Origin: Porticoccaceae bacterium
GTDB taxonomy: Bacteria > Pseudomonadota > Gammaproteobacteria > Pseudomonadales > GM7GCV1
Direction of reading: 5' to 3'
Assembly: GCA_018662305.1 (NCBI GenBank)
Contig: JABJGI010000131.1
Span: forward strand, 1 to 56,930
DNA length: 56,930 nucleotides
Notes under the pieces: model-generated
What the model saw: only the letters and a program-made list of their open reading frames with translations
What the model was told of the DNA's origin: nothing
Databases searched by the model: none
Translations under genes and position numbers: made by a program
Part shown: piece after piece, positions 1-56,930 of the stretch
How the letters are laid out: each line of letters begins with the position of its first letter
Position numbering within the stretch: the stretch's first letter is position 1

Positions 1-1
1 C

Positions 2-169
2 AATGACGGCGTAGCAGATGACACAGATAACTGCGTTGATGTATTTAATCCAGATCAAGCCAATGAAGACGGCGACGCTGCAGGCGATGCTTGCGACGGG
101 CTTCCTTCAGCGATTTGGGATCAATTTGAATGGGATGAAGCGGTGTGGCAAGACACCGCTCAATTCTAA
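2..169 (+). CDS. 3' end of a thrombospondin type-3 (Ca-binding) repeat protein with a Trp-rich C-terminal tail; 5'-truncated by the window
   Basis: Not in the ORF track. Frame 2 reads NDGVADDTDNCVDVFNPDQANEDGDAAGDACDGLPSAIWDQFEWDEAVWQDTAQF*, a typical TSP3 DNC..NPDQ.D.DGD..GDAC pattern. Confidence 0.8.
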   Translation, partial: NDGVADDTDNCVDVFNPDQANEDGDAAGDACDGLPSAIWDQFEWDEAVWQDTAQF

Positions 170-194
170 ATAAAGAATTATTGGAGAATTAAAC

Positions 195-842
195 ATGAAA
201 ACTTTAAAAACAATTTTTGTCGCTGCCGCCGCAATGTTCTTGGGGGCACAAGCTTTGGCTCAGTCTACCGTGCCAAATACCTTTGTGGCAGTAGAGGCTG
301 CAACCGCTGCATCAGTAAATGCAAACTTTAATGCGGTATTGGATCTGATTGATGATCTCTCAGATGAAATAGATGCTTTGCAGGCCGCCGCGCCTACCAA
401 CCTCGTTTCTGGTCGAACCTATGGCCTTATTAATCTAGACATCTTTTTTGAAGATCAGCAGACTGGAGATACCTTCAACGAAGTTGTTTTGACCAATTTA
501 GGCGGCTCTTCGGCGGACTTTACCTTTAACGCCAATGGCACTGTTTCAATTGTCGATATTAGTAATGAAGAAGCCGATTTGTTTGTGGATACTAATGGTA
601 CAGGAGCTGGTGTGAGTGAAATTAGCTCCAATGGCGATGACGACATCACGGCGGATTATGTGCAGGACGGAGGCGTTATTGAGATCCCAGACATAGGCTT
701 TGAACTCTATGCTTCCGCGGATGGTAGTATTCTCATCTATCGCAATATCGGACAAGACTTTTCCGGAGATGACAATGATGAGCGCTTCGATTTGGAGTTC
801 GGCGTTTTAGTCGAGTTGGACCTGGGGACTTCGCCAAACTAA
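195..842 (+). CDS. Secreted acidic protein, possibly fibre/adhesin-like
   Basis: GGAG RBS; Sec signal peptide (MKTLK...AQALA); VPNTF...VNANF motif, short coiled coil, then an acidic beta-rich region. Confidence 0.75.
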   Translation: MKTLKTIFVAAAAMFLGAQALAQSTVPNTFVAVEAATAASVNANFNAVLDLIDDLSDEIDALQAAAPTNLVSGRTYGLINLDIFFEDQQTGDTFNEVVLTNLGGSSADFTFNANGTVSIVDISNEEADLFVDTNGTGAGVSEISSNGDDDITADYVQDGGVIEIPDIGFELYASADGSILIYRNIGQDFSGDDNDERFDLEFGVLVELDLGTSPN

Positions 843-868
843 AGAAAAGTACTTTCGAGAAAGTCATG

Positions 869-892
869 AGGAGGCTTCGGCCTCCTTTTTTA
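869..892 (+). terminator. Rho-independent terminator
   Basis: AGGAGGC-TTCG-GCCTCCT followed by a T run. Confidence 0.9.
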
Positions 893-953
893 TGCGCCAT
901 TTTGCGAAGCTTCCTTCCAGATTACCAATTCGGAAATTAGCCCGCAGATCACA

Positions 954-999
954 TAGAGTTTTGTTAAGCCCTTGGTTATAATGCGCGGCGTTTTGCCGC
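954..999 (+). promoter_or_regulatory. Putative sigma70 promoter of the cox operon with a downstream GCGGC-N5-GCCGC palindrome
   Basis: Perfect TATAAT at 977-982 with a weak -35; palindrome at 985-999. Confidence 0.45.
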
Positions 1000-1116
1000 A
1001 GCATAAATACCATCTCGCTGACAGCAGCGCTACATCGATTTCAGATCTAGCCCTAAAATCTGGGTTATCTGAGTTTCGGAAAAATTTAGATTTCAATTGA
1101 GATAACGGAGAAACGG

Positions 1117-2265
1117 GTGATGTTGAGAAAAGCGCTCCGGCTTTTCAGTCTGACATTTTTGGCTTTGGCTGGCATGCATGTTCATGCAGCTGAGCAAGAG
1201 GTCAGCAGTACAACGGTTCTGAATATGCCTACGGGCGTAAGCACCATCAGCCACCAAATCTACGATCTGCATATGCTGATCTTCTGGGTTTGTGTGGTTA
1301 TCGGTATTGGTGTGTTTGGTGCCATGCTTTGGGCAATGTATTTCCACCGCAAGTCCATTGGACACGAGGCTGAAAATTGGCACGAGCACTTGGGTGTGGA
1401 ATTGGTTTGGACCATTGTCCCCATCTTTATTTTGGTTGCCATGGCCTGGCCTGCTACCACGACTCTTATCGAAATCTACGACACCAGTGATGCCGAGATC
1501 GATATTCGGGTCACCGGGTCTCAGTGGAAGTGGCAGTACGAATACATGGGTGAGGGAGTTCAGTTCCTCAGTCAACTAGCATCTTCGCAGGACGAAATTT
1601 ATAACCTCGACGAGAAAGGCGAGTTTTACCTCCAAGAGGTTGATAACCCCTTGGTGATTCCGGTTGATACCAAAGTACGCTTCCTTCTATCCGCTACTGA
1701 CGTGATCCATTCTTTTTGGGTGCCCGATTTCGCAATTAAAAAGGACGCTATTCCAGGATACATCACGGAAACTTGGGTAGAAGTGACTGAGACAGGCGTA
1801 TACCGTGGATCCTGTACTGAGCTCTGTGGTCAAGGTCATGCCTTTATGCCCGTCGTTTTCAACGTGGTTGAAAAAGATGAGTATGAATTTTGGCTGGCTG
1901 AGAAAATACAAGAAGCCGAAGCGATTGCTGCTCTAACCGAACAGACCTTCACCATGGAAGAGCTGATGGCTCGCGGTGAAGAGGCTTATCTGACATCTTG
2001 CGCACTTTGTCATCAGGCAAACGGTCAGGGTGTTCCACCCGCTTTCCCATCTCTTGTTGGAAGCGCTGTAGTGACCGGACCGATCGACGCCCACCTAGAA
2101 GTGGGAGTAAATGGTGTTCCCGGTACCGTGATGCAAGCATTTGGAAATCTGCTTAACGAAGTTGATCTCGCTGCCATCATGACTTACCAGCGAAACGCTT
2201 GGGGTAATGATATGGGTGACATAGTTCAGCCGATCGATGTTTACAACTACAAACAAGGCCAATAG
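1117..2265 (+). CDS. coxB: Cytochrome c oxidase subunit II with fused C-terminal cytochrome c (caa3 type)
   Basis: CuA ligands HSFWVP...CTELCGQGHAFM; QWKW motif; C-terminal CALCH heme c motif. Confidence 0.97.
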   Translation: MMLRKALRLFSLTFLALAGMHVHAAEQEVSSTTVLNMPTGVSTISHQIYDLHMLIFWVCVVIGIGVFGAMLWAMYFHRKSIGHEAENWHEHLGVELVWTIVPIFILVAMAWPATTTLIEIYDTSDAEIDIRVTGSQWKWQYEYMGEGVQFLSQLASSQDEIYNLDEKGEFYLQEVDNPLVIPVDTKVRFLLSATDVIHSFWVPDFAIKKDAIPGYITETWVEVTETGVYRGSCTELCGQGHAFMPVVFNVVEKDEYEFWLAEKIQEAEAIAALTEQTFTMEELMARGEEAYLTSCALCHQANGQGVPPAFPSLVGSAVVTGPIDAHLEVGVNGVPGTVMQAFGNLLNEVDLAAIMTYQRNAWGNDMGDIVQPIDVYNYKQGQ

Positions 2266-2277
2266 GAGGATTAAGTA

Positions 2278-3861
2278 ATGGCACATGGTCCTGCAAAAGG
2301 CGTAACTCGTTGGTTGTTTACCACCAACCACAAAGATATCGGCACGCTCTACCTCTGGTTTAGCTTTGCCATGTTCATCCTTGGCGGTTTCTTCGCCATG
2401 GTTATCCGCGCCGAGCTCTTCGAGCCTGGCATGCAATTGGTACGTCCTGAGTTCTTTAATCAGATGACTACCATGCACGGTCTGGTGATGGTGTTTGGTG
2501 CCATCATGCCGTCCTTCGTGGGGCTGGCAAACTGGATGATTCCAATGATGATTGGCGCGCCAGATATGGCTTTGCCACGAATGAACAACCTCAGCTTCTG
2601 GATATTGCCACCGGCATTCCTGATGCTGGCTTCGACGCTATTTATGGAAGCGGGAGCACCAAACTTCGGTTGGACTTTCTACGCGCCCTTGTCGACAACC
2701 TATGCACCCGAAACGGTGAACTACTTTATTTTTGCCGTACACATAATGGGGGCTTCCTCCATCATGGGCTCCATCAACATTGTCGCCACTGTGCTCAACA
2801 TGAGAGCGCCGGGCATGACCATGATGAAGATGCCTCTGTTCGTATGGACCTGGTTGATTACCGCATTCCTGCTTATCGCTGTTATGCCAGTACTGGCTGG
2901 CGCGGTAACTATGATGCTAATGGACATCAACTTCGGTACAGCCTTCTTTGAAGCTGCCGGTGGTGGTGACCCCGTCTTGTTCCAGCACATCTTCTGGTTC
3001 TTCGGGCACCCTGAGGTATACATCATTATTCTGCCGGCCTTTGGTGTGATTTCTGAAATCATCCCGACCTTTAGCCGCAAACCGCTCTTTGGTTACGCCT
3101 CTATGGTGTATGCGACTTCGGCCATTGCCTTCCTGTCCTTCATTGTTTGGGCTCACCACATGTTCTTGGTGGGAATGCCGGTATCAGGCGAGCTGTACTT
3201 TATGTACGCCACTATGCTGATTGCGGTGCCGACAGGCGTGAAGGTGTTTAACTGGGTTAGCACCATGTTCCGCGGCGCCATCAGCTACGAAACCCCCATG
3301 CTCTTTGCCATCGCCTTTGTGATTCTTTTCACCCTTGGCGGCTTTACTGGATTGATGCTGGCGATTGCGCCAAGTGATATTCAGTACCACGACACCTACT
3401 TTGTAGTAGCGCATTTCCACTATGTGATGGTTGCGGGTGCGGTATTCAGTATGTCGGCGGCAGTGTATTACTGGCTGCCTAAGTGGACTGGCCGTATGTA
3501 TAACGAAGCCATGGGTAAGCTGCATTTCTGGATTTCTTTTATCGGCTTTAACATCACCTTCTTCCCACAGCACTTCTTGGGGCTGGGTGGAATGCCAAGA
3601 CGATACGCAGACTACGCCCTGCAATTTGCTGACTGGAACATGGTTTCAAGTATTGGAGCATTTATTTACGGTGCCTCGCAAATACTCTTCTTGTATAACG
3701 TGATTGCAACCATTGTTGCCGGTAAGAAAGTGAGCGAACCTAAAACTTGGGATGGCGCAAATGGTTTGGAGTGGAGCTTGCCCACACCTCCGCCTTATCA
3801 CACTTTTACTACGCCGCCAGATGCGTCAGTAATCGAAGAAAACAGTACCGTAGCGCACTAA
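2278..3861 (+). CDS. coxA: Cytochrome c oxidase subunit I (A1 type)
   Basis: NHKDIG, WFFGHPEVY, VWAHH and HFHY motifs. Confidence 0.98.
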   Translation: MAHGPAKGVTRWLFTTNHKDIGTLYLWFSFAMFILGGFFAMVIRAELFEPGMQLVRPEFFNQMTTMHGLVMVFGAIMPSFVGLANWMIPMMIGAPDMALPRMNNLSFWILPPAFLMLASTLFMEAGAPNFGWTFYAPLSTTYAPETVNYFIFAVHIMGASSIMGSINIVATVLNMRAPGMTMMKMPLFVWTWLITAFLLIAVMPVLAGAVTMMLMDINFGTAFFEAAGGGDPVLFQHIFWFFGHPEVYIIILPAFGVISEIIPTFSRKPLFGYASMVYATSAIAFLSFIVWAHHMFLVGMPVSGELYFMYATMLIAVPTGVKVFNWVSTMFRGAISYETPMLFAIAFVILFTLGGFTGLMLAIAPSDIQYHDTYFVVAHFHYVMVAGAVFSMSAAVYYWLPKWTGRMYNEAMGKLHFWISFIGFNITFFPQHFLGLGGMPRRYADYALQFADWNMVSSIGAFIYGASQILFLYNVIATIVAGKKVSEPKTWDGANGLEWSLPTPPPYHTFTTPPDASVIEENSTVAH

Positions 3862-3863
3862 AT

Positions 3864-4400
3864 ATGCATAAAGCGCTAGTCGCAAAGCTGCTTGGTGGGG
3901 CGATTGTTATGTTCGCCTTTGCAGTCTTTGCGATGCCGCCTCTGTATCGTTTAGCCTGTGATGTTTTGGGCATCGGCCCTCAGCAGTACAGTGCTTACGA
4001 AGAGGCAGCAGCAGCGGTAGATGAGTCGAGAACTGTCAAAGTACAGTTTATGTCGACCAATCAAGGTGCCATGCCCTGGGTATTTGAGCCTGCTCAGTTT
4101 GAGGTGGAAGTCCATCCAGGTGAGCGGGCTGAAGTGGCCTACTACGCCAAGAATACGACCTCCAGAGATATGGTGGCCCAAGCAATTCCAAGCGTAGTAC
4201 CCATCAGTGCAGTGGATTACCTGCACAAAATTGAATGCTTCTGTTTTGAGCGGCAACCTTTGGGTGCTGGTGAAGAGACAGATATGAAATTGGTGTTTTT
4301 CGTGGATCCAGAATTACCGAAAAGCGTGGGCACCTTAACTCTTTCCTACTCGGTTTTTGATATCACTGACCGGGTGGCTAGCGAAGTCTCTTTAAATTAA
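3864..4400 (+). CDS. ctaG: Cytochrome c oxidase assembly protein Cox11/CtaG
   Basis: KIECFCF Cu-binding motif; N-terminal TM helix; ATG at 3864 directly after the coxA stop. Confidence 0.93.
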   Translation: MHKALVAKLLGGAIVMFAFAVFAMPPLYRLACDVLGIGPQQYSAYEEAAAAVDESRTVKVQFMSTNQGAMPWVFEPAQFEVEVHPGERAEVAYYAKNTTSRDMVAQAIPSVVPISAVDYLHKIECFCFERQPLGAGEETDMKLVFFVDPELPKSVGTLTLSYSVFDITDRVASEVSLN

Positions 4401-4470
4401 GAGCTTCTTGAATTAACTTGATTGCAGATCTTTGGAAACTGATCTGCGCCGGAATTGATTGGAGATAGAA

Positions 4471-5379
4471 ATGTCAGCTGAAGCAAGCTACTACGTACCC
4501 GAACAGAGCAAGATGCCTATCTTGATGGCTGCCGCTATGGGCCTAGCAGCTTTTGGGGCCGGTCGTTGGATGATTACTGGTGATTCCCTGATGTGCATTC
4601 TGGGTGTCGTTGCCATTGCCACCATGATGTACTTTTGGTTCACCACAGTAATTGATGAAAACCTGCGCGGCTTGCCGAGTGCACAATTGAAGCGCTCTTA
4701 TGTTTGGGGCATTAGCTGGTTTATTTTCTCTGAAGTGATGTTTTTTGCCGGCTTCTTTGGCGCACTTTTCTATCTTCGCAATATTGCTATGCCCTGGTTG
4801 GGAGGCGATGGAGTTGGTGTTCATAATCCCGAGTTGCTTTGGAACGGCTTTGAGGCGGAATGGCCTTTATTGCATACACCAGATCAGGCGCTAAATGGCG
4901 AGAATGCAAAGTTTGTGGGTGCACACGAATCACTTTCTTACCCTGGCTTGAGTGGGCTTCTCCACTGGTTGCCTCTTTACAACACCGTTATTCTTTTGTT
5001 TTCCAGTTATACCGTACATTTAGCGCATCACGCGCTTAAGCATGGTGACAACCGCAAGAAGTTTAATTTCTGGTTGGGATTCACCGTCGTGCTCGGTCTA
5101 ATCTTTTTGTGTTTGCAGGTGATGGAATACCGTGAAGCCTATGGGCATTACGGGATCACACTGACATCCGGAATTTACGGTACGACCTTCTTTATGTTGA
5201 CCGGATTCCACGGTTTTCACGTTGCCATGGGTACTTTGATGCTGGCGATTCAGTTGCTGCGATCATTTAAAGGACAATTCACCGCAGACGACCACTTTGG
5301 TTTTGAGATGTCGTCTTGGTATTGGCACTTTGTTGATGTGGTTTGGGTGATGTTGTTCTTCTTTGTCTACATCATCTAG
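4471..5379 (+). CDS. coxC: Cytochrome c oxidase subunit III
   Basis: FIFSEVMFF, TGFHGFHV and WYWHFVDVVW motifs; GGAG RBS before ATG 4471. Confidence 0.97.
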   Translation: MSAEASYYVPEQSKMPILMAAAMGLAAFGAGRWMITGDSLMCILGVVAIATMMYFWFTTVIDENLRGLPSAQLKRSYVWGISWFIFSEVMFFAGFFGALFYLRNIAMPWLGGDGVGVHNPELLWNGFEAEWPLLHTPDQALNGENAKFVGAHESLSYPGLSGLLHWLPLYNTVILLFSSYTVHLAHHALKHGDNRKKFNFWLGFTVVLGLIFLCLQVMEYREAYGHYGITLTSGIYGTTFFMLTGFHGFHVAMGTLMLAIQLLRSFKGQFTADDHFGFEMSSWYWHFVDVVWVMLFFFVYII

Positions 5380-5396
5380 GCAAATAGGGTAGTCAC

Positions 5397-5426
5397 AAAA
5401 AAAGGCCGGGACATCCGGCCTTTTTT
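5397..5426. terminator. Bidirectional Rho-independent terminator
   Basis: A run, GGCCGG-GACAT-CCGGCC, T run, between convergent genes. Confidence 0.9.
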
Positions 5427-5443
5427 ACGAGCGAGGTTTGAGT

Positions 5444-5695
5444 TTACTGGTTGGCGGGTATAAGTCGCTCTGGGTGTAGTTCTTGATCCCAGGGTGCTTT
5501 GCTTCCAATCTGCCCGCTAGCAATACCGTAGGCAACCGTCGCCATCAGGGCCATGGCTAAACTGACTCGAATTCCCAGAGCGTAATAGAGGCGTTTTTTC
5601 GAACTTTCTCCCTGGTCTTTGACCAGAAAGTAGAAGCCGGTCGTAAGGCTGGCGATCACGGCAATTAAGAGTACGAAGATGATAACTTTCAGCAT
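5444..5695 (-). CDS. Twin-transmembrane small protein (DUF2909-like) of cox clusters
   Basis: Two TM helices; SL..G..FL.KD and L..RV.L pattern; usual antisense position between coxC and SURF1. Confidence 0.85.
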   Translation of the reverse strand: MLKVIIFVLLIAVIASLTTGFYFLVKDQGESSKKRLYYALGIRVSLAMALMATVAYGIASGQIGSKAPWDQELHPERLIPANQ

Positions 5696-5763
5696 GGAGC
5701 AAGGTTCTCAGATAAACTGCAATGCGCATTTAAACATGTAGGTAAAGATAGGCACATACGGCT

Positions 5764-6522
5764 TTGAACCTCTCAACTAAATTTCACTGGCAATCGAACT
5801 GGAAAATTTTGCTCTTTGTTGCCGTCTTTTTGCCTTTAACCGTGGCTCTGGGATTTTGGCAGCTCGATCGCGCCGGTGAAAAGCGTGAGATTCTGGCAGA
5901 GCAAGAGCGGCAGCAACAACTCGCGCCACTAAACCAGAGCGATTGGCAGGCCAGCAAGGGCAATCATTTACGCAAAGTCAGTCTCGCTGTTGAGTTGGAT
6001 TCCGCTAGACATCTTTTGTTGGCGAATAGAACTCTGGAAGGGCGAGTCGGCTACGAGGTAATGAGCCTAGCGCGAGTTGACGGGTCTTCCACTGACAAAG
6101 CTTTGTTGTTGATCAATCGCGGATGGGTTCCGGCTTCTCTCGACAGAGCAGAGCTACCCGAGATATCCACGCCATCGGGAGTCCAACTGGTTCAGGGCTA
6201 TTATTATTGCCCCGAACCAAACAGCCTGATTCGGCAGTCAACAGAATTTGACGGCAATTGGCCGGCAGTGATCTACAGCCTCGATGAGGCGGCCATGGAG
6301 CTGATATTTGAGTCGGACGAAAAACCACTGGCTTGTGAGATTCGGATCGATCAGTTTTCTCCTTTGGCTTTCGTTGCCGATTGGCAAATTGTTAACCAAT
6401 CAGTACAGAAGCATATTGGTTACGCTGTGCAGTGGTTCTCAATGGCCTTTGCCCTTATCATTCTCGCCCTTTTTTCCAATTCCAACTTGGGATTATTTTT
6501 CCGTCGCGAGAAAGCTGAATGA
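5764..6522 (+). CDS. SURF1 family cytochrome oxidase assembly protein
   Basis: LGFWQLDRA, LINRGWV and HIGYAVQWF motifs; TTG start uncertain. Confidence 0.93.
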   Translation: MNLSTKFHWQSNWKILLFVAVFLPLTVALGFWQLDRAGEKREILAEQERQQQLAPLNQSDWQASKGNHLRKVSLAVELDSARHLLLANRTLEGRVGYEVMSLARVDGSSTDKALLLINRGWVPASLDRAELPEISTPSGVQLVQGYYYCPEPNSLIRQSTEFDGNWPAVIYSLDEAAMELIFESDEKPLACEIRIDQFSPLAFVADWQIVNQSVQKHIGYAVQWFSMAFALIILALFSNSNLGLFFRREKAE

Positions 6523-7127
6523 ATGCAGCGTTAGATCAAAGCACAAACGCCAAGGGGCAAAAGCCTTGGCCCGTTATTATCATGTTAGTCATGCTTTTCT
6601 CCGTGATTATTGCAGGGCTGCTTCTTGTTCCTCGCACCGAAGAGCAAAAGCTCTGGTGGCTCTCTATCTTGGGAACCAATAACTACGGGGAACTCATCAA
6701 TCCGCCGATAGAACTCGCCGGACAGATTCTCGACAGCGAGGGGAATCCTTGGTCAGATGATATGGAGACACCCTGGAAACTTTTGCTGATGAGTCAGGGC
6801 ACCTGTGCCGCGGATTGCCAGCAAATAGCAGAATTTGCCACCCGTGTGCATGCCCGCATGAACAAGTTGGCTCCGGAACTTAAGCGCGGCTATCTTTCTA
6901 TAGGCAGCGGTTCTGGCCCAGATGCGAGCTTGGATTACGAAACACTTCAGGCGCCAAACCTTGATTTCCCAGCCTTGTTGGAAGAAACCAATGTTCCTCC
7001 TTTGTCAGATGGCCCACTGCTCTTTGTCATGAACCCGCTGGAGGTTATTTTCCTTTACTACACGACAGAGCATGAAGGGGTTGGCATGCTTGAAGATATT
7101 GAACATGTCATTGAGCTTTCTCACTAA
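6519..7127 (+). CDS. Membrane-anchored SCO/thioredoxin-like cox accessory protein
   Basis: N-terminal TM, NYGELI.PP motif, CAADC; conserved position between SURF1 and ctaA. Confidence 0.7.
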   Translation: MNAALDQSTNAKGQKPWPVIIMLVMLFSVIIAGLLLVPRTEEQKLWWLSILGTNNYGELINPPIELAGQILDSEGNPWSDDMETPWKLLLMSQGTCAADCQQIAEFATRVHARMNKLAPELKRGYLSIGSGSGPDASLDYETLQAPNLDFPALLEETNVPPLSDGPLLFVMNPLEVIFLYYTTEHEGVGMLEDIEHVIELSH

Positions 7128-7155
7128 GCTTAATTGGCCATCCCTGAGTACTTAG

Positions 7156-8187
7156 ATGAAAACAAAAAAAGGCTTCTATCTTGCTCTTGCTGCTCTGATC
7201 TTAGCGGTTGGGGTCGTAACGCTGGGCTCCTTTACTCGCCTGGTTGACGCTGGCCTAGGTTGCCCGGATTGGCCGGGATGTTATGGCCACCTCACTTGGC
7301 CCGATGAGGCGCACGAAATAGTCGCCGCAAATCAAGCTTATCCCGATATGCCTGTATTGAAGGGCAAGACCTGGCCGGAGATGGTGCACCGCTACTTTGC
7401 TGGGACCTTGGGTTTGTTGGTTTTAGGCTTGGCGATATATGCCTTCAAAAACCGGCAGGAAGAGGGCTATCCATTTCGTATGCCCATGATTATGTTGGTA
7501 CTCATTATTTGGCAAGCTATGTTTGGTATGTGGACGGTCACGCTCAAACTATGGCCCCAAGTAGTAACGATTCATTTGATGGGCGGAGTAACGACCTTTA
7601 GCTTGCTCGCCGTTCTGGTATTTCGACTCAACGATTCCTGGCGTTTCAGCGATCAGACATCTGCGGCTCTCAGATCTTTGCGAGGCTGGATTATCGGTGG
7701 ATTTGTCGTTGTATTTCTGCAGGTGTTTTTAGGAGGCTGGGTGGCTTCAAATTATGCGGCGGTGGCTTGTCCAGATTTTCCACAGTGTCAGCTACAATGG
7801 ATCCCGGAAATGGATTTTCGACAAGGCTTTAATTTTACCCAGCATGTTGGCCCCAATTATCTCGGCGGACGACTGGACGGCGACGCTCGAACAGCGATTC
7901 ATTTCAGTCATCGAGTGGGGGCGATAATCACCATGCTCTATCTAATCGCTTTGTCTTTGATGATGTTGGCAAAGAAATCGAAGCCAATCTCCATCCTGGC
8001 CGGCACCATTCTAGTAGCCCTTGTGGTTCAGATCGGCTTGGGCATCACAAACGTGATTATGTCGATTCCACTGGCGGTTGCTGTTGCCCACAACTTTGTT
8101 GGGGCGCTACTGGTTGCGTTACTGGCCGTTGTTTGGATGCAAACCTATCCCATACTTCGTGATCGTCGCTCGCAGGAGAGACCGTGA
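7156..8187 (+). CDS. ctaA: Heme A synthase (CtaA/Cox15)
   Basis: [22 protein letters not shown] and HFSHR motifs. Confidence 0.95.
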
Positions 8188-9089
8188 CAAACACTGCTTC
8201 TAGCTCCCGCCCCTTGTGGAAAGACTATCTAGAGCTGACTAAGCCCAGGGTGGTTGCCCTAATGATTCTTACGTCATTAATAGGCATGTTGCTCGCGGTG
8301 CCCGGAATGGTGCCTTTGGATGTGTTGATCTTTGGGAACCTGGGTATCGCCCTGGTGGCCGGGTCTGCTGCGGCAGTGAATCATTACGTTGATCGTCGTA
8401 TCGATGTGCATATGGCTCGCACTCAAAATCGTCCGCTAGCGACGGGGCGATTAAGTTCCGCGGAGGCTCTTGGCTTTGCTGCTGTACTAGGGATTATTGG
8501 AACGGCAATTCTCGTCGTTTTCGCAAATGTTCTGACCGCCTTACTGACCATTGCCGCGTTAGTGGGCTATGCCGTTATTTACACTCTCTATCTCAAACGC
8601 GCCACGCCGCAAAACATTGTTATAGGTGGCTTGGCGGGAGCGGCGCCTCCATTACTGGGATGGGTTGCCGTCACCGGAGAGGTTCATCCCTATTCGCTAT
8701 TGCTGGTGCTTATAATTTTCGCATGGACACCCCCGCATTTCTGGGCCTTGGCCGTCCATCGTCAGGAAGACTATGCCAAGGCGGAGATTCCAATGCTGCC
8801 GGTTACTCACGGAGAGAAATATACGGTTTTCAATATTTTGCTCTACACCCTGCTCTTGCTGGTGGTGTCCTTATTGCCTTATGTCTTTGGGATGTTTGGC
8901 TGGATCTATTTAGTGGGTGCGCTGCTGCTGGGATCGAGATTTCTCTATTGGGCCATAGTGATGATCATGGGGAAAAAGCAGGGCTCTGGAATGAAAACCT
9001 TTCAATATTCCATTTGGTATCTGATGATTCTTTTTGTCGTGATGCTCACCGATCACTATCTCTTGCCAGCAACTGCGATGGGGAGCTAA
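8184..9089 (+). CDS. cyoE: Heme O synthase (protoheme IX farnesyltransferase)
   Basis: LTKPRV, DRRID..M.RT.NRP and WTPPHFWAL motifs. Confidence 0.96.
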
Positions 9090-9092
9090 GAA

Positions 9093-9758
9093 ATGATGTA
9101 TTCCTCTTCTGATCCAGAGGTGCAAAAGCGTATTCGCAAGACCTTTGCCATTATCGCGGTCATTGTTGCGGTCTTTTTGGTGCTATTTTTCAATCGATTT
9201 ACGCAGCCGAGAGTACTTTCAAATAACGAGATGTTGCTTAACGGCTTGGTGATGTTTGAGCAGCCGCGTGCTTTTGAAGATTTCAATTTCACAGACCACA
9301 ACGGTAATGTTTTTGATCAGTCCAACCTGGAAGGCAAATGGACCATGATCTTTCCCGGTTTCACTTTTTGCCCAGACATTTGCCCCATCACTTTGTCCAT
9401 CCTGGCTGAGACATGGGGCCTCTTGGACGAGGGCCCCCGTGACGATCTGCAAGTGCTGATGATGTCGGTAGACCCCCATCGAGATACACCAGAGCGGCTT
9501 TCTCAGTATGTGCCCTATTTCAATGAGAATTTTATTGGCATTACCACAGAAATTGGAAAGACCCTCTGGGTCGCCCAGCAGCTCAATATCGCTATGTCAG
9601 TGGTGAATCCCGAAACTGCCGGCGATTTTTACTCGATTGATCACAGCGGCAATATTATTTTGATAAACCCCCGGGGCCACTATGCCGGATATTTCAAGCC
9701 ACCATTTGACGCGCCGAGAATTAAACTGACATTCCAGTCTGCATGGTCGCAATTTTAA
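9093..9758 (+). CDS. SCO1/SenC copper chaperone
   Basis: GFTFCPDICP motif, SVDP.RD, DHS histidine ligand; N-terminal TM. Confidence 0.93.
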   Translation: MMYSSSDPEVQKRIRKTFAIIAVIVAVFLVLFFNRFTQPRVLSNNEMLLNGLVMFEQPRAFEDFNFTDHNGNVFDQSNLEGKWTMIFPGFTFCPDICPITLSILAETWGLLDEGPRDDLQVLMMSVDPHRDTPERLSQYVPYFNENFIGITTEIGKTLWVAQQLNIAMSVVNPETAGDFYSIDHSGNIILINPRGHYAGYFKPPFDAPRIKLTFQSAWSQF

Positions 9759-9818
9759 GGTGTCTATCGGACATTCCCGCTAAACTGTCGATACAGTCTA
9801 AAGAAACATCTTGGCACC

Positions 9819-12614
9819 ATGTCTGACGCTCCGCTAATTCTCGTTGATGGCTCTTCTTATCTCTATCGAGCCTTCCATGCTTTACCCGATTTAAGAACCG
9901 CAAAAAATCGTCCCACAGGTGCAGTTCGCGGCGTAATTGCCATGCTTAAGAAGGAGCAGAAGCAATTCCCAGACAGCACTATCGTTGTGGTTTTTGATGC
10001 CAAGGGCAAAACCTTTAGAGACGAGCTTTACGGCGAATATAAGTCCCACCGTCCGCCTATGCCCGACGATTTGAGAGAGCAAATAGAACCTCTACATGCC
10101 TGTGTTCAGGCCATGGGCTTGCCCATGATTATTCATCCAGGCGTTGAAGCGGACGATGTGATCGGCACTCTAGCTCTGGAAGCCTCAGGGCGCGGCAAAG
10201 CTGTACTGATTTCAACTGGCGACAAGGATATGGCGCAGTTGGTTAATGACAATATCGGCATTATCAACACCATGTCGGGCTCACAATATGATGCCGCCGG
10301 TGTTGAGGAAAAGTTTGGAGTTCCGCCTAAGCTAATTATTGATTATCTCGCCCTAATCGGGGACAAGAGTGACAATATCCCGGGAGTACCGGGTGTTGGA
10401 GAAAAGAGTGCCACACCCATCCTTCAAGCCTTGGGTGGCTTAGATGATATTTATGCCAATTTGGATGCAATAGCCGATCTCGAATTTCGCGGCGCCAAAA
10501 AGATGGCCGAGAAACTGATAGAGCACAAAGAGGCAGCCTATCTTTCCTACAAGCTCGCGACCATCAAGCTAGATGTTGAGCTAGAGGTTACGCCAGCCGA
10601 TTTGAAGAACGCTGAGCCGGATACTGAGGCACTTAGGAGCCTCTATACAGAGCTAGAGTTTAAATCCTGGATCCGTGAGCTCGAAAATGGCGGCGGAGGG
10701 TTCAGTCTTTCGCAGGGTTCTGAATCGGTATCCAGTTCGAACTCGGAAGCAGAGCATGGCACGGGATCCGAAACAGCTTCTACTGAGTCGCCCAAATCAT
10801 CAGTCGAGGTTTCTTATGAATTGGTACTTGAACAAGCCAGTCTCGATAACTGGATCGAGAAGCTGACAGCAGCCGATGTTTTTGCCTTTGATACGGAAAC
10901 TACCAGCATCAACTATATGCAGGCTGAAGTTGTTGGACTTTCCTTTGCGGTGGAGCCCAATAAAGCAGCTTATGTTCCTTTTGGGCACGACTACCCGGGG
11001 GCTCCTGACCAGCTGGACGCAGAGATAGTCTTTACTGCGCTCCAGCCGATTCTCAGTGATGAACGCAAAGTGCTTGTGGGGCAGCACATAAAATATGATC
11101 TGAGTGTTTTGGCGCGCAGAGGCATCGAGATTCGCTGCAAACTGCAGGACACCATGTTGGAATCCTATGTGCTCGATTCCGTCGCCGGCCGGCACGATAT
11201 GGATTCGCTGGCCTTGCGCAATCTGGATCGAGAGACTATTCACTTCGAAGATATAGCCGGCAAGGGAGCCAAACAAATTACCTTCAACCAGATTGAGTTA
11301 GAACAGGCTGGCCCCTATGCCTCTGAAGATGCGGACATCACGCTTCAGCTGCATCAGACGCTTCATCCTAAGCTTGAAAACACATCGGAGCTGTTGTCGG
11401 TGTATGAGGAAATTGAAGCACCACTTATTCGCATCTTGTCGCGTATAGAGCGAACCGGCGCATTGATTGACTCAAAAGCCATGCTTAACCAGAGCAGTGA
11501 AATCGCAGTGAAGCTGATCGATCTGGAGAAACAGGTTCACGATTTGGCAGGCCAGCCATTTAATCTGGCGTCTCCCAAGCAGTTGCAACATATCCTCTTT
11601 GAAAAAATGGAATTGCCGGTTTTGAAGAAAACCCCTAAGGGTCAACCGAGCACAGCAGAGGACGTCTTACAGGATCTAGCTGCCGAACATGAGTTGCCTG
11701 CTTTGATCGTGGAATACAGAGGTTTGGCCAAGCTTAAATCTACCTACACAGACAAGCTGCCTCAGATGGTGGACGAAAAAACCGGCCGCTTGCACACCTC
11801 TTATCATCAAGCGGTAGCGGCAACGGGTCGTTTGTCTTCAACCGATCCCAATTTACAAAATATCCCTATCCGCACAGAAGAAGGGCGACGTATTCGCAAG
11901 GCCTTTATCGCGCCAGAGGGAACCAAGCTGCTGGCGGCGGACTACTCCCAAATAGAACTTCGCATAATGGCGCATCTCTCCAAAGACGCTGGGTTACAGA
12001 AAGCCTTTGCCAACAATCTGGATGTGCATGCAGCGACGGCTGCCGAGGTCTTTGGTGCAGAAATTTCAGAAGTAACCTCGGACCAGCGTCGCAGCGCAAA
12101 AGCGATCAATTTTGGATTGATGTATGGCATGAGCGCTTTTGGCTTAGCGAAGCAATTGCATATTGCCCGCAAAGAATCACAGCAATATATCGACCTCTAT
12201 TTCGAACGCTACCCTGGTGTTGCCAGCTTTATGGAAGAAATCAGGGAAGATGCTCGAGAGAAGGGCTATGTAGAGACCCTCTTCGGCCGTCGTCTTTATC
12301 TCCCACAAATCAACGCCAGGAACGGCCAGCTGCGAGCTGCAGCAGAGAGAACCGCCATTAATGCTCCCATGCAGGGCACTGCCGCAGACATTATTAAGCG
12401 CGCCATGCTTTCAGTTGATGCCTGGATGCTGGAGAAAAATCCGCCGGTCAAAATGATCATGCAGGTTCATGATGAGTTGGTGTTTGAGGTGGAAGAAGCC
12501 TATGTCGAGCAAGCCAAAGAAGAAATTATCTTGCTGATGCAATCCGCCGCAGAGCTCTCTGTACCCCTGCTTGTGGAGGCGGGTGTGGGAGATAATTGGG
12601 AGGAAGCGCACTAG
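9819..12614 (+). CDS. polA: DNA polymerase I
   Basis: LVDGSSYLYRAFHA 5'-3' exonuclease; FDTET 3'-5' exonuclease; DYSQIELR, KAINFGLMYG and QVHDEL polymerase motifs. Confidence 0.99.
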   Translation: MSDAPLILVDGSSYLYRAFHALPDLRTAKNRPTGAVRGVIAMLKKEQKQFPDSTIVVVFDAKGKTFRDELYGEYKSHRPPMPDDLREQIEPLHACVQAMGLPMIIHPGVEADDVIGTLALEASGRGKAVLISTGDKDMAQLVNDNIGIINTMSGSQYDAAGVEEKFGVPPKLIIDYLALIGDKSDNIPGVPGVGEKSATPILQALGGLDDIYANLDAIADLEFRGAKKMAEKLIEHKEAAYLSYKLATIKLDVELEVTPADLKNAEPDTEALRSLYTELEFKSWIRELENGGGGFSLSQGSESVSSSNSEAEHGTGSETASTESPKSSVEVSYELVLEQASLDNWIEKLTAADVFAFDTETTSINYMQAEVVGLSFAVEPNKAAYVPFGHDYPGAPDQLDAEIVFTALQPILSDERKVLVGQHIKYDLSVLARRGIEIRCKLQDTMLESYVLDSVAGRHDMDSLALRNLDRETIHFEDIAGKGAKQITFNQIELEQAGPYASEDADITLQLHQTLHPKLENTSELLSVYEEIEAPLIRILSRIERTGALIDSKAMLNQSSEIAVKLIDLEKQVHDLAGQPFNLASPKQLQHILFEKMELPVLKKTPKGQPSTAEDVLQDLAAEHELPALIVEYRGLAKLKSTYTDKLPQMVDEKTGRLHTSYHQAVAATGRLSSTDPNLQNIPIRTEEGRRIRKAFIAPEGTKLLAADYSQIELRIMAHLSKDAGLQKAFANNLDVHAATAAEVFGAEISEVTSDQRRSAKAINFGLMYGMSAFGLAKQLHIARKESQQYIDLYFERYPGVASFMEEIREDAREKGYVETLFGRRLYLPQINARNGQLRAAAERTAINAPMQGTAADIIKRAMLSVDAWMLEKNPPVKMIMQVHDELVFEVEEAYVEQAKEEIILLMQSAAELSVPLLVEAGVGDNWEEAH

Positions 12615-12638
12615 GGAAAATTTATTTCAAATATTTTT

Positions 12639-12665
12639 GAACTTATTTGATTTCCTGTTGACCAA
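12639..12665 (+). promoter_or_regulatory. sigmaE/AlgU-type promoter 1
   Basis: GAACTT (12639-44), 16-bp spacer, ACCAA (12661-65). Confidence 0.65.
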
Positions 12666-12670
12666 CTTAG

Positions 12671-12746
12671 TGTAGAAGTTTTCCCTCCTTGTTATTTTCC
12701 TGAGCAAGTCTGCTAACCCCCGGTGTCCGACCGGGGGTTTTTTTTT
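12671..12746 (+). ncRNA. Putative sigmaE-dependent sRNA 1 (ErsA/Spot 42 locus), ~75 nt; 5' end estimated
   Basis: Lies between promoter 1 and a terminator; contains TTTTCCCTCCTTGTT; no ORF; polA-engB position. Confidence 0.6.
12715..12746 (+). terminator. Rho-independent terminator (sRNA 1 and/or polA)
   Basis: AACCCCCGGT-GTCCG-ACCGGGGGTT stem-loop ending in a 9-T run. Confidence 0.92.
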
Positions 12747-12773
12747 GAACTTTCGAAACTTACTGACCTCCAA
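12747..12773 (+). promoter_or_regulatory. sigmaE/AlgU-type promoter 2
   Basis: GAACTT (12747-52), 16-bp spacer, TCCAA (12769-73), abutting the first terminator. Confidence 0.72.
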
Positions 12774-12778
12774 GAAGT

Positions 12779-12878
12779 GGTATTTCATTTTCCCTTTTTT
12801 ATGAATGCACTTACCCCTTGCGGAATTGGTATTTTTGACCGCAATTTATTGGCCCTCCTCTGGAGGGCCTTTTTTTTT
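12779..12878 (+). ncRNA. Putative sigmaE-dependent sRNA 2, ~100 nt; 5' end estimated
   Basis: TTCAT/ATGAA stem with a TTTCCCTTTTTT loop, second stem TTGCGG/CCGCAA, then a terminator. Confidence 0.6.
12851..12878 (+). terminator. Rho-independent terminator (sRNA 2)
   Basis: GGCCCTCC-TCT-GGAGGGCC followed by 9 T. Confidence 0.92.
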
Positions 12879-12896
12879 GAGCCTTGAAGGGGCTCA

Positions 12897-13001
12897 CTCT
12901 TTTGCCTTGTTGTGGTGTTAAATCTCTGCTCAGTCAGTTACGTACCAAATGTACGCTCCTTTCTTGTGCGGAGATTTGCCTTACAAAAAGGCAAAATAGA
13001 G
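12897..13001 (+). other. Long imperfect inverted repeat / rod-like RNA structure of unknown function
   Basis: Nested stems: TTTTGCCTT/AAGGCAAAA, TTGTGG/TTACAA, AAATCTCTGC/GCGGAGATTT, CGTAC/GTACG. Confidence 0.55.
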
Positions 13002-13043
13002 GCGCCCATCAAATCGCAGATCAAATTAGAGGGCTATTTCCCC

Positions 13044-13676
13044 TCAGCTGGTAGGTGGCAGTTCGAGCCAATTCGTTAGCTGTGCCTTTAGTTCTTCGAG
13101 GCCGGTTTTTTTGGTGGCGGAGAATAGTTGGCCGGAAACCTGCTTAGATATGCCGAGTTTTTTAAGTTCTGCCATCATTTTAAGCAGGTTGGCTGAAGCG
13201 GGGCCTCGTTTGAGCTTGTCAGCCTTGGTGAGCAATAGGTGAACAGGGAGATCAGCCTCATGCGCCCACTGGAAGAAGTTAAGATCAAAGGGTTGCAGAG
13301 GCAGCCGCACATCAGCCAAAAGCACCAAACCCTTGAGACTTTGTCTCTCTTCAAGGTATTGGGAAAGGTTTTCCTGCCACTCCTTTTTAACTTTTTCCGA
13401 TACTTTGGCGTAACCGTAGCCAGGCAAATCCACCAGTCTTCGGTCTTCATCCAGCTGGAAAAAATTCAGCAGTTGTGTGCGCCCAGGTGTTTTACTGGTG
13501 CGGGCCAGCTTACCGTTGCGAGTCAGCGCGTTTATCGCGCTGGACTTGCCAGCATTTGAACGACCGACAAAGGCGACTTCTGCGCCCAGATCATCTGGGC
13601 ACTCCTTTAAACTAGGGGCGCTAAGCAAAAAAGCTGCGCGGTCAAAAGAGATCATAGGTTTCTTGGTTGAATTCAC
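13044..13676 (-). CDS. engB: Ribosome biogenesis GTPase EngB/YihA/YsxC
   Basis: GRSNAGKSS, SKTPGRTQ, DLPGYG and TKADK motifs. Confidence 0.97.
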   Translation of the reverse strand: MNSTKKPMISFDRAAFLLSAPSLKECPDDLGAEVAFVGRSNAGKSSAINALTRNGKLARTSKTPGRTQLLNFFQLDEDRRLVDLPGYGYAKVSEKVKKEWQENLSQYLEERQSLKGLVLLADVRLPLQPFDLNFFQWAHEADLPVHLLLTKADKLKRGPASANLLKMMAELKKLGISKQVSGQLFSATKKTGLEELKAQLTNWLELPPTS

Positions 13677-13827
13677 CAGATTGGCTCACTTGCTCGGGTG
13701 ACGATGGAGTATGGCTAGTATATAATCCGCCGGCTCTGAGGGGCAGCCGGAATAATAGAAGTATCCGGTTATCCAGCGTCCATCAGAGAAACCCAGAGTT
13801 TAAAACAGTTTTCGGTAGCACTTTCAG

Positions 13828-14472
13828 ATGAAGCCAAGTTTTTACAGCCTAATTATTCTAGCCTTAATGGTGGCCAGTCCCCTATGGGCACAATCCGGTG
13901 ACGCCGCTGCTGGCCAAGCCAAATCCGCCACCTGTTCCGCCTGTCACGGCATGGACGGCAAAGGCATTCTCCCTCTCTATCCAAATATTGGTGGTCAGGG
14001 TGAAAACTATATGTACAAGCAAATTGTCGATATTAAAGAAGGCACTCGTACCGTTCTCGAGATGGCCCCTTTTGTCGCCGCTCTATCTGATCAGGATATG
14101 CGCGATCTGGCTGCCTACTACGCATCGCAGCCCTCGCAGCTTGAAGGTGCACAACCTATTGAGAGCGAGCCATACAATCTAAATGCAGAAGAATTTTTAG
14201 CCTTAGGTGAATCCGTATTCCGTGCCGGCAATCTCGCCAATGGCGTTCCAGCCTGTACTGGCTGCCACTCACCATCTGGCATGGGTAATTTTCCAGCGGG
14301 ATTCCCAGCGCTTAGTGGTCAAAAAACTGAGTATGTGGTTAAACAACTTTCAGATTTTCAAAACAATATACGCACCAATGACGGCGAAACCCGAATTATG
14401 CGCGGTGTAGCAGAGCGCATGTCTGCACTGGAAATTGAGGCAGTGGCCAACTTTATCTCGGGCCTCAACTAA
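13828..14472 (+). CDS. Diheme cytochrome c4
   Basis: Signal peptide; CSACH and CTGCH; divergent from engB as in Pseudomonas. Confidence 0.93.
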   Translation: MKPSFYSLIILALMVASPLWAQSGDAAAGQAKSATCSACHGMDGKGILPLYPNIGGQGENYMYKQIVDIKEGTRTVLEMAPFVAALSDQDMRDLAAYYASQPSQLEGAQPIESEPYNLNAEEFLALGESVFRAGNLANGVPACTGCHSPSGMGNFPAGFPALSGQKTEYVVKQLSDFQNNIRTNDGETRIMRGVAERMSALEIEAVANFISGLN

Positions 14473-14495
14473 AAATCTGATTAAATTGTGTAAAG

Positions 14496-14518
14496 AGGCG
14501 GCTTGAGCCGCCTTTTTT
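14496..14518 (+). terminator. Rho-independent terminator
   Basis: AGGCGGC-TTGA-GCCGCCT followed by a T run. Confidence 0.88.
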
Positions 14519-14579
14519 GTGGCTTTCCAAGGCTATGATTGGATTAAAGCTATATAAGAGATCTAACTGGAGACAGCTA

Positions 14580-15227
14580 ATGCGTATCTTTTCAAAACTG
14601 GCGATTGCCTTTGTATTTGTCAGCTCAACTCAGGCCTTTGGTCAATCCGACGATTTTCAATATCAGGACGGTGTTGATTTCGAGACCCTGGCGCGGCCGG
14701 TTGCTGTTCAGGACCCCTCCAAAATTGAGGTGGCGGAAGTATTTTGGTACGGCTGTATTCACTGCTTTAACCTTGAACCTCGTCTGGACGAATTTGCATC
14801 CATCCTGCCGGACGACGTAAACCTGGTTAAAGTTCCCGCCATGTGGGCTGGGGCAATGGAGCTGCACGCTAGACTCTATTTTGCATCGGTAGCTTTGGGT
14901 ATCAATGAAGAGGTTCACTGGCCGGTGTTTCAGGCCATGAACGAAGAACGCAATCCCCTGAGCAGCGAAGGCGCTATTCTCGATCTGATAGAAAACTTGG
15001 GCCAAGACAGAGCGGCCTTTCAGCGAGCCCTGAACTCCTTTGGAGTTACTAGCCAAGTGACTCGCGCTAGATCAGCTGCTGCTGCCTATGGAATTCGGGG
15101 TACCCCGGAAATGATCGTGAACGGTAAATACCGCATATCTACCAGCATGACGGGTAGTCAGGAAAAAATGTTGTTGGTTACGGCTGCTCTGGTAGATCGT
15201 GAGCGCCAGATGGCAGAAAACCAGTAA
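14580..15227 (+). CDS. dsbA: Thiol:disulfide oxidoreductase DsbA, soluble periplasmic copy
   Basis: GGAG RBS and ATG 14580; Sec signal; EVFWYGCIHC; GTP cis-Pro loop; VNGKY. Confidence 0.92.
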   Translation: MRIFSKLAIAFVFVSSTQAFGQSDDFQYQDGVDFETLARPVAVQDPSKIEVAEVFWYGCIHCFNLEPRLDEFASILPDDVNLVKVPAMWAGAMELHARLYFASVALGINEEVHWPVFQAMNEERNPLSSEGAILDLIENLGQDRAAFQRALNSFGVTSQVTRARSAAAAYGIRGTPEMIVNGKYRISTSMTGSQEKMLLVTAALVDRERQMAENQ

Positions 15228-15257
15228 CAACGGGCGTTTTTAAGAGGGGAAAGAAGC

Positions 15258-15923
15258 ATGTCGATATATTTTAGGTCACTATTTTTCGTCTTCATTATCT
15301 TGGCGATTGGTTGTAGCTCGGATGGCGAGCCGCAAGGTTCAGAAGACGGCTTTGCCTACCGTGATGGTATCGATTTCCATAGCTTGCCCCAGCCCATTGC
15401 AACGGAAGACCCATCAAAAATTGAGCTGGTTGAAGCCTTTTGGTATGGCTGTATCCACTGCTACAACTTTGAGCCCTACTTAAAAGAATATGCAGCGGAG
15501 CTTCCAGAGTACGTGGACCTGGTAAAGGTTCCAGTCGCCTGGAACGATTATGCCGAGCTGCACGCAAAAATTTACTACGCAGCGGAAGTTCTCGGAATCA
15601 CTGATGAAATTCACGACGAAGTTTTTAGCGCCATGAACAGGGACAAGAAAACCTTAGCCAATGAGCAAGCGGTTCTCAACCTGATTGAAGATCTGGGGCA
15701 GAACAGAACGGCTTTTCAGCGAGCCTTCAACTCCTTTGGCGTTGGCGCTCAGATATCGCAATCCAAGGCGCGTATTACTGCCGCAGGTGTGCGCGGCACA
15801 CCCGAACTGATAGTAAATGGTAAATACCGCGTAGGCTCTTCTGCTGGTAGCCAGCAGCGTATGCTTGAGGTTGCTAATGCGCTTATCGAGCGCGAGCGCG
15901 AGCTACTTTCTAGTCAGCAATAA
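15258..15923 (+). CDS. dsbA: Second DsbA paralog, predicted lipoprotein
   Basis: Lipobox LAIGC; EAFWYGCIHC; GTP...VNGKY; visibly similar to the upstream gene. Confidence 0.88.
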   Translation: MSIYFRSLFFVFIILAIGCSSDGEPQGSEDGFAYRDGIDFHSLPQPIATEDPSKIELVEAFWYGCIHCYNFEPYLKEYAAELPEYVDLVKVPVAWNDYAELHAKIYYAAEVLGITDEIHDEVFSAMNRDKKTLANEQAVLNLIEDLGQNRTAFQRAFNSFGVGAQISQSKARITAAGVRGTPELIVNGKYRVGSSAGSQQRMLEVANALIERERELLSSQQ

Positions 15924-17668
15924 TGGCCCTAAAGAGTCTCATAGAGGAGGCAGCATTTCGGGCTTTCTCTGAGGCCGGTCTGCCCCGCGAAACACCTACA
16001 GGTTTGAAATGGTCGGCTCGCCCCGAATTTGGTGACCTCCAAATCAACGGCGTAATGGGTGCCGCCAAACAGCTAAAACAAAATCCTAGAGAGCTTGCCG
16101 AAAAAGTCTTACAAAACCTTCCAATAGGGGAAGGCTTGATTGCCAAGGCAGAAGTGGCAGGCCCGGGATTTATCAATCTTCACCTTGACTCACAAGCTAT
16201 ATCGGAAGATTGCCAAAAACTGCTCTCTGACCCCCGTCTCGGTGTTGAACAGCCTACCAAGCAGCAGCGTGTCGTTGTTGACTATTCCTCGCCAAACCTT
16301 GCAAAAGAAATGCACGTTGGCCATCTACGCGGCACCATTCTTGGGGATGCAGTTTGTCGTGCTCTGGAATTCAAAGGCCACAAAGTAGTTCGGCAAAACC
16401 ATATCGGCGACTGGGGTACCCAGTTTGGCATGCTGATCGCTGAGCTTCAGGCGACCCAAACTCAAGAACAAATTTCTGCGGGAATTGCCCTCAGTGATCT
16501 TGAAGTGTTTTACCGTCAGGCAAAAGAACACTTTGACGCCGATCCTGAATTTGCGGATCTCGCCAGAAACAACGTAGTCAAGCTACAAGCTGGAGATGGG
16601 GAGTGTTTGGCTCTTTGGCAGCACTTTATTGACGAATCCCTCAATCACGCTGAAGACAATTATCACAAGCTTGGAGTCTCTCTAACTCGGGAAGACGTGC
16701 GCGGTGAAAGCGCTTACAACGCAGATCTTGAGCCCCTGGTATCTGAGCTGATCGAGCGCGGAATTGCTGTCGAAGACCAAGGAGCCCAGGTTGTCTATCT
16801 GGAGGAGCTGGCGGACAAGGAAGGCAATCCTTCGGTTGCCATCGTGCAAAAAGCTGATGGTGGATACCTCTACGCAACCAGCGATTTAGCGGCTATCCGC
16901 TACCGAGTGAATGAGTTGCAGGCGGACAGATGCCTCTACTTTATTGACGCTCGTCAAAGCCTACATATGAAACAGGTTTATGCCGTCGCCAGAAAAGCCG
17001 GTTGGGCGCCAGAGAGTGTGCAGCTCGAGCATTGTTCTTACGGCACCATAATGGGAGAGGACGGTAAGCCCTTTAAAACCCGCAGCGGTGATACGGTTAA
17101 ATTGGCCGATCTTCTGAATGAGGCGGTGGAGCGGGCCAATGAGATTGTCGCTGAAAAGAACCCCAGTCTCAGCCAGCAAGACAGAGACACAATTTCTCTA
17201 GCCGTAGGTATTGGCGCCGTGAAATATGCGGATCTCAGTAAGGCTCGAACCACAGACTATCGATTCGATTGGGAGTCTATGTTGAGTTTCGATGGCAATA
17301 CCGCGCCTTACTTGCAGTATGCAGGTACTCGTATCCACAGCCTTTTTGAAAAGGCGGGTGAAGAGCTGGCAAGTTTTGAGGCCAATATTGGTGTTGAGCA
17401 AACTGCAGAGCGGGCGCTCGCCCTCTCGCTAATGCGTTTCGCAGAATCCTTGGATCAACTGGCAGAATCGGCGATGCCTCACGATTTGTGTAGTTATCTT
17501 TTTGATCTGGCCGGTAAATTTGCAACCTTTTATGAAGCCTGCCCGATCCTAAAATCTGAGGTAGATGCAACCACGCGAGCGAGCCGGTTGGCACTGGCTG
17601 CCTTGACTTCAAAAACGCTGGAATGTGGTTTTGAAATATTGGGGATTCAAAGCCTGAAGCGAATGTAG
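15923..17668 (+). CDS. argS: Arginine--tRNA ligase
   Basis: VDYSSPNLAKEMHVGH, GDWGTQFG, FKTRSG and GNTAPYLQY motifs. Confidence 0.98.
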   Translation: MALKSLIEEAAFRAFSEAGLPRETPTGLKWSARPEFGDLQINGVMGAAKQLKQNPRELAEKVLQNLPIGEGLIAKAEVAGPGFINLHLDSQAISEDCQKLLSDPRLGVEQPTKQQRVVVDYSSPNLAKEMHVGHLRGTILGDAVCRALEFKGHKVVRQNHIGDWGTQFGMLIAELQATQTQEQISAGIALSDLEVFYRQAKEHFDADPEFADLARNNVVKLQAGDGECLALWQHFIDESLNHAEDNYHKLGVSLTREDVRGESAYNADLEPLVSELIERGIAVEDQGAQVVYLEELADKEGNPSVAIVQKADGGYLYATSDLAAIRYRVNELQADRCLYFIDARQSLHMKQVYAVARKAGWAPESVQLEHCSYGTIMGEDGKPFKTRSGDTVKLADLLNEAVERANEIVAEKNPSLSQQDRDTISLAVGIGAVKYADLSKARTTDYRFDWESMLSFDGNTAPYLQYAGTRIHSLFEKAGEELASFEANIGVEQTAERALALSLMRFAESLDQLAESAMPHDLCSYLFDLAGKFATFYEACPILKSEVDATTRASRLALAALTSKTLECGFEILGIQSLKRM

Positions 17669-17708
17669 GCTAAGCGTTCTACTAAAATTAGAGGGAATTT
17701 TCTGCAAT

Positions 17709-19667
17709 ATGCGACCAGTCGGATCGAAATCAAATCCTCTGTGGAATCCCTCCATGCGCCAAAAGCAGCGGACTGCTATGTGGCGCTATGCCGAATTTAC
17801 CGCTGAGTATCATGGTGGTTCGCCCGAGGATTACCGGACACTGCATGAATGGTCCATCCGCAGCCCGGAAGAGTTCCATTCGTCACTTTGGGATTTTCTG
17901 GATATTCTTGGTGAAAAGGGTGAGCGTGCCTATCTTGGCAATGACAAGATGCGTGATGTGCAGTTTTATCCCGGCGCAAGACTCAACTATGCTGAAAACC
18001 TGCTGCAAAATGCGGATGAGAGAATTGCCATCATTGCGCACCGAGACGATGGTACCCGCCGCACCCTGACTCGGGCAGAGCTCTATGCTCAAGTTTCCCA
18101 GCTGGTACAGGCCTTGCGAGCAGAAGGTGTCAATGTCGGGGATCGCGTCGCCGCGATTGTGACCAACGACATGGAAGCAATAGTAGGTTACCTGGCGACA
18201 GCGGCGATAGGCGCAATTTGGTCTTCCTGCTCTCCCGACTTTGGTCCCACCGCTGCGAGTGATCGACTCTGTCAAATCGACCCAGATGTTCTATTGGCGG
18301 TGCCTAGCTACTCCTATGCTGGAAAATCTATTGATGTTAGCCCGACCATCAAGGCAGTGGCTGAAGGCTGTGACCTCAAGCGAATTATCTTAATAGGAGA
18401 AGAGGTTGATCCCGCTCTAGATCACCTGCCCTGTGTCAGTCTTGGTGACTACCTGGAACCTTGGGACGCGGGGACAATCCAATTTGAACGATTACCCTAT
18501 GATGCGCCTTTAGCGATCCTGTTTTCGTCTGGCACCACTGGAAAACCCAAATGTATTGTGCATTCCGCGATGGGGCTCTTGATTCAACACAAAAAAGAAT
18601 TGCTGCTTCATTGCGATATCGATAGGGAAACACGATTTTTCTACTTCACCACCTGTGGCTGGATGATGTGGAACTGGTTGGTGTCTGGACTGGCTCAAGA
18701 GGCAATCCTCATCACCTACGATGGGAATCCCTTTTATCCTGGGCGAGATCGACTGCTGGATTTGATTGACGAGGAAGACATTGAAGTATTCGGCACCTCG
18801 GCCAAATTTATTGATGCCTGCAGCAATTTTGGGATTCAACCAGGCACTTCTCACAAACTAGAATCCTTGCGCGAGATCCTTTCAACGGGCTCTCCTCTAG
18901 TGCCTGCAAGTTTTGAATATCTCTATGAAGAGTGGAAGTCGGATATTCAGGTGGCATCCATCTCTGGAGGCACAGACATCTGCGCATGTTTTCTAGGGGG
19001 CTGCCCATTGCTTCCCGTTTATTCGGGGGAGCTTCAGTGCAGTCTATTGGGGATGGATATCGATACTCTGGATGAGGATGGCAATTCGATTGAGGGCAGC
19101 CCTGGCGAATTGGTATGCAATAACGCCCAACTATCCATGCCTCTCAGCTTTTGGAATGACGACCAGGGCGAGAAATATCATCAGGCCTATTTCAGTCGAT
19201 TTGAGGGCATCTGGGCTCACGGTGACTATGTTGAAAAGAGGTCGTCCGGCGGATTTGTTATCCACGGAAGATCGGATACCACCTTGAATCCCGGTGGAGT
19301 TCGAATTGGCACAGCTGAAATCTACCGGCAGGTAGATAAGGTTCCAGAGGTGGAAGAGAGCGTGGCTGTGGGACAGGACTGGCAGGGAGATCAGCGCGTC
19401 ATACTCTTTGTGAAGCTTAAGGCTGGAGTCGGTCTGGATGACGAGCTGAAAACCGAGATTAAACAAAGGATTCGTGCTGGAGCAACGCCTCGACACGTAC
19501 CCGCCAAGATTATTGCTGTAGAAGCAATTCCGCGAACTCGATCTGGAAAGACTTCCGAGGTCGCCGTCAGAGATACCATTCATGGTAGATCTCTCAAAAA
19601 CACGGAATCCCTCGCAAATCCCGAGAGCGTAGAGCTCTACCAGAAGATTGAAGAACTTGGTCACTGA
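17709..19667 (+). CDS. Acetoacetate--CoA ligase (acetoacetyl-CoA synthetase)
   Basis: FSSGTTGKPKCIVH, FTTCGWMMWNWL, SGGTD and GRSDTTLNPGGVRIG motifs. Confidence 0.92.
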   Translation: MRPVGSKSNPLWNPSMRQKQRTAMWRYAEFTAEYHGGSPEDYRTLHEWSIRSPEEFHSSLWDFLDILGEKGERAYLGNDKMRDVQFYPGARLNYAENLLQNADERIAIIAHRDDGTRRTLTRAELYAQVSQLVQALRAEGVNVGDRVAAIVTNDMEAIVGYLATAAIGAIWSSCSPDFGPTAASDRLCQIDPDVLLAVPSYSYAGKSIDVSPTIKAVAEGCDLKRIILIGEEVDPALDHLPCVSLGDYLEPWDAGTIQFERLPYDAPLAILFSSGTTGKPKCIVHSAMGLLIQHKKELLLHCDIDRETRFFYFTTCGWMMWNWLVSGLAQEAILITYDGNPFYPGRDRLLDLIDEEDIEVFGTSAKFIDACSNFGIQPGTSHKLESLREILSTGSPLVPASFEYLYEEWKSDIQVASISGGTDICACFLGGCPLLPVYSGELQCSLLGMDIDTLDEDGNSIEGSPGELVCNNAQLSMPLSFWNDDQGEKYHQAYFSRFEGIWAHGDYVEKRSSGGFVIHGRSDTTLNPGGVRIGTAEIYRQVDKVPEVEESVAVGQDWQGDQRVILFVKLKAGVGLDDELKTEIKQRIRAGATPRHVPAKIIAVEAIPRTRSGKTSEVAVRDTIHGRSLKNTESLANPESVELYQKIEELGH

Positions 19668-19774
19668 TCTGTTTATTTGATCGCTTTCGCAAGTACTCTT
19701 TTTTTTACATATATGCTCTAATGATGCACCGCCCAACGGGCGGCGTTGTACTTTTAAAACGGGAGTTTTAGTTC

Positions 19775-20959
19775 ATGGGTTCCGAAGATTCTATTGTCAT
19801 TATTGACGGTGCACGTACTCCAATGGGGAGTTTCGGCGGCGTTTTTAGTTCTATGACTGCGGTTGAATTAGGCAGTATTGCCATCCAGGCAGCGGTAAAG
19901 AAGGCCGGTGTTAGCCCCAAAGATGTCGATGAAGTTTATATGGGCTGCGTACTGCAAGCTGGCTTGGGTCAGGCTCCCGCGCGACAGGCAGCTATTGCTG
20001 CTGACGTGCCGCATCGGGCTGGTGCGGTTACGGTAAATAAAGTCTGTGGCTCGGGAATGCAGGCGGCTATTTTTGCCCACGATCAGATTATGCTCGGCAG
20101 CGCCAAGATAGCGGTTGCCGGAGGCATGGAAAGCATGACCAATGCGCCTCACCTACTGATGAATGCCCGCTCGGGAATAGGCACGGGTCACAAAGAGATG
20201 CTGGATTGCATGTTTCTTGACGGACTTGAAGACGCCTACACTGCTAATTCCATGGGGAAATTTGCTCAGGAAACTGCAGATGCCCATGGTCTTACCCGTG
20301 AGGAGATGGATGTATTTGCCATCGAATCTTTAAACCGGGCAAACCAAGCCATCGATGAGGATATCCTCGGAGATGAAATCGTTCCGGTAAGCGTCAAGAC
20401 TCGGCGAGAGGAATATGTGGTTCGCCACGATGAGCAGCCACAGATTGCCAAGGTCAACAAAATACCCTCCCTAAAACCCGCCTTCACCAGAGACGGCACG
20501 ATAACGGCGGCTAACTCCAGTTCCATCTCTGACGGCGCATCTGCATTGGTCTTGGCTGGCGCAAATCACGCTGAGGAATTGGGTCTCAAGCCGATGGCGA
20601 AGATAGTGGCCTATGGGCGTCACTCGCTGGCGCCGCAGCTTTTCACTACTGCGCCTATAGGTGCAATACAGAAAATATTTGAGCTCACTGGTTGGGATAA
20701 GGAATCGACCGATCTTTTTGAAGTTAATGAGGCATTTGCCATGGTGGCTCAGCTAACGATAAGAGAGCTCGGCCTAGATCCCACCAAAGTAAATGTCCAC
20801 GGTGGTGCCTGCGCGCAAGGCCATCCTCTGGGCTCAACCGCCAGTCGTGTAATCGTCAGTTTGATGTATGCCTTGAAGCGTTACGGTAAAAAACGCGGGA
20901 TTGCATCCATGTGTATTGGAGGAGGGGAAGCGCTCGCCATGGCCATAGAAATGTTGTGA
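19775..20959 (+). CDS. Acetyl-CoA C-acetyltransferase (thiolase)
   Basis: VNKVCGSG, NEAF, GHPLG and CIGGG motifs. Confidence 0.95.
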   Translation: MGSEDSIVIIDGARTPMGSFGGVFSSMTAVELGSIAIQAAVKKAGVSPKDVDEVYMGCVLQAGLGQAPARQAAIAADVPHRAGAVTVNKVCGSGMQAAIFAHDQIMLGSAKIAVAGGMESMTNAPHLLMNARSGIGTGHKEMLDCMFLDGLEDAYTANSMGKFAQETADAHGLTREEMDVFAIESLNRANQAIDEDILGDEIVPVSVKTRREEYVVRHDEQPQIAKVNKIPSLKPAFTRDGTITAANSSSISDGASALVLAGANHAEELGLKPMAKIVAYGRHSLAPQLFTTAPIGAIQKIFELTGWDKESTDLFEVNEAFAMVAQLTIRELGLDPTKVNVHGGACAQGHPLGSTASRVIVSLMYALKRYGKKRGIASMCIGGGEALAMAIEML

Positions 20960-20989
20960 CGCAACTTGCCTATTGGCGAGGAACTTTAA

Positions 20990-22768
20990 TTAGATTTTTT
21001 CATCTTGAGTAAATAGGCTCTCAAGCTCTTTGCGGCCTTCCTTTGCGAGCTCTGTGAGTTTCTGAAAATCTTCTTTGTACTCTACTGCCTCTCGCAGTAG
21101 CTTTTCGTCGTGCTCTCGAAATATTTCAACCTTATCGATGGCTTGTGCTTCGGTGTAGCCTAGCGAAGCCAAGGTTTCTTGAGCCGCCTCGAGGCCGCTG
21201 GCGAAATATTCCCGGAAAACATGATCGACGTTCAGCGCATGCAGTTGATAGGCGTGATTTCGATTTACTGCGCGGGCAATAATGCGCAAGTCAGGGTATT
21301 TCTTTTTTACGGTTTCAATAATGGCGATGGAGTCTTCCGAGTTCACACAGACCACCATGAGCTGTGCATGGCCAATACCCGCAGCTTCTAAAACATCTAT
21401 TCGAGAGCCATCCCCGTAAAAAATCTTGTTGCCAAAGCGGCGAACAAAATCTACATGGGATGAGCTTTTATCCAAGGCCGTGAAGGGAATATCGTTTGCC
21501 GCCAGCATTCTGCCAATAATTTGTCCAAAACGGCCGAAGCCAGCGATGATCACCTCGGGTTCGTGAGATTCTGGGCTGGTGTCATAATCATCGCCCGCAT
21601 CTGTATGTCCTTTGGTATCGGAGACCTTTGACCAAAGGGAGACAAGCGGAGAGGTGAGCGCCATAGAAAGCCCAACGGTCAGTACAATCTGATTGACCAG
21701 TGCCACTTCCATAAAACCCAAACTGAGGGATTGGCTGAGTACCACAAAGGCAAATTCACCGCCTTGGGAAAGCATAAGACCTAGGCTAACGCTGTCGCGC
21801 CAGTTTTGTCCTGTTAGCCTCACTAGGCCGGCGATTACCGAAGTTTTTAGAACCAGGAGTATCAGAGCGCCACCAAAGATCAGTAGCGGATCACTCAACA
21901 TTAGGCTCAGATCCAGAGTCATTCCCACGGCAATAAAGAATAGCCCCAGCAACAGTCCTTTGAATGGCTCAATATCGGTCTGAAGCTGATGTCGAAAACT
22001 GGAATTGGCCAGCATGATGCCGGCGGTAAAGGCTCCAAGGCCCATGGAGAGACCGACCCATTCCACCAGAACAGCGGTCCCCAGCACGATAAGCAGTGCG
22101 GCTGCTGTCATGATTTCGCGGCTGCCGTACTGTGCAACTAAATGGAGGCAGGGGTTGAGAAGATAGCGGCTGGCAACCAGTAGACCAGCGATTGAGCCCA
22201 ATGAAATTAAGCCGTCGACAAAGTTGCCGGGATTTTCAGATGCAGCCTGGCCGGCCCAGATCGAAACCAGAACCAAAATAGGGATAACGGCAATATCCTG
22301 CAGCAGCAGAATGGAAAAACCTTTGCGCCCCAGTGCACTGGCGATAATGCCTCGCTCTGCCATAAGTTGTAGAGCAAAGGCGGTTGAGGAAAGCCCAAGG
22401 GTCAGGCCAAGTGCAATCGAAATCTTGCCAGTGGTTCCCGCGACAAAATAGAAAAGCAGGCAAAGCAAAATTGCGCTGATCACTAGCTGCCCACCGCCAA
22501 GCATGAGAATTTGAGATCTCATGCGCCAAAGTTTATCTGGCGCGAGTTCCAGCCCTATCACGAAGAGCAGCATCACCACGCCGAACTCGGCAAAATGCAA
22601 GGCAGCACTGGGGTCTTCAACCAGATGCAGGGTGCTTGGGCCAATCAATGCGCCTGCGGTAAGGTAGCCAAGAATTGAACCCAGACCAATTCGGCGAAAT
22701 ATGGGCACAGCAATTACGCTAGCCAGAAGGTAAAAGAGCACACTTTCCAGCAAATGATGTTCTTCCAT
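20990..22768 (-). CDS. kefC: Glutathione-gated K+ efflux protein (KefB/KefC, CPA2 family)
   Basis: Multi-TM N-terminus; HQLQTDIEPFKGLLLGLFF loop; KTN domain GFGRFG. Confidence 0.88.
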   Translation of the reverse strand: MEEHHLLESVLFYLLASVIAVPIFRRIGLGSILGYLTAGALIGPSTLHLVEDPSAALHFAEFGVVMLLFVIGLELAPDKLWRMRSQILMLGGGQLVISAILLCLLFYFVAGTTGKISIALGLTLGLSSTAFALQLMAERGIIASALGRKGFSILLLQDIAVIPILVLVSIWAGQAASENPGNFVDGLISLGSIAGLLVASRYLLNPCLHLVAQYGSREIMTAAALLIVLGTAVLVEWVGLSMGLGAFTAGIMLANSSFRHQLQTDIEPFKGLLLGLFFIAVGMTLDLSLMLSDPLLIFGGALILLVLKTSVIAGLVRLTGQNWRDSVSLGLMLSQGGEFAFVVLSQSLSLGFMEVALVNQIVLTVGLSMALTSPLVSLWSKVSDTKGHTDAGDDYDTSPESHEPEVIIAGFGRFGQIIGRMLAANDIPFTALDKSSSHVDFVRRFGNKIFYGDGSRIDVLEAAGIGHAQLMVVCVNSEDSIAIIETVKKKYPDLRIIARAVNRNHAYQLHALNVDHVFREYFASGLEAAQETLASLGYTEAQAIDKVEIFREHDEKLLREAVEYKEDFQKLTELAKEGRKELESLFTQDEKI

Positions 22769-22926
22769 TGTTTACGCCTTTTGATTTGAATCCAAATTAG
22801 GTTTTGTCGGCCCCAAAAAGATCAAGGGCTGAGTTGATTTTACTCTGGTATATATCGGACGGCGATTCGTGGACTTAATTAGAGTTAACCAAGTATGATC
22901 TGGGATAGATAAGCGGGGCCTAGCGA

Positions 22927-25652
22927 ATGAAAAAGTCGAATATCGCCATCTGGAAACGGGATTGGTTCTTGGCGCTGATTCTATCAGCGTTATTCTTGGT
23001 ATTTTCCCAATCTGCACTTCTGCAGAGCATTGAAAGATTTGCCTACGATTGGGGTTTGCGCGCTTCTTCTGGACAACCCAGTGACCGAGTTGCGGTTATT
23101 GCCATCGACGACGAGAGCATAAGCAATATTGGCCGTTGGCCTTGGTCCCGTGAAATTCACGCAGAAATGATTGATGTGCTTTCCGAGGCCGGCGCCAAGG
23201 TAATAGGACATACCTCCTTCTTTTTCGAACCGCAACGGGATCCCGGGCTGGATATCGTTGAGAGCATCGGTATCTATTTGGAAGATTTTGGCCTTGCTGC
23301 TACCGATTTCGACGCGGACGGTTTTCCCGTATCAGTTCCAGGTTATGGTTTTGAAGAGCTGCGAGCCGTTATTAACGATGAATGGCCCTTATTAGAGCCG
23401 GGTGAAGATGAAGACCCTGAGGCCTTTGCTGAGCGGCAGGCAGCCAGTATCGAAAATCTCTCATTCGCTATTGAGGCGCTAGAGCTGCCCGCAGCGGAGC
23501 TTCATACACAGGTGTTCGCTGCCGTCGAAGCATTAGATGTAGATCAGATTCTTGCTAACAGTGTCGCTGAAGCAGGGAATGTGGTTTTGCCAATGTTTTT
23601 CTATGTGGGCCAACCACTGGGCAACCCGGATATGGCGATGCCCTCTTTTATTTCTGATACCAGCGCGCTGTTTAATATTCAGGATAACGTGCAAGCTGCG
23701 CAAAATGGTTTGTACCCTCTTGAATCACTCGGATTTGAAACGCCTATAGATGTTTTAGGCAGTTGGGCAGCTGGGGTTGGACATTTAAATGCGCTGCTCG
23801 ATGTCGATGGCGGTATTCGTTCAGAGCCTTTGGTGCTGGACTATTTCGGTGAGTCCTATCCCTCTCTGTCTCTTTTACTAGCGGCTCAGAGCTTAAACCT
23901 CAGCGTAGACGATGTTGTAGTGAAGCTCGGCGAAGGTGTTGATGTTGGTGGGCTGAGCATCGGCACAGATGACACCTTGCAAATGAATACCTTCTTTTAC
24001 ACGGAGCAAAATGGTCTTCCGCCTTTTCAGGTGGACTCCTTTTATGACGTGATATCTGGAGCCATTCCCGCGAGTAAATATCAGGACAAAATTGTTTTGA
24101 TTGGTTCCACTGCGGTCGGGTCGGGTTGGGTGCCACTCAGGTAACACCGGTTGATCCCGCTATGGCGCCAGTAGTGACCCTTGCGCATTCGGTGTCCAGC
24201 ATCCTCAATGAAGATTTCTTCACTAGCCCCAGTTGGAGTGTTTACGCCAGTCTTGGAGCCTTGTTGCTTGTTGCGCTCTATTTAATGCTGCTTTTGCCAC
24301 GCCTGAACGGCCGTGGTGGAGCTGTCCTTACTGTCGGCCTATTTGCTCTATTGGTAGTTGCGCACTATGTTTTGATGACCCAGCAATCCATGTGGGTGCC
24401 CTTGATGATTCCCGCAGCTTTATTGCTTGTCGGCTATACCCTCTTGTCGACGAAACAATTTCTGGTGGCAGAAGCCGGCAAGCGTATGTCGGATATGGAG
24501 TCTTCTGAAAGTAACCGCATGCTGGGTCTGGCATTTCAAAGCCAGGGTCAACTGGATATGGCCTTTGAGAAGTTTCGCAAGTGCCCCAAAGACGAGCAGA
24601 TTGCCGAGCCGGTTTACAACCTCGCGCTGGATTTTGAACGAAAACGCCAATTCGCCAAAGCCGGTGCTGCTTATCAATATGTTTATGATTTTGCGCCGGA
24701 CTTTAAAGACGTTAAAGAACGCATCGAACGCAGCAAGAAAATGGAAGACACCGTTATTCTCGGCGGTAGTGGTCATGCCGGTGCGGAACTCAGCTTGGAT
24801 ACTGCTGAGAAGCCCATGCTTGGTCGATATCAAGTTCAGAAGGAGCTGGGCAAAGGAGCCATGGGTATTGTTTATTTGGGCGAAGATCCGAAGATTAACC
24901 GCACCGTGGCCATTAAAACCATGGCGCTTTCACAGGAGTTTGAGGAAGACGAACTCGAGGATGTTAAGGAACGGTTTTTCCGAGAAGCGGAGACCGCAGG
25001 TCGCCTAAACCATCCCAATATCGTGACAATTTATGATGCCGGTGAGGAGCATGATCTGGCCTATATCGCCATGGAGTTTCTCAAAGGTAAAGATTTAGCG
25101 CCGCAGACCAAAAAGGACAATTTGCTTTCTCTCGGTAAGTCGATTGAGCTGACCCTAAAGTGTGCTTCGGCCCTCGATTATGCTCACAAGCAAAATGTAG
25201 TGCATCGAGATATCAAGCCGGCAAACGTGATGTATGACCCGGAATCTGGTGAGATCAAGATTACTGACTTTGGTATTGCCCGAATCACCGATTCAAGTAA
25301 AACCAAAACCGGTATGGTTCTGGGAACTCCTAGCTATATGTCGCCTGAGCAACTGGCGGGCAAGAAGGTTGACGGTCGATCCGATCTCTTTTCCCTTGCC
25401 GTGATGCTCTACCAGCTGTTGACAGGAAGCCTGCCCTTTCAGGCGGAGTCTATGGCAACCCTGATGTACAAGATAACTAATGATCCTCATCCGCGTGTGC
25501 GTGAGATGAATGCCAGCTTGCCTGAAGAGTTCGAAGCATTCTTTGAAAAAGCCCTGGCCAAGGAAGCCGATGAGAGATTTCAGAGCGGTGCAGAGTTGTC
25601 GCGCGCACTGAAAGACACGGTTAGAAAAATAAAAGAAAGACAAAAAGGTTAA
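22927..25652 (+). pseudogene. CHASE2-domain membrane Ser/Thr kinase split by a 5-bp duplication (ORFs 22927-24144 and 24126-25652)
   Basis: CHASE2 motifs IDDESI..IGRWPWSR, DVDGGIRS and KIVLIG; then TMs and a Hanks kinase (GKGAMG, VAIK, HRDIKPAN, DFG). Deleting one TCGGG restores a single 906-aa ORF. Confidence 0.85.
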
Positions 25653-25654
25653 TC

Positions 25655-26488
25655 ATGGACCTGACCGAAAGCATTGAGATAGTTTGCCGCACGGATACGG
25701 GACAAAAAAGAGAACACAATGAAGACGCGGTGGGCTCTGACAATAGCTTGGGCCTAGTTGTATTGGCCGATGGTATGGGTGGGTATCAGGCCGGAGAAGT
25801 CGCTAGCGAAATGGCGGTTAATATCGTTTTGTCTGATATTCAGGACAACTATCAGGAAGCGATGACAGAAGAGGTGGACGATTTCACCGGCATGTCCCCA
25901 GCCAGCACCCTGATTGAAAATGCCATTGTGAAAGCCAATTCCGCCATTCACTCTTCGGCGCAGCAAAAGAGTCAATATCAGGGAATGGGGACGACTATCG
26001 TCGTCGCCCTGATGCACGAAAACATTGTTTCCATTGGGCATGTTGGAGATTCGCGACTCTACCGGTTGCGGGACGAGAAACTGGAATTGATCACCGAAGA
26101 TCACTCGCTAGTGCGTGAGCTGGTGCGCAAGGGCTATTACACAGAGGCCGAAGCTCGAGAAGCGACCAACAAAAATGTGGTTACTCGGGCCCTTGGCGTT
26201 GATTCAGAAGTTGAGCCTGAGGTACAGGAAGACATGGCGCTTTTGGACGACCTCTATTTGCTTTGTTCTGATGGCCTCAACGACATGATTGAAGATCGGG
26301 AAATCGAGGATATTTTGCTTCGCTATGGCGCTGATCTCGAGCAAACGGCAGATCAGTTAATTCAACTTGCTAATCAGATGGGAGGAAAAGACAATATATC
26401 CGCTATACTTTTGAGACCGGTTAGGCCCTTCGTCACCAAGCTGACACTGTTTGGACGCGTGGGACGCTGGTTTACCGCTAAAAAATAG
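25655..26488 (+). CDS. PP2C-type Ser/Thr phosphatase (Stp1/PrpC-like)
   Basis: REHNED, ADGMGG, HVGDSR, LCSDG and GGKDN motifs. Confidence 0.95.
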   Translation: MDLTESIEIVCRTDTGQKREHNEDAVGSDNSLGLVVLADGMGGYQAGEVASEMAVNIVLSDIQDNYQEAMTEEVDDFTGMSPASTLIENAIVKANSAIHSSAQQKSQYQGMGTTIVVALMHENIVSIGHVGDSRLYRLRDEKLELITEDHSLVRELVRKGYYTEAEAREATNKNVVTRALGVDSEVEPEVQEDMALLDDLYLLCSDGLNDMIEDREIEDILLRYGADLEQTADQLIQLANQMGGKDNISAILLRPVRPFVTKLTLFGRVGRWFTAKK

Positions 26489-26506
26489 GCTGATCAATAA
26501 AGCACC

Positions 26507-27214
26507 ATGCAAGCTAAACTGCTGATAACTCTCAACAATACTCTGGTTTCCGAGCACAGTTTGGAAGGCGAAGTTACCAGTATTGGTCGCAAATCTGACA
26601 GCGATATCCACATCGATAATCCAGCTGTTAGCGGCAAACACGCACGGGTTCTATATATCGGTGGCGAAGCGTTTTTGGAAGATTTGGAAAGCACCAATGG
26701 TACTTTCGTAAATAGTGAACGAATTACCAAGCACCTTCTTAAAAACGGTGATCTGATTTCCATTGGTCAGCACCAGCTGAAATTTGAGGGTGCGGCGGAA
26801 GAAGAAGGTGATCTAGATAAAACCCTTGTTATAAAACCATACGCGCCCGGCATGGAGGGAACCGCTGCATTTGAGGCGGCGGCTCTCGAAAAAGAGAAGC
26901 AACAGAAAGAGGCAGAGGCTAGGGCAGCGGATGTTTCAGATGAAGAACGTCCGGCGCTTCTGCAATTGCTGTCTGGCCCCAATAACGGCAAAAAAATGGC
27001 GCTCACCAAATCGATTACGCGTCTCGGAAAACCTGGAGAGCAGGTTGCTGCCATCGCCAAGCGTCCAGCGGGCTATTTTGTTATGCATCTTGGAGGCAAT
27101 ACGCCTCAGCCCATTGTGAATGGCGCTAATGTCGGTACTCAGGCTACGGAGTTAAAGCACGGAGACATTATCGAAGTGGGCAAGATTCGAATGAAGATAT
27201 TGATCCCTAGCTAG
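26507..27214 (+). CDS. FHA-domain protein (one canonical plus one degenerate FHA-like domain)
   Basis: IGR...VSGKHA...STNGT canonical FHA; C-terminal domain ends LKHGDIIEVG. Confidence 0.9.
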   Translation: MQAKLLITLNNTLVSEHSLEGEVTSIGRKSDSDIHIDNPAVSGKHARVLYIGGEAFLEDLESTNGTFVNSERITKHLLKNGDLISIGQHQLKFEGAAEEEGDLDKTLVIKPYAPGMEGTAAFEAAALEKEKQQKEAEARAADVSDEERPALLQLLSGPNNGKKMALTKSITRLGKPGEQVAAIAKRPAGYFVMHLGGNTPQPIVNGANVGTQATELKHGDIIEVGKIRMKILIPS

Positions 27215-27258
27215 GCCTCCGATAGCTCGAACCAAAATCCAGACCCCTTGGTCACTCC

Positions 27259-28503
27259 ATGAATAACGATCCAGTAGAAACCTATCTAGTCGGCGGCGCT
27301 GTGCGCGATGAACTGCTGGGTATTCCAGTGAAAGAGAAGGATTGGGTGGTGGTAGGTAGTACGCCAGAAGCTATGGTGGACAAAGGATTTCGTCCCGTTG
27401 GCCAATCTTTTCCGGTCTTTATTCATAGTCAAAGCGGCGAAGAATATGCACTGGCCCGCACGGAAAGAAAGACGGGCAGAGGCTATAAAGGCTTTAGTTT
27501 CTTCACCGACCCCAGTGTGACATTGGAGCAGGATCTTCTGCGCAGAGATCTCAGTATCAATGCTATTGCGATGAGAGATAACGGCGAACTGATTGACCCT
27601 CTGGGCGGCAGAGGGGATATTGAAAGACGAGTGCTGAGACATGTTTCTGATGCATTTTTGGAAGACCCTCTCCGAGTACTCCGCGTGGCTCGTTTTGTGG
27701 CTCAACTGGCAGAATTCGATTTTACTATTGCGTCTGAAACCTTGGAGCTGATGGAAAAAATGGTTGAGTCTGGCGAGCTCGAAGATTTGACCGCAGAACG
27801 TGTTTGGATTGAAACCGAAAAAGCATTGCAGACAGTTCGTCCGCGCCTTTACTTTGAGACCCTAAGAAAGATGGGTGCTTTAAAGGTTCTTTTTCCGGAA
27901 ATTGACCGCCTGTTTGGCGTCCCGCAGAACCCCAAATATCATCCGGAAATCGATACGGGACTGCATATCCTGTTGAGCCTGGATCAGATATGCGCAGAGT
28001 CAAATGTGCTTAGGCTTCGATTCTCTGTACTGGTTCATGATCTCGGAAAAGGCACCACGCCTAGAGACCAGTGGCCCAGCCACAATGGTCACGAAGAGCG
28101 AGGTGTGAAGCAGATTGAGAATCTGGCGAAGCGACTGCGAATACCGAATGATTGCCGAGATCTTGCCATCAAGGTTTCCCGCTGGCATTTGCACTGTCAC
28201 AGGGCCTTGGAGCTCAAAGCAGCCACTATAGAAAAGCTTTTTAGTGGATTAGATTTATGGAGAAACCCGCAATTGTTACCTGAGTTTTTATCCTGCTGCC
28301 AGGCGGATATCAGAGGCCGAACCGGTATGGAAAACAACGATTATCCTCAAGCCGCATATCTAACGGACTGTTTTCAGGCAGCCTTGACCGTTGATTCACA
28401 AAAAATACGGGAAGCCGGTTTTGAAGGTGAGGCAATTGGGAAAAAGATGCGCGAGGCACGGATAGCCGCTATACAAGATGCCAAAGAGCGTCGAGCCAGC
28501 TAG
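27259..28503 (+). CDS. cca: Multifunctional CCA-adding enzyme with HD domain
   Basis: VGGAVRD, DLLRRDLSINA, EDPLRVLR, HPEIDTG and HDLGK motifs. Confidence 0.97.
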   Translation: MNNDPVETYLVGGAVRDELLGIPVKEKDWVVVGSTPEAMVDKGFRPVGQSFPVFIHSQSGEEYALARTERKTGRGYKGFSFFTDPSVTLEQDLLRRDLSINAIAMRDNGELIDPLGGRGDIERRVLRHVSDAFLEDPLRVLRVARFVAQLAEFDFTIASETLELMEKMVESGELEDLTAERVWIETEKALQTVRPRLYFETLRKMGALKVLFPEIDRLFGVPQNPKYHPEIDTGLHILLSLDQICAESNVLRLRFSVLVHDLGKGTTPRDQWPSHNGHEERGVKQIENLAKRLRIPNDCRDLAIKVSRWHLHCHRALELKAATIEKLFSGLDLWRNPQLLPEFLSCCQADIRGRTGMENNDYPQAAYLTDCFQAALTVDSQKIREAGFEGEAIGKKMREARIAAIQDAKERRAS

Positions 28504-28516
28504 AAAGCTTTAGAGG

Positions 28517-29587
28517 CTAGCCTTGTTCAATGGTTTTGATTAATAACGACTCTTCAAAATCAGAAAATATTTCCGCATGGCCAATCTGTTTTAGCAGTAT
28601 CAGCCTGAGCTGACCCAGCTGCACCTTCTTATCGTGTGACATAAGGTCTCGTAATTTTGAGGGCTCTATGTCATCAGGCGCCTTGATAGGTAGATTTGCC
28701 GCTTGCAACAGGTTTTCAATTTGTTCGACTTCAGCTGAGTCCAACCATCCTAGGCTTTCGGACATGCGCGCAGCCATCGCCATACCGGCACCAACAGCCT
28801 CACCATGCAGCCAGTCTCTATAATTTTGCGCTGACTCAATTGCATGTCCAAAGGTATGCCCTAGATTGAGTAAGGCCCTCTGTCCCTGTTCTGTTTCGTC
28901 CGCAGCGACTATTTCCGCCTTGGTCTTGCAAGAAATTAGGATGGCTTCGACCATGGCTTCTGAATCGCGTGCCATTAGCCGATCAATGTTTGACTCGAGC
29001 CAATCGAAAAAGTCTCGATCGCGAATGAGTCCGTACTTAATTACCTCAGCCATACCTGCAGAAAACTCTCGGTCGGGCAAAGTGTCCAGTGTGCGGGGAT
29101 CAATAAGCACTGCTTTGGGTTGGTGAAAAGCACCAATCATGTTTTTGCCGAGAGGATGATTGACGGCCGTTTTTCCGCCGACAGATGAATCCACCTGAGC
29201 TAAGAGTGTGGTTGGAACTTGGATAAAATCGATGCCGCGCTGATAGGTCGCAGCGGCAAAACCAGCCATGTCACCTATAACACCACCACCTAAGGCGATG
29301 ACTACAGAAGAACGATCAAATTGGCCCGTCAAAAGCCGGTCATAAATTTTTTCCAGTGTGTCTAGGGTTTTGAAGCGTTCGCCATCTTCGAGAATGAGCT
29401 GCTCGGCATCTGCATCACCAAGAGATTGCAGAAGGGTTTCCATGTAAAGAGGTGCCAAGGTCTGATTAGAAATGACAAGAACTTTCTTGTTTCGAGTAAG
29501 GCTATGTAGGATCGGATCTGACCAGGACTGATCACCGATCAGTATCGGATAGGATCGTTCCGCTAGTTCCAGCTGGAGCTTCTTCAC
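28517..29587 (-). CDS. aroB: 3-dehydroquinate synthase
   Basis: GGGVIGD, PTTLLAQVDSSVGGK and NLGHTFGHA motifs. Confidence 0.98.
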   Translation of the reverse strand: MKKLQLELAERSYPILIGDQSWSDPILHSLTRNKKVLVISNQTLAPLYMETLLQSLGDADAEQLILEDGERFKTLDTLEKIYDRLLTGQFDRSSVVIALGGGVIGDMAGFAAATYQRGIDFIQVPTTLLAQVDSSVGGKTAVNHPLGKNMIGAFHQPKAVLIDPRTLDTLPDREFSAGMAEVIKYGLIRDRDFFDWLESNIDRLMARDSEAMVEAILISCKTKAEIVAADETEQGQRALLNLGHTFGHAIESAQNYRDWLHGEAVGAGMAMAARMSESLGWLDSAEVEQIENLLQAANLPIKAPDDIEPSKLRDLMSHDKKVQLGQLRLILLKQIGHAEIFSDFEESLLIKTIEQG

Positions 29588-29598
29588 TTAGAGATTCC

Positions 29599-30141
29599 TT
29601 AGAGTCCAAATACTTCGGGACAACGATTTTTTAGCTCTTCCATGACAGCTGCTGCCATGGAGTTTGGCGACTCCCTATCGGAAGACTTCAACACGATATC
29701 TGCGACATCGAGGTATAGTGGGCCGCGTTTATCCAGTATATCGGTTATAGCCCTTTGAGGGTTCTCCACCTGCAGCAGAGGTCGATTGGTATCGTGTTTA
29801 ACGCGTTGATAAATTTGTTCTGCCGTTGCGGACAGATAAACCACCACACCAGCTTTTCGCAGAATTTGGCGGTTTTTCTCGGAGATGACTGCACCGCCGC
29901 CCGTGGCCAACAATATTCCGGTCTGATTACAAAGTTCCGTAAGGATTTCGGTTTCTCTGGCGCGAAAACCGGCTTCCCCTTCAATATCGAAGATCCAGGG
30001 GATGTCGGCGCCACATCGAGCTTCTAGCTCATGATCGGAATCAATAAATTGCAGATCCAGGCGGCTGGCAAGGAGTTTACCGACAGAGGTCTTGCCGGCA
30101 CCCATGGGACCAACAAGGACCAGATTGGCCCTTGCTGTCAT
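29599..30141 (-). CDS. aroK: Shikimate kinase
   Basis: GPMGAGKT, GGG and RPLL motifs. Confidence 0.97.
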   Translation of the reverse strand: MTARANLVLVGPMGAGKTSVGKLLASRLDLQFIDSDHELEARCGADIPWIFDIEGEAGFRARETEILTELCNQTGILLATGGGAVISEKNRQILRKAGVVVYLSATAEQIYQRVKHDTNRPLLQVENPQRAITDILDKRGPLYLDVADIVLKSSDRESPNSMAAAVMEELKNRCPEVFGL

Positions 30142-32282
30142 TGAGTCGTGATATTGTCGTTTAAGATTTTAGGAGTAATGAACATCAGGATTTCGCGTTT
30201 TTCTTGGCTCGTTACTTCGCTTCTGAAAGCTTGGCCAAGGAACGGTAGGCTGCCTAAGACTGGGACACGAGTTTCTTCGTCGATGGATGTCATTTGGAAG
30301 ATTCCTCCCAACACCAGAGTTTCCCCGTTGTCGACCAAGACCTGAGTCTCGAGTGATGTCACATCAATTGTGGGCTCGCCTCCAAAGACGAGGTCACCGA
30401 TAGAGTCTTGCGAGATAATCAGATCCAGAATGACTCGATCATCGGGCGTAATTTGAGGTGTTACTTGCAGCGAAAGAACGGCCTCTTTGAACGAGGTCGT
30501 CGTTGCTCCACTAGCCGCCGCTTCTTGATAAGCCACTTCCTGACCCGAGCGAATAAGCGCTGTTTGTTTGTCGCCGGTAATCACTTTGGGCTGAGAAACG
30601 ATTTCGCCGTGTCCCTCACTCTCTAGCGCAGACAATTCTAGATCTACCCATGCCGAGTCACTTAGGAAAGCGACACCGAGACTGGCTGCTGGAGAGGCTA
30701 CACCTAGATCCACTGCTAATGCGTCTTCTAAAGTGAGGGTGTTCTCATTGTTGAAAAATCCGAGCGGCCCACCATCAGAAAATATCTCCCGAGAGCCACC
30801 AAATTGCAGCGCAGAGTCTCCCCCTTCCAAGGTACGAACTCCGGCATTACCCCAGCGAACGCCCAGTTCGTTGCGGAAATCGGTATTTGCGATAACTAAA
30901 CGAGCCTCAATAAGCACTTGTCGGATGGGTACGTCGATCTGCTCTACTAGCGCAAGAAAAGCACTAATCTTGGCGTCAGTGTCTGTCAATATGATGGTAT
31001 TGGTTCTGGCGTCCACAATAGCCGAGCCACGTTCAGATAGAGCGCTTGCCGTAGTGCCACTAGCCGTGCTTTCGGCATCAGCTGCAGCATCGGTTTCGGG
31101 TCCTATGAGCAATGACGCAATGGTGGTTGCATCAGCATATCGAATACGTACAAATTCAGTTCTCAGTGGTGCCAACTCCTCGAGTTGACGATTGGCTTGC
31201 ACTTCCAGTCGCTCTCGCTCAGCTATTTCAGCGATAGGGGCGACAAGCAGTACGTTGCCGTCCATGCGTTGATCCAGACCTTTCGCCTTGAGAATAATAT
31301 CCAGAGCCTGATCCCAAGGAACGTTTTCTAGTCTCAAAGTAATGCTGCCGTTGACCGTATCGCTGGCAACCAGATTTAAGCCGATTAAATCTGCAATAAG
31401 TTGCAGCACCGCTCTAACCTCGATGCTTTGAAAATTGAAAGAGAATGTCTCGCCGATAAATTGAGATTGCGCTAGCAGCTCTGCCTCTGCAACTGCAGAC
31501 AGCGGCTTCACACTTAATACAAAGGAGCTATCCGCTTGATAGGCCAGGTAGTCAAAACCGGCTAGGGTGGTGATACTTACCTGCACCTCGTTGTCGACCT
31601 GATCAACGGTAATGTCTCTGATGGGTGTCGCAAAATCTACAACATCAAATATGCGTTCATACTGAGTCGGTATATCAGTTCCGAAAAAGCGTAACAAAAT
31701 CTGGCTGCCGCTCTGTTCAACATCAGAACTAATTTGGTTGCCAGTAAATTCAAACTGGATATTACCCTCACCCTGTTCGCCGCGATTAAACTGAAAATCC
31801 GTAATGCGAGAGCTCGTGGTGCTGGAGAAATTGCTTGCTGGAGCTGCATTGACTGCAGATGGCATCGCTACGGGAGCAGAAGGCGCTCCCGCTGCACTTG
31901 AGCCAACTTGAAGAAAGATACGATTACCAGACTGTCGAGCCTCGTACTCCGCGGAGGTTCCAAGGTTGAGCACCAATCGAGTGCGATCGTTTGTACCCAA
32001 TAGCAACGCTTCGGAAGCATTAGCAAATGAGAGAGAAAATTCGCGTTCCACTACCTCATTTGTTACCTGAGGTAAGTCCAAGACAATACGCGCAGGCTCT
32101 TCGATCACATAAACCTGAGTCTCGATTTGTTCGAAGTCAGATAAAACGAGTTCGACCTCAAAGGCGTCCTGACCTAGGGCAGAAAAATTAATTGACTGCA
32201 CCGAAGTGGCTTGGACATGGCTTGCCATCAATAGCAGCACGAAGCTAATCGTCTGTTTCATGGAAATACCCTTAAAGTTCAT
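30138..32282 (-). CDS. pilQ: Type IV pilus secretin
   Basis: AMIN-like N-terminus; V.WDQALD; secretin core QVLIEAR...NGETLVLGG...VPVLG.LP. Confidence 0.95.
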   Translation of the reverse strand: MNFKGISMKQTISFVLLLMASHVQATSVQSINFSALGQDAFEVELVLSDFEQIETQVYVIEEPARIVLDLPQVTNEVVEREFSLSFANASEALLLGTNDRTRLVLNLGTSAEYEARQSGNRIFLQVGSSAAGAPSAPVAMPSAVNAAPASNFSSTTSSRITDFQFNRGEQGEGNIQFEFTGNQISSDVEQSGSQILLRFFGTDIPTQYERIFDVVDFATPIRDITVDQVDNEVQVSITTLAGFDYLAYQADSSFVLSVKPLSAVAEAELLAQSQFIGETFSFNFQSIEVRAVLQLIADLIGLNLVASDTVNGSITLRLENVPWDQALDIILKAKGLDQRMDGNVLLVAPIAEIAERERLEVQANRQLEELAPLRTEFVRIRYADATTIASLLIGPETDAAADAESTASGTTASALSERGSAIVDARTNTIILTDTDAKISAFLALVEQIDVPIRQVLIEARLVIANTDFRNELGVRWGNAGVRTLEGGDSALQFGGSREIFSDGGPLGFFNNENTLTLEDALAVDLGVASPAASLGVAFLSDSAWVDLELSALESEGHGEIVSQPKVITGDKQTALIRSGQEVAYQEAAASGATTTSFKEAVLSLQVTPQITPDDRVILDLIISQDSIGDLVFGGEPTIDVTSLETQVLVDNGETLVLGGIFQMTSIDEETRVPVLGSLPFLGQAFRSEVTSQEKREILMFITPKILNDNITTQ

Positions 32283-32296
32283 GGCTCAGTCCTGAA

Positions 32297-32815
32297 TTAA
32301 TTTTGTACTTTTACTGATCGAGGTCGCTCTATCCAGCCGCCCTGCCCGTCTGGAACAATCTCGATCACGCTTACTTCGGTGTCGTTAATACTAACAATCT
32401 TACCGTGGTTCTGCCCAAGGAAATTACCTGCTCGCACTCGATGAACCGTGCCGTTCGACTCGCTAATAAGTGCCCATGAAGTCCCATTCATCGCAATGCT
32501 GCCAACTACGCTGAGTTCGGCAAAATTAAAGCGTTCTAGATACTCTTGCGGTCGATTTGTATCTGGTGGGGCTGAAGGGGTTCCGGTTTCTTGGCGCGTC
32601 ACAACATTGCGCGGTATCTCGAAAGGTGCTCGCAAGCCGGCAGCAGAATATATGACTGACACGTAGGGCGGGGATGCAGGTAGAGGGTCGATGCGACCAC
32701 CGCGCTGTGCCTTTTCTTGCTCCATAAAGGAGTACAGATCTTCATTTGAGCTGGATTGGCAACCCATAATCAGTGCGGACAGAGAAAGCGTAATAAAGAG
32801 TTTAAAAGTCTTCAT
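32297..32815 (-). CDS. pilP: Type IV pilus lipoprotein PilP
   Basis: Lipobox LIMGC; G.FLGQNHG and GGWIER motifs. Confidence 0.93.
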   Translation of the reverse strand: MKTFKLFITLSLSALIMGCQSSSNEDLYSFMEQEKAQRGGRIDPLPASPPYVSVIYSAAGLRAPFEIPRNVVTRQETGTPSAPPDTNRPQEYLERFNFAELSVVGSIAMNGTSWALISESNGTVHRVRAGNFLGQNHGKIVSINDTEVSVIEIVPDGQGGWIERPRSVKVQN

Positions 32816-32825
32816 CGGCCTAAAC

Positions 32826-33437
32826 CTACTCTCCAGAGTCCCGATATCTGTATGTCTTAGCGTCGATGTTCATAGTCAACAACACTTCGTTATCTCCAGA
32901 TATTGAAAAGTCGTGTAGCGTGACGATTCTTGGTAAGCCCGCGACACCGCTTACAAAAGTTGCAAAGTCATGATAGCCGCCTGTGGCAACGATATTAATA
33001 GGTAGCTCGACGTAATAATCGTGAGCGATCTCTGGCTCGAGAATAATATTTTCAATAGTTAATCCGCTACCCAGACCGGTTTCAGTAACATCTTCCAGGA
33101 GGCCAGGCACCTCTGTGTCAGTAGGTAGTTGGCCGATCAAAGTCTCTAGGCGTAACTCCAACTCTTCAAGCTGAAGTCGATAAGCTTCGAGGTTTGCCGC
33201 CTGAAATGCTCGCTGAGAAAATTGTTCTCGCAGCTGAGTTTCCGAAGCAACGGCATTGGAAAAAGTGGTATTTAACGCATTTATACGAAAATACCAATAA
33301 CCACCTATAGCAAGAACAAGTGTCAAAATACAGGCCAAAATTCTAACAATGAGAGGCCAGCTGCCGACGTTGTCGAGACGAATCTCGGTGAAATCGATAT
33401 TCTGAAGTTCGTCTATTATTCCGCGAAAATCAATCAT
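32826..33437 (-). CDS. pilO: Type IV pilus assembly protein PilO
   Basis: G.WP, LPTDTEVPGLLEDV, YHDFATFVS and AKTYRY motifs. Confidence 0.94.
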   Translation of the reverse strand: MIDFRGIIDELQNIDFTEIRLDNVGSWPLIVRILACILTLVLAIGGYWYFRINALNTTFSNAVASETQLREQFSQRAFQAANLEAYRLQLEELELRLETLIGQLPTDTEVPGLLEDVTETGLGSGLTIENIILEPEIAHDYYVELPINIVATGGYHDFATFVSGVAGLPRIVTLHDFSISGDNEVLLTMNIDAKTYRYRDSGE

Positions 33438-33442
33438 GGCAG

Positions 33443-34012
33443 CTAGGCATCAGGGGAATCTTCCCCTTCCTCTTCGTTGTCTACCTGAATAACCATAGTG
33501 AAACTAGAACCCTGGTCACCAAGGGTTGGATCTGCATCTACGCGTGTGAGATTTGGAGCAGAGAATTTCTCTGAATTGTCAAGTTGGCGCATAAAGGCGG
33601 AAACGCGATTATTGGATTCTGCTTTACCTTCGAGAGAGAGGCTGTTCCCCACAACGGCGAGCTCTTCAATATAAGTTCCATCGGGAATTGAGCGAGCAAA
33701 TTCATCAAACAGCCGCACAATCTCTGGGCGGTTAGTTTGCAGGCCTTTTATAACTGCCATTCGATCAATCATATCGGCTTTGCTATCACGCAAGGCGCGA
33801 ATCTCGGCAACCTGGGTTTCAAGGTCATCGATTCCTGTTTGTAGAACCGAGTTTCTCGCTTCCTGAGCATTGATCTTACTGGAAATATTTACTTCCCATG
33901 CATAGCCGATCAGCAAGCCCAGTATGAAGACCCCCGAAACAACAACGGTAAACTGTCTTTTTCGTTCCTCTCGGAGCTCTTCGCGCCAGGGTAATAAATT
34001 AATATCCGGCAT
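33443..34012 (-). CDS. pilN: Type IV pilus assembly protein PilN
   Basis: INLLPWRE N-terminal motif, TM helix, coiled coil. Confidence 0.95.
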   Translation of the reverse strand: MPDINLLPWREELREERKRQFTVVVSGVFILGLLIGYAWEVNISSKINAQEARNSVLQTGIDDLETQVAEIRALRDSKADMIDRMAVIKGLQTNRPEIVRLFDEFARSIPDGTYIEELAVVGNSLSLEGKAESNNRVSAFMRQLDNSEKFSAPNLTRVDADPTLGDQGSSFTMVIQVDNEEEGEDSPDA

Positions 34013-35076
34013 TAGCTCACCCCTCTCATTGCTAGACCAGTAGCGATCAGCAAGCTGGGTGAGATTTTGCTGAGCTGTTTTTGATCAGTGCGCGCACCGC
34101 AAGGCATATGTTTAAAAGGATTTGCAGCGACAACGGGCAGCTCGATTTTAGATTCTGTCATCTCTACCAGCTCTGGGCTGCTGACGATACCGCCGGACAG
34201 AATCAGACAGTCTAAATTGGTATAGGAGGTCGACGAATAGAAGAACTGCAATGAACGAGATATTTGCTGTATCAGAGAATCGCGGAAGGGCGCCAAAACT
34301 TCCTGCTCGTAGTCGCCGGGCAAATCGCCCTCTCTTTCTGCTGCGATTGCCTCTTCCTCTGAAAGGCCATAGCGGCGCTGAATTTCTTCACTTAATTGTT
34401 TGGTACCGAAGGCTTCCTCCCGACTATAAACCGTGGATCCTCTGTCCAGTACGTTTATTCGTAGGTTGGTCGCACCGCAATCGACCACCGCAATCAAGCC
34501 GTCGTTGTCTTCTTCCAATTGGTCAGCTAATAACGGATAGACTCGCTCGAGACAAAAGGGCTCAACATCGACAATTTTTGATTCTAGGTCAGCCTGCTCG
34601 ACCATTTCCGTAAGGGCATCGATACCTTCCTTTCGGCAAGCAGCGAGTAATACTTTTACCTGCTCGGTTCCTTCCTCTCCCTCGGCAATGATAGTGAAAT
34701 CTACGGCGACTTCTTCCAGTGAGTAGGGGATGTACTGTTCAGCTTCCATAAGCAGCTGAGTTTCCAGCTCGTCTTCTGTAAGGTCTCCGGGCATATCCAA
34801 AACACGAGTAATTACTGCTGATCCTGGAACGGCTAGTGCAACATGCTTGGCTTTGGTTCGCATTAAGGCAACAGCTTTTCTCAGGGTTTGTGCGAGCGTA
34901 GGAATATCGGCAATTTTTCCTTCGACGATGGTATTCGAAGGGATAGGGAAGACCCCGGCATTTTGTACGGTGGTGGTGCGGCCTGAGCGAGAAAGCTCAA
35001 CAATTTTTAAACTCGTCGAGCCAATATCAATCCCCAATAGAGGCTCGCTTTTTTTTGCTAACAGAGGTATCTGCAT
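34012..35076 (-). CDS. pilM: Type IV pilus assembly protein PilM
   Basis: LGIDIGSTSLK, YIPY and ATGLAMR motifs; actin-like fold. Confidence 0.95.
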   Translation of the reverse strand: MQIPLLAKKSEPLLGIDIGSTSLKIVELSRSGRTTTVQNAGVFPIPSNTIVEGKIADIPTLAQTLRKAVALMRTKAKHVALAVPGSAVITRVLDMPGDLTEDELETQLLMEAEQYIPYSLEEVAVDFTIIAEGEEGTEQVKVLLAACRKEGIDALTEMVEQADLESKIVDVEPFCLERVYPLLADQLEEDNDGLIAVVDCGATNLRINVLDRGSTVYSREEAFGTKQLSEEIQRRYGLSEEEAIAAEREGDLPGDYEQEVLAPFRDSLIQQISRSLQFFYSSTSYTNLDCLILSGGIVSSPELVEMTESKIELPVVAANPFKHMPCGARTDQKQLSKISPSLLIATGLAMRGVS

Positions 35077-35191
35077 CAGTTTCTGCCCATTAGGCCATTA
35101 TTAAAGACCGGCGATTCAACGCCAACCTCTGGATACGTCCGATATAATGTAGGTCTAATTTTGCCATCTGGCGTCGGATCTCCCAAGTAAA

Positions 35192-37642
35192 TTGAAGATT
35201 TTCAACAAACAAATTTTCACCATCCTGCTGAAACTGGCAGCGACTGGAGTTGCAGGAGGCATTTTGATTGCCGCCGCTGCACTAATGTACTTGGTGCCTG
35301 GCCTTCCATCTGTCGATCAATTGCGAGATGTGCACTTGCAAACTCCACTTAAGGTCTACGCCAGCAATGGCGAGCTGATTGGCGAATTTGGTGAACAACG
35401 CCGATCTCCAGTCAGTTTTGAGCATATACCGGATCATTTCATCAACGCCATAATTTCCGCGGAAGATGACAACTTTTTTGCCCACGGTGGGGTGGATTTA
35501 ATGGGATTGTTGCGCGCTGCGTCACAAATTGTGACAACTGGCGGAATACAATCTGGCGGCAGTACTATAACCATGCAGGTTGCTCGTAACTTTTTCCTCA
35601 GCCTGGAGCAGACTTTTACTAGAAAATTCAATGAGATTCTGCTCGCTCTTGAGATAGAGCATGAACTATCTAAGGAAGAAATACTAGAGCTTTATGCGAA
35701 TAAGATCTATCTCGGGAAAAGTGCTTACGGAGTGCAGGCGGCAGCAAATGTTTATTACGGCAAAGATATTGGTGATTTAAGCCTGGCTCAGCTGGCCATG
35801 ATTGCGGGATTGCCCAAAGCACCAAGCTCGTCAAACCCCATCAATGACCCAGATCGCGCTGTTGAGCGCAGGGACTGGATTTTGGGACGGATGCTTCTTT
35901 TGGGACATATAGAGGAGCCCGAGTACGCGAGCGCGATTGCAGAACCGATTTCGGCTAGCTATCACGGATCTACCATTACACTAGACGCGCCTTATGTCGC
36001 TGAAATGGTCCGTGTGGAGATGTTGGATCGTTTTGGCACAGACGCTTACGAAGCGGGCTTTGAGGTCTATACGACCATAGATCCTGAGCTGCAGCGTGCG
36101 TCAGATGATTCTGTAAGTAAGGGAGCCTTCACTTACGATTTTCGCCATGGATATAGAGGGCCCGAGGGTAGATTTACTGAGGTCGAGATGGCTGATATGT
36201 ATTGGGTGCAGCAATATATCGACCAATTACCCGTGATTTCTGGACTCCTTCCTGCAGTAGTGACAGAGGTTGGCGAGAAGTCGGCATCGGTTCTGGGCCC
36301 CAATGGACTTGAGGTAGAGCTTGGGTGGGAGAATGAGCTGTCGAATTTCCGCCGCTATCGCACTGAAAGTTGGCAAAGTGAATACGGCGCCATCGATGAA
36401 ATGCTCCGCGTGGGAGATCTCGTGCGATTGCGTGAGACCAATGGCTATTGGGGCCTATCACAGGTTCCAGATGTGCAGGCGGGGCTGGTGGCTGTCGACC
36501 CGCAAAATGGTGCTATTCGAGCGCTAACGGGGGGTTTTGACTTCTATCAGAGCCGCTTTAACCGAATGGTAAATGCCAATCGTCAGCCCGGTTCGAACAT
36601 CAAGCCCTTTCTTTACGCTGCGGCGCTGGAAAACGGCTATACCGCGGCTACTTTGATTAATGATGCGCCCATTATTTTTCAGGACGCGGCACTGGAAGAT
36701 TATTGGCGCCCCGAGAATGACTCTGGTGTCTTTTATGGACCCACAAGATTAAGAAAAGCCCTTTACCTGTCTCGTAACCTCGTTTCCGTACGAATATTGC
36801 GGGGCTTGGGTATCGATGCGGCTCGCGAGAGCATTATTGGCTATGGCTTTGAGCAAGAAGACCTTCCCTATAACTTAACTTTGGCTCTAGGTAGCCAGGG
36901 GCTGGAGGCGGTGAAGCTCGCTAATGGATATTCTCTTTTTGCGAATGGCGGCTATCGAGTTGAGTCTCATCTCATATCAGAAATTCTTGATCGAGATGGT
37001 GAGGTTATTTATCAGGCGAACGCTCCAGTCGCGTGCTCATACTGTTTGATGACCACAGAAGACCAGCCCTCGCAGTCTGAGCTTGAACCATCAATTTTCG
37101 AGCAGCAATTCAGCTTTTACTCTGCAGAGCAGGAAAAACCGAAAATCGATATTGCTGAGCAGGTTATGGATCCGAGAGTTTCCTACATCATGGACTCGAT
37201 ACTGAGAGATGTGATTGTTCAGGGCACTGGTACGCGAGCTCAGGTGCTGGGTCGTCAGGATATCGCCGGTAAAACCGGCACTAGTAATGGACCAAGGGAT
37301 TCGTGGTTTTCAGGTTATAGCCCTGATCTGGTTGCAACATCCTGGGTGGGGTTTGATGACAATGGTTTACTCGGAGTAAATGAATTTGGTGGAACCGCGG
37401 CCTTGCCTATATGGATTGACTTTATGGATGTGGCGCTGGAGGATTTGCCCGAGAATCCCCGGCCTCAGCCGGAGGGCTTGGTGACTGTCCTAATTGATCC
37501 AGAGACCGGTGAAAGAGCTCCGCCCGGCGCAGAAGGTGCTATTTTTGAGTTGTTTCTGGCGGAGAGTGCACCCGAGCTTTTGACTCAGCAACAGCTAGAG
37601 CCCAGAGAAGAGGCCGGGAATATCACCGACTCTCTATTCTAG
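35192..37642 (+). CDS. ponA: Penicillin-binding protein 1A
   Basis: EDDNFF.H.G and GGSTITMQ transglycosylase motifs; SNIK, SRN and KTG transpeptidase motifs; divergent from pilM. Confidence 0.96.
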   Translation: MKIFNKQIFTILLKLAATGVAGGILIAAAALMYLVPGLPSVDQLRDVHLQTPLKVYASNGELIGEFGEQRRSPVSFEHIPDHFINAIISAEDDNFFAHGGVDLMGLLRAASQIVTTGGIQSGGSTITMQVARNFFLSLEQTFTRKFNEILLALEIEHELSKEEILELYANKIYLGKSAYGVQAAANVYYGKDIGDLSLAQLAMIAGLPKAPSSSNPINDPDRAVERRDWILGRMLLLGHIEEPEYASAIAEPISASYHGSTITLDAPYVAEMVRVEMLDRFGTDAYEAGFEVYTTIDPELQRASDDSVSKGAFTYDFRHGYRGPEGRFTEVEMADMYWVQQYIDQLPVISGLLPAVVTEVGEKSASVLGPNGLEVELGWENELSNFRRYRTESWQSEYGAIDEMLRVGDLVRLRETNGYWGLSQVPDVQAGLVAVDPQNGAIRALTGGFDFYQSRFNRMVNANRQPGSNIKPFLYAAALENGYTAATLINDAPIIFQDAALEDYWRPENDSGVFYGPTRLRKALYLSRNLVSVRILRGLGIDAARESIIGYGFEQEDLPYNLTLALGSQGLEAVKLANGYSLFANGGYRVESHLISEILDRDGEVIYQANAPVACSYCLMTTEDQPSQSELEPSIFEQQFSFYSAEQEKPKIDIAEQVMDPRVSYIMDSILRDVIVQGTGTRAQVLGRQDIAGKTGTSNGPRDSWFSGYSPDLVATSWVGFDDNGLLGVNEFGGTAALPIWIDFMDVALEDLPENPRPQPEGLVTVLIDPETGERAPPGAEGAIFELFLAESAPELLTQQQLEPREEAGNITDSLF

Positions 37643-37682
37643 GTGTACCTGAGTCCCGCAAAAGGGGGTAGAGGGATCAACC

Positions 37683-37705
37683 CGAGACCAAAATCTTTGG
37701 TCTCG
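37683..37705. terminator. Hairpin between convergent ponA and rpmE, possible terminator
   Basis: CGAGACCAAA-ATC-TTTGGTCTCG perfect 10-bp stem; no U tract on either side. Confidence 0.45.
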
Positions 37706-37714
37706 AAGCGCAGA

Positions 37715-37933
37715 TTAAGATTTGCTGCTGATGCGACCGCTAAAGCGCTTGTTAAACTTGTCAATACGCCCACCGGTATCCATAACTTTCTGTTTGCCGG
37801 TATAGAAGGGATGACAGGTCGAGCAAACATCAATGTGAATGTCTCCGCCGCGGGTAGACTTTGTCACAATAACGTTGCCACAGCTGCATGTGGCTTTCAG
37901 CTCTTCGTATTTTGGATGAATATCTGTTTGCAT
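37715..37933 (-). CDS. rpmE: 50S ribosomal protein L31, Zn-binding (C+) type
   Basis: IHPKY...CSCG...[12 protein letters not shown]. Confidence 0.98.
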
Positions 37934-37953
37934 AATCTTCGCCTTAATGTTGT

Positions 37954-38028
37954 CGTGCCGCCGTCCCTCTCAGCCCTTATGGCTTCTGGGTACGGCACAG
38001 TAGCGTGCAGAAAAGAGCGCGCATACTA
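37954..38028 (-). promoter_or_regulatory. rpmE promoter and 5'-leader stem-loop
   Basis: Minus-strand TAGTAT -10 (38028-38023), GC-rich discriminator, GTGCCG...CGGCAC stem enclosing AGCC/GGCT. Confidence 0.55.
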
Positions 38029-38043
38029 GCAGAATAAATTCCG

Positions 38044-40209
38044 ATGACAAGCACATCCTACTTACACGTCGCCCTTCCCTGTCCGCTGCGAAAGCTCTTT
38101 ACCTATTCCTGTTCTGTACCCCATTCCGTAGAAGCAGGAGACTGGGTCATGGTTCCCTTTGGCAATCGTCAAGTTGTTGGCTTGGTTGTGGAAGTGGCAG
38201 AGCAGGTGCAAACAGAGTTTGAAATAAAGTCTGTAGAGAAGGTGGTCCGAGAATCATCAAGGATCCCGACGGAATTATTGGAGCTTATAAACTGGTGCTG
38301 TCGCTACTATCACGCAGTTCCCTGGGATTTGATTTCAGCTTTCCTGCCTTCGCGAGTACAAGCAGGAAAATCTCCAAGAATGGTGACTCGATGGCAAATA
38401 AATGCTGAAGCTAGTGCTCAGATAAGCGCTAAAGCGAAGAGGCAAAAACAGTTGTTCGAGTGGCTTTCCGAGAAGGGCGCGAGCGAAGAGCTCGCAATCT
38501 CGGAAGCCGGCTTTTCTAAAGCATTGCTCGCACAGCTAAAAAAGGCCGGTGCTGTAGAACCGTCCTATGTAGATCCCAAATCGCAACACATTCGGGAAGA
38601 TATCGATCTGATCGAGCCGACTGCCGATCAGGCTGAGGTGCTAACTAAGATTGATAAAGAAGGAGCGACAACCTTTCTTCTTGAAGGCATTACTGGCAGT
38701 GGAAAAACCCTGATCTATCTCCACTTAGCGCAAAAGCTGCTTGCGCAGGGCAAACAAGTATTGATTCTGGTTCCGGAAATTGGGCTGGTTCCACAAATGG
38801 TTACCCAGTTTGAAGCATTGGTGGCCGAGCCAGTCAGTTACCATAGTGGTTTGACGGATTCGCGGCGCGCCGAGATTTGGCACGATTGTCTAAAGGGTCG
38901 ATCTCTAATCGTGATTGGCACACGCTCGTCGCTGTTTTTGCCATTCAAGAACCTTGGACTAATCGTTGTCGACGAGGAGCATGATCATTCCTATAAGCAG
39001 CAGGAAGGGCCAAGATACCAGGCGCGAGATGTTGCCGTGGTTCGAGCGTCGAACCTAAAGATCCCTATTGTTCTCGGATCAGCCACACCTTCGTTAGAAA
39101 GCATAGAAAACGCCAATCAGGGAAGCTTTCAAAGGTTAGAGCTTAAGCAACGAGTCGGTGACGGAGCACTCCCAGCTTGGAAATTACTGGAAGGTGTTGC
39201 CTCTTCCGAAGATGCAGGTCTGCTTCCGGATTCTCTCATGGCAATTCGCGAGCAGCTGAAATTGGGAAACCAAGTTCTTATTTTCATTAACCGACGCGGA
39301 TACTCCCCTTGCCTGAGGTGCAGTCAATGTGGCTGGCAAGCCCGGTGTGACCAATGTGATTCACGCTACACCTATCACAAAGCGGCCAATCAACTGCGGT
39401 GTCATCGCTGTGATTTGCAGCACCCCACTCCGATGGAATGCCCGGTGTGTGCCAGTCGGCAGCTTAGTTTTTTGGGGCAGGGCACGGAGCGCATCGCCCA
39501 AAAGTTGGCGGAGATATTTTCTGAGGTTCCTCTGATTCGAATAGATCGTGATGCCACGCGCGGAAAAGATGGGATTCAGAGGAAGTTGGACGAGGTGCAT
39601 GCCTCTGGACCAGCAATCTTGGTTGGCACGCAGATGTTGGCAAAGGGGCACCATTTCCCCAGGTTGGCTTTGGCATTGATTCTAGATATTGACTATGGAT
39701 TGATGAGTTCTGATTTCCGCGCCTCTGAACACTTAGTGCAGTTGCTGACGCAAATTGCAGGGCGAACCGGACGGAGTTCGATTGAGGGCCAAGTGCTTTT
39801 GCAAACAGAGTTTCCCGGACACCCAGTATTGCAGGATTTAATAACCCATAACTATTCACATTTCGCCAACGAGCTACTGCAAACACGTAGACAGTGGTCA
39901 TTGCCCCCATGCACCTTTATGGCAGTTTTGCGCACTGAATCCGAAGATATTTCTATGTCACAAAAGCTTTTGTCCGAACTAGTGCAGGTAGCTGAGAATA
40001 GCGAGCTAGACGACTGTGAAATTATTGGTCCGGTGCCCTCTCCTACTGAAAAACGTAATGGTCGCTATCGATTCCAGCTGCAGATTTCCTCAGCAACCCG
40101 GTCCAAACTCCATGAACAGTTAAGTGTGTTAGTTGCATACCTTGATCAGCGCCGGCTAAACAAGAATTTGCGCTGGCATTTAGATGTAGATCCTGCGAGC
40201 TTGGATTAA
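38044..40209 (+). CDS. priA: Primosomal protein N' (helicase)
   Basis: GITGSGKT, DEEHD, four CxxC pairs, GTQMLAKG, terminal DVDP. Confidence 0.97.
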   Translation: MTSTSYLHVALPCPLRKLFTYSCSVPHSVEAGDWVMVPFGNRQVVGLVVEVAEQVQTEFEIKSVEKVVRESSRIPTELLELINWCCRYYHAVPWDLISAFLPSRVQAGKSPRMVTRWQINAEASAQISAKAKRQKQLFEWLSEKGASEELAISEAGFSKALLAQLKKAGAVEPSYVDPKSQHIREDIDLIEPTADQAEVLTKIDKEGATTFLLEGITGSGKTLIYLHLAQKLLAQGKQVLILVPEIGLVPQMVTQFEALVAEPVSYHSGLTDSRRAEIWHDCLKGRSLIVIGTRSSLFLPFKNLGLIVVDEEHDHSYKQQEGPRYQARDVAVVRASNLKIPIVLGSATPSLESIENANQGSFQRLELKQRVGDGALPAWKLLEGVASSEDAGLLPDSLMAIREQLKLGNQVLIFINRRGYSPCLRCSQCGWQARCDQCDSRYTYHKAANQLRCHRCDLQHPTPMECPVCASRQLSFLGQGTERIAQKLAEIFSEVPLIRIDRDATRGKDGIQRKLDEVHASGPAILVGTQMLAKGHHFPRLALALILDIDYGLMSSDFRASEHLVQLLTQIAGRTGRSSIEGQVLLQTEFPGHPVLQDLITHNYSHFANELLQTRRQWSLPPCTFMAVLRTESEDISMSQKLLSELVQVAENSELDDCEIIGPVPSPTEKRNGRYRFQLQISSATRSKLHEQLSVLVAYLDQRRLNKNLRWHLDVDPASLD

Positions 40210-40305
40210 ATCCCTTCAGTCCAAAATGACAGCCTGGAGCAAACTCTTGTTTAGCTGACCGGGCTGAAGCGCTAGAATGAGCTTGTCCCACTTGCAGTGA
40301 TTTTT

Positions 40306-40821
40306 ATGGCCAAGTCTGCCTCTCGCGGAGCATCAAAAAATTCTTCTTCCAGCCCGGCAACAAGCTTTGGCTCTGGCTGGCTGATAACCGGATTCATGCT
40401 TGGGGTTTTTGCAACTCTTGGGGGGCAGTGGTTGTTGGACTATGGTTTTGGCAATAATGCCATTCCGGAAAACAGTTCTTCAGCACAAGAGTCGAATACG
40501 GACTTTGAGTTCTACACCCTACTAGGTGATATTGAGGTCGATGTTTCCGATGTCGAGGTTGTGAACCCTGAAGAGGACAATCTTATCTACTGGCTGCAAG
40601 CAGCATCTTATCGGGATCTTGCCGATGCAGAAGATATGCGAGTCAGTTTATTGCTGCAGAATATGGAGGCCAACGTAAAACCCTTCAGTCATGAGGGTGT
40701 TCTTTGGCATCGAGTCATTGTCGGTCCCTATCAAACCCGCACGCAGATGAATAATGCAAGACAAATTCTGATTAGCGCTGGAGTTTCTCCATTGTTGATA
40801 CCTGAATATCTTAGCCAATAG
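40306..40821 (+). CDS. SPOR-domain cell division protein (FtsN-like)
   Basis: One TM, FEFYTLL motif, SPOR domain LQAASY...WHRVIVGPY; start could be 40297. Confidence 0.82.
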   Translation: MAKSASRGASKNSSSSPATSFGSGWLITGFMLGVFATLGGQWLLDYGFGNNAIPENSSSAQESNTDFEFYTLLGDIEVDVSDVEVVNPEEDNLIYWLQAASYRDLADAEDMRVSLLLQNMEANVKPFSHEGVLWHRVIVGPYQTRTQMNNARQILISAGVSPLLIPEYLSQ

Positions 40822-40840
40822 TCATATTTCCTGCGGCACG

Positions 40841-40868
40841 CTTGAAATAACAGCATTTCACCCTATTA
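40841..40868 (+). promoter_or_regulatory. Putative sigma32 promoter of hslVU
   Basis: CTTGAA-N14-CCCTAT, close to the CTTGAA-N13/14-CCCCAT consensus. Confidence 0.6.
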
Positions 40869-40938
40869 AAGTAGATTCTTGCCGCGTTTTTTTGAGCGGT
40901 ATCCCCTATATGCATACCCATGATCTTGGAGAAAGTTG

Positions 40939-41472
40939 ATGGAACAGTATCGTGGTACAACTATTGTGTCGGTTCGCCGTGGAGACAAAGTCTGCATTGG
41001 TGGAGATGGGCAGGTAAGCCTCGGCAATACCGTAATGAAAGGCAATGCCCGCAAAGTCAGACGCTTATATAAGGATCAGGTGATAGCCGGTTTTGCCGGG
41101 GGAACTGCTGATGCTTTCACCCTGTTTGAACGCTTTGAAGCTAAGTTAGAAGCCCATCAGGGTAATCTGGTGAGGTCGGCTGTAGAGCTGGCAAAGGACT
41201 GGCGCACAGACCGTATCCTGCGTCGATTGGAAGCCCTACTGGCTGTTGCTGATGCGGAATCTTCACTCATTATTACGGGCAACGGTGACGTTATTGAGCC
41301 GGAAGATGATTTGATTGCTATCGGATCTGGCGGGCCCTTCGCGCAATCTGCGGCGCGGGCACTATTAAACAATACTGACTTGGAAGCGCGCGAGATTGTA
41401 GAAAAGTCTCTTGAGATCGCTGCGGATATTTGTATTTACACCAACCACAATCGAACCATTGAGGAGCTTTAG
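40939..41472 (+). CDS. hslV: ATP-dependent protease peptidase subunit
   Basis: Catalytic TTIVSVRR; GFAGGTAD and GSGG motifs. Confidence 0.98.
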
Positions 41473-41475
41473 TCG

Positions 41476-42798
41476 ATGTCCCAAATGACACCTCGTGAAA
41501 TTGTTCATGAGCTCAATCGCCATATCGTTGGACAGGATCAGGCCAAGCGTGCGGTAGCAATAGCTCTGCGGAATCGCTGGCGCCGTATGCAGATTGAAGA
41601 ACCGATGCGCAGTGAAATTAGCCCCAAGAATATTTTGATGATTGGCCCTACAGGTGTGGGTAAAACCGAAATCGCTCGGCGCCTGGCAAAATTAGCTAAT
41701 GCGCCGTTTATCAAGGTAGAGGCTACAAAATTTACTGAAGTCGGTTACGTTGGCAAGGATGTTGAATCAATCATTCGTGACCTGACAGATATGGCGATTA
41801 AGATGCAGCGCGAACAGGAAGTTGAGCGCGTAAGTTATCGCGCACAGGATGCGGCGGAAGAGCGTTTGTTGGATATTCTTTTGCCGCCAGCCAGGGGTGG
41901 GGAATCAGGCGAGTCTCCCGACAGCAATACCCGCCAAATCTTTAGGAAAAAGATTCGCGAGGGAGAGTTAGACGACAAAGAAATCGAACTCGCAGTGGCC
42001 AGTCAAAAACTGGGAATGGAAATTATGACCCCGCCTGGCATGGAAGAAATGGCGAATCAGCTGCAGGATATGTTTTCCAATATGGGCAATGCTCAGAAGC
42101 AGAATCGAAAGATGCCGCTCAAGCAAGCCAAGAAGCTTCTAGAGGAAGAGGAAGCGCAAAAACTTATCGATCAGGAATCGATTAAAACTTCAGCGCTTCA
42201 AATGGTCGAGCAAAATGGCATTGTCTTTATCGATGAAATTGACAAGGTTGCGAAGCGTGGTGAAGTCAGTGGAACTGACGTGTCGCGTGAAGGAGTTCAG
42301 AGAGATCTGCTTCCTTTGATTGAAGGTTCAACCGTCTCCACCAAGCACGGTATGGTGAAGACTGATCACATTCTCTTCATTGCTTCTGGAGCATTTCACC
42401 TGAGCAAACCCTCCGATTTGATTCCAGAATTACAGGGTCGATTGCCAATACGAGTCGAGCTAGATGCGCTTTCCGCAGGTGACTTTGAACGAATTTTGCA
42501 GGAGCCGGATGCGTCACTCACCAATCAGTATCAGCAGTTGCTGCAGACAGAAGCGGTACAACTAGATTTTGCCAGTGATGGTATTGAGCGTATTGCGCAA
42601 ACTGCCTGGGCGGTCAATGAGAGAACTGAGAATATTGGTGCTCGACGGCTGCATACCTTGATGGAAAAGCTGCTCGAGAATGTGTCCTTTGACTCGGCAG
42701 ATCTTGAAGGAAAGGCATTGGTTATAGACGCCGCTTACGTCGATCAGCAGCTCGAGGAGCTCGCTGCAGACGAAGACCTCTCTAGATACATACTTTAG
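41476..42798 (+). CDS. hslU: ATP-dependent protease ATPase subunit
   Basis: [19 protein letters not shown]-terminal DLSRYIL. Confidence 0.98.
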
Positions 42799-42811
42799 GT
42801 TGTGATTAATA

Positions 42812-43222
42812 GTGACTGAAGATACTTCCCCTAAAATTCCAGCCAAAATTGCCGTCCGCGATGAGGGTCGCAATATGGTGCTGGAATATGACGCCGGTGA
42901 AACTGCGGAATTGCGGGCAGAGTATTTGCGGGCAGAAAGCCCGAGCGCAGAAGTAAAAGGCCATGCTGGAGTCGGCGGCGAGCTGCCCACAGGTAAGCGT
43001 CATGTAAAAATTACAGCGGTCAAACCTGTAGGGCATTATGCAGTCGCCATTCACTTTGACGATGGCCATGATTCAGGGATTTACACTTGGGAATACCTGC
43101 GCCACTTGTATCGGCAGGAAAAGCGCCTTTGGCCGGAGTACCAGAAAAAACTACAGGAGTTAGGCAAAGGGCGAGAACCTGATGTTCAGGTAATTAGATT
43201 GGTGGATCCTTCTGCGAGTTAG
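42812..43222 (+). CDS. DUF971 / GBBH N-terminal-like protein
   Basis: YLR..SPSAEV.GH and FDDGHDSGIYTW.YL motifs; usual position after hslU. Confidence 0.88.
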   Translation: MTEDTSPKIPAKIAVRDEGRNMVLEYDAGETAELRAEYLRAESPSAEVKGHAGVGGELPTGKRHVKITAVKPVGHYAVAIHFDDGHDSGIYTWEYLRHLYRQEKRLWPEYQKKLQELGKGREPDVQVIRLVDPSAS

Positions 43223-43234
43223 ATTTTTTTGCTG

Positions 43235-43792
43235 CTAGTAGCCAAGTAAACTTAGCGAGAGGATGGCAAAGCCTGTGCCAAGGAACGCCCCAGCGATCAC
43301 GTCAGAGACAAAGTGCACTCGTAAAAATATTCTTGAGAGCCCGATGGCGCTGGCCCAGATATACATAGGAAGGGCAGCCGCCGGAATAAAGTGACTGACG
43401 ATGCAAGCCATAAGAAATCCACCCGCTGTGTGGCCAGAGGGGAAGCTAAACTCGTCAGAAGGATTGTGAATTCGTTCCAGTCGGTCGACCACCAGATAGG
43501 GTCGGCGGCGTTTAAAAGTTTTCTTTAGCACCGAGTAGGCAGGCAGCTCAAAGGCAAATGCGAGAAAACCACTCAGGGTTACGGCCAGTCCAACCTCACG
43601 GGAAACTACCAGCAGTAAAGCTGCAAGAACTAGGTATGCGTAACCGTCTCCGGTAAAAGAAATAGCCCGCGCCGCTTTATATAGGTGCAGTTTTTGCTCA
43701 GTTAATCCCAGAAATACGTAGAGCCGCGCATCTATTTCAGCGAGTAGTCTCATTAAGGGGTTTCTGGGTTGGCTCATGCTTATATGATTCAA
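43235..43792 (-). CDS. PAP2 family membrane phosphatase
   Basis: K...KRRRP, SFPSGH and SRIFLRVHFVSDV motifs. Confidence 0.9.
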   Translation of the reverse strand: MNHISMSQPRNPLMRLLAEIDARLYVFLGLTEQKLHLYKAARAISFTGDGYAYLVLAALLLVVSREVGLAVTLSGFLAFAFELPAYSVLKKTFKRRRPYLVVDRLERIHNPSDEFSFPSGHTAGGFLMACIVSHFIPAAALPMYIWASAIGLSRIFLRVHFVSDVIAGAFLGTGFAILSLSLLGY

Positions 43793-43947
43793 TTTTTACC
43801 AGGCAGGGTTCGTTGCACATGGCAGAGATAGTATGGCACTCTTTTGACACTAATTTTACAGGATCATAGCGGCCTATTATCTCGGTAACACTTGCCAGAG
43901 GCGGCATTTTCACAAATCTTGTCATTCTTTAACTGCGGTCAACTGCC

Positions 43948-44619
43948 TTGAAAGATTTTTCTCAGCTATATGAGCTGTTTCTAGAGCGTCATGGTAACGA
44001 TGAAGCTACGGCATTAGCTTCCCTACCATCTGCTGCCGGAGTCAGAACCCTTCGAGCGCTTGGCGACGATCGCTACTTGTCGCAAATTGCAGTTTGTATC
44101 TTCCAGGCAGGATTTGTCTGGCGGGTTGTGGTGAACAAGTGGGATGGGTTCGAGTTGGCCTTTAGCAAGTTCAAACCCTCAGCAGTAGCTCATTTTTCAG
44201 ATGAGCGCGTGGACGAACTTATGCAAGATGAGAGCATCATTCGCAATCGCCAAAAAATACTGGCGGTTCGAGAAAATGCCGCCTTTGTCTACTTGCAAAG
44301 TCAGAAAACAGAAGGCTTTGGTCGGTGGGTGAGTGATTGGCCTGCTGAGGATGTGGTTGGGCTTTGGCAAGAACTGAAGAAGCGCGGTTCTCGGCTTGGT
44401 GGAAATACCGGCCCGCGGGTATTGCGCCTAGTCGGAAAGGATACCTTCCTTCTCACCGAGGATGTTTGCCGCGCTTTGCTCCGTCATGGCCTTGTATCCG
44501 ATCTCAGTCCTAATTCCCTTGGCGGTCAGCGCAAAGCTGAAAAGGCCTTTCTTGACCTGCAACAGCAATCCGGTTGGTCGCTCTGCATGCTGAGTCGTAT
44601 GTTGTCTTTTACCGTATAG
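43948..44619 (+). CDS. DNA-3-methyladenine glycosylase I family protein
   Basis: IFQAGF.W.VV.NKW.GF and IIRNRQKI.A...NA motifs. Confidence 0.82.
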   Translation: MKDFSQLYELFLERHGNDEATALASLPSAAGVRTLRALGDDRYLSQIAVCIFQAGFVWRVVVNKWDGFELAFSKFKPSAVAHFSDERVDELMQDESIIRNRQKILAVRENAAFVYLQSQKTEGFGRWVSDWPAEDVVGLWQELKKRGSRLGGNTGPRVLRLVGKDTFLLTEDVCRALLRHGLVSDLSPNSLGGQRKAEKAFLDLQQQSGWSLCMLSRMLSFTV

Positions 44620-44724
44620 AGAGCCGGTATCAGCGGTATAACTAGCATTCAAAAATCCCCTTAAATCGCTGAATAACTTGCGAATTCGGGTTAAGCTGCG
44701 CATCCTTTTTTCTACAATGCGTCC

Positions 44725-45480
44725 ATGACAGAAGAAAAAACCACTCATTTCGGCTTTACCGAAGTTCCTGAGAGCGAAAAAGTGAATCGCGTTGCCGGCG
44801 TATTTCATTCGGTTGCTGCCCAGTACGATTTGATGAATGACCTAATGTCCTTTGGAATTCATCGCGTATGGAAACAAATCACTATCGAATCTTCGGGAGT
44901 TCGGCGCGGAGCTAGAGTCCTTGATCTAGCGGGTGGAACGGGTGATCTAGCGGCGGCATTTGCCAAACGGGTTGGCGATGAGGGCCAAGTGGTTTTGGCG
45001 GATATTAATGATGCAATGCTGTCCGTTGGACGCGACAAGCTGGCAGATACCGGAAGCTACAATCGCATTCGTTGGGTTCAGGCAGATGCGGAAAAGCTTC
45101 CCTTCGAAGATAAGAGCTTTGACTGCGTCACTATTGCTTTTGGGTTACGTAACGTCACACGAAAAGAAGCGGCTTTAGAGTCTATTTACCGCGTCCTAAA
45201 GCCAGGCGGTAGATTGTTAGTGCTGGAATTTTCAAAGCCCCTAAGCCCAGCTTTGGAAATGATCTATGATCGCTATTCCTTTGATTTACTTCCAAAAATG
45301 GGGCAATGGGTAACTGGAGACGCAGAGAGCTACCGTTATTTAGCGGAGTCTATTCGCAAGCACCCGGATCAAGATACTTTGCGGTCGATGATGGAGACTG
45401 CGGGGTTTAATAGCGTGAGCTATACCAACTTGACGGGTGGGGTCGTTGCGCTGCACAAGGGGTTTCGGTTTGATTCCTGA
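44725..45480 (+). CDS. ubiE: Ubiquinone/menaquinone C-methyltransferase
   Basis: [27 protein letters not shown] and YLAESIR motifs. Confidence 0.97.
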
Positions 45481-46087
45481 GCAGTTACTGCGGCTGGCCG
45501 AATCTGGCATAAACAAAGCGCTAGAGACTGATTCGCTTGCATCTTCAGAGCTGTCCTCTTTAAAGGGCAAAACATTTGCAGTGGAGTGTCAAAGCCCACC
45601 GGTGCCCCTTAGTCTCAGAGCTGGGGCTTCCGGAGTCTGCCTAAGCAACGGCGTTGATGAAGATGCTAGCGTGGTTTTGGCGGGCACTTTACCCGCTTTG
45701 ATGAGTCTCGCTCTGTCAATTGCCAAAGATGAATCAGATTTTTCTTCTTCCGGTGTAGAGATACGTGGTGATGTGGGTGCCCTTTTGCAGCTCAGCCGAT
45801 CATTGTCGAAACTAGACGTCGACTGGGAGGACATCCTGGGTGATTTTATTGGAGAAATTCCGGCCCGGCTGTTTTTTCTTGGACTAGAACGATCAAAAGA
45901 TAGAGCTCCAGTGATAAAGGAAAAAGTATCAGAAGTAAGCGCTAGCTTTTTAACTGAAAATATGGGCGTAGCTCGATCCGAACAAACCATTGAAATTCGT
46001 GAGAACCTGCGTCAGCTCCAGTATCGCCTCGACCGCATTCAGGCGCGAATTGGGGAGCTAAATTCTAATGTGGAGGTAACGGACTAA
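45470..46087 (+). CDS. ubiJ: Ubiquinone biosynthesis accessory factor (SCP2 domain)
   Basis: Lies between ubiE and ubiB; IRGD and DWED.L motifs; C-terminal coiled coil; TTG start at 45470 inferred. Confidence 0.78.
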
Positions 46088-47694
46088 TGCGTGCATTAAG
46101 TCGATTAATCTCTATTTGGTGGCTTGCTTGTCGCTATCGCCTGGATGAATTAATTCCCTCTTCCGCGCCCTTAGTCACCAAGTTGATCTTTTGGCCCGCC
46201 CCTCTCATTGGTGCCGGAAATAAAAATGTACCTCGAGCAGAGCGGTTAGGCAGCTTTCTTCAGTCTCAGGGGCCCATTTACGTCAAATTCGGCCAATTGC
46301 TCTCTACTCGCCCCGATCTCTTGCCTAACGACATCGCAAAAGAACTGCAAAAACTACAGGATCAGGTTCCACCCTTTGATCCACATCTGTTTAAGCAAAT
46401 AGTTGAAGCCGATTTAGGCGCACCAATAGACGAACTTTTCGCCCAATTTGAATCTGAACCCTTGGCATCGGCCTCTCTGGCCCAGGTGCACGGGGCGGTT
46501 TTGGAGAATGGTGACCGAGTTGTGATCAAGGTATTGCGACCCGGAGTGCATCAGCAGGTACAGAAAGACCTGCGATTAATGCGGGTATTAGCTAGCCTGG
46601 TTGATAGGGCCGGTTCGGATGGCAAGAGACTGCATGCTCCGGAAGTAGTTGCCGACTATGAAGCGACAATCTTACGAGAGCTGGATTTGCAGCATGAAGC
46701 CGCTAATACGCAGATTCTCAGAGACAATTTTAACTGTGATACAGATCCTCACCCGGCCAACTATACGCCAAAGGTTTACTGGGACTTTGTGCGAACCAAT
46801 ATATTGGTTTGTGAGCGAATTCAGGGTATCCCGGTAAACAACCGAGCCGCCGTGCTTGAGCAGGGCACCGATTTAAAGCGCTTAGCAGAGATCGGAGTGG
46901 AGATATTCTTCACACAGGTGTTTGACCACAATTTCTTTCATGCCGACATGCATCCGGGCAACATATTTATCGCCTCGGAAAATATCGATAAACCTCAATA
47001 TATCTCAGTGGATTGTGCCATTGTCGGCACGTTGACAGATGCAGAGCGTAAATCTCTGGCGAGCATGCTTATTGCCGTCTTTAAACGCGATTATCGGCGC
47101 GTGGCCGAAGTACAGATAAACTATGGCTGGGTGGCGCCGGATACCTCGGTTCATGAGTTTTCGGCTGAAATCAGAAAAGTCTGCGAACCGATATTCGCCA
47201 GACCTCTTAGTGAAATCTCTTTCGCCGATATGCTGGTCAGTCTCTTCAGTACGGCGCGTAAATTCGATATGCAGGTTATGCCCTCGTTGGTGTTGCTGGA
47301 AAAAACCATTATTAATATCGAGGGGTTGGGACGGCAGCTCTATCCAGAGCTCGACCTTTGGGCAACTGCAGCACCTTTTTTAGAGAAATGGTGGAAGAGG
47401 CAACACTCGCCACGGCAGTTGCTGCGGGATCTTAAAGAAAAGGCGCCCGACTATATTGAAGACTTGGCGCGGCTTCCCGCTCTTACGCGAGAAATATTAG
47501 AGCAACAAACAAAGCAGCAAGTCGCAGCAGAGGGGCGTTCAAAGCGGCTGAGCTTTGCGGTGATCGGCGCGGCTTTTGTGGGTATTGCTGCGGGATTACT
47601 TTTGGGCGCGACTGAGGCTCTGCCGCAGATCTCTTCAATTGCGCCAGCAATTCTCGGCTTAACTGGGCTTTATTTGCTTGTTCGTGCCGCCTGA
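46087..47694 (+). CDS. ubiB: Ubiquinone biosynthesis ABC1 kinase-like protein
   Basis: GPIYVKFGQLLSTRPD, ASASLAQVH and FFHADMHPGN motifs. Confidence 0.96.
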   Translation: MRALSRLISIWWLACRYRLDELIPSSAPLVTKLIFWPAPLIGAGNKNVPRAERLGSFLQSQGPIYVKFGQLLSTRPDLLPNDIAKELQKLQDQVPPFDPHLFKQIVEADLGAPIDELFAQFESEPLASASLAQVHGAVLENGDRVVIKVLRPGVHQQVQKDLRLMRVLASLVDRAGSDGKRLHAPEVVADYEATILRELDLQHEAANTQILRDNFNCDTDPHPANYTPKVYWDFVRTNILVCERIQGIPVNNRAAVLEQGTDLKRLAEIGVEIFFTQVFDHNFFHADMHPGNIFIASENIDKPQYISVDCAIVGTLTDAERKSLASMLIAVFKRDYRRVAEVQINYGWVAPDTSVHEFSAEIRKVCEPIFARPLSEISFADMLVSLFSTARKFDMQVMPSLVLLEKTIINIEGLGRQLYPELDLWATAAPFLEKWWKRQHSPRQLLRDLKEKAPDYIEDLARLPALTREILEQQTKQQVAAEGRSKRLSFAVIGAAFVGIAAGLLLGATEALPQISSIAPAILGLTGLYLLVRAA

Positions 47695-47728
47695 GGCGCC
47701 GATAATGCCCGGCCATTGGTAAACACAC

Positions 47729-48130
47729 GTGTCAAAGTCTTTAACTACTATGCTTGATCAAGTTAGCTGGAACGAAAATGGGTTGGTTGCTGCAATTGCG
47801 CAGGAAGCCAGCACTGGTCGCGTGTTAATGATGGCCTGGATGAACTCCGATGCCCTTGCCGAGAGCCTGGAATCCGGTTATGCCACATACTGGTCTCGCT
47901 CGCGCGCGCAAATCTGGCGCAAAGGAGAAAGCTCCGGTAATCGGCAAAAAATTCAGGCGGTCGAGTTGGATTGTGATGGCGATACGGTATTGCTAAAGGT
48001 AGAACAGCAGGGCGGCATCGCCTGTCACACTGGTCGAAACTCCTGTTTTTATCGGCGAGCGGAGGATGGCAATTGGATAGAGACAGAGCCAGTACTAAAG
48101 TCTCCTGAGGAGATCTACGGCAATGAGTAG
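47729..48130 (+). CDS. hisI: Phosphoribosyl-AMP cyclohydrolase
   Basis: WSRSR..W.KGESSG, DCDGD and ACHTG..SCF motifs. Confidence 0.96.
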
Positions 48131-48443
48131 CGACATATTATTGGAACTGCAAAGAGTTCTCGAGCAGCGTAAATCTGCTGATGCAGAAGATTCTTATGTC
48201 GCGAGTCTATACAGTCAGGGGCTCAATAAGATTCTGGAAAAAGTTGGTGAAGAGGCTACCGAAACTGTATTGGCAGCCAAAGATGGAAACCGAGAAGAGC
48301 TGGTCAAAGAAACGGCCGATCTCTGGTTTCATACAATGGTTATGTTGGCGGATCAGGGTTTGTCTGCCGAAGATGTGATTAACGAATTAGCGCGACGTTT
48401 TGGACTATCCGGACTGGATGAGAAAGCGTCTCGCACATCATGA
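48123..48443 (+). CDS. hisE: Phosphoribosyl-ATP pyrophosphatase
   Basis: KVGEEATE and ETADLWFH motifs. Confidence 0.96.
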
Positions 48444-48454
48444 GGTAAGTGAAA

Positions 48455-48700
48455 ATGGGACTAGGTGGAATCAGTATTTGGCAGCTATTAATCATTTTGG
48501 TGATTGTGTTGTTGTTATTTGGTACGAAAAAACTGAAGGGCATTGGCTCAGATCTTGGTGGCGCGGTCAAAGGGTTTAAAGACTCGATGGCAGATGATGA
48601 AAAAACCGCTCAGGAAAATACTCAAGAGCAGGTTTCTGCTGAAGAGGCTGAGAGTGCGACCGCTGAGGAAGAAACCCAAAAACAGGATAGTCCTCAGTAA
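48455..48700 (+). CDS. tatA: Tat translocase subunit A
   Basis: ISIWQLLII...LFGTKKL...DLG. Confidence 0.96.
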
Positions 48701-48736
48701 ATCCTTAGATACGATACTTCATAGCTGAGCATCTAG

Positions 48737-49198
48737 ATGTTCTCCATCGGCTTTGCCGAACTGCTGGTTATTGCTGTTATCACCTTGTTGGTGGTCGGCC
48801 CAGAGCGCCTGCCCGAAACCATAAGATTTGTCACCCTCAATCTCGCCAAGTTTAAGCGCTACTGGCAGAGCACGCGGCGCGATATAGAAAAAGATTTAGG
48901 CCTCGCCGACATTCGTCGCGAAATTCATAACGCTGCCGTGATGGAGCACCTTGAAGAAACCAAGAAGAAGCTCAACAAGCCGCTCGAATCGCTTACTGAG
49001 ACGGAAGCCGCTGAATCCAGCAAAAAAGAATCTGACTTGGTCGAGGAAGTACTGGCGGAAGATAAGAAAGAGCTCCCAGCCGACGGAGAACCATCAATAG
49101 CGCCAGCGGTTGATAAAGAGGGTGAGCCTTCAGCGGATAGAGAGCCCTCAGCCAAAGATAATATAGAGCCCACCGAAAACAGTATTGCCCCCAAATGA
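48737..49198 (+). CDS. tatB: Tat translocase subunit B
   Basis: MFSIGFAELL...GPERLP. Confidence 0.95.
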   Translation: MFSIGFAELLVIAVITLLVVGPERLPETIRFVTLNLAKFKRYWQSTRRDIEKDLGLADIRREIHNAAVMEHLEETKKKLNKPLESLTETEAAESSKKESDLVEEVLAEDKKELPADGEPSIAPAVDKEGEPSADREPSAKDNIEPTENSIAPK

Positions 49199-50109
49199 GC
49201 GGATCAACAAAAAGAACCGAGCAGTCCTCAACTACTGAAAATGGCGAGGAGCAACAACAGACGTTAATCGAGCATTTGCTCGAGTTGCGCACCCGAATTA
49301 TTCGCGCAGGCATCTGCATAATAGTGCTGTTCCTAATGCTCTTTGCCGTTGCAAATCCGCTCTATGAAATTCTTTCCGAGCCACTTCGAGCCATGATGCC
49401 GGAAGGCACCTCGATGATCGCAACCGATGTGGCTTCACCCTTTTTAGCACCACTCAAGTTAGCGCTTATGCTGGCGGTATTTCTGGCGATGCCCTACGTT
49501 TTATATCAGGTTTGGGCCTTTGTTGCCCCCGGCCTATATAAGAACGAAAAAGCGGTGGCCATGCCGATTTTTATCAGCAGTGTCGTCCTATTTTATTGTG
49601 GTATCGCATTTGCTTACTTTGTGGTTTTTCCACTGGTCTTTGGTTTCTTTACCAGCGTGGCACCCGAATCCGTTTCAGTGATGACAGATATCAACAGCTA
49701 TCTCACTTTCGTGATGAAGCTGTTTTTTGCCTTCGGTCTCGCATTTGAAATTCCCGTTGCCACCTTCCTGCTAATTCGTGCGGGCATTGTGAGTGCGAAG
49801 GATTTGGGCGCCAAGCGACCTTATGTGCTGATCTTCTGTTTTGTTATCGGCATGTTTATGACGCCGCCGGACATCTTTTCTCAAACACTGCTTGCCTTCC
49901 CAATGTATGCCCTGTTTGAACTGGGTCTGCTGTTCAGTAAGATTTTTGTGCCAGTGCAGGAAGAGAACGAAGAAAAAGAAGAAGCTGGGGAAGCTGAAGA
50001 GTCGGGAGGAAGCTCAAAAGGCGATAAGGTTTATGAAACCGATGCTGAGCGAGTTGCCAGGCTAGAAGAGGAAGACGCCTGGATTCCGAACAAAGACAAT
50101 CAGAGCTAG
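49195..50109 (+). CDS. tatC: Tat translocase subunit C
   Basis: HLLELR, APGLY..E and TPPD motifs; acidic C-terminal tail. Confidence 0.97.
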   Translation: MSGSTKRTEQSSTTENGEEQQQTLIEHLLELRTRIIRAGICIIVLFLMLFAVANPLYEILSEPLRAMMPEGTSMIATDVASPFLAPLKLALMLAVFLAMPYVLYQVWAFVAPGLYKNEKAVAMPIFISSVVLFYCGIAFAYFVVFPLVFGFFTSVAPESVSVMTDINSYLTFVMKLFFAFGLAFEIPVATFLLIRAGIVSAKDLGAKRPYVLIFCFVIGMFMTPPDIFSQTLLAFPMYALFELGLLFSKIFVPVQEENEEKEEAGEAEESGGSSKGDKVYETDAERVARLEEEDAWIPNKDNQS

Positions 50110-50324
50110 TAGTGAGGCGGCTTTTCTTGACCGGCGGTGGCTCCGTCTGGGGTTTGATCCGCTAATTCCTCGTACTGTTCGCTGAGCTGCTCTAGCTTCT
50201 GCTCAAGAGCATCCATGCGTAACTGTTGTTTATAGAGTGCATCATTCATTTTTTCCAACTCATCCTCCTGAAACGCGAGTTTTGACTGCAAGTCGGCAAT
50301 ATCTTCTGGTTTGAGCTGAGTCAA
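50106..50324 (-). CDS. slyX: SlyX family protein
   Basis: L...LAFQE coiled coil; C-terminal EKPPHY. Confidence 0.92.
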   Translation of the reverse strand: MTQLKPEDIADLQSKLAFQEDELEKMNDALYKQQLRMDALEQKLEQLSEQYEELADQTPDGATAGQEKPPHY

Positions 50325-50435
50325 TTGGATGGCCTTAATGGTTGGAGCGAATAGAGTGAAATGATCTAGTGGAGTATTCTATTCCATCCAAAAGGAATTA
50401 GAAGACACTGGCGCGATTACTCGATCTGAATATCC

Positions 50436-51314
50436 ATGAAGTTTTTCAATTCAAAATCAAAACCAAAGTTGGCCGAAACTAAAATAGGCTTAGCGCTCGG
50501 CGGTGGCGGCGCCAGAGGCTTTAGCCATATCCCTATACTGCAAACTCTGGATGATCTCGGGGTAAAGCCCGCACACATTTCTGGTACTAGTATGGGGGCC
50601 ATTATCGGCGCCATTTATGCTGCCGGGAAAACTCCGCAGGACATTCGTGACATTGTCGACAGCATGGTTATCTATAAAGGTGAAGGCCTGAAGGATATTT
50701 TGCAAAAACGCGGTTTGCGCAAATGGTTTGAGCTCATCGACCCCAATTTTTTTAAGAAGGGTGGGGTAATCAAGGGCGACAAAATCCTTGAATTTCTGCG
50801 CGAAATTATTGGTGTCGAAACCTTTGAAGAACTTCAAATTCCGCTGACTATTGTCGCCACGGACTTTCATACTGGTGAAGAAGTGGTATTTGAGTCGGGG
50901 CCACTGATGCCCGCAGTTCGTGCCAGCATGTCATTGCCCGGATTGTTTGAACCAGTCAGGCATGAGGGCCGCATGTTAATCGATGGTGGCGTGGTTAATC
51001 CGGTACCTCACGACCTGCTACTGGATATGGAATTTGTAATTGCAGTAGATGTCAGCGACTTACCTCAGGCGACGGGGCAAGTGCCCGGAGTAACGGATGC
51101 GCTTATGGGCGCGGTGGAAATAATGGGGCGGCAAATAGGAAGCACGCGCAGAGCCAGCAATCCTCCGGATATTTTTCTTCGTCCCGAATTTGGTGGAATA
51201 GAAATGACTGACTTCCATAAAGCGGAAAAGATTTTTGCTGATGCTGAGCCGATTTGTGAACGGCTTAGAGAAGAGTTCTCCGAGAAATTTGGGATCGAGA
51301 CTAGGGAATGTTGA
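50436..51314 (+). CDS. Patatin-like phospholipase
   Basis: GGGGARG, GTSMG and DGG motifs. Confidence 0.92.
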   Translation: MKFFNSKSKPKLAETKIGLALGGGGARGFSHIPILQTLDDLGVKPAHISGTSMGAIIGAIYAAGKTPQDIRDIVDSMVIYKGEGLKDILQKRGLRKWFELIDPNFFKKGGVIKGDKILEFLREIIGVETFEELQIPLTIVATDFHTGEEVVFESGPLMPAVRASMSLPGLFEPVRHEGRMLIDGGVVNPVPHDLLLDMEFVIAVDVSDLPQATGQVPGVTDALMGAVEIMGRQIGSTRRASNPPDIFLRPEFGGIEMTDFHKAEKIFADAEPICERLREEFSEKFGIETREC

Positions 51315-51341
51315 CACACAAATTAACCGACTCCTGAAAAC

Positions 51342-51758
51342 ATGACCATCGAATACAAAATCAATGAACCCATCAGCGCCGATCAGTTTCTCGATTTGTT
51401 AGAAAGCTCAACTTTGGCAGAACGGCGCCCAGTTGAAGACAGGCAATGTCTGGAAGGTATGATTGCTAACAGCAATCTTGTTGTGAGTGCCTGGGTTGGT
51501 GGTGAGTTAGTAGGGATCGCGCGAAGCCTGACAGACTTTCACTATGCCTGTTATCTCTCCGATCTGGCTGTCAGCAAAAGTCATCAGAATGTTGGCATTG
51601 GCAAGAAGCTGCAGGCCATCACCCAAGAGCAGCTTGGTCCACGCTGTAAGCTGATATTGATAGCCGCGCCAGACGCAAACCACTACTACGAGAAAATTGG
51701 ATTTAGCAGTAATCCGCGTTGCTGGGTGCTTGAACCGGATTCAACTATTCGGCAATAG
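51342..51758 (+). CDS. GNAT family N-acetyltransferase
   Basis: LAV...HQNVGIGK acetyl-CoA motif; YYEKIGF. Confidence 0.9.
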   Translation: MTIEYKINEPISADQFLDLLESSTLAERRPVEDRQCLEGMIANSNLVVSAWVGGELVGIARSLTDFHYACYLSDLAVSKSHQNVGIGKKLQAITQEQLGPRCKLILIAAPDANHYYEKIGFSSNPRCWVLEPDSTIRQ

Positions 51759-51767
51759 CACAAGTCT

Positions 51768-51968
51768 TCAGTCTTCGAGCACTTCCTGTCTCTGTCGCTC
51801 GTACTCTTCGTAATCTGTATCGATTCTGGCAAAGCACTGTTCCTGCTGGCCGGGAGGCTGCATCCGGCATTCTTCTTCCTGATTGGCTTGAATGCTGTTG
51901 TAGAGGCTTTGGTTACTGCATCCCACTAACAGGAGTGGAGCGAGCAGACTGACAGAGGCTATCTTCAT
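51768..51968 (-). CDS. Small lipoprotein of unknown function
   Basis: Lipobox LLVGC; GAG RBS; two additional Cys. Confidence 0.75.
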   Translation of the reverse strand: MKIASVSLLAPLLLVGCSNQSLYNSIQANQEEECRMQPPGQQEQCFARIDTDYEEYERQRQEVLED

Positions 51969-52066
51969 TGAATACTCGTATTTCTATGGCATCGGGCTTT
52001 AGGATTCTATTGCTGCGATTTGGTTCCCCTATTCTTTGCGGCAAAGTATTCGGGCTGAGTCTCGGG

Positions 52067-52999
52067 CTAAAACTTTGGGAGGGAGGTCACCAGACTTTCG
52101 AGGTTTTGCGTGGCAATAATTTCGATATCGGCAGTTGAGGTTTCAAAGGTATTGAGCACCACCAGTTGGCTGCCCGCAGCCGCAATAGCAGCCTGAATTT
52201 CATCGGAAGGTTCCCACTTATGGATTACCACAGATACTCCGGTATCTGTCAGTACAGCGGTGAGATTTTGGAGATCATCTTCAGTCCAGTGAATGTCCTG
52301 TTTTACAAAGTAACCTTCAACGTAAATACCAAACTCGGTGGTGAGGTAGGCAAATTCATCCGCCAGAGCGTAGATATAGGAATCTGTCTGGGCCAGGGCT
52401 AATTCGTAATCGCGCTTTGCTGCAAGAATGTTTGAAGACAGATTTTGCTCGTTAGTGCGAATGAGTTCAGCATCATTTGGAAAGAGTCGAACCAGGTCGT
52501 TGGAGATATTTTTTGCCGAGCGAATAATATTCGCGGGGCTCAGCCAGAAGTAGGGTGAAGCTTCTCCAGTGGATGGCGAGTTAACCACCGAAACGCCGGT
52601 TAACTCTGAGGAATAGGGCAGTGTGGCGTCGATATTTACTATGCTTATATTTTGTTCGCGCACTGATAGAAAGAGAGGATCGTATGGCCACAGATTGCCC
52701 ATGCTGACCACGGCAGTGGCATTGGCAAAGAGGTCGTAAGAAGATTCGGCTTGTCGTGCAAACCAGCTAGGCTGCGCCGCCATGGAGCGAGCCCGCTCCG
52801 GCACATTGATGACTTCTACATCTGTGTTTTCCAGCAATGCCTGGGTGATACTAAAGACAGGACCCACTGAGGTGAGCACGCTCTTCGTTGGCTCAGATAT
52901 TGATACTGACAGAGCAGAATTTGATTCTTCAAGACTGCCGCAGGCGCCCAGCAGTACCAGAGTTATTAGGCAGCCTGCTCGTCGCAGCTGGTTGATCAA
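52067..52999 (-). CDS. fpvF: FpvF-like periplasmic binding protein (ZnuA fold, lipoprotein)
   Basis: Lipobox LLGAC; W..DPL....R..NI.IV.IDA..P segment as I recall it for FpvF; lacks the His set seen in the other binding protein. Confidence 0.65.
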   Translation of the reverse strand: MINQLRRAGCLITLVLLGACGSLEESNSALSVSISEPTKSVLTSVGPVFSITQALLENTDVEVINVPERARSMAAQPSWFARQAESSYDLFANATAVVSMGNLWPYDPLFLSVREQNISIVNIDATLPYSSELTGVSVVNSPSTGEASPYFWLSPANIIRSAKNISNDLVRLFPNDAELIRTNEQNLSSNILAAKRDYELALAQTDSYIYALADEFAYLTTEFGIYVEGYFVKQDIHWTEDDLQNLTAVLTDTGVSVVIHKWEPSDEIQAAIAAAGSQLVVLNTFETSTADIEIIATQNLESLVTSLPKF

Positions 53000-53898
53000 A
53001 TTCGAGCCTCTTTAAACTGAGGCATAAAGCCACGCATCAGACTGGTGATCAGGAAGAAGCAGGCTGCCGAAAGAATAATGGCTCCGCCCGATGGGATGGG
53101 AATATCAAATTGCATGGGAATAATGATGCCCATCAGACAGCTCGATACAGAAAAGATCACACTCCAGAGCATAAAACCGCCCAGAGAACGGTTTAGGTTC
53201 CTGGCTGCGGCTGCTGGTATTAGCAGCAGAGCTTCCACCAGTACCGCACCTATGATTTTTACGCAGGCCACAGTGACCAGGGTAATCATCAGAACAAAAA
53301 TATATTCCATCAGCTGAACTCGTACCCCTCGAACATGTGCAAGAGCGGGGTTGAGGCTGGAAAGTAGCATGCGGTTGAAAAGCCAGTAGCCGGTTCCCAC
53401 CACTAATACCGAGACGACAAATAGCACTGCGATATCGGTCTGGTTCACGGTCAGAATCGAACCAAAAAGAATGCTCTCAAGAATATGGGTATTAACTCTG
53501 GCAGAAATGAAGAGCAGTAGTGAAGCGCCCATGGCTAGCGAGATGGAAAGGAACACACCGATCAAGGTATCCGAAGACATCTTGGTGTGATTGCGGGTGA
53601 AGTTCAGCAGCAAGGCGAAGAGGATGCAGAAGGAAAACATGGAGACATAGGGCGAGGTGTAGGATTCACCAATCAACACCCCAATAGCGACGCCGGTCAA
53701 TGCGGCATTGCCCACGGCTTGGGAGAAGAAGGCCATACGTTTGGCAACTACCATAGTACCCAGAGCGCCGAGCACGGGCCCGATGATTAAGGCACAGAGA
53801 ATGGCATTGATCACAAACTCGTAATAGAGCGCGAAGGGCAATTTGCCCGCCGACACCATGGCCTGAACTTCTTGCTGCAAGAACTCTAATCCAAACAT
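52996..53898 (-). CDS. fpvE: Metal ABC transporter permease (FpvE-like)
   Basis: KRMAFFS.AVG.AALTG, ILFGS.L and LLLIPAAAAR motifs; ZnuB family. Confidence 0.8.
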   Translation of the reverse strand: MFGLEFLQQEVQAMVSAGKLPFALYYEFVINAILCALIIGPVLGALGTMVVAKRMAFFSQAVGNAALTGVAIGVLIGESYTSPYVSMFSFCILFALLLNFTRNHTKMSSDTLIGVFLSISLAMGASLLLFISARVNTHILESILFGSILTVNQTDIAVLFVVSVLVVGTGYWLFNRMLLSSLNPALAHVRGVRVQLMEYIFVLMITLVTVACVKIIGAVLVEALLLIPAAAARNLNRSLGGFMLWSVIFSVSSCLMGIIIPMQFDIPIPSGGAIILSAACFFLITSLMRGFMPQFKEARI

Positions 53899-54671
53899 CA
53901 GGAAGCTCCCTCCACTGCTGTTTCTTCTATTAAATCAGTGGAAGAATCAGTGGAAGAATCGGTGAGCTCCGACTTAGCGCGGAAATTCCCGCGCATCATA
54001 GGTTCAGTTAGAACTTCAGATGTGAGCCCGCTAACCACTGTTGTTGTATCAATGACTGTCATCTTGTCAGAGGCACGCTTAACTTGGGTCATATCGTGGT
54101 TGACCCAGAGCAGGGTTTTGTCGTTTGCCGAAAGTTCCTGTATCAGGCCTTCAAATATTTCCATGCCCGCCTCGTCGAGACTGGTCATGGGTTCGTCTAG
54201 CACAACCAGAGAGGGCTCTGGCACCAAAGCCTGAGCGAAGAGCAGACGCTGACGTTCGCCGCCGGATAGGTTGCCAATCATGGTCTTTTCTTTGTCGACA
54301 AGCTGTACGCGGTTCAAGGCTTTTTCGATACTCTCTTTGTAAGCTTTACGCAGCCCGAAGAATGCCGGCGTTTGCTGGCATACCATGGACATAAAGTTTT
54401 TTACGGTAACGGGAAGAGTTTTGTCGAAGTCGAGAAATTGCGGCACGTAGCCAATAGTGCGCGTCTGGTCGTCCGGAGCCCATTCAAATCGGATATCGCC
54501 GCTATGAGGCATTTGTCCCAAGATACAGCGCAGGGTAGAGGTTTTGCCCCCGCCGTTGGGCCCTACAATGCATTGAACCTGCCCAGGTTCTGCTGTGAGA
54601 TTGATGTTCTTGAGAATCTCGACGTTCCCGAGAGACAGGCTCAGGTTCGTTACTTGAATCTTAGGCCCCAT
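53898..54671 (-). CDS. fpvD: Metal ABC transporter ATPase (FpvD-like)
   Basis: GPNGGGKT, LSGGERQR and LDEP motifs. Confidence 0.8.
   Translation of the reverse strand: MGPKIQVTNLSLSLGNVEILKNINLTAEPGQVQCIVGPNGGGKTSTLRCILGQMPHSGDIRFEWAPDDQTRTIGYVPQFLDFDKTLPVTVKNFMSMVCQQTPAFFGLRKAYKESIEKALNRVQLVDKEKTMIGNLSGGERQRLLFAQALVPEPSLVVLDEPMTSLDEAGMEIFEGLIQELSANDKTLLWVNHDMTQVKRASDKMTVIDTTTVVSGLTSEVLTEPMMRGNFRAKSELTDSSTDSSTDLIEETAVEGAS
53933..53964. repeat. In-frame 12-bp tandem repeat in the ATPase tail
   Basis: AATCAGTGGAAG twice plus AATCGGTG; encodes TDSSTDSSTD. Confidence 0.8.
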
Positions 54672-55579
54672 TAGATGTCCTGTTGTTGATCAAAAGAGGC
54701 GCTAAATTCTAAAGCGCGTATGAGTTCTTCGATATTTTTGCGCATATCTTCTTCGAAGTGATCGGCTGAGTATTCGCCATCGGAAATATGCGAGAAGGAA
54801 AAAATCTTAACCTCTGTTTCGTTTTCGATGGTGTCTGCTAATTTGCTGGCAAAGTATTGTTCAGCAAAGAGCACGTTGACACCGCTCGAGTTAATCTCGT
54901 CGATGGTTTCCGCCAACTGCCGGGCGGTGGGTTCAACACCATGGCGGGGTTCCACCACAGCGGAAATCTGCAGGCCAAATTCCTGCATCAGATATCCGTA
55001 GGCGCCATGCATGGTGGCCGCTCGAAAGTTGCTTGAATCCAGATCGGCAACCGAAGACATATAATCTGCCTTAATACGCCGTAAGTGAGTTGCGTATTGG
55101 CGGGCGTTGGATCGATAGAAAGCCGCGTTATCTGGGTCGAGATCTCCCAAGCGTCGTGCGATTTCATAAATCTGTGCAATGGCCGCCGTAGTTGAGATAA
55201 AGGTATGAGCGTTCACCGACTGGTCTTTACCTGAAACCGGCATCAGAGCTACTGAGTCGTTTGCGTAGATCTTTGGCAGGTCGTCGTCTCGTCCAGCCGC
55301 CTGAAGAATCTCAAAGGCCCATTCATCGTGGCCTATGCCATTCAGCACCACGACATCGAGTTCAATGGCGCGCTGCATATCGGCGGCCTGTGGTGAATAT
55401 CCGTGTGGGTTGTAGCCAGCTTCAATCAGAGGTGTCACCTCTGCCCTATCTTGAACAATGTTGGCAACAAAGCTGAAATAGGGGTGAAGGGTGACACCAA
55501 TATTGAGACGTGCATGAGCCAAGGCAGGAAGGGCCAAAGCTACTAAAGTCAGAAGTGTGATAAAGGTCTTTTTATACAT
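54671..55579 (-). CDS. fpvC: Metal-binding periplasmic protein (FpvC-like)
   Basis: ATG 55579 after AAGAAAGG; IGVTLHPY, NPHGY, GIGHD, NAHTF, HGAY, EPRHG and SHIS His-rich motifs as I recall them for P. aeruginosa FpvC. Confidence 0.82.
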   Translation of the reverse strand: MYKKTFITLLTLVALALPALAHARLNIGVTLHPYFSFVANIVQDRAEVTPLIEAGYNPHGYSPQAADMQRAIELDVVVLNGIGHDEWAFEILQAAGRDDDLPKIYANDSVALMPVSGKDQSVNAHTFISTTAAIAQIYEIARRLGDLDPDNAAFYRSNARQYATHLRRIKADYMSSVADLDSSNFRAATMHGAYGYLMQEFGLQISAVVEPRHGVEPTARQLAETIDEINSSGVNVLFAEQYFASKLADTIENETEVKIFSFSHISDGEYSADHFEEDMRKNIEELIRALEFSASFDQQQDI

Positions 55580-55595
55580 GCCTTTCTTGTCCCAA

Positions 55596-56216
55596 TTAAA
55601 TATCACTGCCCTTGAGGCGCTCAAGTTCATCGCGCCCGGAATAAGGCACTACGTTCATCCAGCCCTCCAGCACTAAGGACTGAATTTTTGAGGTCTGAGG
55701 CAGCGGCTGGTTTGGGTTATCGTGAATCCAGATGGTGTTGTGGTTGGTCATTGAGTTTCCGGCGTGCAGGTGACCAATCACCAGAATATAAGCGCTCTGA
55801 TCCTCGGCGATCCCGCCATTGCCGTGGTAGAGGGTATAGCCTTGCATTTCGCCCTCTTGTACAACGTCACGATAGGTCCACTGGACGCGACCATTGTTTT
55901 CCCAGAAGGCGTCTTTGTAAAAGGGTGGAACGAAGTAATCTTCTAGATCCAGAATGCCGGGCCATGGGCCGAGCTCATATTGAATCCAGCCGATGTCGTC
56001 TTGGGCGATAAAAAGGGAGTTATATATCGCCTGATCAGTCTCGCTGAGGCCGTCAAAAGAACTGACTTGCCAGGATTGCAAAACCTGCCCTTCACTATCC
56101 TGCCCCATCTTCATTACATAGAAACCGGTTGCGGCCAATAAACCCACAAGGCCGCCAATCAGCAGGAGAGTTTCCCACTTGCTGGAACTCGGTTTTATGA
56201 CTTGTGAATCACTCAC
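55596..56216 (-). CDS. fpvK: FpvK-like (DUF6162-like) membrane-anchored protein
   Basis: QVIKP.....ETL N-terminus plus TM; QAIY..L, WP....L.....PPF and GW..V motifs; directly upstream of fpvC. Confidence 0.6.
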   Translation of the reverse strand: MSDSQVIKPSSSKWETLLLIGGLVGLLAATGFYVMKMGQDSEGQVLQSWQVSSFDGLSETDQAIYNSLFIAQDDIGWIQYELGPWPGILDLEDYFVPPFYKDAFWENNGRVQWTYRDVVQEGEMQGYTLYHGNGGIAEDQSAYILVIGHLHAGNSMTNHNTIWIHDNPNQPLPQTSKIQSLVLEGWMNVVPYSGRDELERLKGSDI

Positions 56217-56929
56217 TGGTTTCTGCCAGCCTCAGTTAAGGGGGCTTCTGTAGCGTAAACCCAAAGAATGGCGTCCTGCGAAAAATACTCTCCTTCCAGG
56301 CTTGTCTCTGGTCCAGTCCCCAGCGCAGCAATTGCCCACCAGCCCGGCGCCGGGATGCCGAAATGGAATTCGCCATTTTCGTTGGCAATCATGGAGATAT
56401 ATTTATAGCTGGGGTGTGAAGGAGCAATAAATGGCTCTTCTCCGAACTGTGCATTTTCGGGATCTACCGCGTAATTAATGTAGTCGATTTCCAAGCGTGC
56501 AAAGGGAACAGGTTCGCCTTCTGATAGCACCACGCCACTGAATGTTTCGCCTACCCAGTTAGCGTAAGGAGTTTTAAGCGGCATGATTTCAGTTGGCAGC
56601 CCAAGAGTGGTGAACCAGTTGCTCTGACCACCACCCACGTTAAGAATAGTTTTTACAAACTGCTGGATATAAAGATTGTCGTTGACGTCAAAGTAGGGCT
56701 CCGTCACAAGTACCAATTGGTGATCACCAATATTGCGAAGCTGGTCTCGCTCAATACTCGCTTTATAGGCCTGCACGCGGTCTTCATTGCCTTCTTCATC
56801 GGTAGAATTTAGCCACTGAACTGGAGTCAGGGTGTCCATCAGATCCCTTTCTTCCATTGAAATGTAGCGTCCCGAATAGTTGCTGAAGGACTGCACTTCC
56901 ATCGGCATAGTTGGTCCACCGTCGGTGGC
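56213..56929 (-). CDS. DUF4198 family periplasmic protein; 5'-truncated by the window
   Basis: Frame stays open to the window edge (ATDGGPTM...); EPY...YIQQ..K, EI.PL..PY and G.F.FGIP..GWWA.AAL motifs. Confidence 0.72.
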   Translation of the reverse strand, partial: ATDGGPTMPMEVQSFSNYSGRYISMEERDLMDTLTPVQWLNSTDEEGNEDRVQAYKASIERDQLRNIGDHQLVLVTEPYFDVNDNLYIQQFVKTILNVGGGQSNWFTTLGLPTEIMPLKTPYANWVGETFSGVVLSEGEPVPFARLEIDYINYAVDPENAQFGEEPFIAPSHPSYKYISMIANENGEFHFGIPAPGWWAIAALGTGPETSLEGEYFSQDAILWVYATEAPLTEAGRNQ

Positions 56930-56930
56930 G

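Follow-up and report, generated by a model that had tools for sequence, protein, structure and literature searches.

What does the spacer between polA and engB encode in an uncultured marine gammaproteobacterium, and how are the elements found there related to each other and to the small RNAs (sRNAs) of the same locus in other bacteria? ErsA is placed in this spacer (PMC8575079, PMC8395346, PMC13613067) and described as sigma22-dependent (PMC8395346, PMC8575079). Our window, the whole 56,930-nt stretch of DNA that was analyzed, is contig C128 of a 2.24-Mb, 170-contig genome of a Porticoccaceae bacterium, and almost all sequencing runs that hold the stretch are marine or seawater metagenomes. 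An earlier note on this DNA had described positions 12639-12878 as a tandem of two sibling sRNA units under sigmaE control. In our analysis, the best explanation is that the spacer holds two separate conserved sRNA genes, each with its own RpoE (sigmaE/AlgU)-type promoter and long-U-tail terminator, a reading to which we assign a probability of roughly 0.7.

Both units lie on the forward strand between polA, the upstream neighbor encoding DNA polymerase I (9819-12614, forward strand; NF004397, 1193.9 bits), and engB/yihA, the convergent downstream neighbor (13044-13676, reverse strand; TIGR03598, 237.5 bits), which places them at the ErsA/Spot 42 locus as had been proposed. Unit 1 (12639-12746) consists of a promoter, an RNA, and a terminator. 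Its promoter (12639-12665) has the -35 box GAACTT at 12639-12644 and the -10 box ACCAA at 12661-12665, separated by 16 nt. The RNA of about 75 nt extends from a predicted start at 12672 to 12746, and its seed TTTTCCCTCCTTG (12679-12691), unpaired in the predicted fold, includes CCCTCCTT (12683-12690), the complement of the Shine-Dalgarno sequence AAGGAGGG. The intrinsic terminator (12715-12746) is a 10-bp hairpin (12715-12739; seven G-C pairs, loop of 5) with a U tail, and its nine T (12738-12746) abut the -35 box of unit 2. A T-rich stretch precedes the promoter of unit 1.

Unit 2 (12747-12878) begins at the base directly after unit 1, with a promoter (12747-12773) made up of GAACTT (12747-12752), a 16-nt spacer, and TCCAA (12769-12773). 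Its predicted RNA of about 99 nt (12780-12878) folds into a first stem-loop, SL1 (12780-12808; loop UUUCCCUUUUUU), a single-stranded C-rich stretch (12809-12818), a second stem-loop, SL2 (12819-12843), and a terminator found both in the predicted fold and by the hairpin scan (12851-12869; eight pairs, seven of them G-C, loop of 3) followed by nine T (12870-12878). The predicted architectures are therefore one small hairpin plus terminator in unit 1 and two hairpins before the terminator in unit 2. Every letter and coordinate in the earlier description of two gapless promoter-RNA-terminator units, with their motifs, 16-nt spacers, hairpins, and runs of nine T, holds. A promoter scan of 12400-13300 found no sigma70-like promoter. 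We also considered the adjoining stretch 12885-13043 as a mobile repeat, which was ruled out by its single copy in the genome.

Both units are present in the polA-engB gap of all four genomes of the genus, where the promoter boxes are kept while the spacers between them have reached the random level. Given as mean pairwise identity over the four genomes, unit 1 has values of 0.83 (-35 box), 0.90 (-10 box), and 0.29 (spacer), and unit 2 has values of 1.00, 0.73, and 0.24, respectively. The -10 box of unit 1 is ACCAA or ACTAA throughout the genus, not TCnAA. The body of unit 1 is conserved in G001, G002, and G003 (z of 9.7, 3.7, and 16.9 in local alignments against shuffles), its seed core CCTCCTTG is kept in four of the four genomes, and the terminator stems vary in sequence among the genomes with their pairing preserved. 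No small ORF is common to the four gaps, the 54-aa and 53-aa ORFs of the window having no counterpart in the other three. At a shorter distance, 10 substitutions are listed between the window and a second strain (36-kb DNA contig, run X9) across the 701 nt of 12400-13100; only one of them falls in 12639-12878, in the spacer of unit 2, and five fall in 12913-13009. An RNA run (X20; 0.09 of sampled words) yielded a single 175-nt contig corresponding to 12468-12620, the end of polA, which stops short of both units.

The family extends this picture. We found engB in all 11 family genomes, and a strict script detected at least one unit beside it in nine and at least two in eight; G010 has three units and G005 has one. 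The earlier note's view that the units are separate, with a sigmaE/AlgU-type promoter and a terminator for each, is supported, and the units are conserved in relatives. All 18 of 18 family units have a spacer of exactly 16 nt in a search that permitted 15 to 17, while the invariance of GAAC and of the -10 C and A over the 18 promoters was partly imposed by the regular expression used in the search. In G006, G009, and G010, polA is not nearby, and the units still lie at the 3' side of engB.

These genomes bear on whether unit 1 has a transcript of its own. A terminator scan found none between the polA stop codon (12614) and unit 1, and polA transcripts, too, probably terminate at the hairpin at 12715. 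One could then suppose that unit 1 serves mainly as the 3' end of the polA mRNA, its hairpin being the polA terminator and its small RNA being cut from the 3' UTR, with the promoter boxes secondary or inactive and only unit 2 free-standing. The deviating -10 box, ACCAA or ACTAA rather than TCnAA, would fit such an origin as well. Against it, the unit 1 boxes are kept (0.83 and 0.90) over a spacer at 0.29 in all four genus genomes, and the polA-side unit of G006, G009, and G010 keeps its GAACTT-N16 promoter behind a different upstream gene. The two modes are, moreover, compatible rather than exclusive; MicL and DapZ are 3'-UTR sRNAs with a promoter of their own. We consider a purely polA-derived unit 1 quite improbable and retain a separate gene for unit 1 as well as for unit 2.

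Unit 2 is shared across the family. The script and a covariance model together place its type, which we call unit B, in 10 of the 11 family genomes; only in G004 did neither the strict script nor the model reveal a unit beside engB. The model (CM R1; 69 positions, 14 pairs) describes the 3' module of unit B and gives 54.1 bits on unit 2 of the window, 56.6 to 82 bits in eight other family genomes, and 40 bits in G008, where the unit recovered by the model stands behind GGAACTT-N16-TCAAA. Across 151 sampled genomes of the order, no locus other than the engB locus of family genomes gave a score of at least 54 bits, and matches away from that locus reach at most 41.9 bits; the two of these that were inspected proved to be terminators of protein genes and were rejected as unit B. 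In an alignment fitted to the model (12 rows, 2 of them not unit B), 93.9% of cells are paired, compared with 85.8% in shuffles and 35 to 52% in slid controls, and 7 of the 14 pairs are changed on both sides, a count that none of 500 shuffles reached. Outside the genus of the window, AUUUUCUCCUGAAUUU is conserved in the SL2 loop of unit B in other genera; within the genus this loop is not conserved, and the CU-rich motif sits in the 5' hairpin loop instead. In our reading, unit 2 is a family-wide sRNA, unit B, that always adjoins engB, and unit 1 is the genus version of a polA-side unit, unit A.

How much of this could have arisen by chance? The earlier note had argued that identical promoter spacing in two units, each with its own terminator, made chance unlikely. 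The bare motif GAACTT-N15-17-TCNAA is not enriched in the genome, with 22 matches compared with 19 in the backwards control. The exact form GAACTT-N16-TC..A has 14 matches, and only three of them are not within long ORFs (unit 2, a C28 site in a tandem repeat, and an unclear site on C29); a sigmaE regulon drawn from this motif was rejected. When a promoter-like site had to be followed within 45 to 140 nt by a GC hairpin and at least six T, the 2.24-Mb genome, with 112 promoter-like and 290 terminator-like sites, gave two complete units, namely unit 1 and unit 2, and the reversed genome gave none, a count that we take as illustrative because the regular expression was shaped on these two units. 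Both RNAs also fold better than expected, with minimum free energies of -26.0 kcal/mol for unit 1 (shuffles, -14.95 ± 2.64; z of -4.19) and -26.7 kcal/mol for unit 2 (shuffles, -15.82 ± 2.73; z of -3.99), and 0 of 200 shuffles was as good in either case.

The decisive evidence against chance is conservation in relatives. If the locus held no sRNA genes at all, but a plain spacer in which two terminators stand beside promoter-like words that arose by chance, the chance-level frequency of the motif would be explained; bodies and boxes that persist in genus and family over decaying spacers would not, nor would the compensatory changes in the stems or the same arrangement at the proven ErsA. A second terminator on the same strand would have nothing to terminate unless unit 2 is transcribed, which also counts against this explanation. 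We regard it as barely credible, and two conserved stress-promoter sRNAs at this locus are a well-supported prediction.

Having two genes in a row raises the question of whether they are siblings, as had been claimed. Unit bodies were compared without their terminators by local alignment against dinucleotide shuffles and clustered at z of at least 4. The bodies of units 1 and 2 of the window align with a score of 19 (z of 1.1), and 146 of 1,000 shuffles did as well. They fall into separate similarity clusters: the first holds the engB-side units (the second units of G000, G001, and G002, the single unit of G005, and units of G006, G007, G009, and G010), the second holds the unit 1 bodies of the four genus genomes, and the third holds the polA-side units of G006, G007, and G010. 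The core that had been read as a sign of kinship, TTTTCCCT, is indeed present in both units (12679-12686 in unit 1 and 12788-12795 in unit 2); its sharing, however, is the chance expectation for two U/C-rich seeds. On sequence comparison, units 1 and 2 thus appear to be different genes with one promoter type, and they are not demonstrable as duplicates.

A common origin could still lie beyond the reach of pairwise alignment. In that case, one ErsA-like ancestor would have been duplicated in tandem, and the copies would have diverged past detection while retaining related CU-rich seeds and overlapping targets. The two units do share promoter type, spacing, orientation, and adjacency, and other genomes have clear tandem paralogues at this locus, with the G150 pair being close paralogues (z of 22) and the two G021 units resembling both each other (z of 7.9) and ErsA (z of 4 to 8). 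G021 has three matches to the Rfam ErsA model RF01719 in a row (40.2, 36.4, and 35.9 bits, all sub-threshold). Within the family, the extra unit of G010 begins like unit A, and the single G005 unit combines a 5' CU-rich stretch with the unit B core. There are also weak bridges between clusters, one linking unit 1 of G002 to unit 1 of G006 (z of 3.9) and one linking unit 1 of G001 to the ErsA-like unit 1 of G021 (z of 3.9, via a common CTCCTTGTGT..TTTA), but with 561 pairs compared, a z of 3.9 is insecure. Set against these links are the shuffle-level score of the window pair, the separate clusters, and the different architectures, 75 nt with one small hairpin versus 99 nt with two hairpins before the terminator. 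We therefore hold true siblings to be unlikely and keep to two separate genes.

The earlier note knew of no described tandem at this locus; that the arrangement would be unique here is not supported. Among 28 engB loci, one for each other family, the strict script found a unit in 9 and inspection by eye added 5 more; two of the 28 loci (G030 and G021) have two units. Among 20 further engB loci, 11 have a unit and 2 (G150 and G262) have two. Tandem units beside engB recur in three other families, two or three units are seen in at least four families, and the tandem state in the window belongs to a pattern that recurs beside engB. A UUCUCCCCC-type seed connects the polA-side units of G006, G007, G009, and G010 with units of family f54 (z of 4.4 to 6.9). 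In a literature search of open main texts, we found no described tandem at this locus, no account of these RNAs, and no ErsA homologues outside Pseudomonas.

These distributions allow a broader and more tentative view, namely, that the engB-side spacer is an order-wide nursery of envelope-stress sRNAs in which the sigmaE promoter and U-tailed terminator stay fixed while bodies turn over and units duplicate repeatedly. The CU-rich seed would then move among the 5' stretch, the SL1 loop, and the SL2 loop. We think this possible, though somewhat short of an even chance. If it were true, the two units would represent the whole small-RNA arm of the RpoE response in a streamlined 2.2-Mb genome.

The genome carries the factors that such RNAs would use. 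It has rpoE (324.8 bits against a cutoff of 236) and hfq (101.4 bits against a cutoff of 61.7), and six weaker matches to the RpoE model, which may include other ECF sigma genes; one of them could recognize a -35 box of this kind. GAACTT-N16-TCAGT is found some 45 nt before the start codon of rpoE, and the other three genus genomes have GAACTT-N16 followed by TCTCT, TCTCT, and TCACT in the corresponding position, their spacers being unrelated. Since GAACTT-N16 stands upstream of rpoE in four of the four genus genomes, the sRNA promoters have the -35 box and spacing of the presumed autoregulated rpoE promoter. The -10 box of unit 1 starts with A, while those of unit 2 and of the rpoE promoters start with T. 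Farther away, G006 has GAAACTT-N16-TCTTG upstream of rpoE, and in G007 no such promoter was found within 200 nt upstream. We take GAACTT-N16-TCnAA to be the RpoE/AlgU consensus. The features of Hfq-dependent sRNAs that can be read from the DNA are present as well, with hairpins of 10 and 8 pairs, nine T in each unit, and the hfq gene itself.

From these features we infer RpoE dependence, Hfq binding, targets, and the direction of their regulation. Envelope stress would free RpoE, and both RNAs would then be made and would bind Hfq through their hairpins and U tails. The exposed CU-rich stretches, UUUUCCCUCCUUG in unit 1 and the UUUCCCUUUUUU loop together with the single-stranded ACCCCUU in unit 2, could pair with target mRNAs at purine-rich ribosome-binding regions and so change their translation. 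A role in the envelope stress response, with Hfq helping the CU-rich seeds to pair at ribosome-binding sites, would be the most likely mechanism.

Candidate targets were sought in 3,556 crude start regions, defined without a gene caller or an accessibility model. Duplex folding of whole RNA bodies against these regions was discarded, as it returned long meaningless duplexes only. Seed matches of at least 9 nt in the same crude regions numbered 9, 11, and 4, compared with means of 13.6, 9.4, and 3.3 for 20 shuffled seeds, which is no enrichment. We picked 10 candidates and annotated 8, leaving out C97:29108 and C8:10868, the latter with a computed start coordinate of 0. The eight are a sulfatase-like protein, a sodium/solute symporter, ribosomal protein L9, a weak dioxygenase-like match, a TPR protein with a sub-threshold match to the NlpI model, and three proteins without a family; this crude seed search revealed no common theme among them and no outer-membrane-protein targets.

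If the RNAs are of a known kind at a known locus, do they belong to known families? A gathering-mode Rfam scan gave 0 matches on the window and 0 on 38 engB loci of relatives. The gathering scores are 50 bits for RF01719 (ErsA), 80 for RF00021 (Spot 42), 49.5 for RF02837 (anti-hemB), 41 for RF00519 (mmgR/suhB), and 41 for MicA. RF01719 produced no row at E of at most 10 on 12500-13150 and none at E of at most 1 on eight family loci, and pairwise z values of the window units to ErsA are at most 0.5. As a positive control, the same model gave 133.7 to 135.6 bits on five Pseudomonas-type loci of family f26, whose polA-engB gaps each hold one unit of about 130 nt behind GAACTT/GAACTA-N17-TCAGA, which is genuine ErsA by RF01719. 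Spot 42 had no row on the locus, its best score in the genome being 21.8 bits on another contig. The best Rfam rows on the locus, both below gathering, are anti-hemB on unit 1 (33.6 bits; 18.2 bits on unit 2) and mmgR/suhB on unit 2 (30.6 bits; 24.8 bits on unit 1), and MicA reached 18.5 bits. Anti-hemB was rejected as an identity: in eight family relatives it scores 17.8 to 23.2 bits on both unit types, amid equally weak rows of unrelated terminator-bearing RNAs. For mmgR/suhB, the relatives give 19.2 to 20.5 bits. Because neither ErsA nor Spot 42 of Rfam matches, the units are unnamed families, an outcome consistent with the new families that the earlier note had anticipated. The sRNA families are new, while their kind and their locus are not.

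Work on ErsA has treated it as an RNA of Pseudomonas. Our results suggest that many marine Gammaproteobacteria of this order have the ErsA-type locus, in which a sigmaE-type promoter drives a short RNA beside engB, and that the RNA at this locus has been replaced and multiplied there. Few regulators are known from the abundant uncultured small-genome bacteria of seawater, and two stress-promoter sRNAs would open a way to study how such cells adjust their envelope. The pair of units would also be a natural case for the origin of new sRNA seeds behind a fixed promoter and terminator.

Several known systems resemble the two units in part. Spot 42 (spf) of enterobacteria and vibrios shares the neighborhood of polA and engB/yihA, but the window promoters are sigmaE-like and no sigma70-type promoter was found with them. 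The anti-hemB/ncS04 and mmgR/suhB RNAs have a similar short hairpin with a CU-rich motif followed by a terminator. MicA, RybB, and MicL of Escherichia coli and VrrA of Vibrio combine an RpoE promoter, a short RNA with a 5' or loop seed, and a U-tailed terminator; the logic we propose is alike, without a sequence relation. PrrF1 and PrrF2 of Pseudomonas aeruginosa are head-to-tail sRNA genes, each with its own promoter and terminator, as in the window, and the five f26 genomes used as controls carry PrrF above threshold, with the two copies of genus g102 in tandem. PrrF1 and PrrF2 are near-identical paralogues under Fur, whereas the window RNAs are not detectably related and have sigmaE-type promoters.

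ErsA is the closest comparison. Published work gives it a fold of SL1, a U-rich domain II, SL2, and SL3 (PMC8575079), describes its action as Hfq-aided (PMC8395346), and names algC, oprD, and amrZ as Hfq-aided targets (PMC8575079, PMC8395346, PMC13613067). One gene of about 130 nt occupies the locus there and two occupy it here, unit 1 being only about 75 nt, and no sequence or structure match connects them. The CU-rich motif of unit 2 lies in the SL1 loop, ErsA has an unstructured U-rich domain II (PMC8575079), and the promoter spacer is N17 at the ErsA control loci and N16 in the window units. What they have in common, on the evidence of their sequences, is the same slot beside engB with the same strand arrangement, a GAACTT-type promoter, a single-stranded U/C-rich regulatory stretch, and an intrinsic terminator with a long U tail.

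The gene that precedes the two sRNA units varies among family members. Three genomes belonging to a single genus (G006, G010, and G008; engB loci L022, L023, and L026) carry upstream of the units a gene that is not polA, whose product ends in ...ELKELIEKKL or a similar sequence, so that it is engB, and not polA, with which the sRNA units travel. In another genome of the family (G007, locus L021), an additional small gene sits between polA and both units; read by eye, its product has a signal peptide and a CxxCH haem motif, and on these features it is probably a cytochrome c.

The units themselves also vary within the family. The polA-side unit of G009 (L025:2344-2444, minus strand) contains three head-to-tail copies of the 21-nt repeat CTGCATTGGCACATTCTCCCC, so that a single RNA would bear the CU-rich seed three times. 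G010 has a third unit (L023:2507-2606, minus strand) upstream of the usual two, with the promoter GAACCA-N16-TCACA and a body that starts like unit A, the polA-side type (GCATAGACT), and then diverges.

The stretch from unit 2 to the engB stop codon contains a long hairpin with imperfect pairing, about 100 nt in all (window positions 12897-12998). The minimum free energy of this hairpin is -48.1 kcal/mol, against -27.9 +/- 3.1 kcal/mol for shuffled sequences (z = -6.4), and folding of the minus strand gave a z of -5.5. A genome search found only one copy in G000, the genome of the window. Within the genus, a diverged form is present in G001, and comparison of the polA-engB gap showed G003 to be without the hairpin. 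Five of the 10 differences listed in the DNA run with a 36-kb contig of a second strain (run X9) fall at 12913-13009, in the unit 2-engB spacer, and four of these are inside the hairpin. The same spacer in G002, also of the genus (L004/L020), holds tandem copies of GTCATCCTGAGGTC flanked by inverted sequences, a feature that the other genus genomes do not have.

Elsewhere in G000, a presumed autoregulated promoter, GAACTT-N16-TCAGT, lies upstream of rpoE (L057:884-960, contig C45), with a divergent gene upstream that was judged by eye to be nadB-like; the position of this promoter is kept in all four genus genomes. A sigmaE-like promoter match on contig C28 was rejected as false, since it arises from a short stretch in which a 12-nt unit, GAACTTCAYCCC, is repeated in tandem (approximately 13617-13680, minus strand).

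Beside engB in G021, a genome of another family, there are three consecutive matches to ErsA, the Pseudomonas sRNA found next to engB (Rfam RF01719), at L047:1149-1788 on the minus strand. They score 40.2, 36.4, and 35.9 bits and are thus below the gathering score of 50, and pairwise comparison identified two of the three as paralogues of each other. This locus may represent a triple ErsA array.
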